In this document: positions 1-64,000 of the stretch, piece by piece | Layout: the number at the start of each line of letters is the position of its first letter | How positions within the stretch are numbered: position 1 is the first letter of the stretch | Assembly (NCBI GenBank): GCA_965215715.1 | Contig: OZ244129.1 | Coordinates: forward strand, 1,364,994-1,428,993 | Reading direction: 5' to 3' | Source: Hyphomicrobiales bacterium | GTDB lineage: Bacteria; Pseudomonadota; Alphaproteobacteria; Rhizobiales; HXMU1428-3 | Length of the DNA stretch: 64,000 bases | Notes under the pieces: model-generated | What the model was told of the DNA's origin: nothing | The model's database searches: none | Seen by the model: only the letters and a program-made list of their open reading frames with translations | Translations under genes and position numbers: made by a program

Positions 1-103
1 CGTTTCTAACTGTAACTGCTCTTAAGATTAGGTCGCGTCAGACTTGATGGGACCCAACCAAAGTGGAGTGTCAGATCATATTAAAAACTTTTAAAATATT
101 ATT

Positions 104-1639
104 TTAAGCCGCAACACTTTCCTTGTTGGCCTTGGCATTTTCAATCCATCCCTTGACCTCATCCAAGTCAGGTTCATTGCCAACCCGTAAAAGACGAGCG
201 CCATCTTTGGTGATCAAAAAGGCTTGCAAATCTATCAACAAAGTTTCCGGGCTGGCATTGGTCACTTGATCGAGCGTGCGATAGCCACATCCAACAAGGA
301 ATTGCGCATCATGGCCGCGCAAACGGGGGATTTCGATTTGCAATTTTGCCTGGTCTTGCCAATCACGTACCGTTTGCGCCGTGATGTAGCTGACCTCTAA
401 TAGGGCGGCGATCTCTTCAGGGTCAGCGGCCAATAAATCTTCCACTGTTTTCACGCCGACCACATAAAGCCGTTTGGCTGTTTTCACACCAATGGAGGGG
501 GCATCTTCGACATCGTCATGAGCTTCCAAGAAATAGCTGGGTCCCTGATCCGTCCGTTTTTCTGGAATGTCGCCAGCGTCGCCGCCTTCTTCTTGTCCCT
601 CATGACGATCCAATTGGCGTTTGTCAGTGCCCTCTTCTTGACCTTGTGCCAAGAACTCATCATCAACTTCACTGCCAGGGGCCTCAACGGTTGGGGTGGC
701 TTCATCTACCTCATCTTCATCATCGAGGATGCCAAGGACTTCTTTGCGATGAAGCTTTTTGATCATCTGATCATCTTCAGGCAAATGCTCTTCAACTTTG
801 CCGGTTGTTTGCAGCTCATCATACATTGCCTGGACAAGGGCTTTATCGGCCATGTCATCCATTTTGCGTGTCACCCATTTGATTGGAATTTTCAAACCGG
901 CAACAAATGTCTCGGCGGTTAAGTTGATCTCAGGCGGTGTTTTGCCTGATGCTTTAATCGCTTCATCAAGCACCACGGCAAACCCGCGCGCGCCATATTG
1001 AATGAGTTCAGCCAAGACCACATGGCCCAATTCATTATAGCCTTCCGTTGGCTCTACCACGCCGCGGTCAAAATTATAATGAGCAATCAGATGAGAATAA
1101 TAACGATGGGAAACCTTTGCCCCTTCGCGCACCATGTCAGCGGCAAAATCCACTGTCTCTTCTGGCGGCATGATCATTAATAATTGATAGTCTTTATCTG
1201 CTCGTTTTTTAAGATCGTTGTAGCTTTTGTTGATGGTCCACTCCACGGCGCGGTGGATGGCGCTTTCAGCCTCTGATTGGGCGGTGTGGAATGGCATAAT
1301 CGGGTCCGTGTAATAGTGAGACAGAACCCCGGCGGCATAAATGGCATCTTCCCATTGTTCTTTTACCAAATTAGAGACCAGCTCATCATACCATTCGCGG
1401 CATTTGTCTGGCGCGCCGCCCCAAAAATTATCGCCCACATGCAGCACATGGTTCTTAAAGTCTTTAAACACTTTATCAGGGACTTTTGAGCCTTCAAGAT
1501 AACGCTCAGAATATTTGAGGAACAATTTGACCCATTTGTTTTTGTCCTCAACAGACAGGTTAGAGAGCGCATCTAAAGCCAATTTATGATGGGTGCCATT
1601 GGCGTGAGCGGCATACACAATCTTAAACAGCAAAGACAT
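104..1639 (-). CDS. Zinc-dependent phospholipase C/S1-P1 nuclease-fold domain fused to C-terminal DUF4332-like helix-hairpin-helix region
   Basis: ORF track 104..1690; likely ATG at 1639 (MSLLFKIVYAAHANGTHH). Metal-ligand pattern H-x3-D-x5-H (SHYYTDPIMPFH) and H-x3-E (HRAVE). An acidic linker is followed by HhH-like APSIGVKTAKRL and IPRLRGHDAQFL. Confidence 0.7.
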   Translation of the reverse strand: MSLLFKIVYAAHANGTHHKLALDALSNLSVEDKNKWVKLFLKYSERYLEGSKVPDKVFKDFKNHVLHVGDNFWGGAPDKCREWYDELVSNLVKEQWEDAIYAAGVLSHYYTDPIMPFHTAQSEAESAIHRAVEWTINKSYNDLKKRADKDYQLLMIMPPEETVDFAADMVREGAKVSHRYYSHLIAHYNFDRGVVEPTEGYNELGHVVLAELIQYGARGFAVVLDEAIKASGKTPPEINLTAETFVAGLKIPIKWVTRKMDDMADKALVQAMYDELQTTGKVEEHLPEDDQMIKKLHRKEVLGILDDEDEVDEATPTVEAPGSEVDDEFLAQGQEEGTDKRQLDRHEGQEEGGDAGDIPEKRTDQGPSYFLEAHDDVEDAPSIGVKTAKRLYVVGVKTVEDLLAADPEEIAALLEVSYITAQTVRDWQDQAKLQIEIPRLRGHDAQFLVGCGYRTLDQVTNASPETLLIDLQAFLITKDGARLLRVGNEPDLDEVKGWIENAKANKESVAA

Positions 1640-1805
1640 CAAGCTTCCCCTTGGCAAAAGAATCAAAAGATCTTGCAAACTTAAGCTCAAACGAAGTTGC
1701 AGACAAGCGGCCCCTTAAGCCCATAAACAAGATATATTTTTGTTTCAATGACATTTTGATAGTGTATTGAAAGACCAACCCAATCCATTATAAGAAAGTT
1801 CCCAA

Positions 1806-2135
1806 ATGCCCGCCCTTTACCTTGCTCTTGCCATTTCTTTTGAAGTTATCGGCACAATCGCCCTTAAATGGAGCGCCAACACCAATATTGCCTGGTATGG
1901 CGCCCTCACGGTTATTGCTTATTGTTTGTCCTTTTTTTGCCTCTGGCTAAGTCTTAAAAGCCTTCCTCTTAGTATGACCTATGCTATCTGGTCCGGTATT
2001 GGCATTGCATTAACAGCAACTGCTGGTGTTTTTATTTTTCAAGAAAAAGTAGATTCGATAGGTATTCTAGGAATAATTCTAATTATATTAGGAATTGTTT
2101 TAATTAATGGATTTTCTAAAATGGGAGGACACTGA
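1806..2135 (+). CDS. SMR/DMT family small multidrug efflux protein (EmrE/QacE-like)
   Basis: 109 aa, four hydrophobic helices, conserved TM1 Glu (SFEVIGTIALK) and YAIWSGIG motif. Confidence 0.92.
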   Translation: MPALYLALAISFEVIGTIALKWSANTNIAWYGALTVIAYCLSFFCLWLSLKSLPLSMTYAIWSGIGIALTATAGVFIFQEKVDSIGILGIILIILGIVLINGFSKMGGH

Positions 2136-2203
2136 TTATAAAATTTTTATCTTCTTGAAAAATTATACTATAGTATTAAAAATAAATACTAAGGTTTAAG
2201 AGG

Positions 2204-2548
2204 ATGAAAACTATGACAAGAACTGTATTTTACTGCTTTATATGCTTCGCAATAACATCAATTGTTATTAGCAATAACACATACGCCTTTGAGAAAGGGA
2301 AAGAATGCGGAGGAATATCAGGTATTACTTGCAATAAAGGGTTGATGTGTGAATACCCAGCTGGAACGTGTGGTGTTGCCGATATTATGGGAAAATGCAT
2401 CGAAAAACCTGAGGTTTGCCAAAAAGATTATCGTCCTGTATGTGGCTGCGACAAACGCACATATTCCAATGATTGCCAAAGACAAGCCGCAGGCGTTTCA
2501 AAAGCCTATGACGGCAATTGTGGGGCAAAAACAATGATGAAAAAGTGA
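2204..2548 (+). CDS. Secreted cysteine-rich Kazal-type serine protease inhibitor domain protein
   Basis: Signal peptide, then CQKDYRPVCGCDKRTYSNDC (Kazal signature PVCG...TYSNxC), preceded by a second Cys-rich module. Confidence 0.85.
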   Translation: MKTMTRTVFYCFICFAITSIVISNNTYAFEKGKECGGISGITCNKGLMCEYPAGTCGVADIMGKCIEKPEVCQKDYRPVCGCDKRTYSNDCQRQAAGVSKAYDGNCGAKTMMKK

Positions 2549-2556
2549 AAACATTA

Positions 2557-2600
2557 ATATTTAGGCTTCCCCTCTTTAAAGACAGGGGGAGCCTAAATAT
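2557..2600. terminator. Bidirectional hairpin between convergent Kazal and methyltransferase genes
   Basis: ATATTTAGGCTTCCCCT ... AGGGGGAGCCTAAATAT inverted repeat with AT-rich flanks. Confidence 0.75.
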
Positions 2601-2629
2601 ACTACGACACGTGACCAAGACAAATAAGA

Positions 2630-3757
2630 TCAACAACAACTTTGTTGTGAAGGGTCTGTTGTTATGGCTTTGACGCCTTTTTTCGTTTCTTGTGGGTGGC
2701 GCACCGCCCCAACATCGCAAGCCATTTCTTCATTGCTTTCAACTACAACGGCTGGCGGCACAGGGATCATCTGATCTTTGTAGGGTTCAGACTTCATAAG
2801 GTTAAATGTCTTCTCACATACTGCCATACGTTCGCCGCGGAAAAACACATGGCCATCATCATCTGCCACTTGGCTCCACGGCCCTTTGTAAATCACAGCT
2901 TGATTTTTCTCAATGCATGGCCCTTCTTTGCCTTTATAGGCCAGCAAAGTGACAGAGCGATACTCAATCCCTTCAACCACTTGCCAGGGGGCTTGTTCAT
3001 ACACATCAATGGTGATGCCGTGAAAGCCAACATCTTCCAAAGCTTGGACAAATTCAGCCTCTTGTAAAGCACCTGAAATACAGCCTGACCAAAGCTTGGG
3101 ATCATTTTTCAAATGCTCAGGGGACATTTCGTCAGAAACAATATCTGAGACTGCAATGCGACCGCCCACTTTGAGCACGCGGTACATCTCTTCAAATAGT
3201 TGCCGCTTTTTCTCATCGCTGACCAAGTTCAACACACAGTTGGAGACAATCACGTCGATGGTTTCATCTTCAATCAGGGGCTTCTCTTTGCCAATGCGTT
3301 CTATTTCACGGGTTAGTTCTTCATAATCACCAACTGAGGCGACAGGATGCTCGGCTAAAAATTTATCAACCAAATCCAAATCTGTTTTCAGGTCCTCAAT
3401 ATGGCCGCGCAAAAATGAAACATTTTCATAGCCAATTTCTTTTGCCACTTGGGGGGCGCTGTCACGGGCTAATTTGAGCATGTTTGGTGTCATATCAACA
3501 CCGATGACCTTGCCCTCAGACCCGACAATCTGGGAGGCAATGAAACAAACCTTGCCGCCGCCCGAGCCCAGGTCCAGCACGGTTTCTCCTTGACGGCAAT
3601 ATCTTGATGGGTCACCGCAGCCATAATCGCGCTCGATCACTTCTTGAGGGATGACCTTTAAATATTTTGGATCATATTGCACCGCACAGCACAGTGAGCT
3701 CTCACACGCCTCAGCCCCATCGCCATATCTTTCTTGCACTGATGATTGTACGTCCAT
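2630..3757 (-). CDS. arsM: Arsenite methyltransferase-like SAM-dependent methyltransferase (ArsM/AS3MT family) with C-terminal extension
   Basis: SAM motif VLDLGSGGG; conserved Cys motifs SLCCA, YGCGDP, SNCVLNL, WSGCISGAL; C-terminal CC. Likely ATG at 3757 with GGAGA RBS (ORF track start 3805). Confidence 0.72.
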   Translation of the reverse strand: MDVQSSVQERYGDGAEACESSLCCAVQYDPKYLKVIPQEVIERDYGCGDPSRYCRQGETVLDLGSGGGKVCFIASQIVGSEGKVIGVDMTPNMLKLARDSAPQVAKEIGYENVSFLRGHIEDLKTDLDLVDKFLAEHPVASVGDYEELTREIERIGKEKPLIEDETIDVIVSNCVLNLVSDEKKRQLFEEMYRVLKVGGRIAVSDIVSDEMSPEHLKNDPKLWSGCISGALQEAEFVQALEDVGFHGITIDVYEQAPWQVVEGIEYRSVTLLAYKGKEGPCIEKNQAVIYKGPWSQVADDDGHVFFRGERMAVCEKTFNLMKSEPYKDQMIPVPPAVVVESNEEMACDVGAVRHPQETKKGVKAITTDPSQQSCC

Positions 3758-3777
3758 TGAAGTTTCTCCACTTGTCT

Positions 3778-4803
3778 TTATGTATTTAAAAATAATAACA
3801 GCCACACCACACAGGCGGCACTAAAAAAACCAATTGGCAAGGTTAAGATCCAGGCCAAAATAATGTCTCTAATTTTACCCCAACGCGCTGTGCCGCTTAG
3901 GGCGCCAATACCAAACAAACTTCCAACCGAGACATGGGTGGTTGAAACACCAACGCCAACATGAGAGGCAAACAAAACCAAAAGAGCCGTCACAAAATTA
4001 CCTGTAAACCCTTGGGGCCCATCCATTTGGGTAATTTCTTTTGAGAGGACTTTGGCTATTTGTAAAGAAAAGAATACACTTCCCACAACCATTAAAAAAG
4101 CAATCGATACAAAAACCATGGATTGAGACATGCCTGTAGCAGCCCCCAATAGCCAAATCGAGGCTATTTTGGGGGCATCGTTGACACCGCGGGCGAAACA
4201 AACCGTCATACCTGAGATAATATGTAAATAATCTTGGGTTTTGCTGCTTTTGTCTGTTTCAACGCTTACAGAATTTCCCCCACCTGCGCCGCCGACACTG
4301 ACAAGCCTTTGGCTTACCACGCCGCGCAACTGCCAAAGCCCCCATGTCATGCCGGCGGCGAGAAAGGGAGAAACTAACAAAGGGATCAATGTCTTTTGTG
4401 CCAATACGCCATAAAGCGGACTGGCCGCTGGCAGAGCAAATGCGGCACCTGCCAAAGCGCCAATAATGGAATGGGTGGTTGAAATGGGATAGCGAAAAAG
4501 TGTGGCCCCGATAACGGTGAGAGCCGCGCCCATAGCAAAAGCGGCAACAAATACCGGGTCTGCCAAAACATCGGCCATAACGATGCCTTTGCCTGAAAAG
4601 GCTTTGAGCAAACCAGCCCCTAAAACAACAGCACAGCAGCCGCCAAAGAAGGTGGCGATATTGGCAGCGACCAGGGCTTGGCGGAATGTAAGCACACCGC
4701 TGCCCCAGAGCGTGGCCATGCCTTTAAAATTATCATTGGCCCCATTGGCCAGGCTCAGCAACACAACGCCAAGAATAAATAGGACAGAGGTGAGCATAGA
4801 CAT
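3778..4803 (-). CDS. PiT family inorganic phosphate transporter (compact form)
   Basis: PiT signatures GANDNFKGMAT, PISTTHSIIG, GVNDAPKIA, VSTTHVSVG; about 10 TM segments. Confidence 0.9.
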   Translation of the reverse strand: MSMLTSVLFILGVVLLSLANGANDNFKGMATLWGSGVLTFRQALVAANIATFFGGCCAVVLGAGLLKAFSGKGIVMADVLADPVFVAAFAMGAALTVIGATLFRYPISTTHSIIGALAGAAFALPAASPLYGVLAQKTLIPLLVSPFLAAGMTWGLWQLRGVVSQRLVSVGGAGGGNSVSVETDKSSKTQDYLHIISGMTVCFARGVNDAPKIASIWLLGAATGMSQSMVFVSIAFLMVVGSVFFSLQIAKVLSKEITQMDGPQGFTGNFVTALLVLFASHVGVGVSTTHVSVGSLFGIGALSGTARWGKIRDIILAWILTLPIGFFSAACVVWLLLFLNT

Positions 4804-4940
4804 CCCTTAAATTTAATAATCATCCAGCTGGTTGGTTAGAAAACAACCAGGCCTTCCTGATGATCAAAATTTCAAGGGAAAGGTCAAATAACAAAAGGGG
4901 GCAGAATCAATCACTTAATTGTGAACAAGGGCGTTATATT

Positions 4941-5327
4941 TTAAGAGCCTGCCAAATCATTCAAGATTGGACAATCGGGGCGGTGATTGCCTTTGCAATG
5001 GTTGACCAGGGTTTCTAGGGTTGCGCGCATTCCTTCCAGCTCATTTATTTTTTGCTCAATATCTTGCAAATGCGCCTTCGCGATTTGCTTGACATCTTTG
5101 CTGGCCCGTTTTTGATCTGAGTACAACCCGAGCAACTGGCGGCAATCTTCAACTGAAAACCCAAGCCTGCGAGCCCGGGCTAGGAATTTCAAATTATGCA
5201 CATCGCGTTCAGAAAAATCCCGATAGCCATTATTTCGGCGCAAGGGCTGAACCAAGCCAATATCTTCATAATAGCGAATGGTCTTTTCACTCAAATGCGC
5301 TTGTTGTGCCGCTTCCCGAATTTTCAT
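4941..5327 (-). CDS. cueR: Cu(I)-responsive MerR-family regulator
   Basis: N-terminal MerR HTH (KTIRYYEDIGLV), FLARARRLGFS, and C-terminal metal loop CKGNHRPDCPIL. Confidence 0.9.
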   Translation of the reverse strand: MKIREAAQQAHLSEKTIRYYEDIGLVQPLRRNNGYRDFSERDVHNLKFLARARRLGFSVEDCRQLLGLYSDQKRASKDVKQIAKAHLQDIEQKINELEGMRATLETLVNHCKGNHRPDCPILNDLAGS

Positions 5328-5344
5328 GTGTCAGACTCCATTTT

Positions 5345-5399
5345 TGAAGCGTTTCATTGACCCCAAAACCGGCGACCACTTTTGGGTGAAACGCTCTAA
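5345..5399. repeat. BRU-RS/RIME-like palindromic intergenic repeat (module B)
   Basis: AGCGTTTCA..CCCCAAAACCGGCGACCACTTTTGGGTGAAACGCTCTA; the core AAAACCGG-N-CCACTTTT recurs at 11661, 30939, 35058, 35111 and 46908 (approximate). Confidence 0.8.
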
Positions 5400-5893
5400 T
5401 GACAACACTTCTTAATCTCTCTAGATAACAACCAGTAATTCACCGGCCAGGCCGCCAAGAAGCCAGCAGGGATGGCCAAGGCAAGGCCCAATAAAAACGT
5501 TCCGCTGAAAATAGACTGAGCATGCATGCCGCCGGCCCAATAATCGACCACATTCATTACAAATTCCATGATCCCCATGGAGATGACCTCACCTAACCAG
5601 ACAGCGCGAAACGCCCCCACTACAGAGAGATTTTCAGTGGCCTGAACCGAGCGAATGGCCAAAATGAAGCCAATGACAAAGGCTAAAATGACCGCAAGCG
5701 TGATTGTGTAAAGAGGGGGCCACTGCAAGCTTACACCGATCACAAGCCCCAACACCTCACCAATGGTGCAGCCTGTTAAACAATGGATTGTGGCTTTAGC
5801 TGAGCTGATTAAACCTGGCCTTGTTTCTTGGGTTGAAACACTGCCCTTTTGTGTTTGATCTGCCTGACAACAGCTTTCTACTTTGGTTTCCAT
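5396..5893 (-). CDS. DUF4396 family membrane protein (Cys/His/Met-rich)
   Basis: ATIHCLTGCTIGEVLG, GEVISMGIMEFVMNVVD and AAWPVNYWLL motifs; CC pairs at both ends. Confidence 0.85.
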   Translation of the reverse strand: METKVESCCQADQTQKGSVSTQETRPGLISSAKATIHCLTGCTIGEVLGLVIGVSLQWPPLYTITLAVILAFVIGFILAIRSVQATENLSVVGAFRAVWLGEVISMGIMEFVMNVVDYWAGGMHAQSIFSGTFLLGLALAIPAGFLAAWPVNYWLLSREIKKCCH

Positions 5894-5935
5894 TCCGTTA
5901 CCTGATCATTTGAGGAAAGTCTTTTTAATACTAGC

Positions 5936-5966
5936 ATGATAAACCTTCTAGTTACCAGAAGGTCAA
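5936..5966 (-). promoter_or_regulatory. MerR-type sigma70 promoter with CueR operator
   Basis: Minus strand TTGACC-19 nt-TATCAT containing the perfect dyad ACCTTCT-N7-AGAAGGT (5943..5963). Confidence 0.9.
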
Positions 5967-6095
5967 TAAAGAAATTGGCGTAAATTGCTCATCTTTGCTG
6001 TGCTTGCTATACTCTTTTCACCACTCACAGAGCATGTAATGATTTAAAGGACCTAAATTATTTGCCTCGTCTCTTTTTCCAGAAAGGAAATCACA

Positions 6096-6512
6096 ATGAG
6101 AAAAATATTCACCGCTTTTTTTAGCTTTGCCTTTTTATTTTCAATTCCGCACACCTTTGCCGCCTCTGCAGAGGATGCTGTTGGCGTGTGGAAAACCAAA
6201 ACCGGGCGCCATGTGCAATTGTTTAAATGCGGCAGCTCCCTTTGCGGTAAAATTTTAAAGGCCGAGGCTGGGGCCAAAGACAGCAAAAATCCAAACCCTA
6301 AATTGCGATCTCGTTCCTTAAAAGGGGTGCGCATTTTAAACGGTGCTAAGAAAAACAGTGCCACAGCCTGGAAAGGAACGCTTTATAATACCCGAGACGG
6401 CAAGCAATATACCGGCTACCTAACAGTGAATAGCAAAACCTCACTCAAACTTTCAGGCTGTGTCTTGGCTGGGTTGGTTTGTAAGAATGAATTTTGGCAG
6501 CGTATAAGATGA
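6096..6512 (+). CDS. DUF2147 family secreted protein
   Basis: Signal peptide; GVWKT, CGSSLCGKI, DSKNPNPKLRSRSL, WKGTLYNTRDGKQY, LSGCVLAGLVC. Confidence 0.88.
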   Translation: MRKIFTAFFSFAFLFSIPHTFAASAEDAVGVWKTKTGRHVQLFKCGSSLCGKILKAEAGAKDSKNPNPKLRSRSLKGVRILNGAKKNSATAWKGTLYNTRDGKQYTGYLTVNSKTSLKLSGCVLAGLVCKNEFWQRIR

Positions 6513-6767
6513 AGAAATAGCGACATATTTATCACAAATAGACTTATAGCTGTGGTTTGACTTATGAGACTGTCTAAAATTTAAGGAATATCAGAATAGT
6601 TTCATATTTCTGCCCTTTCAAAGCCACGATTAAGTTGCTCTTAGGCGCTTGCGTAAATCGTTCAAATTGAAATTTTCAAACTTTAATAAATACAAATACT
6701 TATCACAGCAGGGTCATTTACAATGTTTCGTCAGTTTAGGGTGCCTCCCTTTGTTAAAGGGCAGGCT

Positions 6768-7217
6768 ATGAAGTCTTTTTTTCTCAGTTTAACAATCGGC
6801 TTACCTCTTTTATTCACCAGTGCTTCGGCAGCTCTTGCCTCAGACAACAAGGCTCTTATCGGGGTGTGGCAAACGCACAATAGTGAGCTTATCCGGTTTT
6901 ACTCTTGCGGGCGCGGGGTTTGCGGGAAACTGATGACAAACCGCTCTGGTCTTAAACGCGACCAACACAATCCCAATCCAAAACTGAGAAAACGAGCCGT
7001 GCGCGGCCTCACCATTATCCGGGGGCGCAAAAAAGCGGGGGCACAAAAATGGTCTGGGTCTATCTATAATGTCAAAGACGGGAAAACCTATGCTGGCTCT
7101 TTAAAACTCACAGGGAAAACCCGCGCAACCGTTACCGGGTGCATGAGCGGTGGCTTGTGCCAAAGCGCGACGTGGCGGAAAATAAGCCGCACCAAAGTTA
7201 CAGCGCTTGGCAAATAG
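6768..7217 (+). CDS. DUF2147 family secreted protein (tandem paralog)
   Basis: Same motifs (GVWQT, CGRGVCGKL, NPNPKLRKR, WSGSIYNVKDGKTY). Likely ATG at 6768 (ORF track start 6723). Confidence 0.88.
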   Translation: MKSFFLSLTIGLPLLFTSASAALASDNKALIGVWQTHNSELIRFYSCGRGVCGKLMTNRSGLKRDQHNPNPKLRKRAVRGLTIIRGRKKAGAQKWSGSIYNVKDGKTYAGSLKLTGKTRATVTGCMSGGLCQSATWRKISRTKVTALGK

Positions 7218-7250
7218 CTGATTTCAAACCTTTAGGTGGTGTCTTAACTT

Positions 7251-8543
7251 CTAATCCTCAAACGGATCATGCACCAAGATTGTATCGTCTCTCTCAGGGC
7301 TGGTTGAAAGCAGTGCCACTGGTGCTTCAATCAGCTCTTCCACCCGGCGCACATATTTAATTGCCTCGGCTGGCAAGTCAGCCCAGCTGCGCGCGCCTTG
7401 TGTTGATTGAGACCAACCTTGCAGCGTTTCATAAACAGGCTGAACCCCGGCTTGAAGATCTTCACTGGCTGGCAGGTGATCATAATGCTGGCCGTCAATT
7501 TGATAGCCGGTGCAGATTTTTAATTCTTCAAACCCATCCAAAACATCCAGCTTGGTCAAGGCTATGCCTGTGATACCGGCCACTTTAATGGTCTGGCGCA
7601 CCAGGCAGGCATCAAACCAGCCACAACGACGCTGGCGACCTGTCACGGTGCCAAACTCATGCCCACGCTCACCAAGGCGCTGGCCTATTTCATCTTCAAG
7701 CTCGGTTGGAAATGGCCCCATGCCAACGCGTGTGGTGTAGGCCTTGGTGATGCCAAGCACATAATCAATTGCTGTTGGGCCTATGCCGCAACCAGATGCG
7801 GCTTGAGCTGAAACGGTGTGAGAGGAGGTTACAAATGGATAGGTGCCATGGTCTACATCCAGCAACACGCCTTGTGCCCCTTCAAACAAAATTCGTTTGC
7901 CAGAGCGGCGCTGATTATCAAGCAATTGCCAAACAGGTTCCACATAAGGACCGATCATGGGGGCAATTTTCTCTAGGGGTTGCAAGACCTCATCAACGGT
8001 CAATTCTGGTTCGCCGAGCCCGCGGCGCAAAGCGTTGTGATGGGATAGCAAGCGCTCAATTTTGGTCGGCAAAGCTTTTAAGTTTAACAAATCCATTGCA
8101 CGAATGGCGCGCCGACCAACCTTGTCCTCATAGGCTGGCCCAATGCCGCGTTTGGTGGTGCCGATCTTGCCCTTGCCAGCGGCCTTTTCTCTTAGCGCAT
8201 CTAATTCTTGGTGCAATGGCAAAATCAAGGTGGCGTTTTCAGCAATGCGTAAACGCTCATTGGTTATCTCGACCCCTTGGGCTTTGACCGCATTGATCTC
8301 TTCTTGCAATGCCCATGGGTCAATCACCACGCCATTGCCAATAACGGCTAATTTACCGTCTCTGACAACACCAGAGGGGAGTAAAGAAAGCTTGTAAACC
8401 TTGCCATCAATCACCAACGTGTGGCCTGCATTGTGCCCGCCTTGAAAGCGCGCCACAATGTCTGCACGCTCCGATAGCCAATCAACAATCTTCCCCTTGC
8501 CCTCATCCCCCCATTGAGAGCCCACAACAACCACATTTGCCAT
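7251..8543 (-). CDS. purA: Adenylosuccinate synthetase
   Basis: [38 protein letters not shown] motifs. Confidence 0.99.
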
Positions 8544-8809
8544 TGGGAATAATCCTTAAAATAAATGTTGAACCTTTACAGCACCACCAAGCAGGCTCAA
8601 AAAGCCCAACAGTAAAATGCCATGGAATAGAATGAAATTTCACGGGCGACTATAGCCTGCAGCTTTATAATATGCGAGAGGAAAGGGCGAAAAAAAAGGG
8701 TACAAATAGCTGCAAAGACATAAAATTCTTGGGTTTTAACCATTTTTATCGAGACAAATGGCCCCAGGCGCTTATGGTAGCTGGCAAAGAGAAGAAAAAA
8801 GCCCCCACT

Positions 8810-9712
8810 ATGATCAAAGCCCTTTTAAGAAGCCCTCACTTTCTGGCTTATCTTTTGCTAACCCTGACCTGTTTGTTCTGGGCGGGTAATTTTGTTATGG
8901 GGCGCGGGGTGAGTGACAGTGTGCCACCGATTGCTTTAAGCTTTTGGCGCTGGCTGTTGGCGTCCCTTATAATTTTGCCCTTTGCCTGGTCGCATCTGAA
9001 AAAAGATTGGCCAGCCATCAAACCTCGTTTGGGGTATTTTTTTCTGATGGGGCTTTTGGGCGGGGCCAGCTTTAATGCCTTGACTTATCTTGCCCTCCAC
9101 ACCACGACAGCAACCAATGCCCTTGTGCTGAATGCGGCCAATGCTCTGTTTATCGTGCTGGCCAACTATGCCATTCACAAACTGAAACCAACCAAAAACC
9201 AGCTTTTGGCTATCGCCATTGCCATCATTGGTATGTTGTTCATTGTGACACGTGGTCAGTTTGAGCAATTGAGCGCTTTGCGTTTTCAAATTGGTGACTT
9301 GCTTGTCATCGCCTCTATGATTGGCTGGGCGCTTTATACTGCGTTTTTATTGAATAGACCACAGACCCATGCTTTAAGCTTTGCCAGTCTCACATTTATT
9401 GCTTCGGCGATCATCTTATTGCCGATCATGATGTTTGAACACAGCCTTGGATACACCATTGCTTTTGATCAAAAGACTTTGTTGGCGATTTTGTATGCCG
9501 CTATTTTCCCAGGTGTCTTGGCTTATATTTTTTATAATAAAGGGGTCAGTATCATTGGTGGCAATCGCGCTGGTATTGTCATCTATTTAATGCCATTTTT
9601 TGGCTCAATCTTGGGCTTTCTATTTTTAAATGAAACGCCGCATTCTTATCATTTTATTGGCTTTGCCCTCATCATTGGGGGTGTGATGTTGTCGGCTTAT
9701 AAAAAATCATAA
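8810..9712 (+). CDS. EamA/DMT family transporter
   Basis: Ten TM helices in two EamA repeats. Likely ATG at 8810 (ORF track start 8672). Confidence 0.9.
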   Translation: MIKALLRSPHFLAYLLLTLTCLFWAGNFVMGRGVSDSVPPIALSFWRWLLASLIILPFAWSHLKKDWPAIKPRLGYFFLMGLLGGASFNALTYLALHTTTATNALVLNAANALFIVLANYAIHKLKPTKNQLLAIAIAIIGMLFIVTRGQFEQLSALRFQIGDLLVIASMIGWALYTAFLLNRPQTHALSFASLTFIASAIILLPIMMFEHSLGYTIAFDQKTLLAILYAAIFPGVLAYIFYNKGVSIIGGNRAGIVIYLMPFFGSILGFLFLNETPHSYHFIGFALIIGGVMLSAYKKS

Positions 9713-9722
9713 GCTATCAAAC

Positions 9723-9767
9723 AAAGATCGATACACACCCTTTAATATAGGGCGTATATCGATCTTT
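9723..9767. terminator. Bidirectional hairpin between convergent genes
   Basis: AAAGATCGATA...CCCT TTAATAT AGGG...TATCGATCTTT inverted repeat. Confidence 0.7.
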
Positions 9768-9797
9768 AAACTTTTCACATTACATATAAGCCTGGGC

Positions 9798-11504
9798 TTA
9801 ACGCAAAGTGATCTTCTTATCTTTTGGCCACACCAACTGATAGCCAAAATCAATGGTTATTGGTTTGTTTGGCTGTGCCACCATATCCCAAGCCATGATA
9901 CCTTTTTTATCTTCCACGTTCTGCCGGCTTGGTTTTGGGTTGGCATTTAACAAAGAAATTTCCAAGGTTTCTTGGTTGGCATAAGGCATCTGATCAAGAA
10001 TGGTCACGGGCATTGCCATTTTGTGGCCATTTGTCAGCGTGATTTTATAGCGATGCACATCACTGTTTGAGGTGCTGATCAAACCAGTTTCACCTTTCAC
10101 CCGGTCAAGCCGCGCCCATTTCACATTCACTTTAGGGTCAACGCCAAAACCAATCTCTACCTTTTGTCCAGGCTCAACTGCTTTTAGATGAGAGCGGCCA
10201 ATATAAACCCCATCGCGGAACAAAGACATTTGCCCGGCTAAAATGGCGGCTTGTGTGGTGTTGGTAAAAGACCCATGTAGATAAGCGCGGCGTTCTTTTT
10301 TAGGCACGGCAAACAAAGACACTTTGGGGGCAACGCTCATTTGATCTAAAAATACTTTTTTGCGCTCGCCATCGCGTTTCACGGTTGTTGGCTCAACAAC
10401 TTTAAAGGTCATTTGATAAGCCCCAAATGAAACTTGAGCACGGCGCGGGCGCGCCGGGGCTTCCATTGCCATGGTCTTTACAATCCTGCCAGCCTTTTTC
10501 TTTAAAGAACGAGAGCCTTGGAATTTCGCTTTATCGCTTTCTTCTTGCATCATGTCCATAACACCTCCTTGGTTCAGAGGTTTGGGCTCTGGGCGAAAGT
10601 CGACAAATAAGGGGGACAGACCTGGTGCTTTTGTGCGCCCGGTTGGGTTGGTAGTTGAGAGGGTTAAAACGACATTGTCCCAATCTTCACTGGTGGTTTG
10701 AAACACGCTGGCGCGGCGTACTAGATCTAGCTTGGCTTTCTGGCCGGCATTGGTGCTTAGCCGTGCTTCATACAAGGGCCTCCAACCAGCACCGGAGACT
10801 TGGTAATGCACTTTAAACTGGGCCTTGCCTTGATTGGCTGCTGTTAAATTGACCACAAGCCGTGTTGCTTGTTTGTTACCCTTTGGCTGTTCGGCCAAAC
10901 GTTGGCGGACATTGGCTATCTCTTTTTCTATTGCGCGCAGTTTTACATCGGCTTGTAAGATCTTATTTTGCGCCTCGATGAACTTTTCTCCCATCATGGT
11001 ATAAAGGTTGGTGTATTGGCCTGTTACATCTTGCAAGCCGGCATCACGCCCATCTCCCATTTGCCGCGATGGTATCATGGTCATTTCATTGAGGAGCTTT
11101 TTTTGCAATTGGGCAGCTTCAACTTCAGCTTTTACAGCTTGTTTTTGATCGCGCAATTGATCGAGTTGGGTTTGCAATTGGTCGATCAATGCTTTGTTGG
11201 TTTGCTGATCCAGTGGGATGGTCACAAGCTTATGATCAATTGTGCCAATTTCTAGCGCTTCGGGCCCGGCCCCTTCAACGCGCAAGGAGCGTGATTGCAA
11301 ATGGGCGGGCAAGTCATTCAAAATCACCTCATGCGAGCCTACCGGAATATCAACGGAGAACTCTCTGGTGATTTGCGCCCCTGAGGGAAACACTGTCACC
11401 GCGGTGATGCTTGAGCGGCTCTTAATTTCAGCCGCTTGTAAAAAAGCCGGTTGGCCCAGAAGGCCTATAACCAGTCCAAATTGTAACAATCCTAAATGTC
11501 GCAT
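9798..11504 (-). CDS. Mucoidy inhibitor MuiA family protein (DUF4140 + DUF4139)
   Basis: Signal peptide; ITAVTVFPSGAQITR, coiled coil, YQVSGAGWRPLYEARL, QTTSEDWDNVVLTLST, FGVDP motifs. Confidence 0.9.
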   Translation of the reverse strand: MRHLGLLQFGLVIGLLGQPAFLQAAEIKSRSSITAVTVFPSGAQITREFSVDIPVGSHEVILNDLPAHLQSRSLRVEGAGPEALEIGTIDHKLVTIPLDQQTNKALIDQLQTQLDQLRDQKQAVKAEVEAAQLQKKLLNEMTMIPSRQMGDGRDAGLQDVTGQYTNLYTMMGEKFIEAQNKILQADVKLRAIEKEIANVRQRLAEQPKGNKQATRLVVNLTAANQGKAQFKVHYQVSGAGWRPLYEARLSTNAGQKAKLDLVRRASVFQTTSEDWDNVVLTLSTTNPTGRTKAPGLSPLFVDFRPEPKPLNQGGVMDMMQEESDKAKFQGSRSLKKKAGRIVKTMAMEAPARPRRAQVSFGAYQMTFKVVEPTTVKRDGERKKVFLDQMSVAPKVSLFAVPKKERRAYLHGSFTNTTQAAILAGQMSLFRDGVYIGRSHLKAVEPGQKVEIGFGVDPKVNVKWARLDRVKGETGLISTSNSDVHRYKITLTNGHKMAMPVTILDQMPYANQETLEISLLNANPKPSRQNVEDKKGIMAWDMVAQPNKPITIDFGYQLVWPKDKKITLR

Positions 11505-11590
11505 GAGATCTTTCCCTTATCTTTTCATAAATACCGTTGCTTTATGAACCCTCTATATTCACAGTGTGCCAAATCATTGGTACAGCAAAT

Positions 11591-11696
11591 CAGAACATGA
11601 CAATTTTTATTGAATTTAAAGTCATGCTCTTGTCTGTTTGTTTTTGCGTGTCTTTTTTCACAAAACCGGTATCCACTTTTGTGCGACACGCACGAG
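11591..11696. repeat. BRU-RS/RIME-like repeat, modules A+B
   Basis: AGAACATGAC..TTGAATTTAAAGTCATGCTCT followed by GCGTGTC..CACAAAACCGGTATCCACTTTTGTGCGACACGC; matches the copy at 46762. Confidence 0.8.
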
Positions 11697-11706
11697 ACTA
11701 TCAAAC

Positions 11707-11733
11707 AAAAAAAAGGCCCCGATGGGGCCTTTT
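11707..11733 (-). terminator. Intrinsic terminator of serC-serA
   Basis: AAAAGGCCCC-gat-GGGGCCTTTT with a long U-tract on the minus strand. Confidence 0.9.
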
Positions 11734-11757
11734 CATTAACTTGTTGTAATCTTGGAC

Positions 11758-13338
11758 TTAAAATGAAAGCCGCTTGGCATCGACCACATGATCCAGGCCG
11801 CTTGTTTTCTCAAGAGCCTGCTCATCCACTGGCTGGTCAACACCGATTAAGGCGAGCGCCTTGCCAGCTTCTTCATCACGGCCCAGGTTAAAGTTGGCAA
11901 TGTTCACACCAGCTTCGCCCAGCACGGTTCCCAACGCCCCAATGAAACCTGGTTTATCAGTGTTCTCAATATAAAGCATGTTCTCATCCAATGAGGCTTC
12001 CATATTGATCCCGCGCACCTGGATGATCCGCGGCTTGCCATCAGAAAACACCGTGCCCGCAACAGAGCGTTCTTGGCGTTCCGTTTTCACGGTTAAACGC
12101 ATATATTGGCCATAGGCCCCTTCACTGCCGCGCCGGGTTTCCTCGACCTGAATGCCGCGGTCTTGAGCGATCACTGAGGCACTGACCATGTTGATATCCG
12201 CCAATTGTGGGCGCAGAACGCCGCACACGGCTGCCGCTGTCAAGGTTTTGGTATTTAAGTCGCCAATGTCGCCAACAAACTCAACGCGAATTTCTTGCAA
12301 ACCAGTTTCGATCAACTGGCCAGCAAACAAGCCCAATTGTTCCGCCAATTGCGCATAAGGGCGTAATTTTGGGGCTTCTTCTGCAGAGACGGATGGGAAG
12401 TTAATGGCGTTCGTAATCGCACCTGTGAGCAAATAGTCAGACATTTGCTCAGCCACTTGCACGGCCACATTGACTTGCGCTTCATCAGTAGAGGCGCCAA
12501 GGTGGGGGGTACAAATCATGTTTGGAGCGTTGAACAGCACATTTTCTTTTGCGGGCTCTTCAGAGTATACATCAAAGGCAGCGCCGGCTACTTTGCCGCT
12601 TTCTAGTGCATCACGCAAGGCTTGCTCATCAACCAAACCACCACGGGCACAGTTTACAATGCGCACGCCCTCTTTCATTTTGGCAATGGCATCGCCATCA
12701 ATGATGTTGCGGGTTTTATCTGTGAGCGGTGTGTGCAGGGTGATAAAGTCAGCCCGGCCAAACAGCTCATCAAGTTCTACCTTTTCAACACCGATCTCTA
12801 CAGCGCGCTCTGCGGTTAAGAATGGATCAAAGGCAATCACTTTCATTTTCAAGCCAATGCCGCGGCTTGCCGCGATGGAGCCAATGTTGCCACAACCGAT
12901 GACACCAAGGGTTTTGCCGGTGACTTCCACACCCATAAATTTGGATTTTTCCCATTTGCCTTCATGGGTAGAGGCATTGGCCTCTGGAATGTTACGGGCA
13001 AGCGCCATCATCATGGCAATGGCATGTTCAGCTGTGGTGATGGAATTGCCAAATGGTGTGTTCATCACGATCACGCCCTTGGCAGTGGCTGCTTTAATGT
13101 CAACATTGTCAACACCAATGCCAGCCCGGCCAATCACTTTTAAGTTCTTGGCCGCCCCAATAATCTTTTCAGACGGTTTGGTGGCAGAGCGGATGGCCAG
13201 GCCATCATAATCGCCAATGATTTCCATCAGCTCTTCTTTTTCAAGGCCAACTTTTACATCAACTTCAATGCCGCGCTCTTCAAAGATTTGTTTTGCAAGC
13301 GGGCTTAATTTATCAGAAATAAGGACACGTGGTGCCAT
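11758..13338 (-). CDS. serA: D-3-phosphoglycerate dehydrogenase
   Basis: GRAGIGVDNVD, GVIGCGNIG, NCARGGLVDE, TPHLGAST, C-terminal ACT domain. ATG at 13338 follows an AGGAGAG RBS. Confidence 0.98.
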   Translation of the reverse strand: MAPRVLISDKLSPLAKQIFEERGIEVDVKVGLEKEELMEIIGDYDGLAIRSATKPSEKIIGAAKNLKVIGRAGIGVDNVDIKAATAKGVIVMNTPFGNSITTAEHAIAMMMALARNIPEANASTHEGKWEKSKFMGVEVTGKTLGVIGCGNIGSIAASRGIGLKMKVIAFDPFLTAERAVEIGVEKVELDELFGRADFITLHTPLTDKTRNIIDGDAIAKMKEGVRIVNCARGGLVDEQALRDALESGKVAGAAFDVYSEEPAKENVLFNAPNMICTPHLGASTDEAQVNVAVQVAEQMSDYLLTGAITNAINFPSVSAEEAPKLRPYAQLAEQLGLFAGQLIETGLQEIRVEFVGDIGDLNTKTLTAAAVCGVLRPQLADINMVSASVIAQDRGIQVEETRRGSEGAYGQYMRLTVKTERQERSVAGTVFSDGKPRIIQVRGINMEASLDENMLYIENTDKPGFIGALGTVLGEAGVNIANFNLGRDEEAGKALALIGVDQPVDEQALEKTSGLDHVVDAKRLSF

Positions 13339-13414
13339 GGATCTCTCCTTCAATAGCCTTTATAAACAGGCTCGAAAATCTAGTTTTGCATCTATGAATG
13401 AATTGAAAAAAGCT

Positions 13415-14581
13415 TTAAGCAATTTCAGCCTTTGCCGCAGCAAACGCCCAGTCAAGCCAAGGGGTTAAAGCTTGCAAGTCACTTGCTTCAACCGTTGCGC
13501 CTGCCCAAATGCGAAGACCGGCTGGTGCATCACGGTAGGAGCCAATGTCAAGAGCGACCCCTTCTTCATCCAGCAGTTTCACAATTCGTTTGGCGAAGGC
13601 TGCTTGGGCATCAGGTTCCAGTGCCACAATGTCTGCATCAACAATTTTCAAACAAACAGATGTGTTGGATGCAATTTCAGGGCGAACTGCCAAATTGGCC
13701 ACCCAGTCTGCGGCCTCCATCCAGTCATTGAGGGTTTTTGCATTGGCATCTGCGCGTGCTTTCATGGCGCTCAGGCCACCTATTTTCTCAGCCCATTGCA
13801 ACCCATCGACATAGTCTTCCAAAGCCAACATTGAGGGGGTATTGATTGTTGCCCCTTCAAAAATGCCTTTAATGATTTTGCCGCCTTTGGTGAGGCGGAA
13901 GATTTTGGGCATTGGCCAGGCTGGTGTATAGCTTTCTAACCGGGCAACTGCGCGCGGTGATAAAACCAACATGCCGTGCTGGCCTTCGCCGCCCATAACC
14001 TTTTGCCAAGAGTAAGTGAGCACATCGACTTTGTCCCAGGCGATGTCTTGGGCAAAAACGGCTGAGGTGGCATCTACCAATGTTAGCCCTTCGCGGTCAC
14101 TGGCGATCCAATCCCCATTCGGCACTTTCACGCCAGAGGTGGTGCCATTCCAGGTGAAGACAACATCTTTAGAAAAATCAACCGTGCTCAGGTCTGGTAA
14201 ATCGCCATAGTCGGCTTCTAGAACCCGCACATCCTCAAGTTTTAGCTGCTTGGTAATGTCTGTGACCCAGCCCTTGCCAAAGCTTTCCCAGGCCAAAACA
14301 TCAACGCCGCGCTCACCTAGCAGTGACCACATTGCTGCTTCAAATGCGCCTGTGTCAGAGGCGGGCATAATGCCCACCAAATAATCTTCAGGGATGCCTA
14401 AAATCTGCTTGGTTTTATCTATTGCCAATTTAAGGCGTGCTTTACCAACGCCAGAGCGGTGTGAACGCCCCAAGACTGCATCTTTTAAAGCTTCAAGAGA
14501 GTAACCTGGCCGTTTTGAACAAGGGCCAGATGAAAAATGCGCGTTGTCCGGGCGCGCTGCCGGTTTGTTTAGATCTGTCAT
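13415..14581 (-). CDS. serC: Phosphoserine aminotransferase
   Basis: [42 protein letters not shown] (alphaproteobacterial SerC type). Confidence 0.97.
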
Positions 14582-14630
14582 GATCTATCCTTCCAGATAG
14601 TTGCCTCTCGTTGGGGAGAGGTGTCCCACC
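14582..14630 (-). ncRNA. serC leader cis-regulatory RNA
   Basis: Minus strand GGUGGGACACCUCUCCCCAACGAGAGGCAACUAUCUGGAAGGAUAGAUC immediately before the serC ATG. Two hairpins, the second (CUAUCU-GGAA-GGAUAG) covering the SD. Matches my recollection of the alphaproteobacterial serC motif. Confidence 0.8.
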
Positions 14631-14685
14631 TGTGCGTTTATGTGAGTTAGGAAGAGAAGTCAATAGATCAAAAGGTGGAAGAATT

Positions 14686-14714
14686 AAAAAAAGGCAGGAC
14701 GAGCCTGCCTTTTT
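14686..14714 (-). terminator. Intrinsic terminator of the omp gene
   Basis: AAAAAAAGGCAGG-acgag-CCTGCCTTTTT. Confidence 0.88.
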
Positions 14715-14736
14715 CAAAATCAATATATTTTATGTC

Positions 14737-15486
14737 TTATTTATAAGACACATATTCATCTGACTCGCACGAACGCCAGCAACTGAAGCTATAGCGCAGA
14801 CCAAAGCGAAGTTCGTGTGATTCAATGTCATCAATCTCGAATTTACGTCCAGGAGATTTTCTATCACCGAAGCTTCCATCACCCATATCAAGATAACGGT
14901 ACCCAATATCAAGCTTCCAACTCTCACGCAGATCAATATCAACACCAGCCATCAACGCCCATGCAAAAGATGTATCTTCATCGTCGGTGTCATCACCATC
15001 AATTGAGTGATGAGCAAAACCAATACCTACACCTATGTAAGGTGTGATGCGGTGCCCCATATCAAGGTCATAGTAAAAATTCACCAAACCAACCAGGCTA
15101 TCAAGTTCGCCTGTGAACTGGTTTGTAGGAACCGTGCCTGAATCCAGTTGAGAAAAAAGATCTGTGCCCATGCGATAATCAAGAGTGGCATCCATTCTAA
15201 AGCCACGCATGATGTAGACACCCAGACCACCACCGATAGACCAGTTTTCATCGGCATCATCTAAAATAAATTTAGCAGCATTGCTGTCTGTAAACGAAGG
15301 ATCGGAATTAAACCCAATGCCAACATCGCCGCGCAAATACCATCTATGGCTAGAATCATCCATATAGCCCATATCATCTTTTATGCTACCACGATAATCC
15401 TGATCATAAAGATCTGCAGCAGAAGCAGATCCCCCAACTAAAGCCAACATAAGAGTGCTGACCAAGCCCATCTTATAAATATTCAT
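14737..15486 (-). CDS. Outer-membrane beta-barrel protein, Omp25/RopB-like family
   Basis: Signal peptide ending ASA|ADLY; WYLRGDVG, GLVNFYYDL, ITPYIGVGIG, FAWALMAGV, LDIGYRYLDMG, HELRFGLRYSF. Confidence 0.88.
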   Translation of the reverse strand: MNIYKMGLVSTLMLALVGGSASAADLYDQDYRGSIKDDMGYMDDSSHRWYLRGDVGIGFNSDPSFTDSNAAKFILDDADENWSIGGGLGVYIMRGFRMDATLDYRMGTDLFSQLDSGTVPTNQFTGELDSLVGLVNFYYDLDMGHRITPYIGVGIGFAHHSIDGDDTDDEDTSFAWALMAGVDIDLRESWKLDIGYRYLDMGDGSFGDRKSPGRKFEIDDIESHELRFGLRYSFSCWRSCESDEYVSYK

Positions 15487-15605
15487 CTAATAATTCCCTT
15501 TTAAAATACGCCAAATCGCTTGGCCATGCCCCCGATGCCACATTCTAAAACACGCAGAATGTGCCCCCTCAGGGTCCTGATAGATCCAACTATCAATGAG
15601 AATAA

Positions 15606-15664
15606 TTAAAAGAGAATTAACAATAACCCCTTGAATCTAATTGATTTCGTTAAGAAATTATTAA
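15606..15664. promoter_or_regulatory. Two CtrA-type boxes upstream of the omp gene
   Basis: TTAA-aagagaa-TTAAC (15606..15621) and TTAA-gaaatta-TTAA (15650..15664), 120-180 bp upstream of the omp start. Confidence 0.6.
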
Positions 15665-15730
15665 ACCAAGGTTTTAAGATGAGAAATATCCAAAGCTTTA
15701 TTAAATATAAACCGAAGAAAAGCAAAAACT

Positions 15731-17080
15731 TCAAGCGGCTGCTTCAGTCTTGAGTACACCAACAATATCAGAGACAACTTGGGTAACAACACCTTTGTCA
15801 TCTCCCTCTGCCATTACACGGATAACTGGTTCAGTACCAGATGGACGAATAACAAGACGCCCAGAAGATCCAAGGCGATTTTCACCTTCTTGAATGGCTT
15901 CAATCACATCTTTACGCTCAAGCGGCATCCCATCAGAATATCGGACATTTTGCAAAAGTTGTGGCACGCGTTCAAATTGCTGGCAAATTTCACTCACTGG
16001 TTTGCCTTGAGCAATAACTACCGCTAACACTTGCAAAGCTGATACAAGCCCATCACCGGTGGTGGAAAAATCGGTCAAGACGATATGGCCGGATTGCTCG
16101 CCGCCAACATTAAAGCCGTGACGGCGCATATGCTCTACAACGTAACGATCGCCAACAGGGGTTCGCACCATATCCAGTTTTTCTTGCTTTAAAAAACGCT
16201 CTAACCCAAGATTAGACATGATGGTTGCAACAACACCGCCCGCTTGTAACTTATCTTGATCGTTCCAAGATTTGGCGATCACCGCCATGAGCTGGTCACC
16301 ATCAACCAATTGGCCTTTTTCGTCAACAATCACCACACGGTCAGCATCCCCATCTAGGGCAATACCGATATCGGCACGCATTTCTTTGACTTTTTCACAC
16401 AGCAATTCCGGACTGGTTGAGCCACACCCCTCATTAATGTTTTTGCCATTAGGCTCAACACCAATGGTAATCACTTCTGCACCAAGTTCCCAAAGAGCAA
16501 GGGGGGCTACCTTATAGGCGGCACCATTGGCGCAATCAATCACTATGCGCAAGCCCTCAAAGCGCATATGGCGGGGCAAAGAACGTTTTGCGGCTTCAAT
16601 ATAACGATCATTGACACTTTCGATCCGTTTGGCACGCCCGATTGTTTCAGGCCGCGCTAGCAAACCATCAATATCTCCTGTGACCAATTTTGTGATTTCA
16701 GCTTCTTGCTCATCTGATAATTTATAACCATCGGGGCCAAAAATCTTAATGCCATTGTCGCAGAACTCATTATGAGAGGCGGAAATCATCACCCCTAAAT
16801 CTGCGCGCATGGACCGGGTGAGCATGGCCACCCCAGGGGTTGGCACAGGGCCCAATTGGAAAACATCCATTCCAACAGCAGTAAACCCTGAAATCAATGC
16901 AGATTCGATCATGTAGCCTGAAAGACGGGTGTCCTTGCCGATCACCACCCGATGACGATGATCGCCATTGCGAAAAATGCGCCCGGCTGCCATGCCAATT
17001 TTCAAGGCAACTTCAGATGTCATAGGGAATTGATTTGCACGCCCACGCACCCCATCTGTTCCAAATAATTTTTGCCCCAT
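15731..17080 (-). CDS. glmM: Phosphoglucosamine mutase
   Basis: [34 protein letters not shown]. Confidence 0.99.
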
Positions 17081-17306
17081 TGGGTTTTAAAACTCCCTCT
17101 TTAGAAAAACACAACCACTTTGCAAAACTGGCTTTTAAGAACCACAACTTAAAGACCCATATTTACGTAAAAAGTGCAGCAATTTCCATTCCACATTCAG
17201 TCAGCTTATTCAAATCTCAACAACAAATTTTACAATGGTTAAAATCAGAACCAAACACAAAAATGCTTCAGATTGCCCCTAATAGACACATTTTACCCGT
17301 TTTATT

Positions 17307-18338
17307 CTATCCGGCCCATATGGCCAAAGCTTGAGCAGTGGCAGAAACATCGTGAACGCGCAAAAGCTGTGTGCCTTGAGCTGCCCCATTTAAAGCGGCG
17401 GCCAGTGAACCGGGAAGCCTTTGCTCAACAGGTTCATTTTGAGAAAGTGCAGCAATGAACCTTTTTCGAGACGCTCCTAACATTATGGGACACCCCAGCC
17501 CATGAAACAGGCTCATGCCTGCCAATAATTCAAGATTGTGTGCCAGGGTTTTGCCAAATCCAATCCCTGGGTCGACCACCAATAAATCTTTAGAAATGCC
17601 TGCCTTAATGGCCTTATCAATGGCCCCATTTAGATAATCATACACTTCCAACAGGCAATGATTATAGTGGGGGTCATCTTGCATGCTTTGAGGTGTGCCC
17701 TGGGCATGCATCAAAACCACCGGCACCTTTAAGTCTGCAGCGGTTGATAAAGCGTCTTGGTCATAGCTTAAGGCGGATACATCGTTGATCATGGAAGCGC
17801 CTGCCAAGACCGCTTGCTTCATCACTTCAGCTTTGCGGGTATCGATCGAAATCACCACATCGCTTTTTTCGCGCAAAGCTTTTATCACTGGTATGACACG
17901 CTTAAGCTCTTGGTCAATCGGCACTTTGCCAGCACCAGGGCGGGTGCTTTCCCCGCCAATATCAAGAATGGAGGCGCCTTGTGCGACAAGATCCATGCCG
18001 TGGGTGACAGCTTGGTCAGGATTTATGAATTTCCCGCCATCGGAAAAACTATCAGGGGTTACATTCACGATGCCCATTATGTGTGGGCGATCCATTGCAA
18101 GCCCGGCGATGGGGGCACGCACGGTGCAAAGGTTTTCAAAAGAACTGGGAAGCTTATCTTGGCCCTCTTGAATGGATCGTATCTGTGATGTGACGGTGCC
18201 GTTTTTTAGGGTAAGTTGCTCAAGTTGGCCAAAGCCAACATCTTTCATGCCAGCAAGAGGAAAGATGGGCTGCCCTTGCAGATCTTGAATGTAAGGAAGC
18301 TGGGAAACCTTATGGCAAATTGGGCGCAAATATTCCAT
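17307..18338 (-). CDS. folP: Dihydropteroate synthase with N-terminal extension
   Basis: IMGIVNVTPDSFSDGG, DIGGESTRPGA, SIDTRK, VDPGIGFGK, GASRKRFI, RVHDV. Likely ATG at 18338. Confidence 0.97.
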   Translation of the reverse strand: MEYLRPICHKVSQLPYIQDLQGQPIFPLAGMKDVGFGQLEQLTLKNGTVTSQIRSIQEGQDKLPSSFENLCTVRAPIAGLAMDRPHIMGIVNVTPDSFSDGGKFINPDQAVTHGMDLVAQGASILDIGGESTRPGAGKVPIDQELKRVIPVIKALREKSDVVISIDTRKAEVMKQAVLAGASMINDVSALSYDQDALSTAADLKVPVVLMHAQGTPQSMQDDPHYNHCLLEVYDYLNGAIDKAIKAGISKDLLVVDPGIGFGKTLAHNLELLAGMSLFHGLGCPIMLGASRKRFIAALSQNEPVEQRLPGSLAAALNGAAQGTQLLRVHDVSATAQALAIWAG

Positions 18339-18473
18339 CAAAACCTCATTCAATCTTTCTTTCACATTTTCAAATGTATGAGCAGATCAGCCCTCTTTTT
18401 ATATTGTTTAACAACAAAACCGCCCAAGCTTTTAAAGCTCAGACGGTTTTTTTTTAATCATTGCAAAAACAAA

Positions 18474-20411
18474 TTATCCTTGCGGCTGCGGTTCCATGCC
18501 GCCTGAAGGCTCTTCACCGCCATCTTTTTTAGGCTTTGTTTTTCCTGCCATTGGCACAACGGACGGGGCGCCGCCAGAGGTTTGATCTGGCTCATCCCGG
18601 CTTGGCGGTTTGCCTGCTAGCAAATCTGTTACCTCTTGGCCTGACAAAGTCTCATATTCCAACAAGCCTTTGGCAAGGGTGTGCAAGTCATCGATCTTTT
18701 CTTGCAAGATGCGTTTTGCGGTTTGCTCACCGCCATCGATTAGCGCGCGCACTTCCTCATCAACCAATTTGGCTGTTTCTTCAGAAATGTTCACTGACTG
18801 GGTGACTGAATGACCAAGAAACACTTCTTGCTCATTGTTGGTGTAAAGCACCCGGCCAAGTTTTTCTGACATGCCCCATTCCATTATCATGGCACGGGCC
18901 AAACTGGTCGCTTGCTGAATGTCGCCTGTGGCGCCATTGGTCACTTTTTCAGGGCCAAAGATTAGCAATTCAGCTTCCCGGCCACCAAAGACGGAAGCCA
19001 GACGCGAGATGCAATATTGCTTGGTGTAACTTAACCGGTCAGCTTCAGGCAAATTCATGGTCACGCCAAGTGCGCGGCCGCGCGGGATAATCGTCACCTT
19101 ATGCAAGGGGTCATGATCTGGCATATTCAAGCCAACAATGGCATGGCCCGCTTCGTGATAAGCGGTTAGTTTTTTCTCATCTTCGGTCATCACCATGGAA
19201 CGACGCTCTGCGCCCATCATGACCTTATCTTTGGCATCTTCAAATTCTTGCTGCGTGACCATGCGCATAGAGCGGCGCGCGGCCAACAAAGCGGCTTCAT
19301 TGACAAGGTTTGCAAGGTCAGCCCCTGAGAACCCTGGGGTGCCGCGGGCAACAACTTTCAAATCAACATTGGGGGCAAGCGGTGTTTTGGCTGCATGCAC
19401 CCGCAAGATTTTTTCCCGGCCAACCACATCTGGGCGCGGCACCACCACTTGGCGGTCAAAGCGGCCTGGACGCAATAAAGCTGGGTCCAAGACATCTGGA
19501 CGGTTGGTGGCTGCAATTAGGATGATGCTTTCATTGGCTTCAAAGCCATCCATTTCAACCAATAGCTGGTTTAAGGTTTGCTCGCGCTCATCATTGCCCC
19601 CGCCAAGACCGGCACCGCGGTGGCGACCAACGGCATCAATCTCGTCAATAAAGATAATACACGGGGCATTGCGTTTGGCTTGCTCGAACATATCGCGCAC
19701 ACGGCTGGCACCGACACCGACAAACATTTCAACAAAGTCAGAACCAGAAATTGTGAAAAACGGCACATTGGCTTCACCAGCAATGGCGCGGGCCAATAAA
19801 GTTTTACCCGTGCCTGGAGGGCCAACAAGCAATGCGCCGTGCGGGATGCGGCCGCCCAAACGCTGAAACTTTTGAGGATCGCGTAAATATTCAACAATTT
19901 CTTCGAGATCTTCTTTGGCCTCATCAACGCCGGCCACATCTTCAAATGTCACCCGGCCTTGATGCTCGGTTAACAGCTTGGCCTTTGATTTGCCAAAGCC
20001 CATGGCCCGGCCGCCGCCGCCTTGCATTTGGCGCATAAAGAAAATCCACACGGCAATGAGCAAGAACACCGGCAAAAGAGTGGTGAACAGAATATTGAAA
20101 AAGGAGTTGGACTCATCTTCAGGCGGCTTGGCTGTGATTTTCACGCCTTTACCTTGCAGCTTATTGACCAGAGCAGGATCATCAGGTGCGTAAGAGCTAA
20201 ATTTCGTATCATCAGAAAAGGTACCGGTTACTTTTTGCCCGGCAATGGTCACCTCTTTAATGTTGCCTGATTCCACCTCTTGCATCAGCTCAGAATAGCT
20301 AATCTGAGAAGCTTTGGTGTTATTTTGCGCGCTTTGGATCATATTGAACAAAGCCATGAGCAACAAAAGAATAACCACCCAAACGGCAAAATTGCGAAAA
20401 TGCGAATTCAT
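18474..20411 (-). CDS. ftsH: ATP-dependent zinc metalloprotease FtsH
   Basis: Two TM segments, [17 protein letters not shown] region, HEAGH. Confidence 0.99.
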
Positions 20412-20806
20412 AAAAATGTCCTGTTCCTAAAGGTCCCAAATCACAGCGTTTCAGACCTTTTCACTCATGTTTTTTTGGGGTCTTGTTTCATAAGGGAAAA
20501 ATCTTAATCAATTGCCCCTTTATCGACCATTCACTAAAAATGATCTGCCTATACCTTTATCCGTAACATAGGGTGTCCCTTATAGCTTGCCAAGGCCCAT
20601 TTCCAAACAATGTCTGCTGAAAGACCCTAATTAAGGCATAATTAGTGCCAAACAAGGCCAAGCTAAGTCGGAAAGTCTTGATAATGGTAAAATCCTCTTG
20701 TTTTTCCCCAAAATAGGTCGCCAAACAATCATAATCAGGCTTAAAAGGCAAGCCATGACAAATCTCAATGGTAAAGAGATTGTGATCAATCTGGGTCAGA
20801 CTTGGC

Positions 20807-22159
20807 CTATGATTGTATCGGAAAGACAGCCGTAACGTTCATTTTCTCTAGGGCACAGTCTTTAGGTCCTAAAGCTTGTGAAAATAGGCGTTCATCTTTT
20901 GCGCCCAATTGAGGGATTGCGAGCAATTGTCGCGCTTTATCAGCCCGCCAAATTGTTGCCAGGCCTGACATAACATCGCGGCTGAAGGGGCAGTCTTGCT
21001 CGTGTTGGTGATAAAATGATTGCACTTGCTCAATCTCTTGCTCATTCAATGCACGGATTGACAAAGCCTCTTTTATTGGCGCCGCAAAATATAAGCCAAC
21101 CCTGTGATCCCACAAGACCTGACTGTCATGATCGGTAATTGGATCAAGATGGATCTCTTCCAGCTCATCGCGGCCAGTTTCGCGATAAAATAAAAACTCT
21201 TCGTGGGCTGTTTTCTCAATCATCACCCCGCCCAAAGCAAAGCGGGCCTTGGGGGTGCTTTTATCCTTTGCCATTGTTAGCAAGTGCTTGGCACCGCGTT
21301 CTAACTTAGAGAGCTGAACCTGCCCTTGCCCGAAAGTGTGTAACGCGCGCTGCAAAACCATTGTTTGCATGGCATGGGGAAGTTTGAGAAAAGCTGCCTT
21401 GTTCACCCCCAAGTGTCCCTCTAAATGACAGGTAACTTCAAGAGCAAAAAAATTTTCAGTCCAAACCTCTAGTGCTTTACGTGTCCCTTGCAAACGGCGC
21501 GCGCTTTCAGCTATGCCATGTGAAAGTTCCCCTGTCTCATCTAGCTGGCCCAACAGCTTGCGCACTTTGACCCGCTCAAAGCCGTCATCTTGATTGCTCG
21601 GATCATCGCACCATTTCAGATCGCGCTCTTGCAACCAGTTCAGTAAATCTTGTTTTCTAACCTCTAAGAGAGGGCGCACAAACGTGACCCCATACAGTTC
21701 CCGTTTGGGTAAGATGCCCGCAAGGCCTTCAACACCGCTTCCGCGCTTTATGCGCATTAAGAACGTCTCGGCTTGATCATCTCTAGTATGGGCTGTCAGC
21801 AACGTATCGACAGCTCTTTCTTTCATAAGGACTGTCATGGCCTCATATCGGGCCACCCTTGCCTTTTGTTGAACACCAGCTTTACCTTGCAAACCTTCTA
21901 GCTTAATAGGCACAGTTTCAAACCCCAATTGGTTTGCTGTCTTGATCACAAAGGCAACTTCATCTGCTGCTTCTTTGCGCAAGCCATGGTCAACGCTCAA
22001 GACCAGATCTTTTTGGCTCGTTTTTAAAGGATGATTTTGCCGCCATAGGGCAAATAAATGCAGCATCGCCATGCTGTCTGGCCCGCCAGAGACAGCCAAA
22101 GCGACAGGTTGGTTGGGACCGTCAAGTGAATTAAAATTATCTAACAAAGAGCTCGTCAT
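20807..22159 (-). CDS. tilS: tRNA(Ile)-lysidine synthetase
   Basis: AVSGGPDSMA, VDHGLR, ARVARY, TAHTRDDQAET, RPLL, DDPSN. Confidence 0.97.
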   Translation of the reverse strand: MTSSLLDNFNSLDGPNQPVALAVSGGPDSMAMLHLFALWRQNHPLKTSQKDLVLSVDHGLRKEAADEVAFVIKTANQLGFETVPIKLEGLQGKAGVQQKARVARYEAMTVLMKERAVDTLLTAHTRDDQAETFLMRIKRGSGVEGLAGILPKRELYGVTFVRPLLEVRKQDLLNWLQERDLKWCDDPSNQDDGFERVKVRKLLGQLDETGELSHGIAESARRLQGTRKALEVWTENFFALEVTCHLEGHLGVNKAAFLKLPHAMQTMVLQRALHTFGQGQVQLSKLERGAKHLLTMAKDKSTPKARFALGGVMIEKTAHEEFLFYRETGRDELEEIHLDPITDHDSQVLWDHRVGLYFAAPIKEALSIRALNEQEIEQVQSFYHQHEQDCPFSRDVMSGLATIWRADKARQLLAIPQLGAKDERLFSQALGPKDCALEKMNVTAVFPIQS

Positions 22160-22224
22160 GGGCGAACGCTAGCCTGAGAGCCTCCATGATGCAAGCCCCA
22201 TTAGGCAACCAGACCCACTCAAAA

Positions 22225-24819
22225 TTATTGCATTCTTAGTGCGATAAACCTGACATTGTCTCCAGTTTCAACAAGAAACAAAACCGCTTTGCGCCCTTTA
22301 TCTTTGACCAGCTTAACTTGTGCGTTCAAATGTTCTATTGATTTGACCTCAACACCGTTTACTTCAGTAATAACGTCACCACTTTTAATGCCCCTTTTCT
22401 CAGCCATTCCTGAGACTGAGACAACCTCTAGCCCTTTTGCACGTCCTCTTGGCTTTAATTTCATGCCAAAGGTTCTTATAGGACCAACCCTTATTTTGTC
22501 AAAAAAGTCGTCAAAAACTTTAAATGCGGGATCAAGCTTGGTATTTTTTATACCGCTCAGCGCTTTAATTGCTGAGACCGTATCAGCTCCAAATTGACCA
22601 TCAATCGTGCCCTTATAGAGCCCTTCATTTTTCAAGGCTTTTTGTAATTCTTTTCTGAAACCTTTGTTCCAGAGGTCTGACTTTTTCGTCATTTGCTCTA
22701 TAGCAAAGCTGTTTTTCTTTTTAAGTGACTTTGCAACCCAATTTGCAGCTTGGGCATAATCCTTGGTAACGCCATCTCCATTATTATACAGCACGCCAAT
22801 ATTATACATGGCATGTGAATGCCCCTTGTCAGCAGCTTTACGATACCAATTTAGGGCCTGGTTATAATCTCGTGGTACCCCTTGACCGTTATCATAAGCG
22901 TAACCTAATGAGAACATGGCATCATCATAGTCCTTGTTTGCAGATTTGCGAAACCAACTTACAGATTTTGAGAGATCCTTCTCAACACCTCTGCCAAATT
23001 TATAAAGTTGACCCAAATTACTCATGGCATATTGATTACCTTTTTCAGCTGCCCTTTCGTACCAGTCGTGGGCGATCAGATAATCTTTGGCCACGCCTTG
23101 TCCATTTTCATAAAGTGTACCAACCGAATTCATGGCTGAAGCATTACCATTGGCCGCCGATTTTTTATACCATTCAAGTGATTTGTTATAATCTTTCTCC
23201 ACCCCTTGCCCATAATAGTACATATGGCCAAGCTGATACATGGCAACAGCATCTCCTTTATCAGCCCCTTTACGAAACCAATTGGCCGCTTGGAACAAAT
23301 CCTTCGTCACCTCAGTGCCGAACTTGTAAGCAAACCCAAGCTTATTAAACGCATCACTATGACCGTTTTCTCCAGACTTTTGATACCAATTGATTGCCTT
23401 GTTAAAGTCTTTCTCAATCCCTCGTCCATAGTGGTAAGCTTCTGCCACTTGTTTCATAGCTTCGGCATCTCCGCTAAGGGCGGCTTTTTGAAACCCTTGA
23501 AAGCGTGTATAAAACGAACTAAGGGTAACATTCACTGTTCGGCTTTTCTGATTGCGCACAATATTTATTTTTACGTTTTTCCCTTCCCCTTCAGCCGCAA
23601 TCAAACGTGCGAGATCTCGCATTGTATCTACTTTTTTGTTCCCAACCTGAGTAATGATATCACCGGCAAGCAAACCTGCTGGCAAGGCTGGACCATCTTT
23701 AGCCAGTGAAACGATTAACACGCCTGTCTTACCACCATTGTCTGAGGCATTTTGTATGTTTACACCAAGCCAACCTCTACGTTCTTTTCCATCGCGCCTA
23801 ACTTTAGGCGGGCTAACAAGGGCAAGCTGAGCACTTTTCAAACGTTGCAATTCCAGTTTAGCCAATGAGGAATGGCGCCCATCGGGGTGCTCTTTTAAAT
23901 AGAATTCAAATTCAGAGGCATTTTGAGAATTTTTAATCTTCTCCCACAATGTCTCTGCAGCGGTTAATTTTTTATCTGCCGGAGGGGTGACTTTGGGTGC
24001 CTCTTGTGTTTTAAGCTCCGTTTTATGTTCCTTTGTCTTGGGAACGAGATAATATTCTCCGCGCACTTGGTCGTAAAAAGCGGGAAATTGCTTGTGGCGG
24101 TCTTGGCTGGTCAACGCCAATTGCTCCACTTCAACTTGCAACTGTTTGGCCATTTTCACATGTGAAAGCCCTGGTGTTTTTAAAAGGGGTAAGAGTTTAC
24201 GTGTGAACACCGAATTGGGGTTGGTGTCACCCTCACTTAACCGATCCAGAGCTTCTTGGCCGATGCCGGCTGAATACATCACAAATGTATTGTCCGGTGG
24301 GTTTTGTCGGTAGTCCAGCCCCACAGAGCGCCCCACAGAGCGGGTTCCCTTTTTAGGAAACGGGTTGTTGCGGCAAGCATCAATAATCAAAATGCTCACC
24401 TTGGCGCCCTTTTCGCGCAAAATGTCAATGATCTCGTCTTCTGAAAACGCTTCTTTGGTTACAGAGCGTTCCTGGCCTGGTTTGATTTTGGGAATATCGG
24501 TTGGCAATAAATAATTTTGGCCTTTAACGGAGATGCCATGGCCTGCAAAGAAAAATAGCACTTCATCACCGGCACTAATGCTATCTGCCAGCCTGTCGAG
24601 CTGGTGGTTCATTCCTTTGCGATCAACGTTCACCTGGCTAATTACTTGAAAGCCAATATCACGTGCAGCTTTGGCAACAGCCTTTGCGTCATTTACCGCT
24701 TTTTCAAGTTTGGAGACATGATCATACGCATCGTTGCCAATTACCAAAGCCACCCGTTTAGCATGAGCCGCATTGATGAAACTTACAAGAAGCACAAAGC
24801 ACAGCAAAAAATGACGCAT
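22225..24819 (-). CDS. Exported caspase-family (peptidase C14) protein with PDZ, seven Sel1 repeats, PG-binding module and second PDZ
   Basis: Signal peptide; RVALVIGNDAY, FFFAGHG (His), IIDACRNNP (Cys); RGWLGVNIQ PDZ; 7 x 36-aa Sel1 repeats; LQKALKNEGLYKGTIDGQFGADT; C-terminal GIKSGDVITEVNG PDZ. Confidence 0.88.
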   Translation of the reverse strand: MRHFLLCFVLLVSFINAAHAKRVALVIGNDAYDHVSKLEKAVNDAKAVAKAARDIGFQVISQVNVDRKGMNHQLDRLADSISAGDEVLFFFAGHGISVKGQNYLLPTDIPKIKPGQERSVTKEAFSEDEIIDILREKGAKVSILIIDACRNNPFPKKGTRSVGRSVGLDYRQNPPDNTFVMYSAGIGQEALDRLSEGDTNPNSVFTRKLLPLLKTPGLSHVKMAKQLQVEVEQLALTSQDRHKQFPAFYDQVRGEYYLVPKTKEHKTELKTQEAPKVTPPADKKLTAAETLWEKIKNSQNASEFEFYLKEHPDGRHSSLAKLELQRLKSAQLALVSPPKVRRDGKERRGWLGVNIQNASDNGGKTGVLIVSLAKDGPALPAGLLAGDIITQVGNKKVDTMRDLARLIAAEGEGKNVKINIVRNQKSRTVNVTLSSFYTRFQGFQKAALSGDAEAMKQVAEAYHYGRGIEKDFNKAINWYQKSGENGHSDAFNKLGFAYKFGTEVTKDLFQAANWFRKGADKGDAVAMYQLGHMYYYGQGVEKDYNKSLEWYKKSAANGNASAMNSVGTLYENGQGVAKDYLIAHDWYERAAEKGNQYAMSNLGQLYKFGRGVEKDLSKSVSWFRKSANKDYDDAMFSLGYAYDNGQGVPRDYNQALNWYRKAADKGHSHAMYNIGVLYNNGDGVTKDYAQAANWVAKSLKKKNSFAIEQMTKKSDLWNKGFRKELQKALKNEGLYKGTIDGQFGADTVSAIKALSGIKNTKLDPAFKVFDDFFDKIRVGPIRTFGMKLKPRGRAKGLEVVSVSGMAEKRGIKSGDVITEVNGVEVKSIEHLNAQVKLVKDKGRKAVLFLVETGDNVRFIALRMQ

Positions 24820-24946
24820 TGTTCAGCCCTCCCAAATCATTCCTGATGGTTCAAAACTATACCAATGAAAAATTTATGAGGGAAGAGTTGAAATATTAAA
24901 GATTTTTAAGGTTATGAATGGGCTCTGCTTGAAAAGCCTAACTAGT

Positions 24947-25762
24947 TTAGCAGCCAGCCTTGCCAATTTCGGCACCAACTTTTCGATCAATATGACCTGG
25001 CAAGGATTTGTACTTGGACTTTAATTCACTAAACGTCTGACAAGCGGCTTCATTTTGGCCCAGCCGGTGCAGCGACATGCCCAGTTTCAAAAGGTTGTCA
25101 GGGGCTTTGGGGCTTTTGCGATAGGTTTGATACCCTTTTAAGAACTCATTGGCTGCTTGGCGATAATTGCCGCGCACAAAGTAAACCTCACCCAACCAAT
25201 ATTGCGCATTGCCGGATAGATTATTGTTTGGGTAGTTGGACAAAAATGCTCTGAAGGTTGCCTCAGCGGAGGTGTAATCGCTGGACAACATATAATTGTA
25301 GCCAGCATCATATAGCGATTGGGGGCTCTTACCATTTAAGGTCACACGGCTTTTGGGCGGTGTTGCATTGAGTGCTAAATCAGCACCGGGCACTTCTGTG
25401 GGGGGAACCTCATTGATAGAAGATTGCGTGTCAGCCCCCCAACCATCTGTTTGGAATTCAGGCTGCTCTTCTAATCGTCTTTGGTTTAATGGTTGGCGCT
25501 CTGCTTCAAATTGATAGCTTTTTTTAACGCCAACAGCGGGCTGAACGCTGCCCTTTTTCACCAATGTTTGTAAAGCACCGATCACAGATTGCATCTCAAC
25601 AATCTGGGCTTCAAGACGGTCTATGCGTTGCAGGGCTTCAATTAACTCTTGAGATTGTTTTTGGGCGACTGGACCTTTTGGTTTTTTGGCCTCTTGGCCA
25701 ATAGCAGGCCCGGTTATGCTTAACATCAACCCAATGAACAAACACCCCAATAATCTGGTCAT
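24947..25762 (-). CDS. cpoB: Tol-Pal system protein YbgF/CpoB
   Basis: Signal peptide, coiled coil, TPR with NAQYWLGEVYF and KAPDNLLKLGMSL; downstream of pal. Confidence 0.95.
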   Translation of the reverse strand: MTRLLGCLFIGLMLSITGPAIGQEAKKPKGPVAQKQSQELIEALQRIDRLEAQIVEMQSVIGALQTLVKKGSVQPAVGVKKSYQFEAERQPLNQRRLEEQPEFQTDGWGADTQSSINEVPPTEVPGADLALNATPPKSRVTLNGKSPQSLYDAGYNYMLSSDYTSAEATFRAFLSNYPNNNLSGNAQYWLGEVYFVRGNYRQAANEFLKGYQTYRKSPKAPDNLLKLGMSLHRLGQNEAACQTFSELKSKYKSLPGHIDRKVGAEIGKAGC

Positions 25763-25823
25763 GATTTTTGCCTTGTTTTTATTTTTTCACCCGCGCAGAA
25801 AAGCCTTTGAGCTTAAGGCCCTC

Positions 25824-26294
25824 TTAATAGCTGGCCCCGCTGTTCAGCCGTGTTTCTACCCGCCGGTTTTGTGACCAACAGCTAATGTCATTACAAACTG
25901 CAACCGGGCGCTCCTTACCATAAGAGATTGTACGCAGCCGCGTTGGGCTAATGCCGTTGGAAATTAAAAAGTTCTTCACTGTCTCAGCCCGGCGCCCGCC
26001 TAGTGCCAGGTTATATTCACGCGTGCCGCGCTCATCAGCGTGGCCTTCCAAAGTGACAGTGTAGTTTGAATATTTGTTCAACCATTGTACCTGGCCACGC
26101 AAAATAGATAAAGCCTGTTCGGTTAACTGCACGCTGTCAGTGGTAAAGTGCACCGTTGTGCCCACATTTACTGCGAAATCTTGTGGGCTGCCTGGCTTTG
26201 TGGGCTTACCTGTTAGGCTCTTATTTACATTGCTGCACCCAACGACAAAAATTGCCAGAAAACAGATGAGAGAGACTTTAAATATTTGAGACAT
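25824..26294 (-). CDS. pal: Peptidoglycan-associated lipoprotein
   Basis: Lipobox VVGC; EGHADERGTREYNLALGGRRA; SYGKERP. Confidence 0.97.
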   Translation of the reverse strand: MSQIFKVSLICFLAIFVVGCSNVNKSLTGKPTKPGSPQDFAVNVGTTVHFTTDSVQLTEQALSILRGQVQWLNKYSNYTVTLEGHADERGTREYNLALGGRRAETVKNFLISNGISPTRLRTISYGKERPVAVCNDISCWSQNRRVETRLNSGASY

Positions 26295-26576
26295 TTTTTA
26301 GTAAGCCTAAACGTTAAAAGTTGGACGCCGGTACACCTTCATTACGAGTGATTTAGAACAACCGCATATATGAGCCAAGGGCTACAAAGACCATGCCATA
26401 AACACTTAACGATTGCACTTATTTTCATGCCGCGTAACTAAGGCAATATAGTGTCTAAAATCAAGAATTAAGAATGGCTAGCCACGGTTTTAAAGCTAGT
26501 GCTCTTACATTTGCATCGTTAAAAGACACGAATCAATAAGCCATTACTTAGATTTTAAATCAAAAATCTATGAGCT

Positions 26577-26617
26577 AAAAATAAAAATCGTGCTGCACGC
26601 AAAGCGTACAACACGAC
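26577..26617 (-). terminator. Intrinsic terminator downstream of the twin small lipoprotein genes
   Basis: Minus strand GUCGUGUUGUACGC-UUU-GCGUGCAGCACGAU: a 14-bp stem fully paired only on the minus strand (three G-U pairs), followed by UUUUAUUUUU. Confidence 0.85.
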
Positions 26618-26672
26618 TTTTAACTCGTGAGAAGCCGAATAAGCTTCAAAGAAACAAAGTCACTAATTAAAA

Positions 26673-26813
26673 TTAGCGAACTGCTTGTTCAACTGGAGCA
26701 ATGTCACCACCTAGTTTCATAGGCTCGTGACGTACTTCACGGCGGCAAGCACCTAGTGCAGCAACAGTTCCAACGATAGTAGCAGCGATGATAAGACCTT
26801 TAATTCCTTTCAT
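26673..26813 (-). CDS. Small lipoprotein, copy 1 (46 aa, not in ORF track)
   Basis: Manual translation: MKGIKGLIIAATIVGTVAALGACRREVRHEPMKLGGDIAPVEQAVR*. Lipobox LGAC; upstream GAAGGGGGAAAGAGG RBS. Confidence 0.88.
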   Translation of the reverse strand: MKGIKGLIIAATIVGTVAALGACRREVRHEPMKLGGDIAPVEQAVR

Positions 26814-26909
26814 CCTCTTTCCCCCTTCAGGTTAAGTTTGGATCACAATGATCCGGTTAAAAAAACGAATAAAGCACACATTGATGAATAAACACCAAAG
26901 AATGAGCCC

Positions 26910-27047
26910 TTAGCGAGCAATTTGTTCCTGGACCACATCACCACCCAGTTTCATGGGTTCGTGACGTACTTCACGACGACAGGCACTAATAGATGCGATA
27001 ACACCCACAAGAACGCTGACAACAAACACACGCTTAAAAAACTGCAT
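26910..27047 (-). CDS. Small lipoprotein, copy 2 (45 aa, not in ORF track)
   Basis: Manual translation: MQFFKRVFVVSVLVGVIASISACRREVRHEPMKLGGDVVQEQIAR*. Lipobox ISAC; upstream GAGGAG RBS. Confidence 0.88.
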   Translation of the reverse strand: MQFFKRVFVVSVLVGVIASISACRREVRHEPMKLGGDVVQEQIAR

Positions 27048-27275
27048 TTTGTACTCCTCAAGACGTTTTACGAGCAGTGCATATATCCGAATTACCGGCG
27101 ATACATGACAAGATCAAGAACTGAAATGGCTAAACCACATCTTTTCACCAATTATGATGCTAAAAAGACACGAAAAACCAGATGTCATCCTTTTGTTCTT
27201 AAAATTAATTCACAGCTCGCAAACAATCTCTCCAATACAATTGGATCATATATAAAAAGGCAATAAATTTACTAA

Positions 27276-28607
27276 TTATTTATTAACGCGCGGCGACCAA
27301 GACGGGTCTGACCCCCAAGCTGGGGTTAAAATACGCCGTTCATTGTAGCCAGTAAGGTCCACAGAGTAGATTTTAGGCCCTGCTTTTGCCCCGCGCGATT
27401 CTCTAAAAAACATCAAAACACGCCCATTTGGCGCCCATGTGGGCCCCTCATTGTGGTAGCCTTCGGTTAAAATGCGCTCTCCTGTCCCGTCAGGGCGCAT
27501 CACGCCGATTAAAAAACGTCCCGGGACTTGCTTGGTAAAGGCGATTAAATCGCCTCTGGGGGACCATACAGGGGTTGAATAGCGCCCTTCTTGTTGGCTA
27601 ATGCGGTGAGCGCCAGAACCGTCTGCATTCATCACATAGAGCTGTTTAGAGCCGCCTCTGTCTGTTTCAAAGACGATTCGCTTACCGTCAGGGGAAAAAC
27701 TGGGGGCCGTATCGATGGAAGGGCTGTTGGTTAAACGAGAGGTTTTGCGCGAACGCAAATCCATCATAAAAATGTTGGCATTGCCTCCTTGTTGCAAACT
27801 CATAATGATTTTTTGGCCATCTGGTGAAAAACGCGGCGCAAATGTCATGGTTGGGAAATCCCCCACCACTTGTTTTTGGCCTGTTTCAATGTTTAAAAGA
27901 TAAACCCGCGGCATGCCGCTTTCATAGGAAAGATAGGTGATTTCTTGCTGTTTTGGGCTAAAACGCGGGGTTAAAACCAAATGATCACCCTGTGTTAAAT
28001 AGCGCAGATTATGGCCATCTTGATCCATAATCGCCAAACGTTTCACCCGCCTTTGTTTGGGACCTGTTTCATCAATAAAAGCAACGCGCGTGTCAAAATA
28101 CCCTGTTTCTCCGGTCAAGCGTTTGTAAACTGTATCGGCAATCACATGCCCTACGCGGCGCCAGTTCTCTTGCTTTACGAAAAATTGCTCGCCTGCCAGC
28201 TGTTTGCCTGAAAAGACATCCCATAAGCGAAATTGTGCTTTAATCCGCCGGTCTGGCATGCGCTCCACTTTTCCAACCAGCAAGGCTTGGGCCTTAATAA
28301 TGCGCCAATCAGAAAATTTTGGCACCGCCAGAACGCTGGCGCCTTTGTCAATAAACGAGGCCGGGTCTAACGGGTCAAACAAACCGCTGCCTGCCAAATC
28401 AGCCTGGATTACCTGCACCACTTCTTGGGCAAATTGCTGCTCTTCAAAGCTGCCTGCTTCAAACCGGGCAACCGCAATGGGGATGGCTTGAATGTTACCT
28501 TGGGTGATGTCGATCTCAACCTGGGCAAAGACGGGGAAAGACATTCCGAGCAAAACACCAAGAAAAACAATGAAGTGACGACAAAAACCGCCAAGCTTAA
28601 AAATCAT
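27276..28607 (-). CDS. tolB: Tol-Pal beta-propeller protein TolB
   Basis: [32 protein letters not shown], repeated P(S/T)(F/W)SP(D/N)G units. Likely ATG at 28607. Confidence 0.97.
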
Positions 28608-28698
28608 ATGAAAAAGTCCCTTAACAGAAGAATTCATATCAATCGCTTTCATCAAATGTGCCTTTAGTACAAACGCAAACCGTGGACCACTCAGGGAC

Positions 28699-29577
28699 CT
28701 AACCTTGTAACATTTGGCGTGGGTCAAAATTAATAATCATATCGCGCCATAGTTGGTATTTTTTAACCGGCAAATTATATGGCTGACATTGCCAAATCGC
28801 CCTAGTGGCGCTATCTGCGGCTGCCCGAAAGAAAGGTGAAGAGCCCCTATTCATTACTTTTGGTTGGCTTTTCAAGGACCCGTCTTTGGACAATTGCAAG
28901 CGTACCTTCACGCGCAAATCTTCAGCTCCTAGCCCACCAACAGGGGGGTTCCAACATTGAGAAACCTGGCGGCGGAACGCATCAATCTCGCTAATGGACA
29001 TGGTCAGGGCGCGCCCTTGTGGATTGCCTTTGACCTTTTTAGCGCCGGGCAAATCGGGCAATTTTGTCGAGTTGCGCCCCGCATCAGGCACCTTGTTCAA
29101 AAGGGCTGCGATTTTATCTTCATCAAATTTCTTCTTCTTTTTTTTCTTTTTGACGATTTTTTTCTTCACCGGTTTTGGCTTGGGCTTGGCCTTTGGTTTT
29201 GGCTTGGGTTTCTTTTTCGCTACCTTTTTGGGCTCTGGCTTTTTTTCTTGTTTTTTGGCCGGCACCTTTTCAACTTTTGGCGCTGGTGGCTGTTCTTGGG
29301 TTTGCTCTACCTTGCGCACGGGCGCTGGTTTTTTCTTCTTCTTTTTGGGTTCTTCTTGTTTGGCAACTGGTTTTTTCTCAGTTGGTTTCACTTCTTTTTT
29401 GTCCGGGGCTTTTTTTACCCCAGCTTTCAGCTTGGTCAGTTCAGAAACATCAACAATATCAAGTGGAATGGACTTAATTTCAGGTGGCTTGAAGGCCTTG
29501 GCGTTTTGAAAAGAAATCAAAGCAAAGGCCAGCAAGGCGCTGTGAAAAAGCACTGATAATATCAATCCAATCCGCAC
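28699..29577 (-). CDS. tolA: TolA cell envelope integrity protein
   Basis: N-terminal TM with S-x3-H (LSVLFHS), Lys/Pro-rich stalk, C-terminal CWNPP...FDP domain. Confidence 0.93.
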
Positions 29578-29634
29578 TAAGCTCTCCTAATGATTTCCCT
29601 TAACAAACCAACGCACCAATAACTTCAAAGACCA

Positions 29635-30084
29635 TCACTCACTTTTGGCGTCTGTTACAATCGCCAAGCGCTTAAAGCCTGCACTGGAAACTTTCCCCAT
29701 CACTTCAGAGATTTTGCCGTGCAAACTTTCTTGGTCACCTCGTATATAAATACGCTCATTGTAGCCATTTTTTGATATGGCCACCAATTTTGGCACCAAC
29801 TCATCAAGGCTGATTTCTTTGTCTTGAATAAAAATCTTACCTTGTTTGGTCACAGAAATGGTTAACGGCTCTTTTTCACCGCCCAGCGCTTTGGCTTCCG
29901 TCTTGGGCAATTCCATTGGGATGCCAACAGTCAGCAAGGGCGCTGTCACCATAAATACAATCAGCAACACCAACATCACATCCACAAAGGGGGTCACGTT
30001 GATGTCTGACATTGGCCGCATGGCCCCGCGCCGGGAACGCCGACGCCGCGGGATTGCCTTTCCACCACCAATTGCTGCACCCAT
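29635..30084 (-). CDS. tolR: TolR
   Basis: SDINVTPFVDVMLVLLIVFMVTAP. Confidence 0.96.
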   Translation of the reverse strand: MGAAIGGGKAIPRRRRSRRGAMRPMSDINVTPFVDVMLVLLIVFMVTAPLLTVGIPMELPKTEAKALGGEKEPLTISVTKQGKIFIQDKEISLDELVPKLVAISKNGYNERIYIRGDQESLHGKISEVMGKVSSAGFKRLAIVTDAKSE

Positions 30085-30097
30085 ATCTTTTAAGCCT

Positions 30098-30814
30098 TTA
30101 CGTTCTCATTTCAATCTGGCGCGATAAAATAGCACCGAATTCATCTGCAAACCCTTCATAACGTTGCGACAGACGCGCTATGTCAGAGGAAAACTTATTA
30201 TAAAATATCACCGCTGGGATCGCGGCCAATAGCCCCAGCGCGGTTGCAAACAGCGCCTCAGCAATACCCGGCGCCACAACCGCCAAGCTTGTGTTTTTAG
30301 AAGCCGCGATTGAGGAGAAACTATTCATGATCCCCCACACGGTGCCAAACAAACCAACGAAGGGGGCGGTTGAGCCAACCGTTGCCAGGAATAATAATTT
30401 TGATTCCAGACGTTCAATCTCGCGGTTAACGGCCACGTCCATGACCTTTTCAATCCGCATTTGAACGGTGGGCATCACCTTAGGGCCGGCCTTTAAACTT
30501 TCTTTCCATTCGCGCATGGCCGATGTAAAGACGCTTTCAATGCCTTTGGTCTCGCGTTTGGTGATCTCTTCATAGAGCTCTTCAAATGGCTCGCCAGACC
30601 AAAACTGTTTTTCGAAAAAATCAGAGCGTTTGCGTGCTTTGCCAATGGCAATCATCTTTTCAAACACTATGCCCCAAGCCCAGATCGAGGCCACAGCCAG
30701 TCCAATCATGACGATCTTAACAACAATATCAGCTTGCATAAACAGCGACAGGAACGAAAAGTCCCCTTGGTTTAAGGCGACCGCTCCTTGTGCCACAACG
30801 ATACTAAGATCCAT
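30098..30814 (-). CDS. tolQ: TolQ
   Basis: LATVGSTAPFVGLFGTVWGIMNSF, VVAPGIAEALFATA. Confidence 0.97.
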   Translation of the reverse strand: MDLSIVVAQGAVALNQGDFSFLSLFMQADIVVKIVMIGLAVASIWAWGIVFEKMIAIGKARKRSDFFEKQFWSGEPFEELYEEITKRETKGIESVFTSAMREWKESLKAGPKVMPTVQMRIEKVMDVAVNREIERLESKLLFLATVGSTAPFVGLFGTVWGIMNSFSSIAASKNTSLAVVAPGIAEALFATALGLLAAIPAVIFYNKFSSDIARLSQRYEGFADEFGAILSRQIEMRT

Positions 30815-30916
30815 AAAGTTCCTCTTTCAACTTTTAAAAGCACTGTTTAATAATGCAAGATATAAGCCTTTTATGGCAAAAAAACATAATCCCACCCCAT
30901 TAAACATGACCCCTTA

Positions 30917-30973
30917 TTTTAAGCGTTTCTTTTTTCCTAAAACCGGTGCCCACTTTTAGGCGGAACGCCCTAG
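30917..30973. repeat. BRU-RS/RIME-like repeat (module B)
   Basis: AAGCGTTTC..CCTAAAACCGGTGCCCACTTTTAGGCGGAACGCCCTAG. Confidence 0.8.
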
Positions 30974-31121
30974 ATCTTCACAGCCATCATTCTCATGTGT
31001 TTGTGACAAAACAAGGGCTTTGGCGATAAAGCGCGAAGATGGCTTTCATTGCCCCAGATAATAAATTTTATGAAATTTGATAAATTATTTGCCCTTAAGG
31101 CACAAGGTTAAAGCGCTTTTA

Positions 31122-31571
31122 TTACCCTTCAGGTAAAAACGCCCCTTTCATAGCATCAGATAAACGCACAGGGCGCCCTTGTGCGCTCATCAATACAATC
31201 ATCACCTGCGCCCTGAACAAGGGTTCACCGTCTCGTTGTATCTCTTGGCTGAGCACAACTGTGGCTGCCCCTATTTCTTTGACCTTGGTGACAACATTGA
31301 TCAGATCATCCATCAATGCTGGTTTAAGATAATCAAGCTCCATTTTGCGCACGACAAAAAAGCGTTGGTCTTGCAAGGTGTCTTGTTCAAACAATTCTTT
31401 TTGATTGAGGCCGAGATGGCGCACAAATTCTGTGCGTCCGCGCTCACACCAGCGCAAATAAGTGGCATGATAAACAAGGCCTGAAAAATCCGTATCTTCA
31501 TAATAAACCCGGATCGGCAAAATATGGGACTTCCCCTGCATCTTGCCACTAAGATCTGCCCTGTCAGTCAT
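31122..31571 (-). CDS. ybgC: Tol-Pal-associated acyl-CoA thioesterase
   Basis: RVYYEDTDFSGLVYHATYLRWCERGRTE; directly upstream of tolQ. Confidence 0.93.
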   Translation of the reverse strand: MTDRADLSGKMQGKSHILPIRVYYEDTDFSGLVYHATYLRWCERGRTEFVRHLGLNQKELFEQDTLQDQRFFVVRKMELDYLKPALMDDLINVVTKVKEIGAATVVLSQEIQRDGEPLFRAQVMIVLMSAQGRPVRLSDAMKGAFLPEG

Positions 31572-31600
31572 CCTTTATCTTTCTTTTTATCTATACACAT

Positions 31601-31658
31601 AAAAGGCCCCTTAACTTATCCGGTTCACAGGACCTGTTTACCAGATAAATTAAGGGGC
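31601..31658 (-). terminator. Long hairpin terminator after the hypothetical gene
   Basis: GCCCCTTAACTTATCCGGT...ACCAGATAAATTAAGGGGC; C-A mismatches become G-U on the minus strand, followed by CUUUU. Confidence 0.7.
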
Positions 31659-31691
31659 ACGGTTAATACCATTTTTTATTAGAGGCAAAGC

Positions 31692-32594
31692 TTAGGCATG
31701 GTACCGTGTGGTTTCAGCTGCGGTGGCAGAATGGACATAAGGCACAGCGCCGCCATGGCCTTCGGCCAGCACACCCAGCGCCAGGGCCCGTGTTTCTATA
31801 TCATCAGCTTGCAGGCCTGAAGCTTGCCCCTCAACGGCCTCTTTAACTTTTTCAGCCAAAGCTTCCCACATGCCGTGTTTGATGCAAAAGGCATAGGCCA
31901 GCTCGCCAGCATTTTCACCTGTTTGGCTAAACATAGACGCAATGGCCAGCAATTCTCGGTCTATCCGTAGGTTAAAGGCGCTTGCACCTGCAACCGCATA
32001 TTCAAAAATACGCAATGCTTTGGCTAACCCTGCGTCACCGGCTTGTCCCTTAATATGAGCCATGGCTTGATTTACATTTTCTGAGCGCGGCAAGACAAAT
32101 TCATCCCGGTTAAGGAAAGCTGCTGGCTCTGGCGGTGTTGGCACATCACCTGTAACCATTGTTGTGGCTTGGGCTACAACACCTGTTGCTCCTGCTACGA
32201 CACCGGCTGTGGCCCCTTCTAAGGCACTGGCAGCCGCTTTTGCCATGTCGGCACTGGCTTCACTGGTTTGCTGAACAGCCTCACCAGCGGCGCTCACAAC
32301 CGCCTCGACAGCATCAGTGGCCTGATCAACCATTTGCGCGCCTGTTTCAACAGATGTGGTAACCATTTCCTTGGTTGTCTCAAGGGCTTGGTTTCCTAGC
32401 TCATTGGTTGCATCCATCACGCTCTCACCAGCCTTTAAGGCTGCTTCGCCTGATTTTTCCATCATGTCTGCGGTTGCCTTGGCGCTGTCATCAACCATTT
32501 TGGCGCCAGCCTGGGCCATATCCTTGGTTGTATCGACTGCCTGATCAACGGCTTTTTGTCCACTTCCAAATAGTTTTTTGATAAATCCCAACAT
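31692..32594 (-). CDS. Hypothetical protein: amphipathic Ala-rich repeat region plus degenerate HD-like C-terminal domain
   Basis: Starts MLGFIKKLFGSG; about 140 aa of A/D/K/T-rich pseudo-repeats; C-terminus resembles cyanamide-hydratase-type HD domains without the H/HD ligands. Confidence 0.6.
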   Translation of the reverse strand: MLGFIKKLFGSGQKAVDQAVDTTKDMAQAGAKMVDDSAKATADMMEKSGEAALKAGESVMDATNELGNQALETTKEMVTTSVETGAQMVDQATDAVEAVVSAAGEAVQQTSEASADMAKAAASALEGATAGVVAGATGVVAQATTMVTGDVPTPPEPAAFLNRDEFVLPRSENVNQAMAHIKGQAGDAGLAKALRIFEYAVAGASAFNLRIDRELLAIASMFSQTGENAGELAYAFCIKHGMWEALAEKVKEAVEGQASGLQADDIETRALALGVLAEGHGGAVPYVHSATAAETTRYHA

Positions 32595-32749
32595 ACGATA
32601 AGGTCCTCCGCCAGCACAAAATTATCTATCAATCACACCATTGCTTATCTCAACTCACAGCTAACATAGCCGCAAAACCATAACAGAGAAATGAAACTTT
32701 AGGCGTCAAACAAGGCTTTTCTGTTGCCCCTCAAAAACAATCTAGCACC

Positions 32750-33853
32750 CTATTCAGGCTCAAACAAATTTGATTGATCTTGGTCAGTAGGCGTATCTTG
32801 AGAGCGCACGCGTTGCACGCCCATATGCTGAAATGCCCTGGCTGTGGCTGTGCGCCCGCGCGGGGTTCTGGCGATTAAGCCTTGTTGCATCAAATAAGGC
32901 TCCACAATCTCTTCCAAGGCATCGCGCGGCTCAGAGAGGGCAGCAGCTATGGTCTCAATGCCAACTGGCCCGCCTTCATAATTATGGATGATGCACGACA
33001 GATACCGATGATCGAGTTGATCAAGACCTAACTTGTCGACCTCTAATTGCGACAAGGCTTTGTCTGCTATGTCTTTTGTGATTTCACCGCCGCCATAAAC
33101 CAAGGCAAAATCGCGCACCCGGCGCAACAAGCGCCCGGCGATACGCGGTGTGCCGCGGGCCCGTTTGGCAATCTCTTGGGCGCCATCTGGGGTGATTGTC
33201 ATGCCCATCACTTTGGCGCCGCGCGTGACGATCATCACCAACTCTGGGGTTTCATAAAAGTTAAGCCGCACAGGAATGCCGAACCGATCACGCAAAGGAG
33301 TGGTCAACAGGCCTGCCCGTGTGGTGGCGCCAACCAATGTGAATTTGGCCAATTCTATGCGCACAGATCGCGCCGCTGGCCCCTCACCAATGATCAGATC
33401 CAATTGGAAATCTTCCATGGCGGGGTAGAGCACTTCTTCCACCGCCGGGTTCAGCCGATGGATTTCATCAATGAACAGCACATCGCGCTCTTCCAAATTG
33501 GTCAAGAGGGCTGCTAAATCGCCTGCCTTGGCAATCACCGGCCCTGATGTTGCCCGGAAATTAACCCCTAATTCACGCGCCACAATTTGCGCCAAGGTTG
33601 TTTTGCCCAATCCTGGCGGGCCTGCAAACAATACATGGTCAAGCGCCTCAGCTCTTTGGCGCGCGGCTTGAATAAATACCCGTAAATTTTGCCGTGCCTG
33701 TTCTTGACCAACAAAGTCTTCCAACACCTGAGGGCGTATAGAGGCTTCTTCTTTGTCTGTTAAACGCGTTCCAGGCTCAACAAGCCTATCCTGATCGGGG
33801 CGTTCATTATCTGAAGGGTCTGAGGTCACTTTATCTGAAGGGTCTGAAGTCAC
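32750..33853 (-). CDS. ruvB: Holliday junction branch migration helicase RuvB
   Basis: [41 protein letters not shown]. Confidence 0.99.
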
Positions 33854-33854
33854 T
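33807..33854. repeat. 24-bp tandem duplication at the ruvA/ruvB junction
   Basis: TTATCTGAAGGGTCTGA(G/A)GTCACT x2, one mismatch. Confidence 0.9.
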
Positions 33855-34485
33855 GGGCCAGCTCCTTCAATCCTAGACGAATAAGTTCTTCAATCTCAGC
33901 CTCTTCACCGACCTCTTGAAAGGCACGGGCCACGGCCATGCTAGCATCTGTTGGTTGATAGCCCAAATTGGTCAAGGCGGACACTGCGTCAGCCGCTTTT
34001 GAGGAGCCATTGCCCCCACTTGCGCTGATAACCGCCCCATCACCGCGCGCTTCTTTCAGCGCCTTGCCATCAAGCACGGCAGGGGTTGGCACTTTGTCTT
34101 TTAATTCAGAGACTATTCGCCCTGCCACTTTGGGTCCCACACCAGGCGCGCGCGATACAATCGCTTTGTCTTGCAAGGTAATGGCGTTGGAAAGATCACT
34201 CACTGTTAAGGTTCCTAAAATCGCTAACGCCACTTTGGCCCCGACCCCTTGCACACTTTGCAGTTTTGAAAACCAAACCCGCTCAAACTCATCTGCAAAA
34301 CCAAACAGTTTAATCTCGGTTTCGCGCACATGGGTCTCTATTGCCAACACAACTGGCTCGCCTTGTGCTGGTAAATTACTCAAAGTGCGAGCAGAGCAAT
34401 AGACCTCATAGCATACGCCATTGACATCGATCAGCACCCACTCTTCACTAATGGCCTCAATAACACCTTTTAACCTGCCAATCAT
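33850..34485 (-). CDS. ruvA: Holliday junction DNA-binding protein RuvA
   Basis: [45 protein letters not shown] at 34485. Confidence 0.98.
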
Positions 34486-34490
34486 GTCCC

Positions 34491-35018
34491 TTATCCCTTT
34501 AAGGCCGAAAGCACGCGTGCGGCTTGCCGATTGTGCGCATGACAAATGGCAATAGCAAGGGCGTCAGCGGCATCATCGGTATCTGGCTTGGCTTGGGGCA
34601 ATAGAATTTTTAACATTGCTCGAATTTGCGCCTTATCAGCGTGGCCAGCGCCAGTGACAGATTTTTTCACCATATTGGGCGCATATTCAGCAACAGAGCA
34701 CCCAAACAAAGAGGGTACCAGCAGTGCCACACCTCGCGCTTGGCCCAGTTTTAATGTTGCTTTGGCATCTTTATTGACAAAGGTCTGCTCAACAGCTGCC
34801 TCATGAGGGGTGTGCTGGCTCATCACTCCGTGGAGCCCATGGTAAAGCATTGCCAACCGATCACTGAGCTGGTCGCTGGCATCTGAAGTGATTGTGCCCC
34901 CTGCCACATAAGACAAGCGCACCCCATCAGTGCTAATAACGCCCCAGCCCATGCGCCGCAGGCCTGGGTCAACACCCAAAATATGTACGGTTTTGTTGGC
35001 CCCTAATTGGCTCATCAT
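34491..35018 (-). CDS. ruvC: Crossover junction endodeoxyribonuclease RuvC
   Basis: [33 protein letters not shown]. Confidence 0.98.
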
Positions 35019-35036
35019 GCGCCTTCTCGTTCACAT

Positions 35037-35145
35037 TTTTTAGCGTTCCTTTTGCCCAAAACCGGTATCCACTTTTGGTAGGAACGCTCTTTTTAGCGTT
35101 CCTTTTGCCCAAAACCGGTGTCCACTTTTAAGCGGAACGCTCTAG
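35037..35145. repeat. Two tandem 53-bp units of the BRU-RS/RIME-like module B
   Basis: TTTTAGCGTTCCTTTTGCCCAAAACCGGT-N-TCCACTTTT...GGAACGCTCT twice, period 53 bp, ending CTAG. Confidence 0.88.
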
Positions 35146-35211
35146 CTCCCTTACCATCAAGGGCATTTTCACCCAACGCAAACAAACCTTCGTCTTTAAA
35201 AAATTTAAGAC

Positions 35212-35955
35212 TTAACCCAATTTTTCTAACAGCGCATCAGACACTTCAAAATTGGCATAAACATTTTGCACATCATCTTGATCTTCAAGCGCTTCAAGCA
35301 TTTTTAAAAACTTTTCACCCTTTTCATCATCAAGTTCTATGGAGGTTTGGGGTTTCCAGATCAAACGGGCCGAATTGGGTTCGCCAAACTTTTCTTCTAA
35401 CGCGCGGGCCACTTCATGCAGGCTGTCACTCTCTACATATAGCGCGTGCTCATCATCATCTGTTTCAACTTCGTCAGCACCGGCTTCAATGGCGGCTTCC
35501 AGCATATCATCTTCACTGGCAACGGAAGCTGGATAAACAATGGCACCCACATGGTCAAAACCAAATGAGACCGCGCCTGTTTCTCCAAGGTTGCCGCCAT
35601 TTTTGGAAAATATGGAGCGCACTTCACCGGCTGTTCTATTGCGGTTATCGGTTAAGGCTTCAACAATCACGCCAACACCGGCAACGCCAAAGCCTTCATA
35701 GCGGACTTCTTCATAATTTTCCCCGCCGGCGTCCAACGATTTCTTAATTGCGCGCTCAATATTATCTTTGGGCATGTTTTGGGCTTTTGCTGCCTGAATG
35801 GCTGTGCGTAGCCGCGGGTTCATATCTGGATCGGGCGTGCCCATTTTGGCCGCCACTGTGATCTCCTTGGCCAATTTGGAAAAAATCTTGGACCGTTTTT
35901 TATCTTGCGCCCCTTTGCGGTGCATAATGTTTTTAAATTTGGAATGGCCCGCCAT
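35212..35955 (-). CDS. yebC: YebC/PmpR family protein
   Basis: [45 protein letters not shown]. Confidence 0.97.
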
Positions 35956-36130
35956 TCTTTCACCCTCTTCAAGCTATACGTTACTTTATGCCTGGCAAGA
36001 ACAAACTTGCAATTGTTCTGTCCTGCAACTCTTCATTGATTAAATCTCTTTGCAAGCTTTATAAGCGACCCCTTCGCCAAAATCTAGAGCCAACTTAAAG
36101 CAACCCATTTGATGCCTGGAAACCAACGTG

Positions 36131-36146
36131 TTAACCATTTGTTAAC
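36131..36146. promoter_or_regulatory. CtrA-type box
   Basis: (G)TTAA-ccatttg-TTAAC; full consensus on both strands. Confidence 0.65.
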
Positions 36147-36541
36147 CTTGTGAGCGGCATCATTACCCCATGGTTTAGCTGATTCTTCTCACTGATGAAC
36201 TGATCATTCATTGCCATTTCAGCCAAACCATTAAGATTATGAGCAAAACAAGCCTTTGCTTTACGATCAAATCGATTGAACAAAGATTCAATCCAAATTG
36301 ATTGTTAAAATAAATGGCTAATTTGTGAAAGATCTAACCTGTTGAGCATATATCAATATGGAGCAATTCCAATATGTTCAACGTATCACAGCGCTGAAAG
36401 GAATCGCATTCTAGCCTGAGTGCAAATGATTGCCTTTTACATGTGATCAACACATGTATCGAAGTTATGATACATGATGCCTGTCGCGTTTCATTAAAGA
36501 TGAACGACCCCAGAATTTTTCATCTTGAATGAATGACCTTC

Positions 36542-37369
36542 TTAAAAACTGACCCAAAATAGCGGCTCGGACCGACTCAAATGTCCTCCGAGCCGCAATT
36601 CTTTTGCCTCTAGGGCCAAGCCGGTTTTATCATCAATCTCCACACAAAAACCTGACAAAGTTGCCTCCCCCATTTTGGGTTGAAAGCGCCCGCGCGGCAC
36701 ACGAGAGACAAAGCGCTCAATCGGCTCTTCTTTTTCCATACCTATCACGCTGTCATAGCACCCACACATGCCAGCATCGGTGAGAAAAGCTGTGCCCCCG
36801 CTTAGTACCCGGCCATCAGAGGTTGGCACGTGAGTGTGGCTGCCAACCACCATAGAGGCGCGCCCATCGACAAAGTGGCCCATGGCCTGTTTTTCCGATG
36901 TTGCCTCAGCATGGAAGTCAATCAAGATCGCGTCGACCATTTCTGCCAATGGGCTGGCGGCAATTTCTTTTTCAATGGCGGCAAAGGGGCAATCCATTTC
37001 AGGCATGAACACACGGCCAAGTACGTGCAGCACCAACACATCCTGGCCGGCTTTGGTTTTAAACACACCGGCCCCGCGCCCTGGCACGCCTTTGGGAAAG
37101 TTAATCGGGCGTAACAATTGTGGGTGGCGCTCAATAAAGACCAGCGCATCGCGCTTGTCCCAAATATGATCTCCGCCTGTGACCACATCAGCGCCTGCAT
37201 CTAACAATTCAAGCAAAATATCTTCTGTGATGCCAAAACCGCCGGCTACATTGTCACCATTGACCACAACCAAATCTAAATCATAAAGCTCACGCAATTT
37301 TGGCAATTGATCAACCACGGCTTGGCGCCCAGCGCGCCCCACAACATCCCCCAAAAACAACACACGCAT
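36542..37369 (-). CDS. ymdB: TIGR00282/YmdB family metallophosphoesterase
   Basis: FLGDVVG, GGFGIT, DFHAEATSEK, GSHTHVPT, TDAGMCG. Confidence 0.93.
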   Translation of the reverse strand: MRVLFLGDVVGRAGRQAVVDQLPKLRELYDLDLVVVNGDNVAGGFGITEDILLELLDAGADVVTGGDHIWDKRDALVFIERHPQLLRPINFPKGVPGRGAGVFKTKAGQDVLVLHVLGRVFMPEMDCPFAAIEKEIAASPLAEMVDAILIDFHAEATSEKQAMGHFVDGRASMVVGSHTHVPTSDGRVLSGGTAFLTDAGMCGCYDSVIGMEKEEPIERFVSRVPRGRFQPKMGEATLSGFCVEIDDKTGLALEAKELRLGGHLSRSEPLFWVSF

Positions 37370-37423
37370 AAAGCTGTCTCTTTTCTAATTTTTTAGCTCA
37401 ATAATTTTTTGATAAATCCCAGC

Positions 37424-38032
37424 TTAATCCTGAGCGATATAATTGGCTTGTCGTTCTTCGTTCCAGATTTTGCACAAAGAAGGCGTTATTACCCCATCAA
37501 GCAATTGATCATGCGGCTCATTTGGCAAATCATCAACGATTTGTTCATCAAAAGCCACACCATAGGCACGCGCCCCATTGCTTTTTAAAAGCGCCAAAGT
37601 GCGGTCATAAAAGCCGCCCCCTTGGCCAAGACGCACACCCTTAAGGTCAAGCCCTAATAGCGGTACCAAAACCAAATCAGGTTCCACAATTTGTGCACTG
37701 CTCATAGGCTGTAGTGTTCCCAACAAACCACTAATCAGCATATCGCCAGGTGACCATGTGCGAAATTGTAAGGCTTGGTTTTTATTCACGACTTCAGGCA
37801 AACATAATTTGGCACCATTAGGGACGAATCTGCTCATAAGAGGGCGGGGGTCAATTTCAGAACCAATGGGAATGTAGCCGGCAACAATGGAAACGTCGGG
37901 CAATGATACTAAAGTTTCGCCCTTTTGCGCCAATAAATCAGCCGCAAGCGCCCCATTATCCTGATCAACTTGAAAAGCCTGAGCCCGCTTGCGCCGTAAT
38001 TTTTGTCTTATATTTTGCTTTTCAACACTCAA
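37424..38032 (-). CDS. ygfA: 5-formyltetrahydrofolate cyclo-ligase
   Basis: KQNIR, SEIDP, DLVLVPLLG, RLGQGGGFYDRTL, PHDQLLDGVITP. Likely TTG start at 38032 with AGGA RBS (ORF track start 38089). Confidence 0.93.
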   Translation of the reverse strand: MSVEKQNIRQKLRRKRAQAFQVDQDNGALAADLLAQKGETLVSLPDVSIVAGYIPIGSEIDPRPLMSRFVPNGAKLCLPEVVNKNQALQFRTWSPGDMLISGLLGTLQPMSSAQIVEPDLVLVPLLGLDLKGVRLGQGGGFYDRTLALLKSNGARAYGVAFDEQIVDDLPNEPHDQLLDGVITPSLCKIWNEERQANYIAQD

Positions 38033-38154
38033 GTCACATTCCTGCTTATATTGAATGGGCCTGCTTACAATGATCTGGCCGATATACAATGAATGGGCTT
38101 ACATATAGCAAACCGGCAAACTTGGTCTTTTAAAAAGATACTATTCATTAAAAT

Positions 38155-38312
38155 GCAGAGCCACAAATGCCGTCGGTAAGAGCTTATCCCTGGATCCCTA
38201 CATGTGTAGGTGGGCACCGAGTAATTAAGACCACGGTCTCAATCAGGGTCAGTTCCCGAGAAAAACTTATAGGCCCCGGGAAAAAGAAACCTAACAAACA
38301 TTGCAGCCCTGC
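38155..38312 (-). ncRNA. ssrS: 6S RNA
   Basis: Upstream of ygfA. Terminal stem GCAGGGCUGCA/UGUGGCUCUGC, central CCCGGGGCCUAUAAG and GGGAACUGACCCUG..GACCGUGGUC..GGUGCCCACCU segments typical of alphaproteobacterial 6S; about 158 nt. Confidence 0.88.
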
Positions 38313-38438
38313 AGTGAAAACTTAAATCAAATAAGGTGTGTCAGCAAATTTTCTAGAGATAGAATGAACAATCTTTTAAGAATGCAAACTAACAACGAAC
38401 GCTGCACCTTAAAGTTTAAGGCTTAGCATCTGTTAATA

Positions 38439-38702
38439 TTATTGTTCATTGAGTGCGCTCAAGATCATATCTTCCATGCCATCAAGTCTGGACAATAATG
38501 ATTCCTGGCTCGTTTCTAATTGTTCCACGCGGGTTTGAGATCTTGCTAATTCTTGGCGCAATTGATCACGTTCTTTTGTTAAACCAGCAATCTCTTCTCG
38601 TAATGAGCGCACGGCATCCCCCATAAGGTTGCCTCCCTCTTTTGTGGTACCAGATGCCTCCTCTTCTTGTAGAGAAGTTTTAATAACATCCTCATTACTC
38701 AT
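38439..38702 (-). CDS. DUF4164/ZauP-like coiled-coil cell-division protein
   Basis: Short coiled coil ending QELARSQTRVEQLETSQESLLSRLDGMEDMILSAL; located between 6S and gap. ATG at 38702 with GGAG RBS. Confidence 0.65.
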   Translation of the reverse strand: MSNEDVIKTSLQEEEASGTTKEGGNLMGDAVRSLREEIAGLTKERDQLRQELARSQTRVEQLETSQESLLSRLDGMEDMILSALNEQ

Positions 38703-39103
38703 TAATATCTCCAATAAAATATAACCCTAGCCACATGCCTTTACAAATGGCATGATTAATGCGGTCTTTTGTTCAATACCATTTAAATACAGCCAGCACC
38801 AATTATATACTGACAAAAAAAAATTTGAAGCAAACAAAAGATGTATTTATAATGCACCTAATCTGCTTGTTGAAAAATATAACCTGTCTTAATAATAACC
38901 TATTTAATCATCCTTAAGAATATAAGCACTTTAAATAAGTTTTGCTAATGGCCCCATAATAAAATCATTTATCTATAAATAACAAGTCCTTCTTTACAAG
39001 AAATGCCATTCTCTCTCTTTTATCTATGCTCATGTCACCTATGAGTAGAAAAAGACAATAAGCACAACCATTGTGCAATAAAATACGGAAGCAATCATTT
39101 GTT

Positions 39104-39129
39104 TTAATGAAGCATTAATCATCAATTAA
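39104..39129. promoter_or_regulatory. Overlapping double CtrA-type box
   Basis: TTAA-tgaagca-TTAA-tcatcaa-TTAA in the divergent zauP-like/gap intergenic region. Confidence 0.5.
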
Positions 39130-39280
39130 AGCTGCCAAACATTGTAAACCGCGACGAAATGGGCTATTGCGGTCCCCGAGACTTTTAGGCACAAGACCAT
39201 CAGCCGACAGCAGAAAAGGCGCATTTATAGAAAAAAACATTTAACAGCGCCCAAGAAAGAAGAGAATTTAGGAGATAAGT

Positions 39281-40291
39281 ATGGCACTTAAGGTTGCAAT
39301 TAATGGGTTTGGACGAATTGGACGGAATGTTTTGCGCGCCTATGCTGAAGCGGGCCGCCAAGATATTGAATTTGTAGCAATTAATGATTTAGGACCAATT
39401 GACACAACAGCCCATATGCTGCGTTATGACAGTGTTCATGGCCGCTATCCGGGTGAAGTGAAAGTCACAGAGGATAGCATTGATGTTGGCCAAGGGCCGA
39501 TTAAAGTTTTTGCCGAACGCGATCCATCCAACCTACCTTGGGGTGATCTTGGCGTTGATATTGTGATGGAATGCACAGGTATTTTCAGCGCAAAAGAAAA
39601 GGCAATGGCCCATATCACTGGCTCAGGGGCTAAAAAAGTTATCGTTTCAGCCCCATCATCCGGCGCGGACATCACTGTTGTTTACGGTGTTAACCACCAA
39701 GACATCTCTGCTGATCACCAGGTGATCTCAAACGCCTCATGTACAACCAACTGCTTGGCCCCTGTTGCAAAAGTTCTTAATGAACTTTGCGGCATTGATT
39801 GCGGCTTTGTCACAACCGTGCATGCCTACACAGCTGATCAACGCATCCACGATATGCCTCACAGTGACCTTAGACGTGCACGTGCTGCTGCCCTTTCAAT
39901 GGTGCCAACGTCAACTGGTGCAGCTAAGGCTGTTGGCCTTGTACTTCCTGAACTGGCAGGCAAACTTGATGGCACGGCTGTACGTGTACCAACACCAAAC
40001 GTTTCAATGATCGATATGAAATTCATTCCGGGCCGCGAAACATCTGTTGATGAGATCAACCAAGCCATGATTTCTGCTTCACAAAATGAGCTTAAAGGCG
40101 TTCTTGGCGTGGCAACTGAGCCATTGGTCTCCATTGACTTTAATCATATTGCTGAAAGCTCAACCTTTGATGTCAGCCAAACTCAGATTGTTGACGGCAA
40201 ACTCGTTCGCATTCTGTCATGGTATGATAATGAATGGGGCTTTTCTAACCGGATGCTTGATACAACCATTGAAGTTGGCAAATACCTTTAA
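39281..40291 (+). CDS. gap: Type I glyceraldehyde-3-phosphate dehydrogenase
   Basis: [41 protein letters not shown]. Confidence 0.99.
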
Positions 40292-40331
40292 GCTTTCGAT
40301 AAAGAGCTAGTAACTTTTTATAAGTGACGTT

Positions 40332-40372
40332 AAAAAGCCTTTTGGATGTAAATCATCCAAAAGGCTTTTTTG
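40332..40372 (+). terminator. Intrinsic terminator after gap
   Basis: AAAAAGCCTTTTGGATG-taaat-CATCCAAAAGGCTTTTTT. Confidence 0.9.
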
Positions 40373-40397
40373 TATAATAAATGATTGAGCAGTGACA

Positions 40398-41051
40398 ATG
40401 TCAGACCACCTCCCTATTCCCCAATTGTACTTCATTCTCGATCTGGCTCGATCTGGCGATCCTCTGCGCGAGATTGAAGCGGCTCTACAAGTTACCCCGA
40501 TCGCCTCCCTTTTAATCAAAGACACACCGCAAACTGATATTGCCCAAGATTTGGTTAAAGCTTTGCAAGCTCACAATATTGCCGTTCTTCTTGAGGATAG
40601 TGACAAAGTAAGGGCTCTTAAGGCAGATGGCGTTCACTTAAACACAGATGAACCTTGCGACTTTGAGCAGGTAAAACAACGAATTGATGACAATGACATC
40701 ATTGGGGTTAGCCCGCAATCGTCTCGCCATGGCGCTATGACCATTGCAGAACAAGGGGCAAGTTACATTGCCATTGAGGCGAGGGGTTCCAACACAAATG
40801 ATGAAAACGAACAACAAATGATGGATGAAAACCAATTAGCCCCGACCATAGACTGGTGGGTGGCCCTATTTGAAACCCCGTGTGTTGCTTGGCATATTGA
40901 GACCATTGAGGCTGCTTTAACAGCGCAGCAAATGGGGGCTGATTTTCTGGCCCTTGCTCCTACATATTGGCAACAAGGGCAAAACACATTTGACGTCATC
41001 CAAGAGTTACAAACTGCATTGACCGAAAACGCAATAGAACAAAATAATTGA
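40398..41051 (+). CDS. Thiamine-phosphate synthase (TMP-TENI) family, degenerate paralog
   Basis: KADGVHL, IIGVS...SRHGAMTIAEQGASYIA, GADFLAL; canonical QxRxK/ND/TxTK motifs are not recognisable. Confidence 0.65.
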   Translation: MSDHLPIPQLYFILDLARSGDPLREIEAALQVTPIASLLIKDTPQTDIAQDLVKALQAHNIAVLLEDSDKVRALKADGVHLNTDEPCDFEQVKQRIDDNDIIGVSPQSSRHGAMTIAEQGASYIAIEARGSNTNDENEQQMMDENQLAPTIDWWVALFETPCVAWHIETIEAALTAQQMGADFLALAPTYWQQGQNTFDVIQELQTALTENAIEQNN

Positions 41052-42034
41052 AAATTTTCATGACCAGCGCTCTTCTTTATAAGCCAAGCTTTAAACACCT
41101 GTTGTTATTGATGTTCGTAACAACAAGCCTCTTCATGTGTCCGCTCACCTTGCTTGCAGAAAAAGGGCAAGCTGAAAAGAAAGCGGCACCGGCTTTGGGT
41201 GAACAGGCTTATCTTGCCTTTGAAGAAGGCAAGTATTTAACGGCTCTTAAATTAGCCAAGCAGGCGGCGAAGAAGGGGCAAGTGAATGCCTATACGCTCA
41301 TTGGGCGCATTTACGCTGGCGGGCTAGGCGTGCCCAAAGATATGAAAGTGGCGGCCCAGTGGTATGAAAAGGCGGCTGAAAGAGACGATGTTCATGCTCT
41401 GGTTGCCTTGGGTCGTCAATACGCTTTAGGCGAAGGGGTCAAACGCGTTCCGATGAAGGCTGCGAACCTTTTTGAAAAAGCAGCCATTAAGGGTGAACCA
41501 CAGGCCCAATACAACCTTGCCTTAATCTACGCCAATGGCAATGGGCGCAAAACAGACCTGTATGAAGCCTTTAAATGGATGCAAAAGGCCGCCCAAAACG
41601 ACCTTGCCGTTGCCCAGTATAATCTGGGAACCCTTTATGCCATAGGGCGCGGCACCCAAAAAGATTTAACAAAAGCGGCCCTTTGGACTGGCAAAGCCGC
41701 CAGAGCGGGGCTTTCGGACGCTGAGCTGGATTATGCCATCATGCTGTTTAAAGGGCGCGGGGTGGAAAAGGATGTTAAGGCGTCTTTTCGCTTTTTTAGA
41801 AGCAGTGCTTTTAAAGGCAACCCGGTGGCGCAAAACCGGCTGGCCCGCCTTTATGCCTATGGCATCGGCACTGAACCAGACCCGGTGGAAGCTGCCAAAT
41901 GGCACATGATCGCCCGCCAAGCCGGGGTGAGCGATATAAAGATGGATTTGTTTATCGTCAATCTGCCAAAAGATATGAAGCAAAAAGCTCAGGCAAAGGT
42001 CGATGAGTTACAAGGAACCAATGGGCTTTACTAA
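41048..42034 (+). CDS. Exported Sel1-repeat protein
   Basis: Signal peptide and about six Sel1 repeats (e.g. AQYNLALIYANGNGRKTDLYEAFKWMQKAA). Confidence 0.92.
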   Translation: MKIFMTSALLYKPSFKHLLLLMFVTTSLFMCPLTLLAEKGQAEKKAAPALGEQAYLAFEEGKYLTALKLAKQAAKKGQVNAYTLIGRIYAGGLGVPKDMKVAAQWYEKAAERDDVHALVALGRQYALGEGVKRVPMKAANLFEKAAIKGEPQAQYNLALIYANGNGRKTDLYEAFKWMQKAAQNDLAVAQYNLGTLYAIGRGTQKDLTKAALWTGKAARAGLSDAELDYAIMLFKGRGVEKDVKASFRFFRSSAFKGNPVAQNRLARLYAYGIGTEPDPVEAAKWHMIARQAGVSDIKMDLFIVNLPKDMKQKAQAKVDELQGTNGLY

Positions 42035-42165
42035 AAAGGGGGGGGTATTCGGCAACATCATAGCCAACGCCCCAATTAACCGATCTGCTTTCCTCACATA
42101 AAATATGCATAACCTTGCCATTTTAAACAGATCAAATATGATCATGTTTCCAACAGAGGTGGCAA

Positions 42166-42936
42166 GTGGTGCACAAGAAAGAGAAGCATTATACAGGCTG
42201 GGGTATTCTGGTTCAAACAGCCATCATCATAGCTCTTTGTGCCCACTCCTATTTTCCCCTTCAAATTTCAGCGATCATGACCTCTTATTATTCGCTTTTT
42301 TTAGCGTTAACTGTGATTGGCTTACCGCTGATGATCGCTGGCCCGTTGGGTGGTTGGAAATTTCACGAACCATCACACCTGTTATACCAATACCTTCCGG
42401 CCCCCATTCTCATCTCGCTCCTTTTAGCTGGGATCACTTATTTTAAATTAGCACATGACCTACCCAATTGGCTTTTCATATTCATTACCCTGTGTCTTGT
42501 TTTATGGTACTTAAGCTACAAAGGATATAATTGCCCAAGCTGCAATATGCCTATGACATTAGCAAACTTGGAAAAAAGAAATCCGGCCAAGGTTGGAGAC
42601 TGGAGCACGATTAAATATCAAGCTTTAAAATGTCGCTTTTGTCTTAGGGAAGTCGATAAAGATTTTTTTAAACAACGGCATGAACAAAAACTCAAACACA
42701 GTGAAAACCTTCAACAACTGAAATCCATCAATGAAAATGATTTGTTTAATATTGCTAGCCGTCAGGTGATTTCTGAAAAAGGATATGACCCTGATAAAAT
42801 AATGGATCAGCTGTCCCATATGTCTGAAACAGAACGCATGGCTTTTGTGGAACAAACAAAGACAGATGTTGAGGAACGAATACAACAAATCAAACGCGAT
42901 ATTGTTGATGGAAAATACAACCCGGCAAATCAATAA
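42166..42936 (+). CDS. Hypothetical membrane protein with CxxC...CxxC zinc ribbon and C-terminal helical tail
   Basis: About four TM helices, YNCPSCN and LKCRFCL, AT-rich codons; GTG start with AGAGG RBS. Confidence 0.6.
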   Translation: MVHKKEKHYTGWGILVQTAIIIALCAHSYFPLQISAIMTSYYSLFLALTVIGLPLMIAGPLGGWKFHEPSHLLYQYLPAPILISLLLAGITYFKLAHDLPNWLFIFITLCLVLWYLSYKGYNCPSCNMPMTLANLEKRNPAKVGDWSTIKYQALKCRFCLREVDKDFFKQRHEQKLKHSENLQQLKSINENDLFNIASRQVISEKGYDPDKIMDQLSHMSETERMAFVEQTKTDVEERIQQIKRDIVDGKYNPANQ

Positions 42937-43087
42937 GGCGAGTGTCTTGCCAAGAATGGTTAATATCATGCCCCTTGACGCCCCTTCAAATACCCCCTAA
43001 AGCAAAAGCTCCAATTTTGACCGTTTCCAAGGATTGTGCAGCCAGTGCAAAAACCAAAGGGAAACGAGAGACTTAAAGGCTACGCGC

Positions 43088-43651
43088 ATGAAAATTAATG
43101 GCAATGAAATCCGCCCAGGCAATGTTATCCAGCACAAGGGGGGGCTTTGGGCAGCTGTCAAAACCCAGGCTGTCAAACCGGGCAAAGGCGGCGCCTTTAA
43201 CCAGGTGGAACTTAAAAACCTCATTGATGGTACCAAATTGAATGAACGCTTTCGCGCCTCTGAGACGGTTGAGCGCGTTCGTCTTGAACAAAAGGATCAT
43301 CAGTTTTTATATGCTGAAGGCGACATGATGGTTTTCATGGATTTGGAGTCTTATGAGCAAATCGAGTTGGAACGCGATTTTATTGGCGAGCGTGCTGCGT
43401 TTTTGCAAGATAATATGAATGTTGTCCTTGAAAGCCATGAAGGCAAACCAATTGGCATTTCATTGCCAGACCAAGTGACCTTGGAAATCACTGAAGCTGA
43501 ACCCGTTGTGAAAGGGCAAACAGCGGCCTCTTCTAACAAACCAGCCATTTTAGAAAATGGCATGCGCGTCATGGTGCCGCCTTTTATTAGTGTTGGTGAA
43601 AAAGTAGTTATTGATACCAATGAAATGATTTATCTGCGCCGGGCAGATTAA
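43088..43651 (+). CDS. efp: Elongation factor P (Lys34 type)
   Basis: [34 protein letters not shown] at 43088. Confidence 0.98.
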
Positions 43652-43695
43652 TGAAATCTTTTTAGCCATTTTAAATTTTTAAGGAACCTAAGTTC

Positions 43696-44487
43696 GTGCC
43701 CGCATCTGCTTTAATGAACGTTATGACCAATGCTGCGCGCAAAGCCAGCCGCCGGTTAATCAGAGACTTTAATGAAGTTGAACAATTGCAAGTCTCTGTC
43801 AAAGGTCCTTCTGACTTTGTCAGCCAAGCCGATTTGGCGTGTGAGAAGACCTTGTTTGAAGAGCTCTCAAAGGCCAGGGAAGGCTATGGCTTTTTAATGG
43901 AGGAACAAGGCACCGTACAAGGGGCTGATAAAACCCACCGCTGGATCATCGACCCGCTTGATGGGACCACAAACTTTTTGCACGGCATCCCCCTTTTTGC
44001 TATCTCCATTGCGTTAGAGCGTGAGGGTGAGCTGGTTGCCGGCATTGTCTACAACCCGGCAATGGATGAGATTTTCACAGCTGAGCGCGGCAAAGGGGCG
44101 TTTTTAAATGACCGGCGCATCCGTGTTGCTGGGCGCAAATATTTATCCGAGTGTGTCACTGTTACTGGCATTCCACATCGAGGCAAGAGCGGGCATGAGC
44201 AAATGATAAATGAACAACGCGCCATCATGCGTGAGGCCTCTGGCGTGCGGCGCACCGGCTCTGCGGCACTTGATTTGGCTTGGACGGCGGCTGGGCGGTT
44301 TGACGCTTATTGGGAGCGCAACCTCCAAGCTTGGGATGTGGCAGCTGGCATCTTGTTGGTGCGTGAGGCTGGCGGCATGGTAACTGACTTAGAGGGTGGC
44401 AACACAATGCTGGAAACCGGGGATATTTTGGCCGCAAACACCCCTATTCACAAGGCTATGACAAAAGTTCTGAACCAGGCAGATTAG
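43696..44487 (+). CDS. suhB: Inositol monophosphatase family protein
   Basis: DFVSQAD, WIIDPLDGTTNF, GSAALDLA, WDVAAG. Confidence 0.95.
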   Translation: MPASALMNVMTNAARKASRRLIRDFNEVEQLQVSVKGPSDFVSQADLACEKTLFEELSKAREGYGFLMEEQGTVQGADKTHRWIIDPLDGTTNFLHGIPLFAISIALEREGELVAGIVYNPAMDEIFTAERGKGAFLNDRRIRVAGRKYLSECVTVTGIPHRGKSGHEQMINEQRAIMREASGVRRTGSAALDLAWTAAGRFDAYWERNLQAWDVAAGILLVREAGGMVTDLEGGNTMLETGDILAANTPIHKAMTKVLNQAD

Positions 44488-44705
44488 ACAAGAACAGTGA
44501 AAAAACGCAAAAGCGCCATGAATGCCTCTTAACAATTTGAAAAGACAAAATTTGATTTTACATAATTTTAGGCTAATGTTGAGCTCATTGATCAAAAATA
44601 AGGGAGCGTGCCCACCCACTTTTCAACCGCTAATTATTTAAATTCATTGATTTTTTATAATTCAGCAAAGCAAAAGCAGGCGTTTGAGCTGGGCGTGAAA
44701 AAAGT

Positions 44706-45686
44706 GTGTCAAAAGCAATAGTAACGGTTTCTAAGCCAGGCGTATATTTATGGCGGATGATTGTTTTTTTGATCCTTATTGGTTTTCTCGTGGCCATATT
44801 AACCGGCCAAATTAAAACCGCCTTTATGGCCAACCCGGCCCTTAACGGCATGATTGTCGCTGTTTTGCTTATCGGTACTTTGTTTGCCATTGGGCAAATT
44901 TTGCGTCTTTATCCTGAAATTCGCTGGATCAATAATTTCCGTTTTGCGGACCCTGGCAGCACACGCGGCTCAAAACCACCCAAACTTCTTGCAAGCATGG
45001 CCAATATGCTGCGCAATCAAGCTGGACCGTTAAGCCTTTCCACCAATGTTACCAGCTCTATTCTGGATGGTGTTGGCTCTCGCCTTGATGAGGCCAGAGA
45101 CACTGCGCGTTACTTAGTCGGCCTTCTTATCTTCCTTGGCTTGCTTGGTACTTTCTGGGGGTTGCTTGAAACCATTCAATCAGTTGGTTCAACCATCAGC
45201 GCGCTTGACACCTCTGGCAATAATGTTGGCGTGTTCACTGCCTTGAAAGAAGGTTTGCAAGCGCCGCTACAAGGCATGGGTACCGCCTTTTCCTCTTCTT
45301 TGTTTGGTCTTGCTGGCTCGCTTATTCTGGGCTTTCTTGATTTGCAAGCAGGCCAGGCGCAAAATCGTTTTTATCACGAGACAGAAGAATGGCTTGCCAG
45401 CATGACAGTGGTCTCGGCTGATCAATCAGATGGCGTGCCGCAGCAAAATTTTGCCAATATGACAGAGCTGACCCAAACGTTGGCCAACATTGCTCATAGA
45501 ATGGAGCAAGGCAATGCCGGTATGGTTAGCCAATCAGGTACAAACATAGCTGATACTTTAGAAGCTATGGTCAATCAAATGCGGGCCGAACAAAAGGTTG
45601 TGCGCCAATGGATTGATGAGCAGGCCAATCAAAATTCTGAAATGCGCCACTTAATGGCAGAACTCATGAAAACCAGAGGACGCTAA
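44706..45686 (+). CDS. MotA/TolQ/ExbB-like ion-channel subunit
   Basis: LIFLGLLGTFWGL and LQGMGTAFSSSLFGLAGSL TM motifs; cytoplasmic helical tail. Confidence 0.85.
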   Translation: MSKAIVTVSKPGVYLWRMIVFLILIGFLVAILTGQIKTAFMANPALNGMIVAVLLIGTLFAIGQILRLYPEIRWINNFRFADPGSTRGSKPPKLLASMANMLRNQAGPLSLSTNVTSSILDGVGSRLDEARDTARYLVGLLIFLGLLGTFWGLLETIQSVGSTISALDTSGNNVGVFTALKEGLQAPLQGMGTAFSSSLFGLAGSLILGFLDLQAGQAQNRFYHETEEWLASMTVVSADQSDGVPQQNFANMTELTQTLANIAHRMEQGNAGMVSQSGTNIADTLEAMVNQMRAEQKVVRQWIDEQANQNSEMRHLMAELMKTRGR

Positions 45687-45689
45687 ACC

Positions 45690-46721
45690 ATGGCTTTTGG
45701 GCGCGCCCGGCGGCGTTATAATGATGGGGGCTCTTACTGGCCTGGCTTTGTGGATGCTATGGCCACATTGCTGCTCGTCATGACATTCTTGCTGTCGATT
45801 TTGTCTGTCGCGCAATATTTTGTCACCCAGGAAGCCACTGGCAAAGACAATGCGCTGCAGCGCTTAAACCAGCAAATTTTAGAACTTACTGATTTGTTGG
45901 CTTTGGAAAAGAACGAACGTAAGGGGCTTGAATCAAGCTTGGCTTTGCTAAAAGCCACATTGGCTGACAGCCAATCTAAGAACAAAGAATTGCAAGGTCT
46001 GATTGGTCTTGGTGATGATAAAACCAAAACCGCTCAATTGGAAATTGCTGAGCTTAACAAACGGCTTAAAGGGGAAAAGGAGCTGTCTGAAGAGGCCAGC
46101 GCCCAGGTGGCATTGCTTAACCAACAGATGGCCGCCTTGCGGCGCCAGATTGCAGCGCTGAACGAAGCGCTTGAGGCTTCTGAGAAAAAGGACCAAGAAC
46201 AACAAGACCGGATTAAAGATCTTGGCGCTCGCCTGAATGTGGCCCTGGCCAAACGGGTGCAAGAGCTTAGCTCTTACCGCTCAGACTTTTTTGGCCGTTT
46301 GCGCAAATTACTTGGTAACCGGCCTGGCATTCGGGTTGTCGGTGACCGGTTTGTGTTCCAATCTGAGGTCTTGTTTCCTTCAGGCTCTGATATTCTCAAC
46401 CCTGCAGGCCAGGTTGAAATGAGCAAACTGGCTTCCGCTCTTATTGAAATTGGGCAAGAAATTCCGCCCAACATCAATTGGGTGCTGCGCGTTGATGGGC
46501 ACACCGACAAACAACCGATTAACACACCGACCTTCCCTTCTAACTGGGAATTGTCTTCCGCACGCGCGATATCTGTGGTGCGCCATCTGATTGAGCAGGG
46601 TGTGCCTTCACGACGGCTTGTGGCGGCAGGCTTTGGCGAGTTCCAACCGCTTGACCCGAATGAGTCGGTAGAGGCTTTTGCTAAAAACCGCCGTATTGAA
46701 TTAAAACTAACTGAAAAGTAA
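45690..46721 (+). CDS. MotB-like protein: TM with Asp, long coiled coil, OmpA-type PG-binding domain
   Basis: YWPGFVDAMATLLLV; VLFPSGS, VDGHTD, SNWELSSARA, NRRIE. Confidence 0.88.
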   Translation: MAFGRARRRYNDGGSYWPGFVDAMATLLLVMTFLLSILSVAQYFVTQEATGKDNALQRLNQQILELTDLLALEKNERKGLESSLALLKATLADSQSKNKELQGLIGLGDDKTKTAQLEIAELNKRLKGEKELSEEASAQVALLNQQMAALRRQIAALNEALEASEKKDQEQQDRIKDLGARLNVALAKRVQELSSYRSDFFGRLRKLLGNRPGIRVVGDRFVFQSEVLFPSGSDILNPAGQVEMSKLASALIEIGQEIPPNINWVLRVDGHTDKQPINTPTFPSNWELSSARAISVVRHLIEQGVPSRRLVAAGFGEFQPLDPNESVEAFAKNRRIELKLTEK

Positions 46722-46761
46722 GCGCCTGGAAGTTAAAGCACGCGGCACCCTCTTTTTTTAC

Positions 46762-46941
46762 TTAGAGCATTGTCACATTGTTTTGAATTCAAAGTCATGC
46801 TCTATCTTCTTGTTTATGCGTGTCTTTTTTCTTGGCGCTTTAGATTGCCCACCAACAACCGCTTTCTTGGCGCTTTAGATTGCCCACCAACAACCGCGCT
46901 ATTTCACAAAACCGGTACCACTTTTGCGCGACACGCACTAG
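46762..46941. repeat. BRU-RS/RIME-like repeat, modules A+B, carrying an internal 2 x 35-bp tandem insert
   Basis: TAGAGCAT..ATGCTCTA, then GCGTGTC, then (TTTCTTGGCGCTTTAGATTGCCCACCAACAACCGC)x2 at 46828..46897, then CACAAAACCGGTACCACTTTTGCGCGACACGCACTAG. Confidence 0.88.
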
Positions 46942-48728
46942 TGATCGGCCTGCAATTGCGTTTGAGCAAGTTTGGCATAAACGCCGCCGCGCTCCACCAA
47001 AGCGCTATGCGTGCCCTCTTCCACAATACGTCCCTGATCAAGAACAAAAATACGGTCGGCATTCATTACCGTTGAAAGCCGATGGGCAATGATAAAGCTG
47101 GTGCGACCGGCCATAAGCTCTTGTAGCGCTTTTTGCACCTTTTCCTCATTTTGCGCATCAAGAGCGCTTGTGGCTTCATCAAGCAATAAGATGGGTGCCT
47201 CATGCAAAATGGCGCGTGCCAGGGCAAGCCTTTGGCGCTGGCCGCCAGACAAGCTTTGCCCGCCCTCACCAACGAAGGTGTCATAGCCCTTGTCAAACCG
47301 ATTGATAAAATCATCAGCTTGGGCCGCTTTTGCTGCCTTTATCACACTGTCTTTTGAAGCGCCGGGCCTGGCAAAGGCGATGTTGTCATAAACGCTGGCA
47401 TCAAATAGGGCTGGTTCTTGTGGTACCAAAGCAAATTGAGCGCGCAAATCATCTAAAGAAACGTCCTCGATGGGCACACCATCGAGCAAAACCTGTCCTG
47501 CACCGGGATCATAAAAGCGCAACAGCAACTGAAACAATGTGCTTTTCCCTGCTCCAGAGCTGCCAACTATGGCCACTTGTTCGCCAGGTTGAACCGAAAA
47601 GCTAATGCCATCTAGCACCACATTTTCTTGCCGTGTTGGATAAGAAAAACTCACATTTTCAAAAGAAATTTGCCCCCGGACATCGCCTTCAAACTTTTTG
47701 GCATCTTGCTTTTCTTTAACGTGTGATGACAAATCTAGGAACGCTGTTAAGCGGTCTGCGGCACCAGCTGCCTGGGCCACTTCCCCCCAAACTTCGCTTA
47801 GCGCCCCCATGGCACCGCCAGCAAAAACCGCATAGAGCATGAATTGCACTAATGCCCCTGGGCTCATTGCCCCGGTCATGACATCATGAGCGCCATACCA
47901 TAAAATAAAGACGATGCTTGCCATCACCAAGAAAATGGCAATGGCTGTTAACACAGCGCGTGCCTTGGTGCGCACCAAACCGGCATCAACGGCTTGCTCA
48001 TTGCTGTTTGAAAATTTTTCAATCACTTGGTTTTGAGCGCCAAAGGCTTGCACTGTGCGCACATTTAAGAGCGCTTCAGAACCATATTGATTTAACCCGG
48101 CCAACACATCTTGGGCCTTGCCTGATAAACGGCGGACCATGCGCCCATAAAATACCAGCGGCAACACAACGATTGGGATGGCGCAAATCACCATGAAGGA
48201 GAGCGAGGGAGAGGAGACAACCATCATCACCAGCCCGCCAATGAATACCAACATATTGCGCAGCGCTTGGCTAACATTGGAGCGGATGGCTGTGTTGATC
48301 AAAGTTGTATCTGCGGCCATGCGAGACATAATCTCACCTGAATGGTTTTGATCATAAAAAGCGCCGCTGAATGAAATCAGTTTTTGAAAAACGTCGTGCT
48401 TAAGATCAGCAACCAAGCGCTCTCCAAGCCAATAAGCGCAATAAAACCTCAATGACGAGGCCAGCGCCAAAATCGTGACAATGCCCAACAGCAATTGAAA
48501 ATACCCATCAATAACAGCTCCATCACGACCAACAAAACCTTGGTCTATCACCAGACGAATGGCAAAGGGTAAAGCCAGGGTTGAAAGGGCTGCAACCAAT
48601 AGCGCCCCTAAAGACAGTGCAACCATAACCGGGTATCGGCGCAGATAAGGCATCAAACGTAAAAGGGAATAAGTTTTGGGCTTAGACGTTTCGTCGCTCT
48701 TTATTTTTTTATCAGACTCTTGCAGCAC
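46938..48728 (-). CDS. ABC exporter, fused TMD-NBD (MsbA/ABCB-like)
   Basis: Six TM segments, GSSGAGKST, LSGGQRQR, LLLDEATSALD, IIAHRLST. Confidence 0.93.
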   Translation of the reverse strand: MLQESDKKIKSDETSKPKTYSLLRLMPYLRRYPVMVALSLGALLVAALSTLALPFAIRLVIDQGFVGRDGAVIDGYFQLLLGIVTILALASSLRFYCAYWLGERLVADLKHDVFQKLISFSGAFYDQNHSGEIMSRMAADTTLINTAIRSNVSQALRNMLVFIGGLVMMVVSSPSLSFMVICAIPIVVLPLVFYGRMVRRLSGKAQDVLAGLNQYGSEALLNVRTVQAFGAQNQVIEKFSNSNEQAVDAGLVRTKARAVLTAIAIFLVMASIVFILWYGAHDVMTGAMSPGALVQFMLYAVFAGGAMGALSEVWGEVAQAAGAADRLTAFLDLSSHVKEKQDAKKFEGDVRGQISFENVSFSYPTRQENVVLDGISFSVQPGEQVAIVGSSGAGKSTLFQLLLRFYDPGAGQVLLDGVPIEDVSLDDLRAQFALVPQEPALFDASVYDNIAFARPGASKDSVIKAAKAAQADDFINRFDKGYDTFVGEGGQSLSGGQRQRLALARAILHEAPILLLDEATSALDAQNEEKVQKALQELMAGRTSFIIAHRLSTVMNADRIFVLDQGRIVEEGTHSALVERGGVYAKLAQTQLQADH

Positions 48729-48749
48729 AACTGTTATCAGATCATTTAA

Positions 48750-48801
48750 CTAGAGCGCTGCTCCTTTAAAGGGTAACACCGTTTTTAAAAATACGCTCTA
48801 A
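48750..48801. repeat. Degenerate BRU-RS/RIME-like repeat, reverse orientation
   Basis: CTAGAGCG...CGCTCTAA; the reverse complement contains AAAACGGTGTTACCCTTTAAAGGAGCAGCGCTCTAG. Confidence 0.65.
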
Positions 48802-48947
48802 GGCCAAAAACAAAATATGAATCATGAGAACTTAAGGCTAAGCGCTAGCGCTGTCCAGAGCCAACTTGGAGAAAATCACGGTTGCAGTTAACCTGAATAG
48901 CTAAAATTGGAGATTACAAGCTATAACAGGCAACTTATTGATCAAGC

Positions 48948-49778
48948 TTAAGCTTCTATCATTGTCGTTGCGACAATTGAATAAAGGTCTGTCCAGGCTT
49001 GGCGGACCTCATCGGTTAACGCTGGCCCTAAGCCTTGCTCGAATGTCCACATTAAGGCTTCAGCCACATGAACATAATGCTCATCTACAACGCCGTAATC
49101 TTTATGACGCTTGCCTAAATCTTGGACAATCGGCACCACTTTTTCAGGTGCGCGCAAGCTGTTAACCAAAACTTTTAAGGCTGCCATAAGCTTCTTCTTT
49201 TGCTCTGACAAATCCTCTGGAAACAGAGCGCTCAAGGACGGTTCAATTTCAAACAAACGTTGATAAAACAAATCAGCAGCTTGGTCTGAAATTCCATCTA
49301 CAAGGGCAAAGCTATCTTCGATTAAAGTAAGTTGATGCTCACTCAGTCCTAAAGCCCCGACTTGTTGGGGGGCTTCTTCTTTTACAATAGGCTCTGGGAC
49401 ATCTTGGTGATCTGGCAACTCAGGATATGATATGTTGTCTGAAGTATCAGCTAATTCTTTCACTAAAGTATCAACATTACTGCCAAGTGAGTTCACATGA
49501 AAATTTAATGTTTTTAAAATTTCGGAGATTTCTTCGGTTGCCTCTTTGGTCTGTTCGGCCAAAACTTTTACTTCACCGGCAACAACGGCAAAGCCTTTGC
49601 CACTTTCACCAGCACGTGCCGCTTCAATTGTTGCGTTAAGAGCCAACAAATTTGTCTGCCTGGTAACAGCATGAATTTGAGAGGCAACACCAGATACGCG
49701 ATCAATTTGCTCCTTTAAACTGGAGACCTCACCTTCACTATCTTTGAGTGTTTTTTGCAATCCAAGAGAAAGAGGCAT
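48948..49778 (-). CDS. Soluble MCP signalling-tip domain fused to C-terminal globin
   Basis: [34 protein letters not shown]; globin with LFYQRLF (B10 Tyr), SALF (CD1 Phe), EQKKKL (E7 Gln), LGKRH (F8 His). Confidence 0.88.
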
Positions 49779-49959
49779 ATTTTATCCATCAATGTTGTCG
49801 GTAGAATCATTGTTTTCGTGGCATTTTTAGACTCAAAACAAATGACCACACGTAATAGGTGTCTGACTCACGTAAACAAACCCTTAAAAACTGTCTGTAT
49901 GGGCTCATTTTGATCGGTATTATTGTGCCTTAAAGGTTGAAAAATATGTTTAAAGCGGC

Positions 49960-50583
49960 CTATTGCTCTTTGAGCAAAGCAGCCACTCTTTTACGCAATT
50001 TAGGAACGTAATCAGCCTCAAACCAAGGGTTCTTCTTTAACCAACGGGTGTTGCGCCATGAAGGGTGTGGCAAAGGTAAATAGGCCGGCTTGGACTTAAC
50101 CGCCAAATAGGTTTGATAGTTAGATACGATCTCTTGCAATGAACTGCGCTTGGAGTGCTGCAAATGATAATCCATAGCGTAACGCCCGATCACCAATATC
50201 AGCTCAAGTTGAGGTAGCCTGGCCATGAGTTGATCATGCCAAGTGGCCCTGCATTCTGGCCGTGGTGGCAAATCAGCGCCTTTCTCTGTTTGTCCGGGGA
50301 AGCAAAAGCCCATTGGGATCACGTTAACGCGGCTTGCATCATAAAATTGTTCGTTGCTCAGACCTGTCCATTGTCTTAACCGGTCGCCGGACCTGTCTGT
50401 AAAGGGGCGGCCTGAGGCGTGAACTTTGGTTCCCGGCGCTTGGCCGCAAATGGCCAGTTTCGCAGTTGTTGAGACTTGTAAAACCGGGCGTGGTTTGTGG
50501 GGCAAAGGTTTGCCTTTGGGACGGGCGCGACAAATATCACATTGGCGAATTTGTCTGACAAGTGTTTCAAGTTTTGGTTTCAT
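49960..50583 (-). CDS. Uracil-DNA glycosylase family protein
   Basis: CDICR, GQAPG, FTDRSGDRLRQW, PMGFCFPG, LPHPSWRN. Confidence 0.9.
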   Translation of the reverse strand: MKPKLETLVRQIRQCDICRARPKGKPLPHKPRPVLQVSTTAKLAICGQAPGTKVHASGRPFTDRSGDRLRQWTGLSNEQFYDASRVNVIPMGFCFPGQTEKGADLPPRPECRATWHDQLMARLPQLELILVIGRYAMDYHLQHSKRSSLQEIVSNYQTYLAVKSKPAYLPLPHPSWRNTRWLKKNPWFEADYVPKLRKRVAALLKEQ

Positions 50584-50687
50584 GATGAAAGTTTTTCACT
50601 TTGCGCTCATTACAGCTTACTCACGAAAAACTGAATTGAGCCAAAAACGATTTTCATTACAATAGTAGTCAACGCAATTTTACCCTT

Positions 50688-51035
50688 ATGAGGTATGTTA
50701 TGAAATCTATCAATAAATACCATTTAGGCTTAGCTCTTTTTTCAGCCTTTGCTTTGACGTTCAGCGTTGTGCAAGAGGCGCAAGCTGGGCGCTACAAACT
50801 TAAATGCCAGGGGCGTTATCAAGTTGTCGATGGCAGCCTTATTTCAACACCGCCTTGCGAAAATGCGTATTTAGCGCGCATTGCGCGCAGTTACGGCTTT
50901 AAAGTGAGCACCCGCCAAATGCGTAAAAACCCGAATAAAAAGGCTTATATTTGTTCTGCAATCGGGCATGACACCCGGGTTAGTGATTTTTGCTCAACTT
51001 ACAGGGTTAGCCCTGGCGTTCGCGGTGCGTACTAA
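50688..51035 (+). CDS. Small secreted four-Cys hypothetical protein
   Basis: Signal peptide (AQA|GR), basic mature part with four Cys; closed ORF. Confidence 0.65.
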   Translation: MRYVMKSINKYHLGLALFSAFALTFSVVQEAQAGRYKLKCQGRYQVVDGSLISTPPCENAYLARIARSYGFKVSTRQMRKNPNKKAYICSAIGHDTRVSDFCSTYRVSPGVRGAY

Positions 51036-51115
51036 ATAAAAAGACCCGCGACTTTTATCACCAGCCCTCCACTTTATTTGCTTGCTTCACAAGGAATTAG
51101 AGTGATAATGCCCTT

Positions 51116-51577
51116 ATGATCAAGACTGCATGTCATAAAGTTTTTTCTTATAAGGGCTTAAACCTTGCTCTGCTTGGCCTTCTGGGCTTGTTAAGTGGAT
51201 GTTCAGGGCTGGGCTATACCCCTCCGCCTGGGGCAAAATTAGGTGACGCTTTTTTAAGCTTAACGGTTAGCACCACTGATCGTAGTCGCATGCCCCAAGG
51301 GGCCGATGTGGTCATTAGCATTGAAAACCCGGCCGCGGTGGAAGAAAAAAACAAGGTCATTATTGGGGATGTTGTTAAGCTGTCTCAGCCGGATACGGCT
51401 GTGAAAATCAATTTCCCCATTGACCGTCACCTTTTAAGTGAGTGCGGCAAATCTAAGCCTTGCCAAATCAAGGTCAAGATCGCCAAAAGCGGTGCCATTC
51501 GTTATATCTCGAACAAACCGGAACCCTTTAAAGCCGGCCAGAAAAAGGCTGAGATTTTGGTCTCCAAGCCTTCCTAA
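51116..51577 (+). CDS. Lipoprotein, YbaY/YscW-like
   Basis: Lipobox LSGC; TVSTTDRSRMPQGADVVISIEN resembles the YbaY-family start. Confidence 0.55.
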   Translation: MIKTACHKVFSYKGLNLALLGLLGLLSGCSGLGYTPPPGAKLGDAFLSLTVSTTDRSRMPQGADVVISIENPAAVEEKNKVIIGDVVKLSQPDTAVKINFPIDRHLLSECGKSKPCQIKVKIAKSGAIRYISNKPEPFKAGQKKAEILVSKPS

Positions 51578-51597
51578 ATTACACACTACACGGCCGT

Positions 51598-52587
51598 TTA
51601 TCTTTTCTTTTGTTTTCTAGCTAATTGTTTGCGCTTTAAGGCCAACCATTTGCGGCACGAGGGGCGCTTTAAATTACACTGCACCTTTATGTCTGGATGG
51701 TCAGTACGTGCTTTGGCCCGCAATGCGCCCCTTTTTTTATAACGAATATGTAGCGCTTGGATCCAATCCAATTGCAAAAGGTCTGGAGGGGCGCTCATCA
51801 ATGGCAATGGCGCGGCGCATTGGCCGAATGGTTTGACGCCATCATCTTGATATTTGGTTGGCAAAATCAAATAGCCCTTGTCGCACACAAAAATGGTTGG
51901 CAGATTGCGGTTGCGATTAAAGTAATCATAGGCGGGCTGCAAATTTTTCCAAAAGGGGGCCCAGCGGTTTGACTTAAACAATGGCCACTTGTTTTTGCCA
52001 AAACGAAAGGGGAAAATATGCACGGGCAACACTTTCTGGCCACCGCGGGCAGACAAGCTCACAAGGGCAAATAAATCTGCCATCGGACCATTTTCAAGTG
52101 CATAACACCCTTTGGAAGAACACCCCCCATGAATAAGCAGGTAAGAGCCTGTGCGCCCTTGTTGGGCATCGAAAATATTGGGAAAGTTTAGATTTAACGC
52201 TTGAGGCCATTTTTTGGAGCGCCACAACACATCTTGCATGGGTAAATGGTAAAAGCCTTCCGGGGCCTGGCGGTCTCCTTCTTCCAATTTAGGGCCTAAC
52301 TCACCGGAATATTTGCAAATATCATAGCTGCGATACAGCTTATAATGCCCCTTGGAGAGGATCCAAACCTCAACTTCCTTTTCTAGCTTAAACAAACGAA
52401 TGTAAATGCGAGGCTGAATGGAAAAGCCGCCAGCGCGCAAACGTGTGATTTGCCCTAGTTCACTGGCTGAAAAGGTCTTGCTTATGTTGAGCTTCTTCAA
52501 ATCTTGGGCTTGATTGCCCCTCACGGGCGAACCAGTGAGACAAAAAGCAACACATAGCCAAAAGATGCAAATAAGTCTCGCACACAC
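51598..52587 (-). CDS. Murein L,D-transpeptidase family (YkuD; YafK-like)
   Basis: YIRLFKLEKEVEVW, ICKYSGELGPKLEEGDRQAPEGFY, LLIHGGCSSKGC. Confidence 0.9.
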   Translation of the reverse strand: MCARLICIFWLCVAFCLTGSPVRGNQAQDLKKLNISKTFSASELGQITRLRAGGFSIQPRIYIRLFKLEKEVEVWILSKGHYKLYRSYDICKYSGELGPKLEEGDRQAPEGFYHLPMQDVLWRSKKWPQALNLNFPNIFDAQQGRTGSYLLIHGGCSSKGCYALENGPMADLFALVSLSARGGQKVLPVHIFPFRFGKNKWPLFKSNRWAPFWKNLQPAYDYFNRNRNLPTIFVCDKGYLILPTKYQDDGVKPFGQCAAPLPLMSAPPDLLQLDWIQALHIRYKKRGALRAKARTDHPDIKVQCNLKRPSCRKWLALKRKQLARKQKKR

Positions 52588-52705
52588 AAAATCTCTCCTT
52601 AATCACAAAGGATTTATTTTATTTACCATGATTTGACATGACAAATATGCCCAAACAGGACAAACTGTTAAACTAAAAGCTAACAAACTTATATAATACT
52701 CACAT

Positions 52706-53080
52706 ATGAACGCGAACAAATGTACAAAGGGTTTGCTTATCATGATCGCAAATAAACTTAACAAATCATCTTTAATGGGTGTGTGTTTTCTTACCGCTAT
52801 TGCCATTACTAGCACGGCTGCTCAAGCCGGTGGTCGCCATTCTTACAATGATGGCACTGGTTTTTTCCTGTTTGACTTATTTGGGCAAGCGCCACAAAGC
52901 AAATATCGCAAACCTAGCCCTCAGGTGCGTGGGTTTAAGAGAAAAGTGGGCGGTTATTCTTATAAGTTTGAAGACACGCTGCCTCCACTTGGTTCAAAGC
53001 CTGACGACTTTAGCCCCATCTTCGATCGCGGCCTTTTCTCAGATCGTCTTGGGCCTGATGGGCCTTATATTGGTGATTAA
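52706..53080 (+). CDS. Small secreted hypothetical protein
   Basis: Signal peptide ending AQA; Gly/Pro-rich mature part with RKVGGYSY; start codon uncertain. Confidence 0.55.
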   Translation: MNANKCTKGLLIMIANKLNKSSLMGVCFLTAIAITSTAAQAGGRHSYNDGTGFFLFDLFGQAPQSKYRKPSPQVRGFKRKVGGYSYKFEDTLPPLGSKPDDFSPIFDRGLFSDRLGPDGPYIGD

Positions 53081-53101
53081 GGTTTCGACTTAAAAAAGCA
53101 A

Positions 53102-53140
53102 AGGCTTTAGAGCCTATTATTGTTATAGATTCTAAAGCCT
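53102..53140. terminator. Hairpin between convergent genes
   Basis: AGGCTTTAGA...TCTAAAGCCT; abuts the amiC stop codon. Confidence 0.55.
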
Positions 53141-54398
53141 AACCGCCCGGGTTATCTTTTAAAAATTTATCAACTGCTTTGGTCAGCGCTTTGGCCAATG
53201 ATAGTTGCCATTTTTTTGATCGCAACAGCTGCTCATCTTTGCTGTTGCTTAGATAGCCAAGCTCGATCAACACTGAAGGGACAACGGCTGAGCGCAAAAC
53301 GACAAAATTGGCTGAACGCATTCTGTTGTTTGTAAACTTGGTCTTCCCGCTCATGCGCCCAACAGCATAGTCTGCAAATTTCAATGACTGATTTTTGGTT
53401 TCTCTCATTGTCAGGTCTAACAGAATGCCGCCCACCTCACCCGATTCTGGAGGCAAATCAAGCCCGGCTAAAATGTCAGACTTATTCTCTTTAGCAGCCA
53501 AGGCTTGCGCTTCCTGGTCGGAGCCTTCTTTTGACAATGTATAAATGCTGGCACCGCGCGTTCTTGAGGCTAAGCGTCTTGAAATGGAATCAGCGTGCAA
53601 AGAAATAAACAGCGCAGCGTTATAGTTTTCAGCAATTTTTACCCGTTCTTGCAAAGGCACAAACACATCAACTGAACGGGTTAGTTTAATATCATAAGTT
53701 TTAAGGCGCTTCAGTTCGGCTTGTAAGACCTTGGCAAAGGTCAACACAATGTCTTTTTCCTTAGACCCACGGGTGCTCACGGCGCCAGGATCCAGCCCCC
53801 CATGGCCAGGATCAATCACAATACGGGGGCGCCCTTTAGGTTTATCGGTTTTTGTTAGTCTTTTAATGGCTTTATCAATTGAAGCCTTTTTTGCCTCTCC
53901 GGGCTTTTTTTGTCGTTTGCGGTAAAGCTCTTTTTGGCGGCGCTTAAAATTGGCTACATCTGTGGGCACAATATCAACCACCAGTTTGGCTGGCGTGTTG
54001 CCCTTGGCTTTTAAAACAAAAGATTGTTCCACATGTACTGGCCCCACCACATCAATCACGATGCGCGATTTGCCCGGGGCAAATAACCCGTAACGGAAAG
54101 CACTGACCAGGCCTTTGCCCGTATTGCCCAAACCTTGGGGCAATTTAAAGCTGACATTGGGCAGGTCGATGATCACCCTGTAGGGGTCTGACAATGTGAA
54201 AATGCGATAATCTGTGGTTTTAGAAAGATCGGCGACGAACCTTGTTCGTGCCGCATCACCGCCCAAACGGGCATCTTTGGCAACTGTTGAGGGAGCGTTT
54301 TGGTCCCTAGACAGAGCTGTACCGGTCCCTCCAACCAGTTGAAACACCAAGCACACCCCAATAAAAAAACATCCATAGCGGCTAGACAATAAGTTCAC
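53139..54398 (-). CDS. amiC: N-acetylmuramoyl-L-alanine amidase with AMIN domain
   Basis: DPYRVIIDLP AMIN; IVIDPGHGGLDPGA, KEKDIVL, FISLHADS, VLIELGYLSN. Confidence 0.95.
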   Translation of the reverse strand: MNLLSSRYGCFFIGVCLVFQLVGGTGTALSRDQNAPSTVAKDARLGGDAARTRFVADLSKTTDYRIFTLSDPYRVIIDLPNVSFKLPQGLGNTGKGLVSAFRYGLFAPGKSRIVIDVVGPVHVEQSFVLKAKGNTPAKLVVDIVPTDVANFKRRQKELYRKRQKKPGEAKKASIDKAIKRLTKTDKPKGRPRIVIDPGHGGLDPGAVSTRGSKEKDIVLTFAKVLQAELKRLKTYDIKLTRSVDVFVPLQERVKIAENYNAALFISLHADSISRRLASRTRGASIYTLSKEGSDQEAQALAAKENKSDILAGLDLPPESGEVGGILLDLTMRETKNQSLKFADYAVGRMSGKTKFTNNRMRSANFVVLRSAVVPSVLIELGYLSNSKDEQLLRSKKWQLSLAKALTKAVDKFLKDNPGG

Positions 54399-54573
54399 CC
54401 CTTTTACCCGATAAGCCCCCCCATTGGCCTTACCGGCTTTTCAAACGAAATCAATTTTTAAAATATAATCTACTTAACTCAAAAAAATTCTTAAAGCTCA
54501 TTTAGACTGCAACATTTAAAGTTTTACGTTCAAAATAGAACTGCTCAGACTATTTTATCCCCAAACTCACATA

Positions 54574-54611
54574 TACAGATGGCCAAATTGAGTACAGATG
54601 GCTAAATTGAG
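54574..54611. repeat. 19-bp tandem duplication
   Basis: TACAGATGGC(C/T)AAATTGAG x2. Confidence 0.85.
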
Positions 54612-55512
54612 CTCAAAAAGATAAAATCATTTCTCTATTTGTAAATTTATTTGATTCTTTCATTTTACCAAAAACGAGCCGGTATTGGGCAATAACCTAG
54701 CTATCAAATGCATAAAATAAACACAATATCCCCTCAAAAGGGAGGAGGATGTAAACTTTTTTCCTATATTTTATTCATAAACCGTATTCAGGCTTGCGAA
54801 ATGGGAAGTCAAAGCCTATCTTTGGTCACGTTTGATGAACACATGAGTTAAGAACTGTAAAAATAAATATCTTTTGTAAATTTCACATTTACATAACTTG
54901 ATTGTATTTTTTCAGGGTAAAACCATCTAAACAAAATAAATGTAGTGGATGAGGCTTTCGTTCATTTCAATTATTAAAAGGGTTGAGTAAAAACTAATCG
55001 TTTTTGCGATAAATAAGGAAATGGATCAAATCACCCTTTTTAAGAAAACGTTTAAGGAAATAAAATATTTAACGTTTTGCGGCATCGAAAACAAAAATTT
55101 TGAAAATTATTTTCAACTTTTTTATAGGTGAGCGAGCTATGCGCGAAACCAAGCGCCTACAATTTAAGAGATTTTTTTAACATAGATGATCAAAGGATCA
55201 TCAAAATGAGCCGGCGAATAGCGCCATGTTTAAACGAACAACAAACCTAACAGTTATTAATTACAACCAAATCAGAAAGCTAATTTTGGCAAATTGATGC
55301 AGATTATGATGGTAACAGCATACATAAACGGGATGATCAAAATAGTTCATTATTTGATCGGTCAGCCAACGGCTGCCCCCAAGCTGGCCACTTTATCGCT
55401 CACACCTTCTTGCCAATTGGCTTCAAGAACATTTCAGGGCCTCTTAAACAGCCTCTTGTTTGAAACACCAACAAAAAGGCAACCCAGATGCCCCTGATCA
55501 GGAATAAAAATA

Positions 55513-58026
55513 ATGCCAAACAAAATGCTTATCGATGCCTCGCACCCAGAGGAAACACGGGTCGTGGTGATGCGTGGGGACCGTGTTGAGGAATTTGACT
55601 TTGAATCAGCCCTTAGAAAACAATTACGCGGCAACATTTATCTTGCAAAAGTAACCCGCGTTGAACCTTCGCTGCAAGCTGCCTTTGTTGATTATGGTGG
55701 CAATCGTCATGGCTTTTTAGCCTTTAATGAAATTCACCCTGATTATTATCAGCTGCCCCAAGCTGACAGAGAAGCTCTGTTGGAATATGAAGCGCAGGAG
55801 GCGCGCCATGCCGCCCAACGAGAAGTGGAGGCTGACGATGAGGCCCCGACGGATGAGGGCCCCAAAAAAAGTAATGATGAGCTTGAGGCCTCTGGCGAGG
55901 AAGACTTGTCTCTTAATGACAATGAGGGTGATGCCACACAAATAGATGATGATGATTTTGGTGCCTCAGAGGAAGATGTAGAATCTGTTGGCTCAGAAGA
56001 TGCTTTGGAAGAATTGCCTGAGCGTCAACCCATCAAACGCAAGCACTATAAAATTCAAGAAGTCATCAGACGCCGCCAAATCATTCTTATCCAGGTGGTG
56101 AAAGAAGAGCGCGGCAATAAGGGTGCAGCACTAACAACCTACCTATCACTTGCCGGGCGCTATACGGTATTAATGCCTAACACAGCACGTGGTGGTGGCA
56201 TTTCTCGCAAAATTGCCAACCCAACAGACCGCAAACGTTTGCGCAAAATCGTTGCGGAATTAGAGGTTCCGGAAGGTATGGGATTGATTGTGCGCACAGC
56301 TGGCGCCTCGCGCACCAAAGCTGAATTAAAGCGTGACTTTGAATATCTTTTGCGCCTTTGGGAAAATGTGCGTGATTTAACGTTGCAATCTTCTGCACCA
56401 AGTTTGGTTTATGAAGAAGGCAATCTGATCAAACGTTCGATCCGTGACCTTTACAATAAAGACATAGAAGAAGTGCTTGTCTCTGGTGAGGAAGAATACC
56501 GGGAAGCCAAAGACTTTATGCGCATGTTGATGCCTAGCCACGCCAAAAACGTGCAGCCTTATAAATATAGCGAGCCGCTGTTTGCCCGTTATAAAATTGA
56601 AGCGCAGTTGAATGCGATGTACAGCCCGTATGTCACGCTGCCTTCTGGTGGGTATATTGTGATTAACCAAACAGAGGCGCTGGTCTCTGTTGATGTGAAC
56701 TCTGGCCGGGCAACCAAAGAACATTCGATTGAAGAAACCGCTTTAAAAACCAATTTGGAAGCGGCCAGCGAAATTTCTCGCCAATTGCGCTTGCGTGATC
56801 TGGCCGGCCTGGTGGTGATTGACTTTATCGATATGGAAGAGCGGCGCAACAACCGCTCGGTTGAGCGACGCCTCAAAGAGTGTTTGCGCTTTGATCGTGC
56901 CCGCATCCAGGTGGGACGCATTAGCCATTTTGGCCTGCTGGAAATGTCACGCCAAAGATTGCGTACCGGTGTGTTGGAAGGGTCGACAAGTCAGTGTCAG
57001 CATTGTTCTGGCACGGGCATGATACGTTCAACAGAATCCATGGCACTGACCATCTTGCGCGCTTTAGAGGACCGGTTGCAAACCCAGCGCCAAGCTTTGG
57101 ATCTTGTTTGCAACACCAATGTTGAAGTTGCGCTTTATATTTTGAACAATAAACGTAATTACGTTCACGATATTGAACATCGCTATAGCGTTAATATCAC
57201 CATCCAAGCCAGCCAGAATTTGGAAGGAGTGAGCTATACCATTGAAAACATCCGCCGGGATGAGCAAGCTCAAGGTAAAACGGATGGCGTCATTCAAATG
57301 GATTGGGCCCATAAATCGACTGACAATGAAAGAACGCCGCTGGCTGAAGAGCAAGAAGAAAAGCCACGCCGCCGGCGTCGGCGTCGGCGGGGCGGGCAAA
57401 GTGCACGTCGGGGCAAAGACGCTCAAGATCAAACACAAGAGACGAATGATCAACAAGCTGTATCTGAAACCGAAGCTGATCCGCAAACAGCTGAGCAAAG
57501 TGAACAGTCTACCACTGAGGACGGGGATGAAAACAAACGCCGCCCTCGTCGCCGTGGACGGCGTGGTGGGCGTCGACGTGGGCCAAACCGGGCTGATAGA
57601 AACCAGCAAGAAGACAATGGCGCTCAAGAAGACAGTGGGTTACAAAAAGACGGTGGGTTAGACGAAAAAGTCGCTCTTGTTACTGAGGCCGCTGTTTCTG
57701 AAACTGACGGTCCAGCCTCTGAAGAGGGCGAGACGGACAAAGACAAACGATCAAGATATCCGCGTCGCAGACAACAATCTGGATCAAGGCGTCGCCAAGA
57801 GAGTTCTTCTAAAGAAAAAAATGGCGCTTCTGATCAAGACCCGTCAGACAACAGCAAGCCAGACACACATGCTGGTGAAACCCAGGCTGTCAGCGTCAAG
57901 GAGACGTCTGGTGGAAAATCAGAGCCAGAGAAACTGGATCCGGCCAGCCTTGTTGCCTCTAATCAAGATGGCGACGAGGCAAGTGCCTCCCCGCGTCGTG
58001 GCTGGTGGCAAAAACGCAGCGGTTAA
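55513..58026 (+). CDS. rne: Ribonuclease E
   Basis: GNIYLAKVTRVEPSLQAAFVDYG, VSVDVNSG, VIDFIDM, CQHC Zn-link, Arg-rich disordered C-terminus. Confidence 0.98.
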   Translation: MPNKMLIDASHPEETRVVVMRGDRVEEFDFESALRKQLRGNIYLAKVTRVEPSLQAAFVDYGGNRHGFLAFNEIHPDYYQLPQADREALLEYEAQEARHAAQREVEADDEAPTDEGPKKSNDELEASGEEDLSLNDNEGDATQIDDDDFGASEEDVESVGSEDALEELPERQPIKRKHYKIQEVIRRRQIILIQVVKEERGNKGAALTTYLSLAGRYTVLMPNTARGGGISRKIANPTDRKRLRKIVAELEVPEGMGLIVRTAGASRTKAELKRDFEYLLRLWENVRDLTLQSSAPSLVYEEGNLIKRSIRDLYNKDIEEVLVSGEEEYREAKDFMRMLMPSHAKNVQPYKYSEPLFARYKIEAQLNAMYSPYVTLPSGGYIVINQTEALVSVDVNSGRATKEHSIEETALKTNLEAASEISRQLRLRDLAGLVVIDFIDMEERRNNRSVERRLKECLRFDRARIQVGRISHFGLLEMSRQRLRTGVLEGSTSQCQHCSGTGMIRSTESMALTILRALEDRLQTQRQALDLVCNTNVEVALYILNNKRNYVHDIEHRYSVNITIQASQNLEGVSYTIENIRRDEQAQGKTDGVIQMDWAHKSTDNERTPLAEEQEEKPRRRRRRRRGGQSARRGKDAQDQTQETNDQQAVSETEADPQTAEQSEQSTTEDGDENKRRPRRRGRRGGRRRGPNRADRNQQEDNGAQEDSGLQKDGGLDEKVALVTEAAVSETDGPASEEGETDKDKRSRYPRRRQQSGSRRRQESSSKEKNGASDQDPSDNSKPDTHAGETQAVSVKETSGGKSEPEKLDPASLVASNQDGDEASASPRRGWWQKRSG

Positions 58027-58045
58027 TCAAACAAAGGCTTCTTAA

Positions 58046-58080
58046 CTCTTTGGCTTTGCCTTTATTGCAAAGCCAAAGAG
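58046..58080. terminator. Perfect 14-bp hairpin between convergent rne and phosphatase genes
   Basis: CTCTTTGGCTTTGC-ctttatt-GCAAAGCCAAAGAG. Confidence 0.8.
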
Positions 58081-58096
58081 GGCCAATGACGTGTGT

Positions 58097-58552
58097 TTAC
58101 AATTGCGCGATCATTTGTTCTGCAAGGTCTAGGCGCTCTTGTCCAACTTGATTGGCTGTGACATCACGCAATTGAGCTAATTGTGACTGAGCCTCTTGAG
58201 GGTCGTTCCCCCTTAATCGCAATAAGCTATAGACAAAAAAACCTGTCCGATGGATCCCGGCTGAGCAATGAAAATATAGCCTTGGGTTAGGCTCCTCTTT
58301 TATGGTTTGCAAAAGAGTTTGCATGTACCCGCTTAGATCAACTTGGGATAATAACTCTAATTTGCCTCCCTCTATTGGCAGCCAGACCCACTCACAGTCT
58401 ATTTTTTTACAAAGCTTGCCAATCAATGGGGCCCCTTCACGCTCGCTCAGCAGGGTACAGCAATGGGTTAGGTTCAATTGCTGCAAACGGTGTAGAGACT
58501 TTTTCCCTGGGCGTGGGCCTAAAAACAAATTTATCTTTTGGTCTTCATACAC
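58097..58552 (-). CDS. Cys-based protein tyrosine/dual-specificity phosphatase
   Basis: YFHCSAGIHRTG (CX5R) motif. Confidence 0.85.
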   Translation of the reverse strand: MYEDQKINLFLGPRPGKKSLHRLQQLNLTHCCTLLSEREGAPLIGKLCKKIDCEWVWLPIEGGKLELLSQVDLSGYMQTLLQTIKEEPNPRLYFHCSAGIHRTGFFVYSLLRLRGNDPQEAQSQLAQLRDVTANQVGQERLDLAEQMIAQL

Positions 58553-58569
58553 AAGGGTGTGCCTTAGTT

Positions 58570-59724
58570 TTATGATAACGGTTTTTCTTTTAAGCGTTTG
58601 ACGGCCTCAACAATTTCAGCTTCTGACCCGGCATAAGAAAACCGCATCATATAACGCCCGTTGACCTCATCAAAATCCAACCCCGGACAGGCGGCAATGC
58701 CATGGGTTTGCAACAAGTTATGCGAAAAAGCCAAGCTATCATCTGTGAAATCGCTCATATCGGCGTAAATATAAAAAGCACCCTCAGCTGGGGCCATGCG
58801 TTTAATGCCAACTTCTAGCAATCCATTTTGTAAAATCTCGCGATTGGCCCGGTAACCAGCCTTGATTTCCTCCAGCTCATCTTTGGCGTCAAAGGCTGCT
58901 ATGGCGGCAATTTGCGACAGGCACGGGGGAGAAATGAACAAATTCTGGCTGAGCTTTTCAATTGTGCGAACCAAATTGGGGGGCACCACCATCCACCCAA
59001 TGCGCCAACCTGTCATGGAGTAATATTTTGAAAAGCTGTTTAACACGATGGTTGCCTCATTAAAGCCGGCAAGCGTCATCACCTCTTGGTCATAGACTAG
59101 CCCATGATAAATCTCATCCATGATAAACCAAACATTGTTGGCCTTGGCCAGGTTGGCGATCTCACGCACCAAGGCATCTTCCATGACCACGCCAGTTGGG
59201 TTTGAAGGGCTGGCCAGTAGCAAAGCTTTTATTTTGTGCTTTTTGATGGCCTCTTCGATCTGGTTGATTTCGGGCTGCCAATTATTGTCAAACCCTAGAG
59301 GCAAAAAATGGGGCTCTACATCGAGTGATTTTAATATTTCACGATAACAGGGATAGCCTGGTCGGGGCACTGCCACTTTATCACCTGCATCGAGAGTGGC
59401 TAAAAAAGCGAGCACAAACCCGGCTGATGAGCCGGTGGTGATCACAACCTGTTCCGGCTTAATTGTAACGCCATATTCATCTTTGTAATGCACGGCAATG
59501 CGAGCACGCAAAGAAGGAAGCCCTAAAGCTTCTGTATAACCAATGATTTCCTCATCAAGCGCTTGTTTGGCCCTTTGACGCACCTTATCTGGTGCTGGTG
59601 TTCCTGGTTGGCCAACCTCCATATGGCAAATGGCTGCACCTTCACGCGATTTTTCTTTGGCCTTGGCCATAACATCCATGGCTAAAAAGGCAGCAATATC
59701 ACCGCGTTTGGAAAAAGATGGCAT
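58570..59724 (-). CDS. PLP-dependent aminotransferase class I/II
   Basis: MEVGQPG, ASPSNPTG, DEIYHG, NSFSKYYSMTGWRIGW. Confidence 0.93.
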   Translation of the reverse strand: MPSFSKRGDIAAFLAMDVMAKAKEKSREGAAICHMEVGQPGTPAPDKVRQRAKQALDEEIIGYTEALGLPSLRARIAVHYKDEYGVTIKPEQVVITTGSSAGFVLAFLATLDAGDKVAVPRPGYPCYREILKSLDVEPHFLPLGFDNNWQPEINQIEEAIKKHKIKALLLASPSNPTGVVMEDALVREIANLAKANNVWFIMDEIYHGLVYDQEVMTLAGFNEATIVLNSFSKYYSMTGWRIGWMVVPPNLVRTIEKLSQNLFISPPCLSQIAAIAAFDAKDELEEIKAGYRANREILQNGLLEVGIKRMAPAEGAFYIYADMSDFTDDSLAFSHNLLQTHGIAACPGLDFDEVNGRYMMRFSYAGSEAEIVEAVKRLKEKPLS

Positions 59725-60034
59725 AAAGGCGCTCTTTCTTTAATAAATCTTCATGAGGTTGTATCGAGTTCTATGATCTCATTTGTGCAAACAACAACAA
59801 TCGCCTTCTTCTTGTCAAGAAATCAACCTAAATATGATGTTTGCAGCTATAATCGAGATTTACGTATAAATTCAACCTGATAACATTGATCAACTGATAT
59901 GATTTATCAAACCAAAGTGATCACAAAGTTTTTAACATAAATGTTTAATAAATTGGCTAGACTGTGCTTTGTTAAACGTCTGGAAAGTTGCAAACCTTTG
60001 CGTGATTTTTGGCATTTAGATTTAAGATACAAAC

Positions 60035-61417
60035 ATGCATTTAAAACACTCCCTTAAGCTTGCCTTGCAAAACGTCCCTTTAAGCGTTTTGAGCATTCTG
60101 CTTTTATTGACCTTGTCTGTACCCTTCACAACACCTGCCAAGGCGGTTGGCTTAATTCGTGATGCGGAAACAGAAGAGCTGATACGCGATTATAGCCGCC
60201 CTATTTTAAGAGCGGCTGGATTAAGCTCCCAGAACATTGCCATTCACATTATTGGCTCAAAAAGCTTTAACGCCTTTGTTGTTGATGGCCGCAATATGTT
60301 TATTCATATGGGGGCCATTATGCAGGCGCAAACACCCAATCAGATTATCGGGGTGATTGCTCATGAAGCCGGACACATTGCTGGCGGTCACTTATCGCGT
60401 TTGCGGGCCCATGCTTCAAAAGCCCAAACACTTGACCTTATGCTGAAAATTTTAGGCGGTGCGTTGCTGGTGGCGGGAAGTGCCGGGGGCAGCGGTGATT
60501 TGGGAAAAGTGGGACAAGGTATTTTTGTAGGCAGCGCGCAACAAACAAGACGTTCTATTAATCGCTACCGCCAATCTGAAGAATATGCGGCTGACCAAGC
60601 CGGGTTTGCCTATCTAACACGGACCAAACAATCTGCAAAAGGCATGCTGGAGACGTTTGAATATTTTGCCAGCCAAGCCATTGGGTCTTTGAAATATTCA
60701 GACCCTTATGTGCTTAGCCATCCGCTGCCTCGCCAACGCATCAGCCAACTGCGGGCCAAAGCGGAACGAAGCCCCTATTTTAATAAAAAAGACAGCCCGG
60801 CCTTACAAATGCGCCATAACATGGTGCGTGCAAAATTGGTTGCCTTTACCACCAACCCAGTCAATGTGTTTAACAAATATTCTCAAAGCAACACGCTGCC
60901 GGCTCGCTATGCCAAAACCATTGCAACCTTTCGCTCTGAAGGTTTGAAACGCTTTTTGCCAAAGGTCAATGCCTTGATTAAAGAGCAACCTAACAACCCT
61001 TATTTTCATGAATTAAAAGGGCAATTTTTGCTTGAAGCTGGTAAAGCCTCCCAAGCGATTGCCCCGCTAGAGCGTGCGATAAAATTGGCACCAAAAGCTG
61101 CGCTTATTCGCATTATGCTTGCCCAAGCCTTGTCACAAGCCTCAGGTGCTAAATATGCCAACCAAATTATCCGTCATTTAAAAATCGCTTTGGTGCGCGA
61201 GAACCGCTCTGCTATTGGCTATCGGCTGTTGGCAAACGCCTATGCGCAAAAACGCAATATCGCTCAGGCCGAACTTGCCTCAGCGCGCGCTTATTTTTAT
61301 GAAGGAAAGCTGGCTTTAGCCAAAAATCAAGCTGCCAGAGCCAAAAAGAAACTCAAAAGGGGCAGCCCGGGGTGGATTCAGGCCGATGATATTTTAACCT
61401 TTAGGCTAAAACGGTAA
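60035..61417 (+). CDS. M48 family periplasmic metalloprotease with TPR (BepA-like)
   Basis: LIRDAETEE, NAFV, HEAGH, EEYAADQAG, LSHPLP. Confidence 0.92.
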   Translation: MHLKHSLKLALQNVPLSVLSILLLLTLSVPFTTPAKAVGLIRDAETEELIRDYSRPILRAAGLSSQNIAIHIIGSKSFNAFVVDGRNMFIHMGAIMQAQTPNQIIGVIAHEAGHIAGGHLSRLRAHASKAQTLDLMLKILGGALLVAGSAGGSGDLGKVGQGIFVGSAQQTRRSINRYRQSEEYAADQAGFAYLTRTKQSAKGMLETFEYFASQAIGSLKYSDPYVLSHPLPRQRISQLRAKAERSPYFNKKDSPALQMRHNMVRAKLVAFTTNPVNVFNKYSQSNTLPARYAKTIATFRSEGLKRFLPKVNALIKEQPNNPYFHELKGQFLLEAGKASQAIAPLERAIKLAPKAALIRIMLAQALSQASGAKYANQIIRHLKIALVRENRSAIGYRLLANAYAQKRNIAQAELASARAYFYEGKLALAKNQAARAKKKLKRGSPGWIQADDILTFRLKR

Positions 61418-61521
61418 CAAACGTGGTAAAAACCTGCTAAGAAGCTACAAAATTTGGTTTGAACCTAAATAACGAATTGAACGACTAACAACGAACAACA
61501 ATAACGCTTTGGAGCTTATAT

Positions 61522-62280
61522 ATGCCCTTTTTATCATCCCGTAAGATTTTTTCACTCTTGGCGGCTCTTTGTATAAGTGCGTCTCTTTTTGCAGTCCCTA
61601 GCTTTGCAAAATCGTTAGATGAGGCGGAGACAAAAGCCATTGAGCAAGTGGTGAAGGATTACCTTTTGAAAAACCCAGAAATCATCCGTGATGCGCTGCA
61701 AGAGTTGGAGCGGCGCACAGCTGAAGCTGAAAAACAACGGCAAAAGACGCTCATTTCTGAAAACAAAGACCTGCTGCTTGATGAAAAATACAGCTATACC
61801 ACTGGCAATAAAGAAGGCGATATAACCGTTGTTGAATTTTTTGACTATAATTGCCCTTACTGCCGCCAAGCATTGAAAGATATTGTCAAACTGCTTGATG
61901 AAGACAAAAATGTGCGCGTGGTTTTGAAAGAATACCCTATTTTAGGCCAAGCTTCGCAACAAGCTTCACTCGCGGCTTTGGCTGCACGCAAACAGGGCAA
62001 ATATATGGAATATCATCAGGCTTTGCTCAACGCAAAGGGGCGCATTAACGATAAGGCGATTGAAGATGTTGCCAAGCAAGTTGGTCTCGATGTTGAAAAG
62101 CTGAAAAAAGATATGGCCTCTGATGAGGTAAAAGATGAATTGCAAAAGAACATTGATGTTGGCATTAAGCTGGGCATTAATGGCACCCCAACTTTTATCT
62201 TTAATGATCAAGTGATCCCACAGGTTTTGCCATTTGATGCGATGAAAAGTTTGATCGCCAATTTGCGCAAATCTGGTTAA
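61522..62280 (+). CDS. DsbA/ScsC-like thiol-disulfide oxidoreductase
   Basis: Signal peptide, YLLKNPEII, EFFDYNCPYC, GINGTP. Confidence 0.92.
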   Translation: MPFLSSRKIFSLLAALCISASLFAVPSFAKSLDEAETKAIEQVVKDYLLKNPEIIRDALQELERRTAEAEKQRQKTLISENKDLLLDEKYSYTTGNKEGDITVVEFFDYNCPYCRQALKDIVKLLDEDKNVRVVLKEYPILGQASQQASLAALAARKQGKYMEYHQALLNAKGRINDKAIEDVAKQVGLDVEKLKKDMASDEVKDELQKNIDVGIKLGINGTPTFIFNDQVIPQVLPFDAMKSLIANLRKSG

Positions 62281-62451
62281 ACAAAATGCCCATATCGCGC
62301 TTGAGCGCTTGGTAAAAACCGTTATAAAGAGCCATTATGAATTAAAAGGTGAAAAAATTGCCTTGTATGGTTCTTTATAACCTTTATATTTTTACAAACT
62401 GGCTGAAATCCTCTGCGCCTTTCTAGTCCTTAACGTTCAGGCATTGTATTT

Positions 62452-62895
62452 ATGGCAAAACCGATTTTTGTCCTTAGCGGACCCAACCTAAATCTTCTTG
62501 GTACCCGTGAGCCTGAAATTTATGGCAAAACCACCTTGCAAGACATTCATGAAACTTTAAAGCAACAGGCTGCTCTCAGCCATGTTGAACTGGAATGTTT
62601 CCAATCTAATATGGAAGGGGACCTGGTCAACTGGATACAGCAAGCTGGGCAAGACGCACAAGCCATTATTATCAATGCTGGGGCTTATACCCACACCTCC
62701 ATTGCCATTGCTGATGCGATTAGAAGCATTGACATTCCTGTTATAGAAGTCCATTTGTCAAATATTTACCAAAGAGAAGAATATCGTCACCATTCCTATA
62801 TCTCCCCGCTTGCAAAGGGGTTAATATGTGGGTTTGGGGCAAAATCCTACGAATTGGCTTTGCAGGTGTTGCTTTTAGAGGCACATAATGGATGA
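62452..62895 (+). CDS. aroQ: Type II 3-dehydroquinate dehydratase
   Basis: GPNLNLLGTREPEIYG, INAGAYTHTS, EVHLSN. Confidence 0.98.
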   Translation: MAKPIFVLSGPNLNLLGTREPEIYGKTTLQDIHETLKQQAALSHVELECFQSNMEGDLVNWIQQAGQDAQAIIINAGAYTHTSIAIADAIRSIDIPVIEVHLSNIYQREEYRHHSYISPLAKGLICGFGAKSYELALQVLLLEAHNG

Positions 62896-62975
62896 CAAAA
62901 TGCAAAAAACTTACAAAATTTCTTTAAAAATATCGAGAGATAGCATAACAATCATCAAAATAGATCGTTGATGCC

Positions 62976-63476
62976 ATGTCAGCAAAGAAAAGAGCAGCAA
63001 AGAAAAAAGCAGCAAAGAAAAAATCGGACAAAAAATTGAATCAAAAAGAACTGATTAAAGAACTGGCTGAACTCCTTGATGAAACCGGCCTGTCAGAAAT
63101 TGAAATTGAACAGAAAGACCTGCGCGTAAGGGTAGCAAAGCCGCAAGCGAACATTGTTGCTGCCAGCCCAGCGCCTGTTCAAACGATAGCCTCGCCAGAA
63201 CAACCCCAACTTGCCGCTGGTGCCAGTGCTAAGCCGGCAAGCGACGGTGCTGTGACCTCACCTATGGTTGGCACCGCTTATCGCGCGCCTGAGCCTGGTA
63301 AGCCGGCCTTTGTTGACGTTGGGTCTAAGGTGGCGCAAGGCGATACATTGTTAATTGTCGAGGCAATGAAAACAATGAACCACATTCCGTCTCCAAAAGC
63401 GGGAACTATTACACAAATTCTTATTGAAGATGGCCAGCCTGTTGAATTTGGCGAACCTTTAATGGTCATTGAGTAA
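62976..63476 (+). CDS. accB: Acetyl-CoA carboxylase biotin carboxyl carrier protein
   Basis: [17 protein letters not shown]. Confidence 0.97.
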
Positions 63477-63495
63477 AGCTTTAAGTTATACATTT

Positions 63496-64000
63496 ATGTT
63501 TGATAAAATACTCATAGCCAATCGCGGTGAAATTGCGCTTCGCATCCAACGGGCTTGTAAAGAGCTGGGCATATCCACTGTTGCTATTCATTCCACAGCT
63601 GATGAAGATGCCATGCATGTGCGCCTTGCCGATGAGAGCGTTTGCATTGGCCCGCCGCCGGCCACCAATAGCTATTTGAACATTCCAGAAATTATGGCAG
63701 CTTGTGAAATCACTGGTGCCAATGCGGTTCACCCTGGATATGGTTTTTTGTCTGAAAATGCCCGCTTTGCAGAGATATTGGAAGATCACAAGATCTCCTT
63801 TATTGGCCCGACAGCGGAACATATTCGTTTGATGGGTGATAAAATCACCGCCAAAGACACTGTGAAAAAATTAGGCATTCCTGTTGTGCCCGGCTCTGAT
63901 GGGGAAATCACCTCAGAGGAAGAAGCTAAGAAAATCGCCATCGAGATCGGCTATCCGGTTATTGTGAAAGCCGCCGCTGGTGGCGGTGGGCGCGGCATGA
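63496..64000 (+). CDS. accC: Biotin carboxylase (runs off the window end)
   Basis: Manual translation from ATG 63496: [25 protein letters not shown]...[10 protein letters not shown]...[11 protein letters not shown]. Confidence 0.97.

What the first reader, a model, noticed from the sequence alone, without database searches (positions are those of the whole stretch)
22225..24819. Exported caspase-PDZ-Sel1x7-PG-binding-PDZ protease inserted between cpoB and tilS
Seen: cleavable signal peptide, intact His (FAGHG) and Cys (DACR) dyad, a DegP-like PDZ, seven 36-aa Sel1 repeats, a peptidoglycan-binding-like helix pair and a second PDZ. Codons look more AT-rich than the neighbours. Established: cpoB-tilS-ftsH are normally contiguous in alphaproteobacteria, and PDZ domains gate periplasmic proteases by sensing exposed C-termini. 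Inference: a periplasmic, wall-anchored caspase-like protease activated by misfolded outer-membrane protein termini and co-oriented with tol-pal. Periplasmic caspase signalling is essentially uncharacterised.
Basis: partly seen in the sequence, partly recalled or inferred. Interest (0 to 1): 0.7.

Follow-up and report, generated by a model that had tools for sequence, protein, structure and literature searches.

The report
Exported caspase-like protease in tol-pal cluster
A marine alphaproteobacterium carries, wedged into its conserved cell-envelope gene cluster, a real and probably active exported caspase-type protease with cell-wall-anchoring and partner-binding modules; it belongs to a large, catalogued but never-tested bacterial family, so this is an interesting variant rather than a new kind of system.

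Summary
ORF 22225-24819(-) encodes 864 aa: a Sec-type signal peptide, a Peptidase_C14 domain, a three-helix linker with no Pfam family, an HtrA-type PDZ, seven Sel1 repeats, a partial PG_binding_1 and a second PDZ. His94 and Cys149 align with the MALT1 catalytic dyad and are invariant in 78 homologues. An AlphaFold model (pLDDT 88) matches MALT1 and caspases. Asp at Cys-2 predicts Arg/Lys specificity, not Asp, so it is orthocaspase/metacaspase-like.

cpoB abuts tilS in seven other alphaproteobacterial lineages. In this clade the slot holds exported C14 genes with a conserved protease domain but different C-termini: the long form with 7 or 8 Sel1 repeats, a 428-aa form, and a tandem pseudo-C14/C14 form. 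So the insertion is old, and composition is unremarkable (z = -1.4). A 1.2-kb recombination tract (dS 0.64 vs 0.11) spans the gene's 3' third and the tilS start.

Most family members lack PDZ and sit at unrelated loci, so DegS-like gating by OMP C-termini is unsupported. The best reading is an envelope-resident, wall-tethered, basic-specific protease targeted by interchangeable C-terminal modules. It is a new variant of a known, uncharacterised kind.

The parts
24827..24833 (-). Shine-Dalgarno GGGAGGG, 7 nt before the ATG
   Evidence: Read directly from the sequence.
24760..24819 (-). Sec-type signal peptide, aa 1-20 (MRHFLLCFVLLVSFINAAHA|K); no lipobox
   Evidence: Hydrophobic core with hydropathy 3.16 and an AHA motif; the same leader type occurs in 93 of 95 homologues. 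Heuristic, not a trained predictor.
24058..24759 (-). Peptidase_C14 (caspase-fold) domain, aa 21-254; His94 (24538-24540), Cys149 (24373-24375), Asp147 and Asp44 as S1-pocket candidates
   Evidence: Pfam 115 bits; MALT1 alignment; invariant columns; AF2 pLDDT mostly >90; Foldseek MALT1 E 2.8e-18, then caspases 6/7/9/11.
24313..24345 (-). Disordered loop aa 159-169 (GTRSVGRSVGL) after the catalytic Cys; candidate autoprocessing site at the conserved Arg160
   Evidence: pLDDT <50; G158 and R160 nearly invariant, G163 and G167 invariant. Autoprocessing is an inference by analogy with caspase and orthocaspase intersubunit linkers.
23818..23961 (-). Conserved three-helix linker motif aa 287-334 (W..I..S.....F..YL...P.G.....A...L); no Pfam family
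   Evidence: Helices 287-295, 301-310 and 317-334 with pLDDT >90; no Pfam hit; blastp-detectable in 55 of 123 family members, including FGE-sulfatase fusions.
23521..23787 (-). PDZ1, HtrA/DegP-type, aa 345-433, with a GWLGV carboxylate-binding-loop motif
   Evidence: PDZ_2 63 bits; TIGR02037 DegP profile positions 227-329; PDB DegP-like PDZ hits.
22705..23511 (-). Seven Sel1 repeats (36 aa / 108 nt each), aa 437-705
   Evidence: Pfam 7 stretches, E 1.7e-65; 108-nt DNA periodicity; PDB Sel1 proteins 4bwr and 6ok3, E ~1e-80. The orthologue P0002 has 8 repeats.
22561..22656 (-). Partial PG_binding_1 (helix pair with the DGxFGxxT motif), aa 722-753
   Evidence: 32.5 bits, cutoff 23, profile positions 5-36 of 57; AF2 pLDDT 88-93; blastp-detectable in 74 of 123 family members.
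22228..22482 (-). C-terminal PDZ2, aa 780-864 (TFGM loop)
   Evidence: PF00595 38.2 bits stand-alone; RseP, Ctp and Trx7 PDZ profile hits. The AF2 model is poor (pLDDT 33-73, only 3 covering sequences). Found only in the window clade and in P0038.
22000..23215 (-). About 1.2-kb recombination tract relative to the 87% orthologue: begins at the Sel1 indel, covers the gene's 3' third, the 65-bp spacer and ~150 nt of tilS
   Evidence: DNA identity 77-86% inside versus 91-99% outside; dS 0.643 for codons 536-864 versus 0.108 for codons 1-535; flanking genes 0.11-0.29; dN/dS 0.17.
24947..25762 (-). cpoB/ybgF, upstream neighbour (127-bp spacer, no terminator-like site)
   Evidence: TIGR02795 123.6 bits, cutoff 90.1; terminator scan.
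20807..22159 (-). tilS, downstream neighbour (65-bp spacer), followed by ftsH 18474-20411
   Evidence: TIGR02432 166.9 bits; ORF list.

Best explanation
The gene encodes a Sec-exported, envelope-resident cysteine endopeptidase of the caspase fold (Peptidase C14, orthocaspase/metacaspase-like). It most likely cuts after Arg or Lys. The constant, strongly conserved part is the signal peptide plus the C14 domain, usually followed by a three-helix linker. The C-terminal part (PDZ1, seven Sel1 repeats, a PG-binding-type helix pair, PDZ2) is an interchangeable targeting and retention cassette: the PG-binding module would hold the enzyme at the sacculus, while the Sel1 solenoid and the two PDZ domains would recruit partner or substrate proteins, with the PDZs binding C-termini. 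The gene is embedded in tolQRAB-pal-cpoB-X-tilS-ftsH on the same strand with no terminator-like site, so it is probably co-transcribed with envelope and division genes and acts in processing or turnover of envelope proteins. Shown here: the ORF, the domain composition, the catalytic residues and fold, a family-wide leader peptide, the synteny and its history, and purifying selection on both halves. Inferred: periplasmic location, activity, basic P1 specificity, autoprocessing in the Arg-containing loop 159-169, PG binding, co-transcription and the physiological substrates.
For: Architecture. The dyad aligns with MALT1 H415/C464, with D44 = D365 and D147 = D462; H94, C149, D147 and D44 are invariant in 78 sequences. 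AF2 model pLDDT 88.2, with top Foldseek hits to MALT1 (E 2.8e-18) and caspases. A leader with a hydrophobic core (most with an AxA-type end) occurs in 93 of 95 homologues. The C14 domain is 72-80% identical in proteins whose C-termini are entirely different (FGE-sulfatase, tandem C14, unknown domain), and 75% identical in the L085 slot occupant although TilS is only 51% identical. Slot occupants have three different architectures. dN/dS is 0.09 in the N-terminal part and 0.17 in the C-terminal part. No terminator-like site lies in either spacer, and in L089 the C14 gene overlaps the tilS start by 4 bp. Orthocaspases cleave after basic residues (PMC6426788). A periplasmic repeat plus PG-binding module has a precedent in alphaproteobacterial PodJ (PMC9684454), and a Sel1-repeat protein, RgsF, belongs to the Tol-Pal/Rgs network in Sinorhizobium (PMC7327166).
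Against: There is no experimental or transcript evidence: the RNA runs hold nothing from this locus. The signal peptide was judged heuristically. The PG_binding_1 match is partial, with the third helix missing. The PDZ2 model is unreliable and its fold search is not significant. Family members with the same domain order sit at loci unrelated to tol-pal, so the link to Tol-Pal/CpoB could simply be inherited position. Periplasmic location cannot be told apart from surface or extracellular location.
Confidence: 0.6

Rival explanations
1. One reading: a DegS-like envelope-stress sensor. PDZ1 and/or PDZ2 keep the caspase domain inactive until exposed C-termini of misfolded outer-membrane proteins bind, which starts a periplasmic proteolytic signalling cascade linked to Tol-Pal.
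For: PDZ1 is of the HtrA type, follows the protease domain as in DegS/DegP, and keeps a GWLGV carboxylate-binding-loop motif. The gene sits in an envelope cluster.
Against: PDZ occurs in only about 9-12 of 120 family members. The slot occupants L085 and L089 keep the C14 domain but have no PDZ. PDZ-bearing homologues are not next to tol-pal. There is no anti-sigma or RseA/RseP-type partner nearby. PDZ domains in periplasmic proteases also serve as substrate tethers (DegP, Prc) or size filters (RseP), which the data cannot tell apart from gating.
Confidence: 0.12
2. A secreted or surface-exposed effector that acts on other organisms (an algal host, competitors or prey). The Sel1 repeats would act as host-interaction modules, and the PG-binding module would bind foreign cell wall.
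For: The sequence occurs in seawater and algae-associated metagenomes. There is rapid C-terminal module turnover, Sel1 copy-number variation and a recombination tract. The family is multi-paralogous, with P0048 on the same contig. Sel1 proteins of pathogens act on hosts (cited in PMC7327166).
Against: No secretion-system genes adjoin it, and it sits inside a housekeeping envelope operon. dN/dS of 0.17 indicates purifying rather than diversifying selection. An HtrA-type PDZ and PG_binding_1 are typical of a periplasmic protein.
Confidence: 0.15
3. A cell-death or anti-phage defence caspase like the cytoplasmic bacterial caspase-like proteases (EACC1-associated, gasdermin-activating, CHAT types), or a catalytically dead scaffold.
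For: Generic caspase-domain similarity to a PADLOC 'caspase' model (45 bits, partial) and to NF047832 (51.8 bits).
Against: NF047832 scores far below its cutoff of 140. There are no defence partner genes. An export signal removes the protein from cytoplasmic targets. The dyad is intact and invariant, so it is not a pseudo-enzyme.
Confidence: 0.04

Closest known systems
Bacterial orthocaspases / prokaryotic metacaspase-like C14 proteins (surveys PMC3501461 and PMC6426788; biochemically characterised example MaOC1 of Microcystis, from my own knowledge)
   Same: C14 p20-type domain with a His-Cys dyad, and Asp in the S1 pocket predicting Arg/Lys specificity. Alphaproteobacteria are the richest group. 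Fusions to Sel1 (6% of sequences), PG-binding (1.6%) and FGE-sulfatase, N-terminal 'TM helices' that are probably signal peptides, and tandem or pseudo variants are all catalogued.
   Different: PDZ fusions are not mentioned in the main text of the 2012 survey. The double-PDZ form is restricted to this clade plus one other protein. No exported alphaproteobacterial member has been studied. The fixed position in the tol-pal cluster, with C-terminal turnover, is described here.
MALT1 paracaspase (best sequence and structure match among solved structures)
   Same: Same fold (Foldseek E 2.8e-18; TM 0.77 normalised to 3v4o_A). The His, the Cys and two S1 Asp residues align.
   Different: About 20% identity. 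No death domain or Ig domains. Exported and bacterial. It is not a paracaspase by architecture.
HtrA-family periplasmic proteases (DegP/DegQ/DegS)
   Same: A protease domain followed by one or two PDZ domains in the periplasm; PDZ1 matches the DegP PDZ1 profile.
   Different: The catalytic domain is a clan CD cysteine protease, not a trypsin-like serine protease. Sel1 and PG-binding modules are inserted between the PDZs. PDZ is not conserved across the C14 family.
Periplasmic repeat plus PG-binding modules of alphaproteobacteria (PodJ C-terminus; Sel1 proteins RgsF and ExoR)
   Same: A TPR/Sel1-type solenoid followed by a PG-binding domain in the periplasm (PMC9684454). A Sel1 protein is linked to the Tol-Pal growth-zone network (PMC7327166).
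   Different: Those proteins have no protease domain. Homology beyond the shared repeat type was not tested.

Membership tests
Peptidase C14 (clan CD, caspase fold) | Match to PF00656 above the gathering score | tested here: met
   115 bits versus cutoff 21.4, profile positions 1-230 of 233.
Peptidase C14 (clan CD, caspase fold) | Catalytic His and Cys in the canonical motifs and positions | tested here: met
   FFAGH94G and IIDAC149RN align with MALT1 H415 and C464; invariant in 78 sequences.
Peptidase C14 (clan CD, caspase fold) | Caspase/hemoglobinase alpha/beta fold | tested here: met
   AF2 pLDDT 88.2; Foldseek MALT1 E 2.8e-18, caspases 6/7/9/11 at about 1e-11. Dyad geometry could not be measured because no coordinates are returned.
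Peptidase C14 (clan CD, caspase fold) | Proteolytic activity dependent on the Cys | not testable with these tools
   Needs purified protein and a C149A control.
Orthocaspase / metacaspase-like (basic P1 specificity) | Acidic S1 pocket: Asp at Cys-2 and Asp equivalent to MALT1 D365 | tested here: met
   D147 and D44 are aligned and invariant. That these residues form the MALT1 S1 pocket comes from my own knowledge.
Orthocaspase / metacaspase-like (basic P1 specificity) | Absence of a recognisable p10 domain (orthocaspase as defined in PMC6426788) | tested here: inconclusive
   The Pfam C14 profile is covered almost end to end, and the fold aligns over about 245 columns with the MALT1 caspase domain. 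The authors' p10 model was not available.
Orthocaspase / metacaspase-like (basic P1 specificity) | Cleavage after Arg/Lys | not testable with these tools
   Requires a substrate assay.
True caspases (C14A, Asp-specific) | QACxG pentapeptide (Gln at Cys-2) and a basic S1 pocket | tested here: not met
   The motif is DACRN, and the Asp is invariant.
Paracaspase (MALT1-type) | Death domain and Ig-like domains flanking the caspase-like domain | tested here: not met
   No such Pfam hits; a signal peptide lies directly before the domain.
HtrA/DegS-type PDZ-gated stress-sensor protease | Trypsin-like (S1C) catalytic domain | tested here: not met
   Only the PDZ part of the DegP/DegS profiles matches (aa 338-436).
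HtrA/DegS-type PDZ-gated stress-sensor protease | HtrA-type PDZ after the protease domain with a carboxylate-binding loop | tested here: met
   TIGR02037 profile positions 227-329; GWLGV motif.
HtrA/DegS-type PDZ-gated stress-sensor protease | PDZ conserved as an integral part of the protease family | tested here: not met
   PDZ occurs in about 9-12 of 120 homologues and is absent from the syntenic occupants L085 and L089.
HtrA/DegS-type PDZ-gated stress-sensor protease | Allosteric activation by OMP C-terminal peptides | not testable with these tools
   Requires a biochemical assay.
Sel1-like repeat proteins | Tandem 36-aa Sel1 repeats above the Pfam threshold | tested here: met
   7 repeats, 215.6 bits versus 30.7; PDB Sel1 proteins at E ~1e-80.
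PG_binding_1 domain proteins | Complete three-helix PG_binding_1 domain | tested here: inconclusive
   Above the cutoff (32.5 versus 23), but only profile positions 5-36 of 57 match. The AF2 third helix has low confidence, and the fold search is not significant.
PG_binding_1 domain proteins | Binding to peptidoglycan | not testable with these tools
   Requires a sacculus pull-down.
Defence-associated bacterial caspases (EACC1-type and similar) | Score above the family cutoff and association with defence partner genes | tested here: not met
   NF047832 scores 51.8 versus 140; PADLOC gives only a generic partial hit; the neighbours are tol-pal, tilS and ftsH.

The most novel reading that the evidence does not exclude
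The exported C14 protease kept in the cpoB-tilS slot is a dedicated component of the Tol-Pal/CpoB envelope-division machinery in this marine clade. It would be a wall-tethered, Arg/Lys-specific caspase-type enzyme that processes or releases envelope proteins at the sacculus, for example PG-linked outer-membrane proteins, or the tiny Arg-terminated lipoproteins encoded in the same cluster. Its swappable PDZ/Sel1 cassettes would set the substrate choice. That would be the first defined physiological role for a periplasmic caspase homologue.
Probability: 0.1. Interest if true: 0.8.

Novelty: new variant of a known kind. Interest (0 to 1): 0.45.

Why it matters
Alphaproteobacteria hold the largest share of bacterial caspase homologues (28% of true orthocaspases, PMC6426788), and they are the proposed source of eukaryotic caspases. 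Even so, no exported member has a known substrate or role. This locus is a tractable entry point. It has an intact enzyme, a clear export signal, a wall-anchoring module and two peptide-binding PDZ domains. It also comes with a natural comparative series in one chromosomal slot (empty, C14-only, tandem C14, and the long form with 7 or 8 Sel1 repeats) that separates the constant protease from its variable targeting modules. If the enzyme is active in the periplasm, it would add a clan CD cysteine protease to an envelope proteostasis toolkit so far known mainly through serine and metalloproteases. If not, it remains one more uncharacterised domain shuffle.

Tried and rejected
1. Transcript evidence for cpoB-X-tilS read-through. 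RNA-labelled runs of the same species label contain nothing from 20000-27000, not even ftsH, so this was uninformative.
2. Structural test of the PG-binding and PDZ2 region. The model is good only for the helix pair, and the fold search has no hit below E 0.096. I relied on profile scores instead.
3. Recent horizontal transfer or a mobile element. Composition is within the window's range, there are no convincing flanking repeats, and the slot is occupied in distant relatives. Rejected.
4. The idea that the 3' divergence from P0002 reflects relaxed or positive selection. Rejected: dS itself is about 6-fold higher, the tract runs into tilS, and dN/dS is 0.17, so this is recombination.
5. Defence-system membership. 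Rejected.
6. Naming the organism. The reference-genome scan found no same-species genome; the closest is a Hyphomicrobiaceae MAG with TilS 75% identical, on a contig too short to show the slot.
7. Context of the same-genome paralogue P0048. It is not on record.
8. P0007, one of the closest C14 domains. It has no cpoB or tilS beside it on its 5-kb contig.
9. Literature searches for a characterised exported, PDZ-bearing bacterial caspase homologue found none.
Full report
**1. The observation**

The minus-strand ORF 22225-24819 (864 aa, ATG start) is real. It is preceded by a GGGAGGG Shine-Dalgarno sequence 7 nt upstream.

- Peptidase_C14, aa 21-254: 115 bits against a cutoff of 21.4.
- PDZ1, aa 345-433: 63 bits on its own.
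- Seven Sel1 repeats: E 1.7e-65.
- PG_binding_1, aa 722-753: 32.5 bits on its own against a cutoff of 23, but covering only profile positions 5-36 of 57.
- PDZ2, around aa 785-842: 38 bits on its own.

The 36-aa Sel1 period shows up as a 108-nt DNA periodicity. The neighbours are cpoB/ybgF and tilS by curated equivalog models. The whole run tolQ/R/A/B-pal-cpoB-X-tilS-ftsH-folP-glmM lies on one strand.

**2. Catalytic competence and fold**

In an alignment to MALT1 that is ungapped between β1 and the catalytic His (the only gaps lie between His and Cys), FFAGH94G lies on YYAGH415G and IIDAC149RN lies on LLDMC464RK. By position, D44 corresponds to MALT1 D365 and D147 to D462. H94, C149, D147 and D44 are invariant across 78 family members.

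An AlphaFold2 model of aa 1-345 has mean pLDDT 88.2. Its best structural matches are MALT1 (E 2.8e-18) and then caspases 6, 7, 9 and 11. The refutation test of a misplaced dyad is therefore not met at the level of sequence and fold. The geometry itself could not be measured.

Asp at Cys-2, where true caspases have the Gln of QACxG, is the hallmark of para-, meta- and orthocaspases, which cleave after basic residues (PMC6426788). I therefore predict Arg/Lys specificity. 'Caspase' is accurate for the fold but not for the specificity.

The only disordered stretch inside the domain is aa 159-169 (GTRSVGRSVGL). It directly follows the catalytic Cys strand and contains the nearly invariant R160. By analogy with intersubunit linkers it is a candidate autoprocessing site. 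That is an inference.

**3. Export**

No trained predictor was available. The leader MRHFLLCFVLLVSFINAAHA|K has a basic n-region, a core with hydropathy 3.16 and an AHA motif, with no lipobox Cys. Among 95 homologues with a 15-45-residue leader, 93 have a comparable hydrophobic core, typically ending in an AxA-like motif immediately before the first β-strand of the C14 domain. Export thus looks like a family trait. The 2012 survey had already suspected that the N-terminal 'TM helices' of such proteins are signal peptides (PMC3501461).

**4. The slot between cpoB and tilS**

In six reference alphaproteobacterial loci (Stappia, Sphingomonas, Rhizorhabdus and MAGs), cpoB directly abuts tilS, which is followed by ftsH.

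Relatives fall into a graded series by marker identity to the window:

| Locus | TilS identity to window | Slot content |
|---|---|---|
| L001 | 85% | Same long protein with 8 Sel1 repeats |
| L084 | 75% | Same long architecture, 8 Sel1 repeats, PG-binding, PDZ2 (cut by contig end) |
| L083 | 73% | Same long architecture, 8 Sel1 repeats, PG-binding, PDZ2 (cut by contig end) |
| L085/L086 | 51% | 428-aa protein: signal peptide, C14, then an unknown ~150-aa Cys-containing domain |
| L089 | 50% | 759-aa protein: signal peptide, degenerate C14 (Cys to Thr), active C14, linker, then the same unknown domain; overlaps the tilS start by 4 bp |
| L087/L088 | 45% | Empty: cpoB, 69 bp, tilS |

The insertion is therefore real relative to the class, but it is old and clade-wide. 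What has been kept is an exported active C14 domain, which is 75% identical between the window and L085 although TilS is only 51% identical. The C-terminus has been replaced at least twice.

Composition agrees with an old insertion. The gene has GC 0.437 and GC3 0.407, lower than its immediate neighbours (0.47-0.51). It is only the 5th lowest of 41 long ORFs in the window (z = -1.4), and the C14 part is at 0.473. No flanking repeats suggest a mobile element.

**5. A recombination tract**

Against the 87% orthologue, codons 1-535 have dS 0.108, like pal (0.106), ftsH (0.135) and tolB (0.144). Codons 536-864 have dS 0.643 with dN/dS 0.17.

The low-identity block (77-86%) begins exactly at the one-repeat Sel1 indel (~23215). 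It runs through the stop codon and the 65-bp spacer and ends about 150 nt inside tilS (~22000). This is the signature of homologous import from a more divergent lineage that also has the X-tilS junction. It is not decay. Both halves are under purifying selection.

**6. The wider family**

The search returned 3924 proteins at E <= 1e-10. The first ~340 aa (C14 plus linker) recur at 50-67% identity, and the C14 domain alone at 72-80%, fused to Sel1 repeats, PG_binding_1, FGE-sulfatase, WD40/TPR or a second C14.
- Sel1 is detectable in 96 of 123 proteins, and the PG-binding module in 74.
- PDZ1 is detectable in only about 9-12.
- PDZ2 is found only in the window clade and in P0038.

Homologues with the same C14-PDZ-Sel1-PGB order, at about 43% identity, lie beside thiC/metallo-β-lactamase-fold genes or hydrogenase genes, not tol-pal. 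The same genome carries at least one paralogue, P0048.

The surveys list Sel1, PG-binding and FGE-sulfatase fusions and tandem or pseudo variants. The main text of the 2012 survey does not mention PDZ. Searches for a characterised exported or PDZ-bearing bacterial caspase homologue found none.

**7. Mechanism**

The best-supported reading is an envelope-resident, wall-tethered, basic-specific cysteine endopeptidase. Its interchangeable C-terminal cassette sets location and partners: PG-binding for retention, and the Sel1 solenoid and PDZ domains for protein and C-terminus recognition. It is probably co-transcribed with cpoB and tilS-ftsH, because neither spacer has a terminator-like site. A TGGTATAGT extended -10-like motif at 24856-24864(-) may add a promoter of its own; that is my reading and is untested.

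There are precedents for periplasmic repeat plus PG-binding modules (PodJ, PMC9684454) and for a Sel1 protein in the Tol-Pal growth-zone network (RgsF, PMC7327166) in alphaproteobacteria. These are leads, not tests.

It is not favoured, because the PDZ is dispensable in syntenic orthologues and in most of the family, and no signalling partner is nearby. The defence/PCD and pseudo-enzyme readings are disfavoured. A secreted-effector role cannot be excluded.

**8. Verdict**

This is a new variant (double PDZ, fixed in the tol-pal cluster) of a known, catalogued but functionally uncharacterised kind. Interest is moderate. The comparative series in one slot and the clean domain logic make it a good experimental entry point, but nothing here goes beyond domain shuffling on a known scaffold.

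Noticed in passing
window 26673-26813(-) and 26910-27047(-), within the ~980-bp AT-rich tolB-pal gap (26295-27275): Two paralogous tiny lipoprotein-like ORFs (46 and 45 aa). Each has a lipobox (LGAC / ISAC), and the mature peptide starts CRREVRHEPMKLGGD and ends in Arg. A 19-bp-stem terminator-like hairpin follows at 26622-26582(-). Small genes of 39-48 aa are called in the same gap in L001, L085-L089.
   Followed up: partly
window 41048-42034(+): A second exported Sel1-repeat protein (328 aa, hydrophobic N-terminal leader), about 32-34% identical to the Sel1 region of the caspase-like protein. It may be an RgsF/ExoR-type periplasmic Sel1 protein.
   Followed up: no
window 38154-38312(-) and 14580-14631(-): 6S/SsrS RNA (84 bits) and a serC leader (73.6 bits), both above the Rfam gathering scores. 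No tRNA genes anywhere in the 64 kb.
   Followed up: no
window ~20720-20940: A second short low-identity block (78-81%) against the 87% relative, at the 3' end of tilS and the tilS-ftsH spacer, between segments at 92-96% identity. It may be another recombination patch or an unconstrained segment.
   Followed up: no
L085:4643-5929 (C-terminal ~170 aa) and L089:4094-6373 (C-terminal ~150 aa): The slot occupants in two relatives share an unannotated Cys-containing C-terminal domain (...EHxEFxHEVYKxxGVxKxGLxRSTFxSCEGCVPIxIYC...) with no Pfam match.
   Followed up: no
P0005, P0007, P0013 (L089, L090): Tandem C14 proteins in which one copy keeps the His but has lost the Cys (DTIR, DADN, DSDR) beside an intact copy. 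These are exported active/pseudo-caspase pairs within a single polypeptide.
   Followed up: partly
window 23818-23961(-), aa 287-334: A confidently modelled three-helix motif after the C14 domain with no Pfam family. It is detectable in 55 of 123 family members whatever C-terminal fusion follows.
   Followed up: partly
L085 7483-13386: In the lineage with TilS 51% identical, tilS is followed not by ftsH but by a fasciclin-domain gene and a two-component system, so the otherwise stable cpoB-tilS-ftsH block is broken there.
   Followed up: no

What the first reader, a model, noticed from the sequence alone, without database searches (positions are those of the whole stretch)
48948..49778. Inverted globin-coupled chemoreceptor: bare MCP tip first, flavohaemoglobin-type globin last
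Seen: only the conserved signalling hairpin tip with short arms (no TM, HAMP or recognisable methylation region), a Pro/acidic linker, then a globin with B10 Tyr, CD1 Phe, E7 Gln and F8 His. An in-frame stop a few codons upstream of the ATG rules out a simple N-terminal extension, and I saw no frameshifted remnant. Established: HemAT-type sensors have an N-terminal sensor globin and a C-terminal MCP domain; this residue set is typical of Vgb/flavohaemoglobin NO/O2-handling globins. Inference: a minimal O2/NO-responsive array component or adaptor, or a globin delivered to chemoreceptor arrays.
Basis: partly seen in the sequence, partly recalled or inferred. Interest (0 to 1): 0.65.

Follow-up and report, generated by a model that had tools for sequence, protein, structure and literature searches.

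The report
Mini chemoreceptor tip tethered to haemoglobin
A real, well-conserved 276-residue protein joins only the kinase-docking tip of a bacterial chemotaxis receptor to an oxygen-binding haemoglobin domain through a floppy linker; it is most likely a stripped-down gas or redox sensor (or a haem carrier) for the chemotaxis machinery, a design I could not find described in print.

Summary
Window 48948-49778 (-) encodes 276 aa with three parts. Residues ~5-114 form an MCP signalling hairpin of about 16 heptads, with no TM, HAMP or methylation region. Residues ~115-146 form a Pro/acidic disordered linker. Residues 147-276 form a 3/3 globin with Tyr B10, Phe CD1, Gln E7 and His F8. The nearest structure is Hell's Gate globin I (TM 0.95).

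It is not a truncation. Full-length orthologues sit in the same gene neighbourhood (UDG - gene - MsbA-like ABC) in five Hyphomicrobiales genomes. dN/dS is 0.04-0.2 in both domains and about 1 in the linker.

"Inverted HemAT" is the wrong frame. The globin belongs to the flavohaemoglobin/HGbI lineage, not the sensor (protoglobin) lineage. The same tip and globin also occur in other arrangements:
- the opposite order;
- with two globins;
- as tandem tips;
- at the C-terminus of a full-length Methylobacterium MCP;
- split into adjacent genes.

Best reading (about 0.5): an adaptation-less soluble haem sensor that docks into CheA/CheW arrays by its tip. The globin would act by tethered docking or oligomerisation, not through a continuous helix. 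I could not test for che genes in this genome because the genome search was shut. This is a new variant of a known kind, of moderate to high interest.

The parts
48948..49778 (-). Complete gene for the 276-aa tip-linker-globin protein (stop codon 48948-48950)
   Evidence: ORF list. Pfam finds MCPsignal plus Globin. Syntenic full-length orthologues are 58-76% identical. Whole-gene dN/dS is 0.12-0.21.
49437..49766 (-). Residues 5-114: MCP signalling hairpin of about 16 heptads (about 57 residues before and after the U-turn at E58). It holds the protein-interaction region only and has no methylation helices.
   Evidence: Pfam match covers profile positions 15-123/172. Gapless alignment to the T. 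maritima TM1143 tip and to the 90-aa TM14 fragment of the CheA/CheW/receptor complex 4JPB. AF2 helix at 5-114. dN/dS 0.04-0.12.
49560..49658 (-). Residues 41-73: invariant tip core [33 protein letters not shown]
   Evidence: 25 of 33 positions are invariant in 31 sequences that share as little as 37% overall identity. This stretch cross-matches the tips of about 18 other MCP genes in the source runs at 80-88% DNA identity.
49341..49436 (-). Residues 115-146: Pro/Glu/Asp/Gln-rich disordered tether
   Evidence: pLDDT <50 at 117-135. Length and sequence vary among orthologues (alignment A1). dN/dS 0.9-1.8, i.e. unconstrained.
48951..49340 (-). Residues 147-276: 3/3 globin of the flavohaemoglobin/HGbI lineage (Y172 B10, F186 CD1, Q193 E7, K196 E10, H225 F8)
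   Evidence: PDB phmmer hit 3S1I/3UBC at E 1.4e-26. Foldseek TM 0.95. Conserved pocket residues. dN/dS 0.07-0.20.
49782..49784 (-). In-frame TAA two codons upstream of the ATG
   Evidence: Read directly from the sequence.
49848..49887 (-). Conserved upstream block TTAAGGGTTTGTTTACGTGAGTCAGACACCTATTACGTG, 70-109 nt before the ATG. It is a probable promoter or operator; the regulator is unknown.
   Evidence: TTAAG..TTT.TTTAC is invariant in six orthologous upstream regions that otherwise share 54% identity. The spacing is TTAA-N8-TTAC, so it is not a CtrA box.

Best explanation
The gene encodes a soluble, minimal haem-based chemoreceptor.

The N-terminal ~110 residues fold into the antiparallel hairpin that forms the tip of every MCP. 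As a dimer this gives a short four-helix bundle. The hairpin retains only the protein-interaction region, which makes trimer-of-dimer contacts and binds CheW and the CheA P5 domain. Through it the protein plugs into, or nucleates, a chemosensory array.

The C-terminal domain is an HGbI/Vgb-type globin that binds haem through His225. Tyr172(B10) and Gln193(E7) would stabilise a diatomic ligand (O2, possibly NO or CO), or the haem would report redox state.

The two domains are joined by an unconstrained, disordered tether of about 30 residues. The family also works in either domain order and as two separate polypeptides. The haem signal therefore cannot travel down a continuous helix as in HemAT. 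It most likely acts through ligand-dependent docking of the globin on the bundle or baseplate, or through globin dimerisation that clamps or releases the open end of the short bundle and so biases CheA activity.

There are no methylation helices, so any adaptation must come from neighbouring receptors or be absent, as with E. coli Aer.

Shown: the anatomy, conservation, purifying selection, family architectures and fold. Inferred: haem binding, array docking, kinase control and the docking/oligomerisation mechanism.
For: 1. Real and selected. Synteny with full-length orthologues holds in L011, L001, L002, L003 and L005. dN/dS is 0.04-0.12 for the tip, 0.07-0.20 for the globin and about 1 for the linker.
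2. The tip keeps the conservation typical of MCPs: 25 of 33 core positions are invariant. It is 79% identical over that core to T. maritima TM1143. It aligns without gaps to the 85-90-residue TM14 fragments crystallised with CheA-P5/CheW (4JPB, 3UR1), so a hairpin of this size is enough for docking.
3. The globin pocket is intact and the fold matches O2-binding HGbI.
4. The same globin clade is a sensor-type appendage of ordinary receptors:
   - Methylobacterium L010 = TM-HAMP-full MCPsignal-globin;
   - P0177 = full MCPsignal-globin, and P0171 = globin-PAS-MCP.
5. Split versions exist:
   - Ignavibacteria L022 has an MCP gene, a 43-nt gap, then a 145-aa globin gene. L034 has an MCP ORF of the same length (501 aa) directly before its globin match and looks the same, but I did not read its ORFs.
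   - A Sphingomonas parapaucimobilis plasmid has a globin gene overlapping the start of a 253-aa MCP gene.
6. Precedents for O2-related or other sensor domains C-terminal to the MCP domain: DcrH hemerythrin and Tlp1/Aer PilZ.
7. In the four runs that hold the window, one other MCP-tip contig has a depth close to that of the window organism. This hints at a second, ordinary MCP in the same genome.
Against: - Whether this genome has CheA/CheW or flagellar genes is unknown. The genome search was shut. No che gene lies in the 27 window ORFs I annotated.
- No che gene lies within 10 kb of the family gene in 17 other contexts. Seven of these have Pfam-annotated gene lists; the rest were checked only by synteny and a weak tblastn with E. 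coli CheW.
- The hairpin (about 16 heptads) is shorter than the shortest recognised MCP class (24H). It has no adaptation region.
- A disordered linker evolving neutrally is a poor conduit for allostery.
- The same globin clade also forms pure multi-globin proteins with up to 14 repeats. That looks more like storage, buffering or enzymatic use than sensing.
- The closest orthologue (L011) has Asn for the proximal His and Val for Phe CD1. Haem may therefore be dispensable in at least one lineage.
- I have no expression data. No RNA run holds the gene.
Confidence: 0.5

Rival explanations
1. Array-tethered globin, not a sensor. The tip is only an address tag that places a high-affinity O2-binding or NO-dioxygenating globin at the chemosensory array. 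There it would act as a local O2 buffer, an NO/ROS filter or a protector of other haem or flavin sensors, without itself controlling CheA.
For: - The tether is disordered and under no constraint, and domain order is irrelevant.
- One or two globins can be attached.
- The same clade forms 5-14-globin strings with no signalling domain.
- The Tyr B10/Gln E7 pocket is that of Vgb, flavohaemoglobin and HGbI, which handle O2 and NO.
Against: - There is no reductase domain or conserved reductase neighbour to turn over a dioxygenase.
- The same globin sits directly (linker of about 5 residues) on the C-terminal helix of a full-length Methylobacterium MCP, which is a sensor-like position.
- One globin per receptor dimer subunit is a small buffering capacity.
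Confidence: 0.2
2. Regulatory decoy. The free tip competes with full-length receptors for CheW/CheA, or caps trimers of dimers. It would thin or disassemble arrays, or sequester kinase, depending on the oligomeric or ligand state of the globin. This is array remodelling rather than moment-to-moment sensing.
For: - The tip is complete but lacks everything needed for adaptation or membrane anchoring.
- From my own knowledge (not tested here), soluble Tsr signalling-domain fragments can inhibit or activate CheA in E. coli.
- Tip-only and tandem-tip proteins without any sensor exist (P0222, P0256, P0210).
Against: There is no direct evidence. Strong purifying selection on the globin pocket argues that ligand chemistry matters. 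This reading is indistinguishable from the best explanation without kinase assays.
Confidence: 0.12
3. Function unrelated to chemotaxis. The hairpin serves only as a dimerisation or trimerisation scaffold for the globin, or binds a partner other than CheA/CheW, as the E. coli chemoreceptor-like Tls sequesters FlhDC.
For: - No che or flagellar genes appear in the annotated window genes or in 17 other contexts.
- One globin-tip gene lies 65 nt downstream of a CHASE hybrid kinase with an Hpt domain (L081).
- Tls shows that MCP-like proteins can have other outputs.
Against: - A plain coiled-coil scaffold would not keep 25 of 33 tip residues invariant, identical to those of working MCPs, across sequences sharing 37% overall identity.
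- MCP genes are usually orphans, so the absence of che neighbours says little.
- Long forms occur in Methylobacterium, a genus I know from memory to be chemotactic (not tested here).
Confidence: 0.12
4. Truncated or decaying remnant of a full-length MCP-globin gene.
For: Long TM-HAMP-MCP-globin proteins exist (L010, 38.6% identical over 311 residues). The gene's GC3 (35%) is below that of its neighbours (about 50%).
Against: - More than 110 proteins have the same short layout.
- Orthologous starts agree and synteny is conserved.
- There is an in-frame stop upstream.
- dN/dS is far below 1 in both domains.
- The two arms of the hairpin are balanced in length (about 57 and 57 residues).
Confidence: 0.02

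Closest known systems
HemAT and other MCP-type globin-coupled sensors (B. subtilis, H. salinarum, A. tumefaciens Atu1027)
   Same: A soluble protein that combines a haem globin with an MCP signalling domain. The presumed input is a diatomic gas and the presumed output is CheA control.
   Different: HemAT has an N-terminal sensor (Protoglobin, PF11563) globin that runs helically into a full-length, methylatable signalling domain. This protein has a flavohaemoglobin/HGbI-type PF00042 globin, placed C-terminally on a disordered tether. Only about 16 heptads of the signalling domain remain.
MCPs with a sensor domain C-terminal to the signalling domain: D. vulgaris DcrH (hemerythrin), Azospirillum Tlp1/Aer (PilZ), H. 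pylori TlpD (CZB; from my own knowledge)
   Same: The sensor or modulator domain follows the MCP hairpin. DcrH is an O2-binding example. L006 even carries a NIT-MCP-PilZ receptor 2.4 kb from its orthologue of this gene.
   Different: Those are full-length receptors with adaptation regions, and mostly with HAMP and TM segments. Their appended domain is not a globin.
Hell's Gate globin I (HGbI, 3S1I) and HGbRL (globin-Roadblock/LC7) of Methylacidiphilum infernorum
   Same: These are the nearest solved globins (E 1.4e-26 and 1.1e-21; TM 0.95 for HGbI). They share the Tyr B10/Gln E7/Lys E10/His F8 pocket and lack a D helix. HGbRL shows that this lineage can be a putative sensor module.
   Different: HGbI is a single domain. 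HGbRL has the globin at the N-terminus and a Roadblock output. Neither is linked to chemotaxis proteins.
T. maritima TM14 receptor tip fragments used in CheA-P4P5/CheW co-crystals (4JPB, 3UR1)
   Same: Engineered hairpins of 85-90 residues that align without gaps to residues 19-88 here. They show that a tip of this size can bind CheA/CheW.
   Different: They are laboratory constructs. This protein is a natural, selected one with a sensor attached.
E. coli Aer (methylation-independent aerotaxis receptor) and the bipartite C. jejuni CetA/CetB (from my own knowledge)
   Same: Aer signals without methylation sites. CetB (the sensor) and CetA (the MCP) are separate polypeptides, like the globin|MCP gene pairs in L022 and Sphingomonas.
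   Different: They use FAD-PAS sensors and membrane-anchored receptors of normal length.
Globin-tip 'mini globin-coupled sensor' noted earlier in this scan (e1-1171617)
   Same: The same two modules and the same floppy tether, in the opposite order. That agent drew the same conclusion and also found no published description.
   Different: Domain order differs. The C-arm is only about 44 residues in that form.

Membership tests
Methyl-accepting chemotaxis proteins (Pfam MCPsignal PF00015) | Conserved hairpin tip (protein-interaction region) with the E-A-A-R-A-G-E-x-G-[KR]-G-F-A-V-V-A core | tested here: met
   Pfam E 7.6e-28. The core is invariant in the family. Gapless alignment to TM1143, Tsr and TM14 tips.
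Methyl-accepting chemotaxis proteins | Methylation (adaptation) helices flanking the flexible bundle, and membership of a heptad class from 24H to 64H | tested here: not met
   Only profile positions 15-123/172 are matched. The helical hairpin is 110 residues, about 16 heptads. The recognised classes stop at 24H. Using the Tsr alignment offset (query 25 = Tsr 358), residue 1 falls near Tsr 334. From my own knowledge, that is inside the Tsr methylation sites at 297-311 and 493-502.
Methyl-accepting chemotaxis proteins | Works with CheA/CheW encoded in the same genome | not testable with these tools
   The genome search and the fetch from genomes were shut. There are no che genes in the annotated window genes or in 17 other contexts. 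A contig at similar depth carrying another MCP tip gives a weak hint of a second MCP.
Globin-coupled sensors (HemAT type) | N-terminal sensor-family (protoglobin-like) globin followed by a C-terminal transmitter | tested here: not met
   The globin is C-terminal. It matches PF00042, not Protoglobin, even at E<=1. Its nearest structures are HGbI, neuroglobin, flavohaemoglobin and Vgb. HemAT carries PF11563.
Flavohaemoglobin-lineage single-domain-type globins (HGbI/Vgb group) | 3/3 fold without a D helix; Tyr B10, Gln E7, Phe CD1, His F8 | tested here: met
   Y172, Q193, F186 and H225 align to HGbI Tyr29, Gln50 and the proximal His. TM 0.95 to 3S1I. These positions are conserved in 31 sequences.
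Flavohaemoglobin (Hmp) NO dioxygenase | C-terminal FAD/NAD(P)H reductase domain | tested here: not met
   The NCBIfam Hmp model is matched only over its N-terminal 135 of 399 positions, at 61 bits against a cut-off of 432. The protein ends at the globin H helix.
Haem protein (any globin) | Actually binds haem b and a diatomic ligand | not testable with these tools
   This is a sequence inference only and needs UV-vis spectra of the purified protein. The L011 orthologue has Asn at F8.

The most novel reading that the evidence does not exclude
The ~90-110-residue MCP tip is a portable, autonomously folding CheA/CheW-docking tag. This family would then reveal a second way of feeding signals into chemosensory arrays. 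A haem domain on a free tether (or even a separate polypeptide) would act in trans on the bundle or baseplate through ligand-dependent docking or oligomerisation. No continuous-helix transmission, HAMP or methylation would be involved. The window protein would be the natural minimal chemoreceptor.
Probability: 0.3. Interest if true: 0.8.

Novelty: new variant of a known kind. Interest (0 to 1): 0.6.

Why it matters
Work on chemoreceptor signalling is dominated by long, membrane-bound, methylatable receptors. How ligand state reaches CheA through about 200 A of coiled coil is still debated. A naturally selected receptor reduced to the kinase-docking tip plus one soluble, spectroscopically readable haem domain would be a very simple system for asking what is minimally needed to control CheA.

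It would also show that gas or redox inputs can enter arrays by tethered docking. It extends haem-based aerotaxis sensors beyond the sensor-globin (HemAT) and PAS-haem (Aer2) types to the flavohaemoglobin/HGbI lineage. The family is widespread in marine and soil Alphaproteobacteria and is currently annotated only as 'hypothetical', 'hemoglobin-like flavoprotein' or 'methyl-accepting chemotaxis protein'.

Tried and rejected
1. Truncation or pseudogene: rejected on synteny, orthologue length, the upstream stop and dN/dS.
2. CtrA-box control. The conserved upstream block looked like TTAA-N7-TTAAC, but the spacing is N8. TTAA-N7-TTAC has zero matches in the window. Rejected. I also found no convincing FNR/FixK or sigma-54 pattern by eye.
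3. che genes nearby:
   - Pfam/NCBIfam on 27 window ORFs found only housekeeping, envelope and transport genes, including an MsbA-related exporter, a UDG and a PRK09039 peptidoglycan-binding protein.
   - Seven Pfam-annotated contexts show no CheA/CheW.
4. Whole-genome che search: not possible, because the genome search was shut.
5. Expression: no RNA run holds the gene. The holder runs are DNA-like assemblies in which the window organism is a minor member.
6. Exact look-ups of the window protein and of P0177 found no record.
7. Literature: nine full-text searches and six papers gave no description of an MCP tip with a C-terminal PF00042 globin. The Collins 2014 review on cytoplasmic chemoreceptors was not held.
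8. It is no evidence of motility.

Full report
WHAT IS THERE

The minus strand of window 48948-49778 carries a 276-codon ORF that starts at ATG. A TAA two codons upstream (49782-49784) closes the frame. Pfam finds two domains:
- MCPsignal at residues 8-116 (E 7.6e-28), covering only profile positions 15-123 of 172;
- Globin (PF00042) at residues 171-273 (E 1.7e-14).

No HAMP, PAS, Protoglobin or other sensor family is listed, even at E<=1. NCBIfam gives only partial matches, all far below cut-off. These are to the tip of various MCP equivalogs and to the first 135 positions of flavohaemoglobin Hmp. There is no hydrophobic segment: the highest 19-residue hydropathy mean is 0.93.

STRUCTURE

An AlphaFold model built on a 31-sequence family alignment has mean pLDDT 85. 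It shows a helical stretch at 5-114, a disordered stretch at 117-144 and a confident globin at 147-275. Foldseek's best match is oxygen-bound Hell's Gate globin I (3S1I; TM 0.95, rmsd 1.2 A). Neuroglobins, flavohaemoglobin, Vitreoscilla Hb and plant non-symbiotic Hbs follow.

By sequence, the best solved relatives are HGbI (E 1.4e-26) and the globin domain of HGbRL (E 1.1e-21). The gapless alignment to HGbI gives these correspondences:
- Y172 on Tyr29(B10);
- Q193 on Gln50(E7);
- K196 on Lys53(E10);
- H225 on the proximal His;
- F186 on the CD-corner Phe.

THE MCP PART

The U-turn lies at E58, with about 57 residues on either side. That makes roughly 16 heptads, below the shortest recognised chemoreceptor class (24H; PMC6943060). 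The core Q41-L73 ([33 protein letters not shown]) has these properties:
- it is 79% identical to the tip of T. maritima TM1143;
- it aligns without gaps to the 85-90-residue TM14 fragments that were co-crystallised with CheA-P5 and CheW (4JPB, 3UR1);
- by the Tsr alignment (query 25 = Tsr 358), the polypeptide begins near Tsr 334. From my own knowledge this is about the level of the glycine hinge and well inside the methylation sites.

The hairpin is thus the protein-interaction region alone. It has no adaptation helices and no CheR-tethering pentapeptide; the protein ends ...TMIEA.

NOT A TRUNCATION

A word-indexed search of 5.8 billion proteins returned 120 best hits. Almost all carry PF00015 plus PF00042, and most are 276-330 residues long. 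An exhaustive search of 1.84 billion cluster representatives found 150 clusters at E<=1e-30.

In a species-representative genome collection, full-length matches come from the following:
- Hyphomicrobiaceae MAGs (76% and 71% identity);
- Methyloligella MAGs (about 60%);
- other Hyphomicrobiales.

In five of these loci the gene sits in the same place as in the window, between a UDG-family gene and an MsbA-related ABC exporter. Conserved neighbours extend more than 10 kb on both sides.

Against these orthologues, dN/dS is 0.04-0.12 for the hairpin, 0.07-0.20 for the globin and 0.9-1.8 for the linker. Both domains are under strong purifying selection. The linker is a free tether whose length varies from about 20 to 60 residues. 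In a 31-sequence alignment that reaches down to 37% identity, 25 of the 33 tip-core positions are invariant. So are F171, Y172, F176, P180, Q193, G222, Y228, G229 and W262. F186 and H225 are conserved in at least 90% of sequences.

THE FAMILY IS MODULAR, SO "INVERTED" IS THE WRONG WORD

I built HMMs for the two modules and scanned the 262 proteins collected. The sample is biased by how it was gathered. The architectures were:

| Architecture | Count |
|---|---|
| tip-globin | 114 |
| globin-tip | 33 |
| tip-globin-globin | 13 |
| globin-globin-tip | 13 |
| globin-tip-tip | 3 |
| tip-tip-globin | 1 |
| tip-tip / tip-tip-tip (no globin) | 5 |
| pure globin strings | up to 14 repeats |

Sequences are shown, and Pfam results. 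In the short globin-tip forms the arm after the turn is only about 44 residues. The irreducible unit is therefore a hairpin of about 90 residues.

The same globin clade is also found in these settings:
- On a full-length Methylobacterium receptor (TM, HAMP, complete MCPsignal, globin). Here the linker is only about 5 residues.
- In P0177 (complete MCPsignal, then globin) and P0171 (globin-PAS-MCP).
- Split into adjacent genes:
  - In an Ignavibacteria MAG (L022), a 501-aa MCP gene is followed after 43 nt by a 145-aa globin gene.
  - The Kapaibacterium locus L034 has an MCP ORF of the same length just before its globin match and looks the same, but I did not read its ORFs.
  - On a Sphingomonas parapaucimobilis plasmid, a 139-aa globin gene overlaps the start of a 253-aa soluble MCP gene.

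These fusion and fission patterns argue that the globin and the MCP signalling domain work together.

HOW IT MOST LIKELY WORKS

Shown:
- an intact MCP tip with receptor-grade conservation;
- an intact O2-type haem pocket;
- a neutral, disordered tether;
- indifference to domain order.

Inferred:
- The hairpin dimerises into a short four-helix bundle. It enters or nucleates CheA/CheW arrays through the usual tip contacts.
- The globin binds haem and a diatomic ligand, or reports redox state.
- The signal reaches the kinase by reversible docking of the globin on the bundle or baseplate, or by ligand-dependent globin dimerisation. HGbI is a dimer, and HGbRL undergoes large open/closed movements (PMC4476040).
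- The signal does not travel by helix-borne transmission as in HemAT.
- Adaptation would be absent, as in E. coli Aer, or borrowed from neighbouring receptors.

I put about 0.7 on array docking and about 0.5 on true kinase-controlling sensing. The main rival is an array-addressed globin that buffers O2 or removes NO. The multi-globin strings and the free tether favour that reading. The tightly fused long receptors, the lack of any reductase and the split globin|MCP pairs argue against it.

WHAT COULD NOT BE SETTLED

The available evidence is as follows:
- None of the 27 window ORFs I annotated is a che or flagellar gene.
- No che gene lies within 10 kb in 17 other contexts. This says little, because MCP genes are usually orphans.
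- There is one indirect hint. I laid the contigs of the four runs that hold the window on the tip-coding stretch at 80% identity. About 18 other MCP tips appeared. Nearly all came from a far more abundant organism, with depths of about 170/170/520/4000. One had depths of 5.0/2/8.6/83, close to the window organism's 2.5/3.7/8.4/95. This is consistent with a second MCP in the same genome, but it is weak evidence.
- No RNA data cover the gene.

COMPARISON WITH WHAT IS KNOWN

A 2026 review of aerotaxis receptors lists these types (PMC13401364):
- N-terminal sensor-globin receptors (HemAT, GCS-Bh, Atu1027);
- PAS-FAD and PAS-haem receptors;
- C-terminal PilZ (Tlp1, Aer of Azospirillum);
- C-terminal hemerythrin (DcrH).

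It does not list any receptor with a C-terminal globin or any tip-only receptor. Globin surveys define chimeric 3/3 globins as N-terminal (flavohaemoglobins and GCS) (PMC1457004 and PMC7475203). A 2018 in-silico paper noted Bac_globin-PAS-MCP receptors only (PMC6194562).

Earlier agents of this scan independently met related designs. One found the sister globin-tip form (e1-1171617). Others found globins tethered to Aer2-type receptors, CheW and CheA. I treat these as leads, not evidence, but I re-found the globin-tip form myself.

I therefore file this as a new variant of known kinds: haem-based aerotaxis transducers, and MCPs with C-terminal sensor modules. It fails membership of HemAT-type GCS, of flavohaemoglobins and of any recognised MCP heptad class.

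VERDICT

- Observation: confirmed.
- Novelty: new variant of a known kind.
- Interest: 0.6.

Noticed in passing
L011:6614-7462 (closest genomic orthologue, Hyphomicrobiaceae MAG IP29b_bin.21): The orthologue is 76% identical and sits in perfect synteny, but it has Asn for the proximal His F8 and Val for Phe CD1. Its tip is 88% identical and its globin dN/dS is still 0.15. This could be a haem-free globin (as in RsbR) or a MAG error.
   Followed up: partly
window 46770-46940: The intergenic stretch between the PRK09039 peptidoglycan-binding gene and the ABC exporter is a short multi-copy repeat. Contig depth there is 3-7 times that of the flanks. An alternative joint skips 88 nt (46829 to 46918) with 15 other letters in between, in three runs.
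   Followed up: no
window 15606-15664 and 36130-36146: There are four exact TTAA-N7-TTAAC (CtrA-box) matches against 0.78 expected. They include a convergent pair upstream of the glmM-like gene and a palindromic TTAACCATTTGTTAAC at 36130. These are likely real CtrA sites of a dimorphic alphaproteobacterium.
   Followed up: no
P0121 (2461 aa), P0122, P0123, P0131, P0156: These are giant proteins made of 6-14 tandem HGbI-like globin domains and no other recognisable domain. They belong to the same globin clade as the window protein.
   Followed up: partly
P0222 (206 aa), P0256 (223 aa), P0210 (309 aa), P0138, P0213: These are proteins made only of two or three tandem MCP tip hairpins, or tandem tips plus a globin. 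The second tip has EADRAG/EANRAG instead of EAARAG. They look like single-chain bundles and recall the double-signalling-domain receptor DosM.
   Followed up: partly
L081:7110-10768: In an alphaproteobacterial genome (GCA_048262255.1) the globin-tip gene lies 65 nt downstream of a CHASE-HisKA-HATPase-REC-Hpt hybrid kinase, next to a divergently transcribed RR-PP2C gene and STAS gene.
   Followed up: no
L022:9092-11077 and L085:7998-9178: These are split versions of the module. L022 has an MCP gene, a 43-nt gap, then a globin gene (Ignavibacteria). L085 has a globin gene overlapping the start of a 253-aa MCP whose tip is degenerate (ARAESGASAFAVVA), on a Sphingomonas parapaucimobilis plasmid.
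   Followed up: partly
window 48948-49778 versus its neighbours: The gene's GC3 is 35%, against 49-52% for the flanking genes. Whole-gene GC is 43% against about 50%. The locus is nevertheless syntenic across the family.
   Followed up: no
runs X1, X2, X3, X25: The window organism is a minor member (about 1.5-3%) of the sequenced cultures or samples labelled 'organism A'. The dominant organism carries many MCP genes. The species label of these runs may therefore not be that of the window.
   Followed up: partly
It matches flagellar MotB models only through the OmpA domain. The A-like partner has just a faint ZorA hit. The pair is conserved next to the ABC exporter in all orthologous loci.
   Followed up: partly
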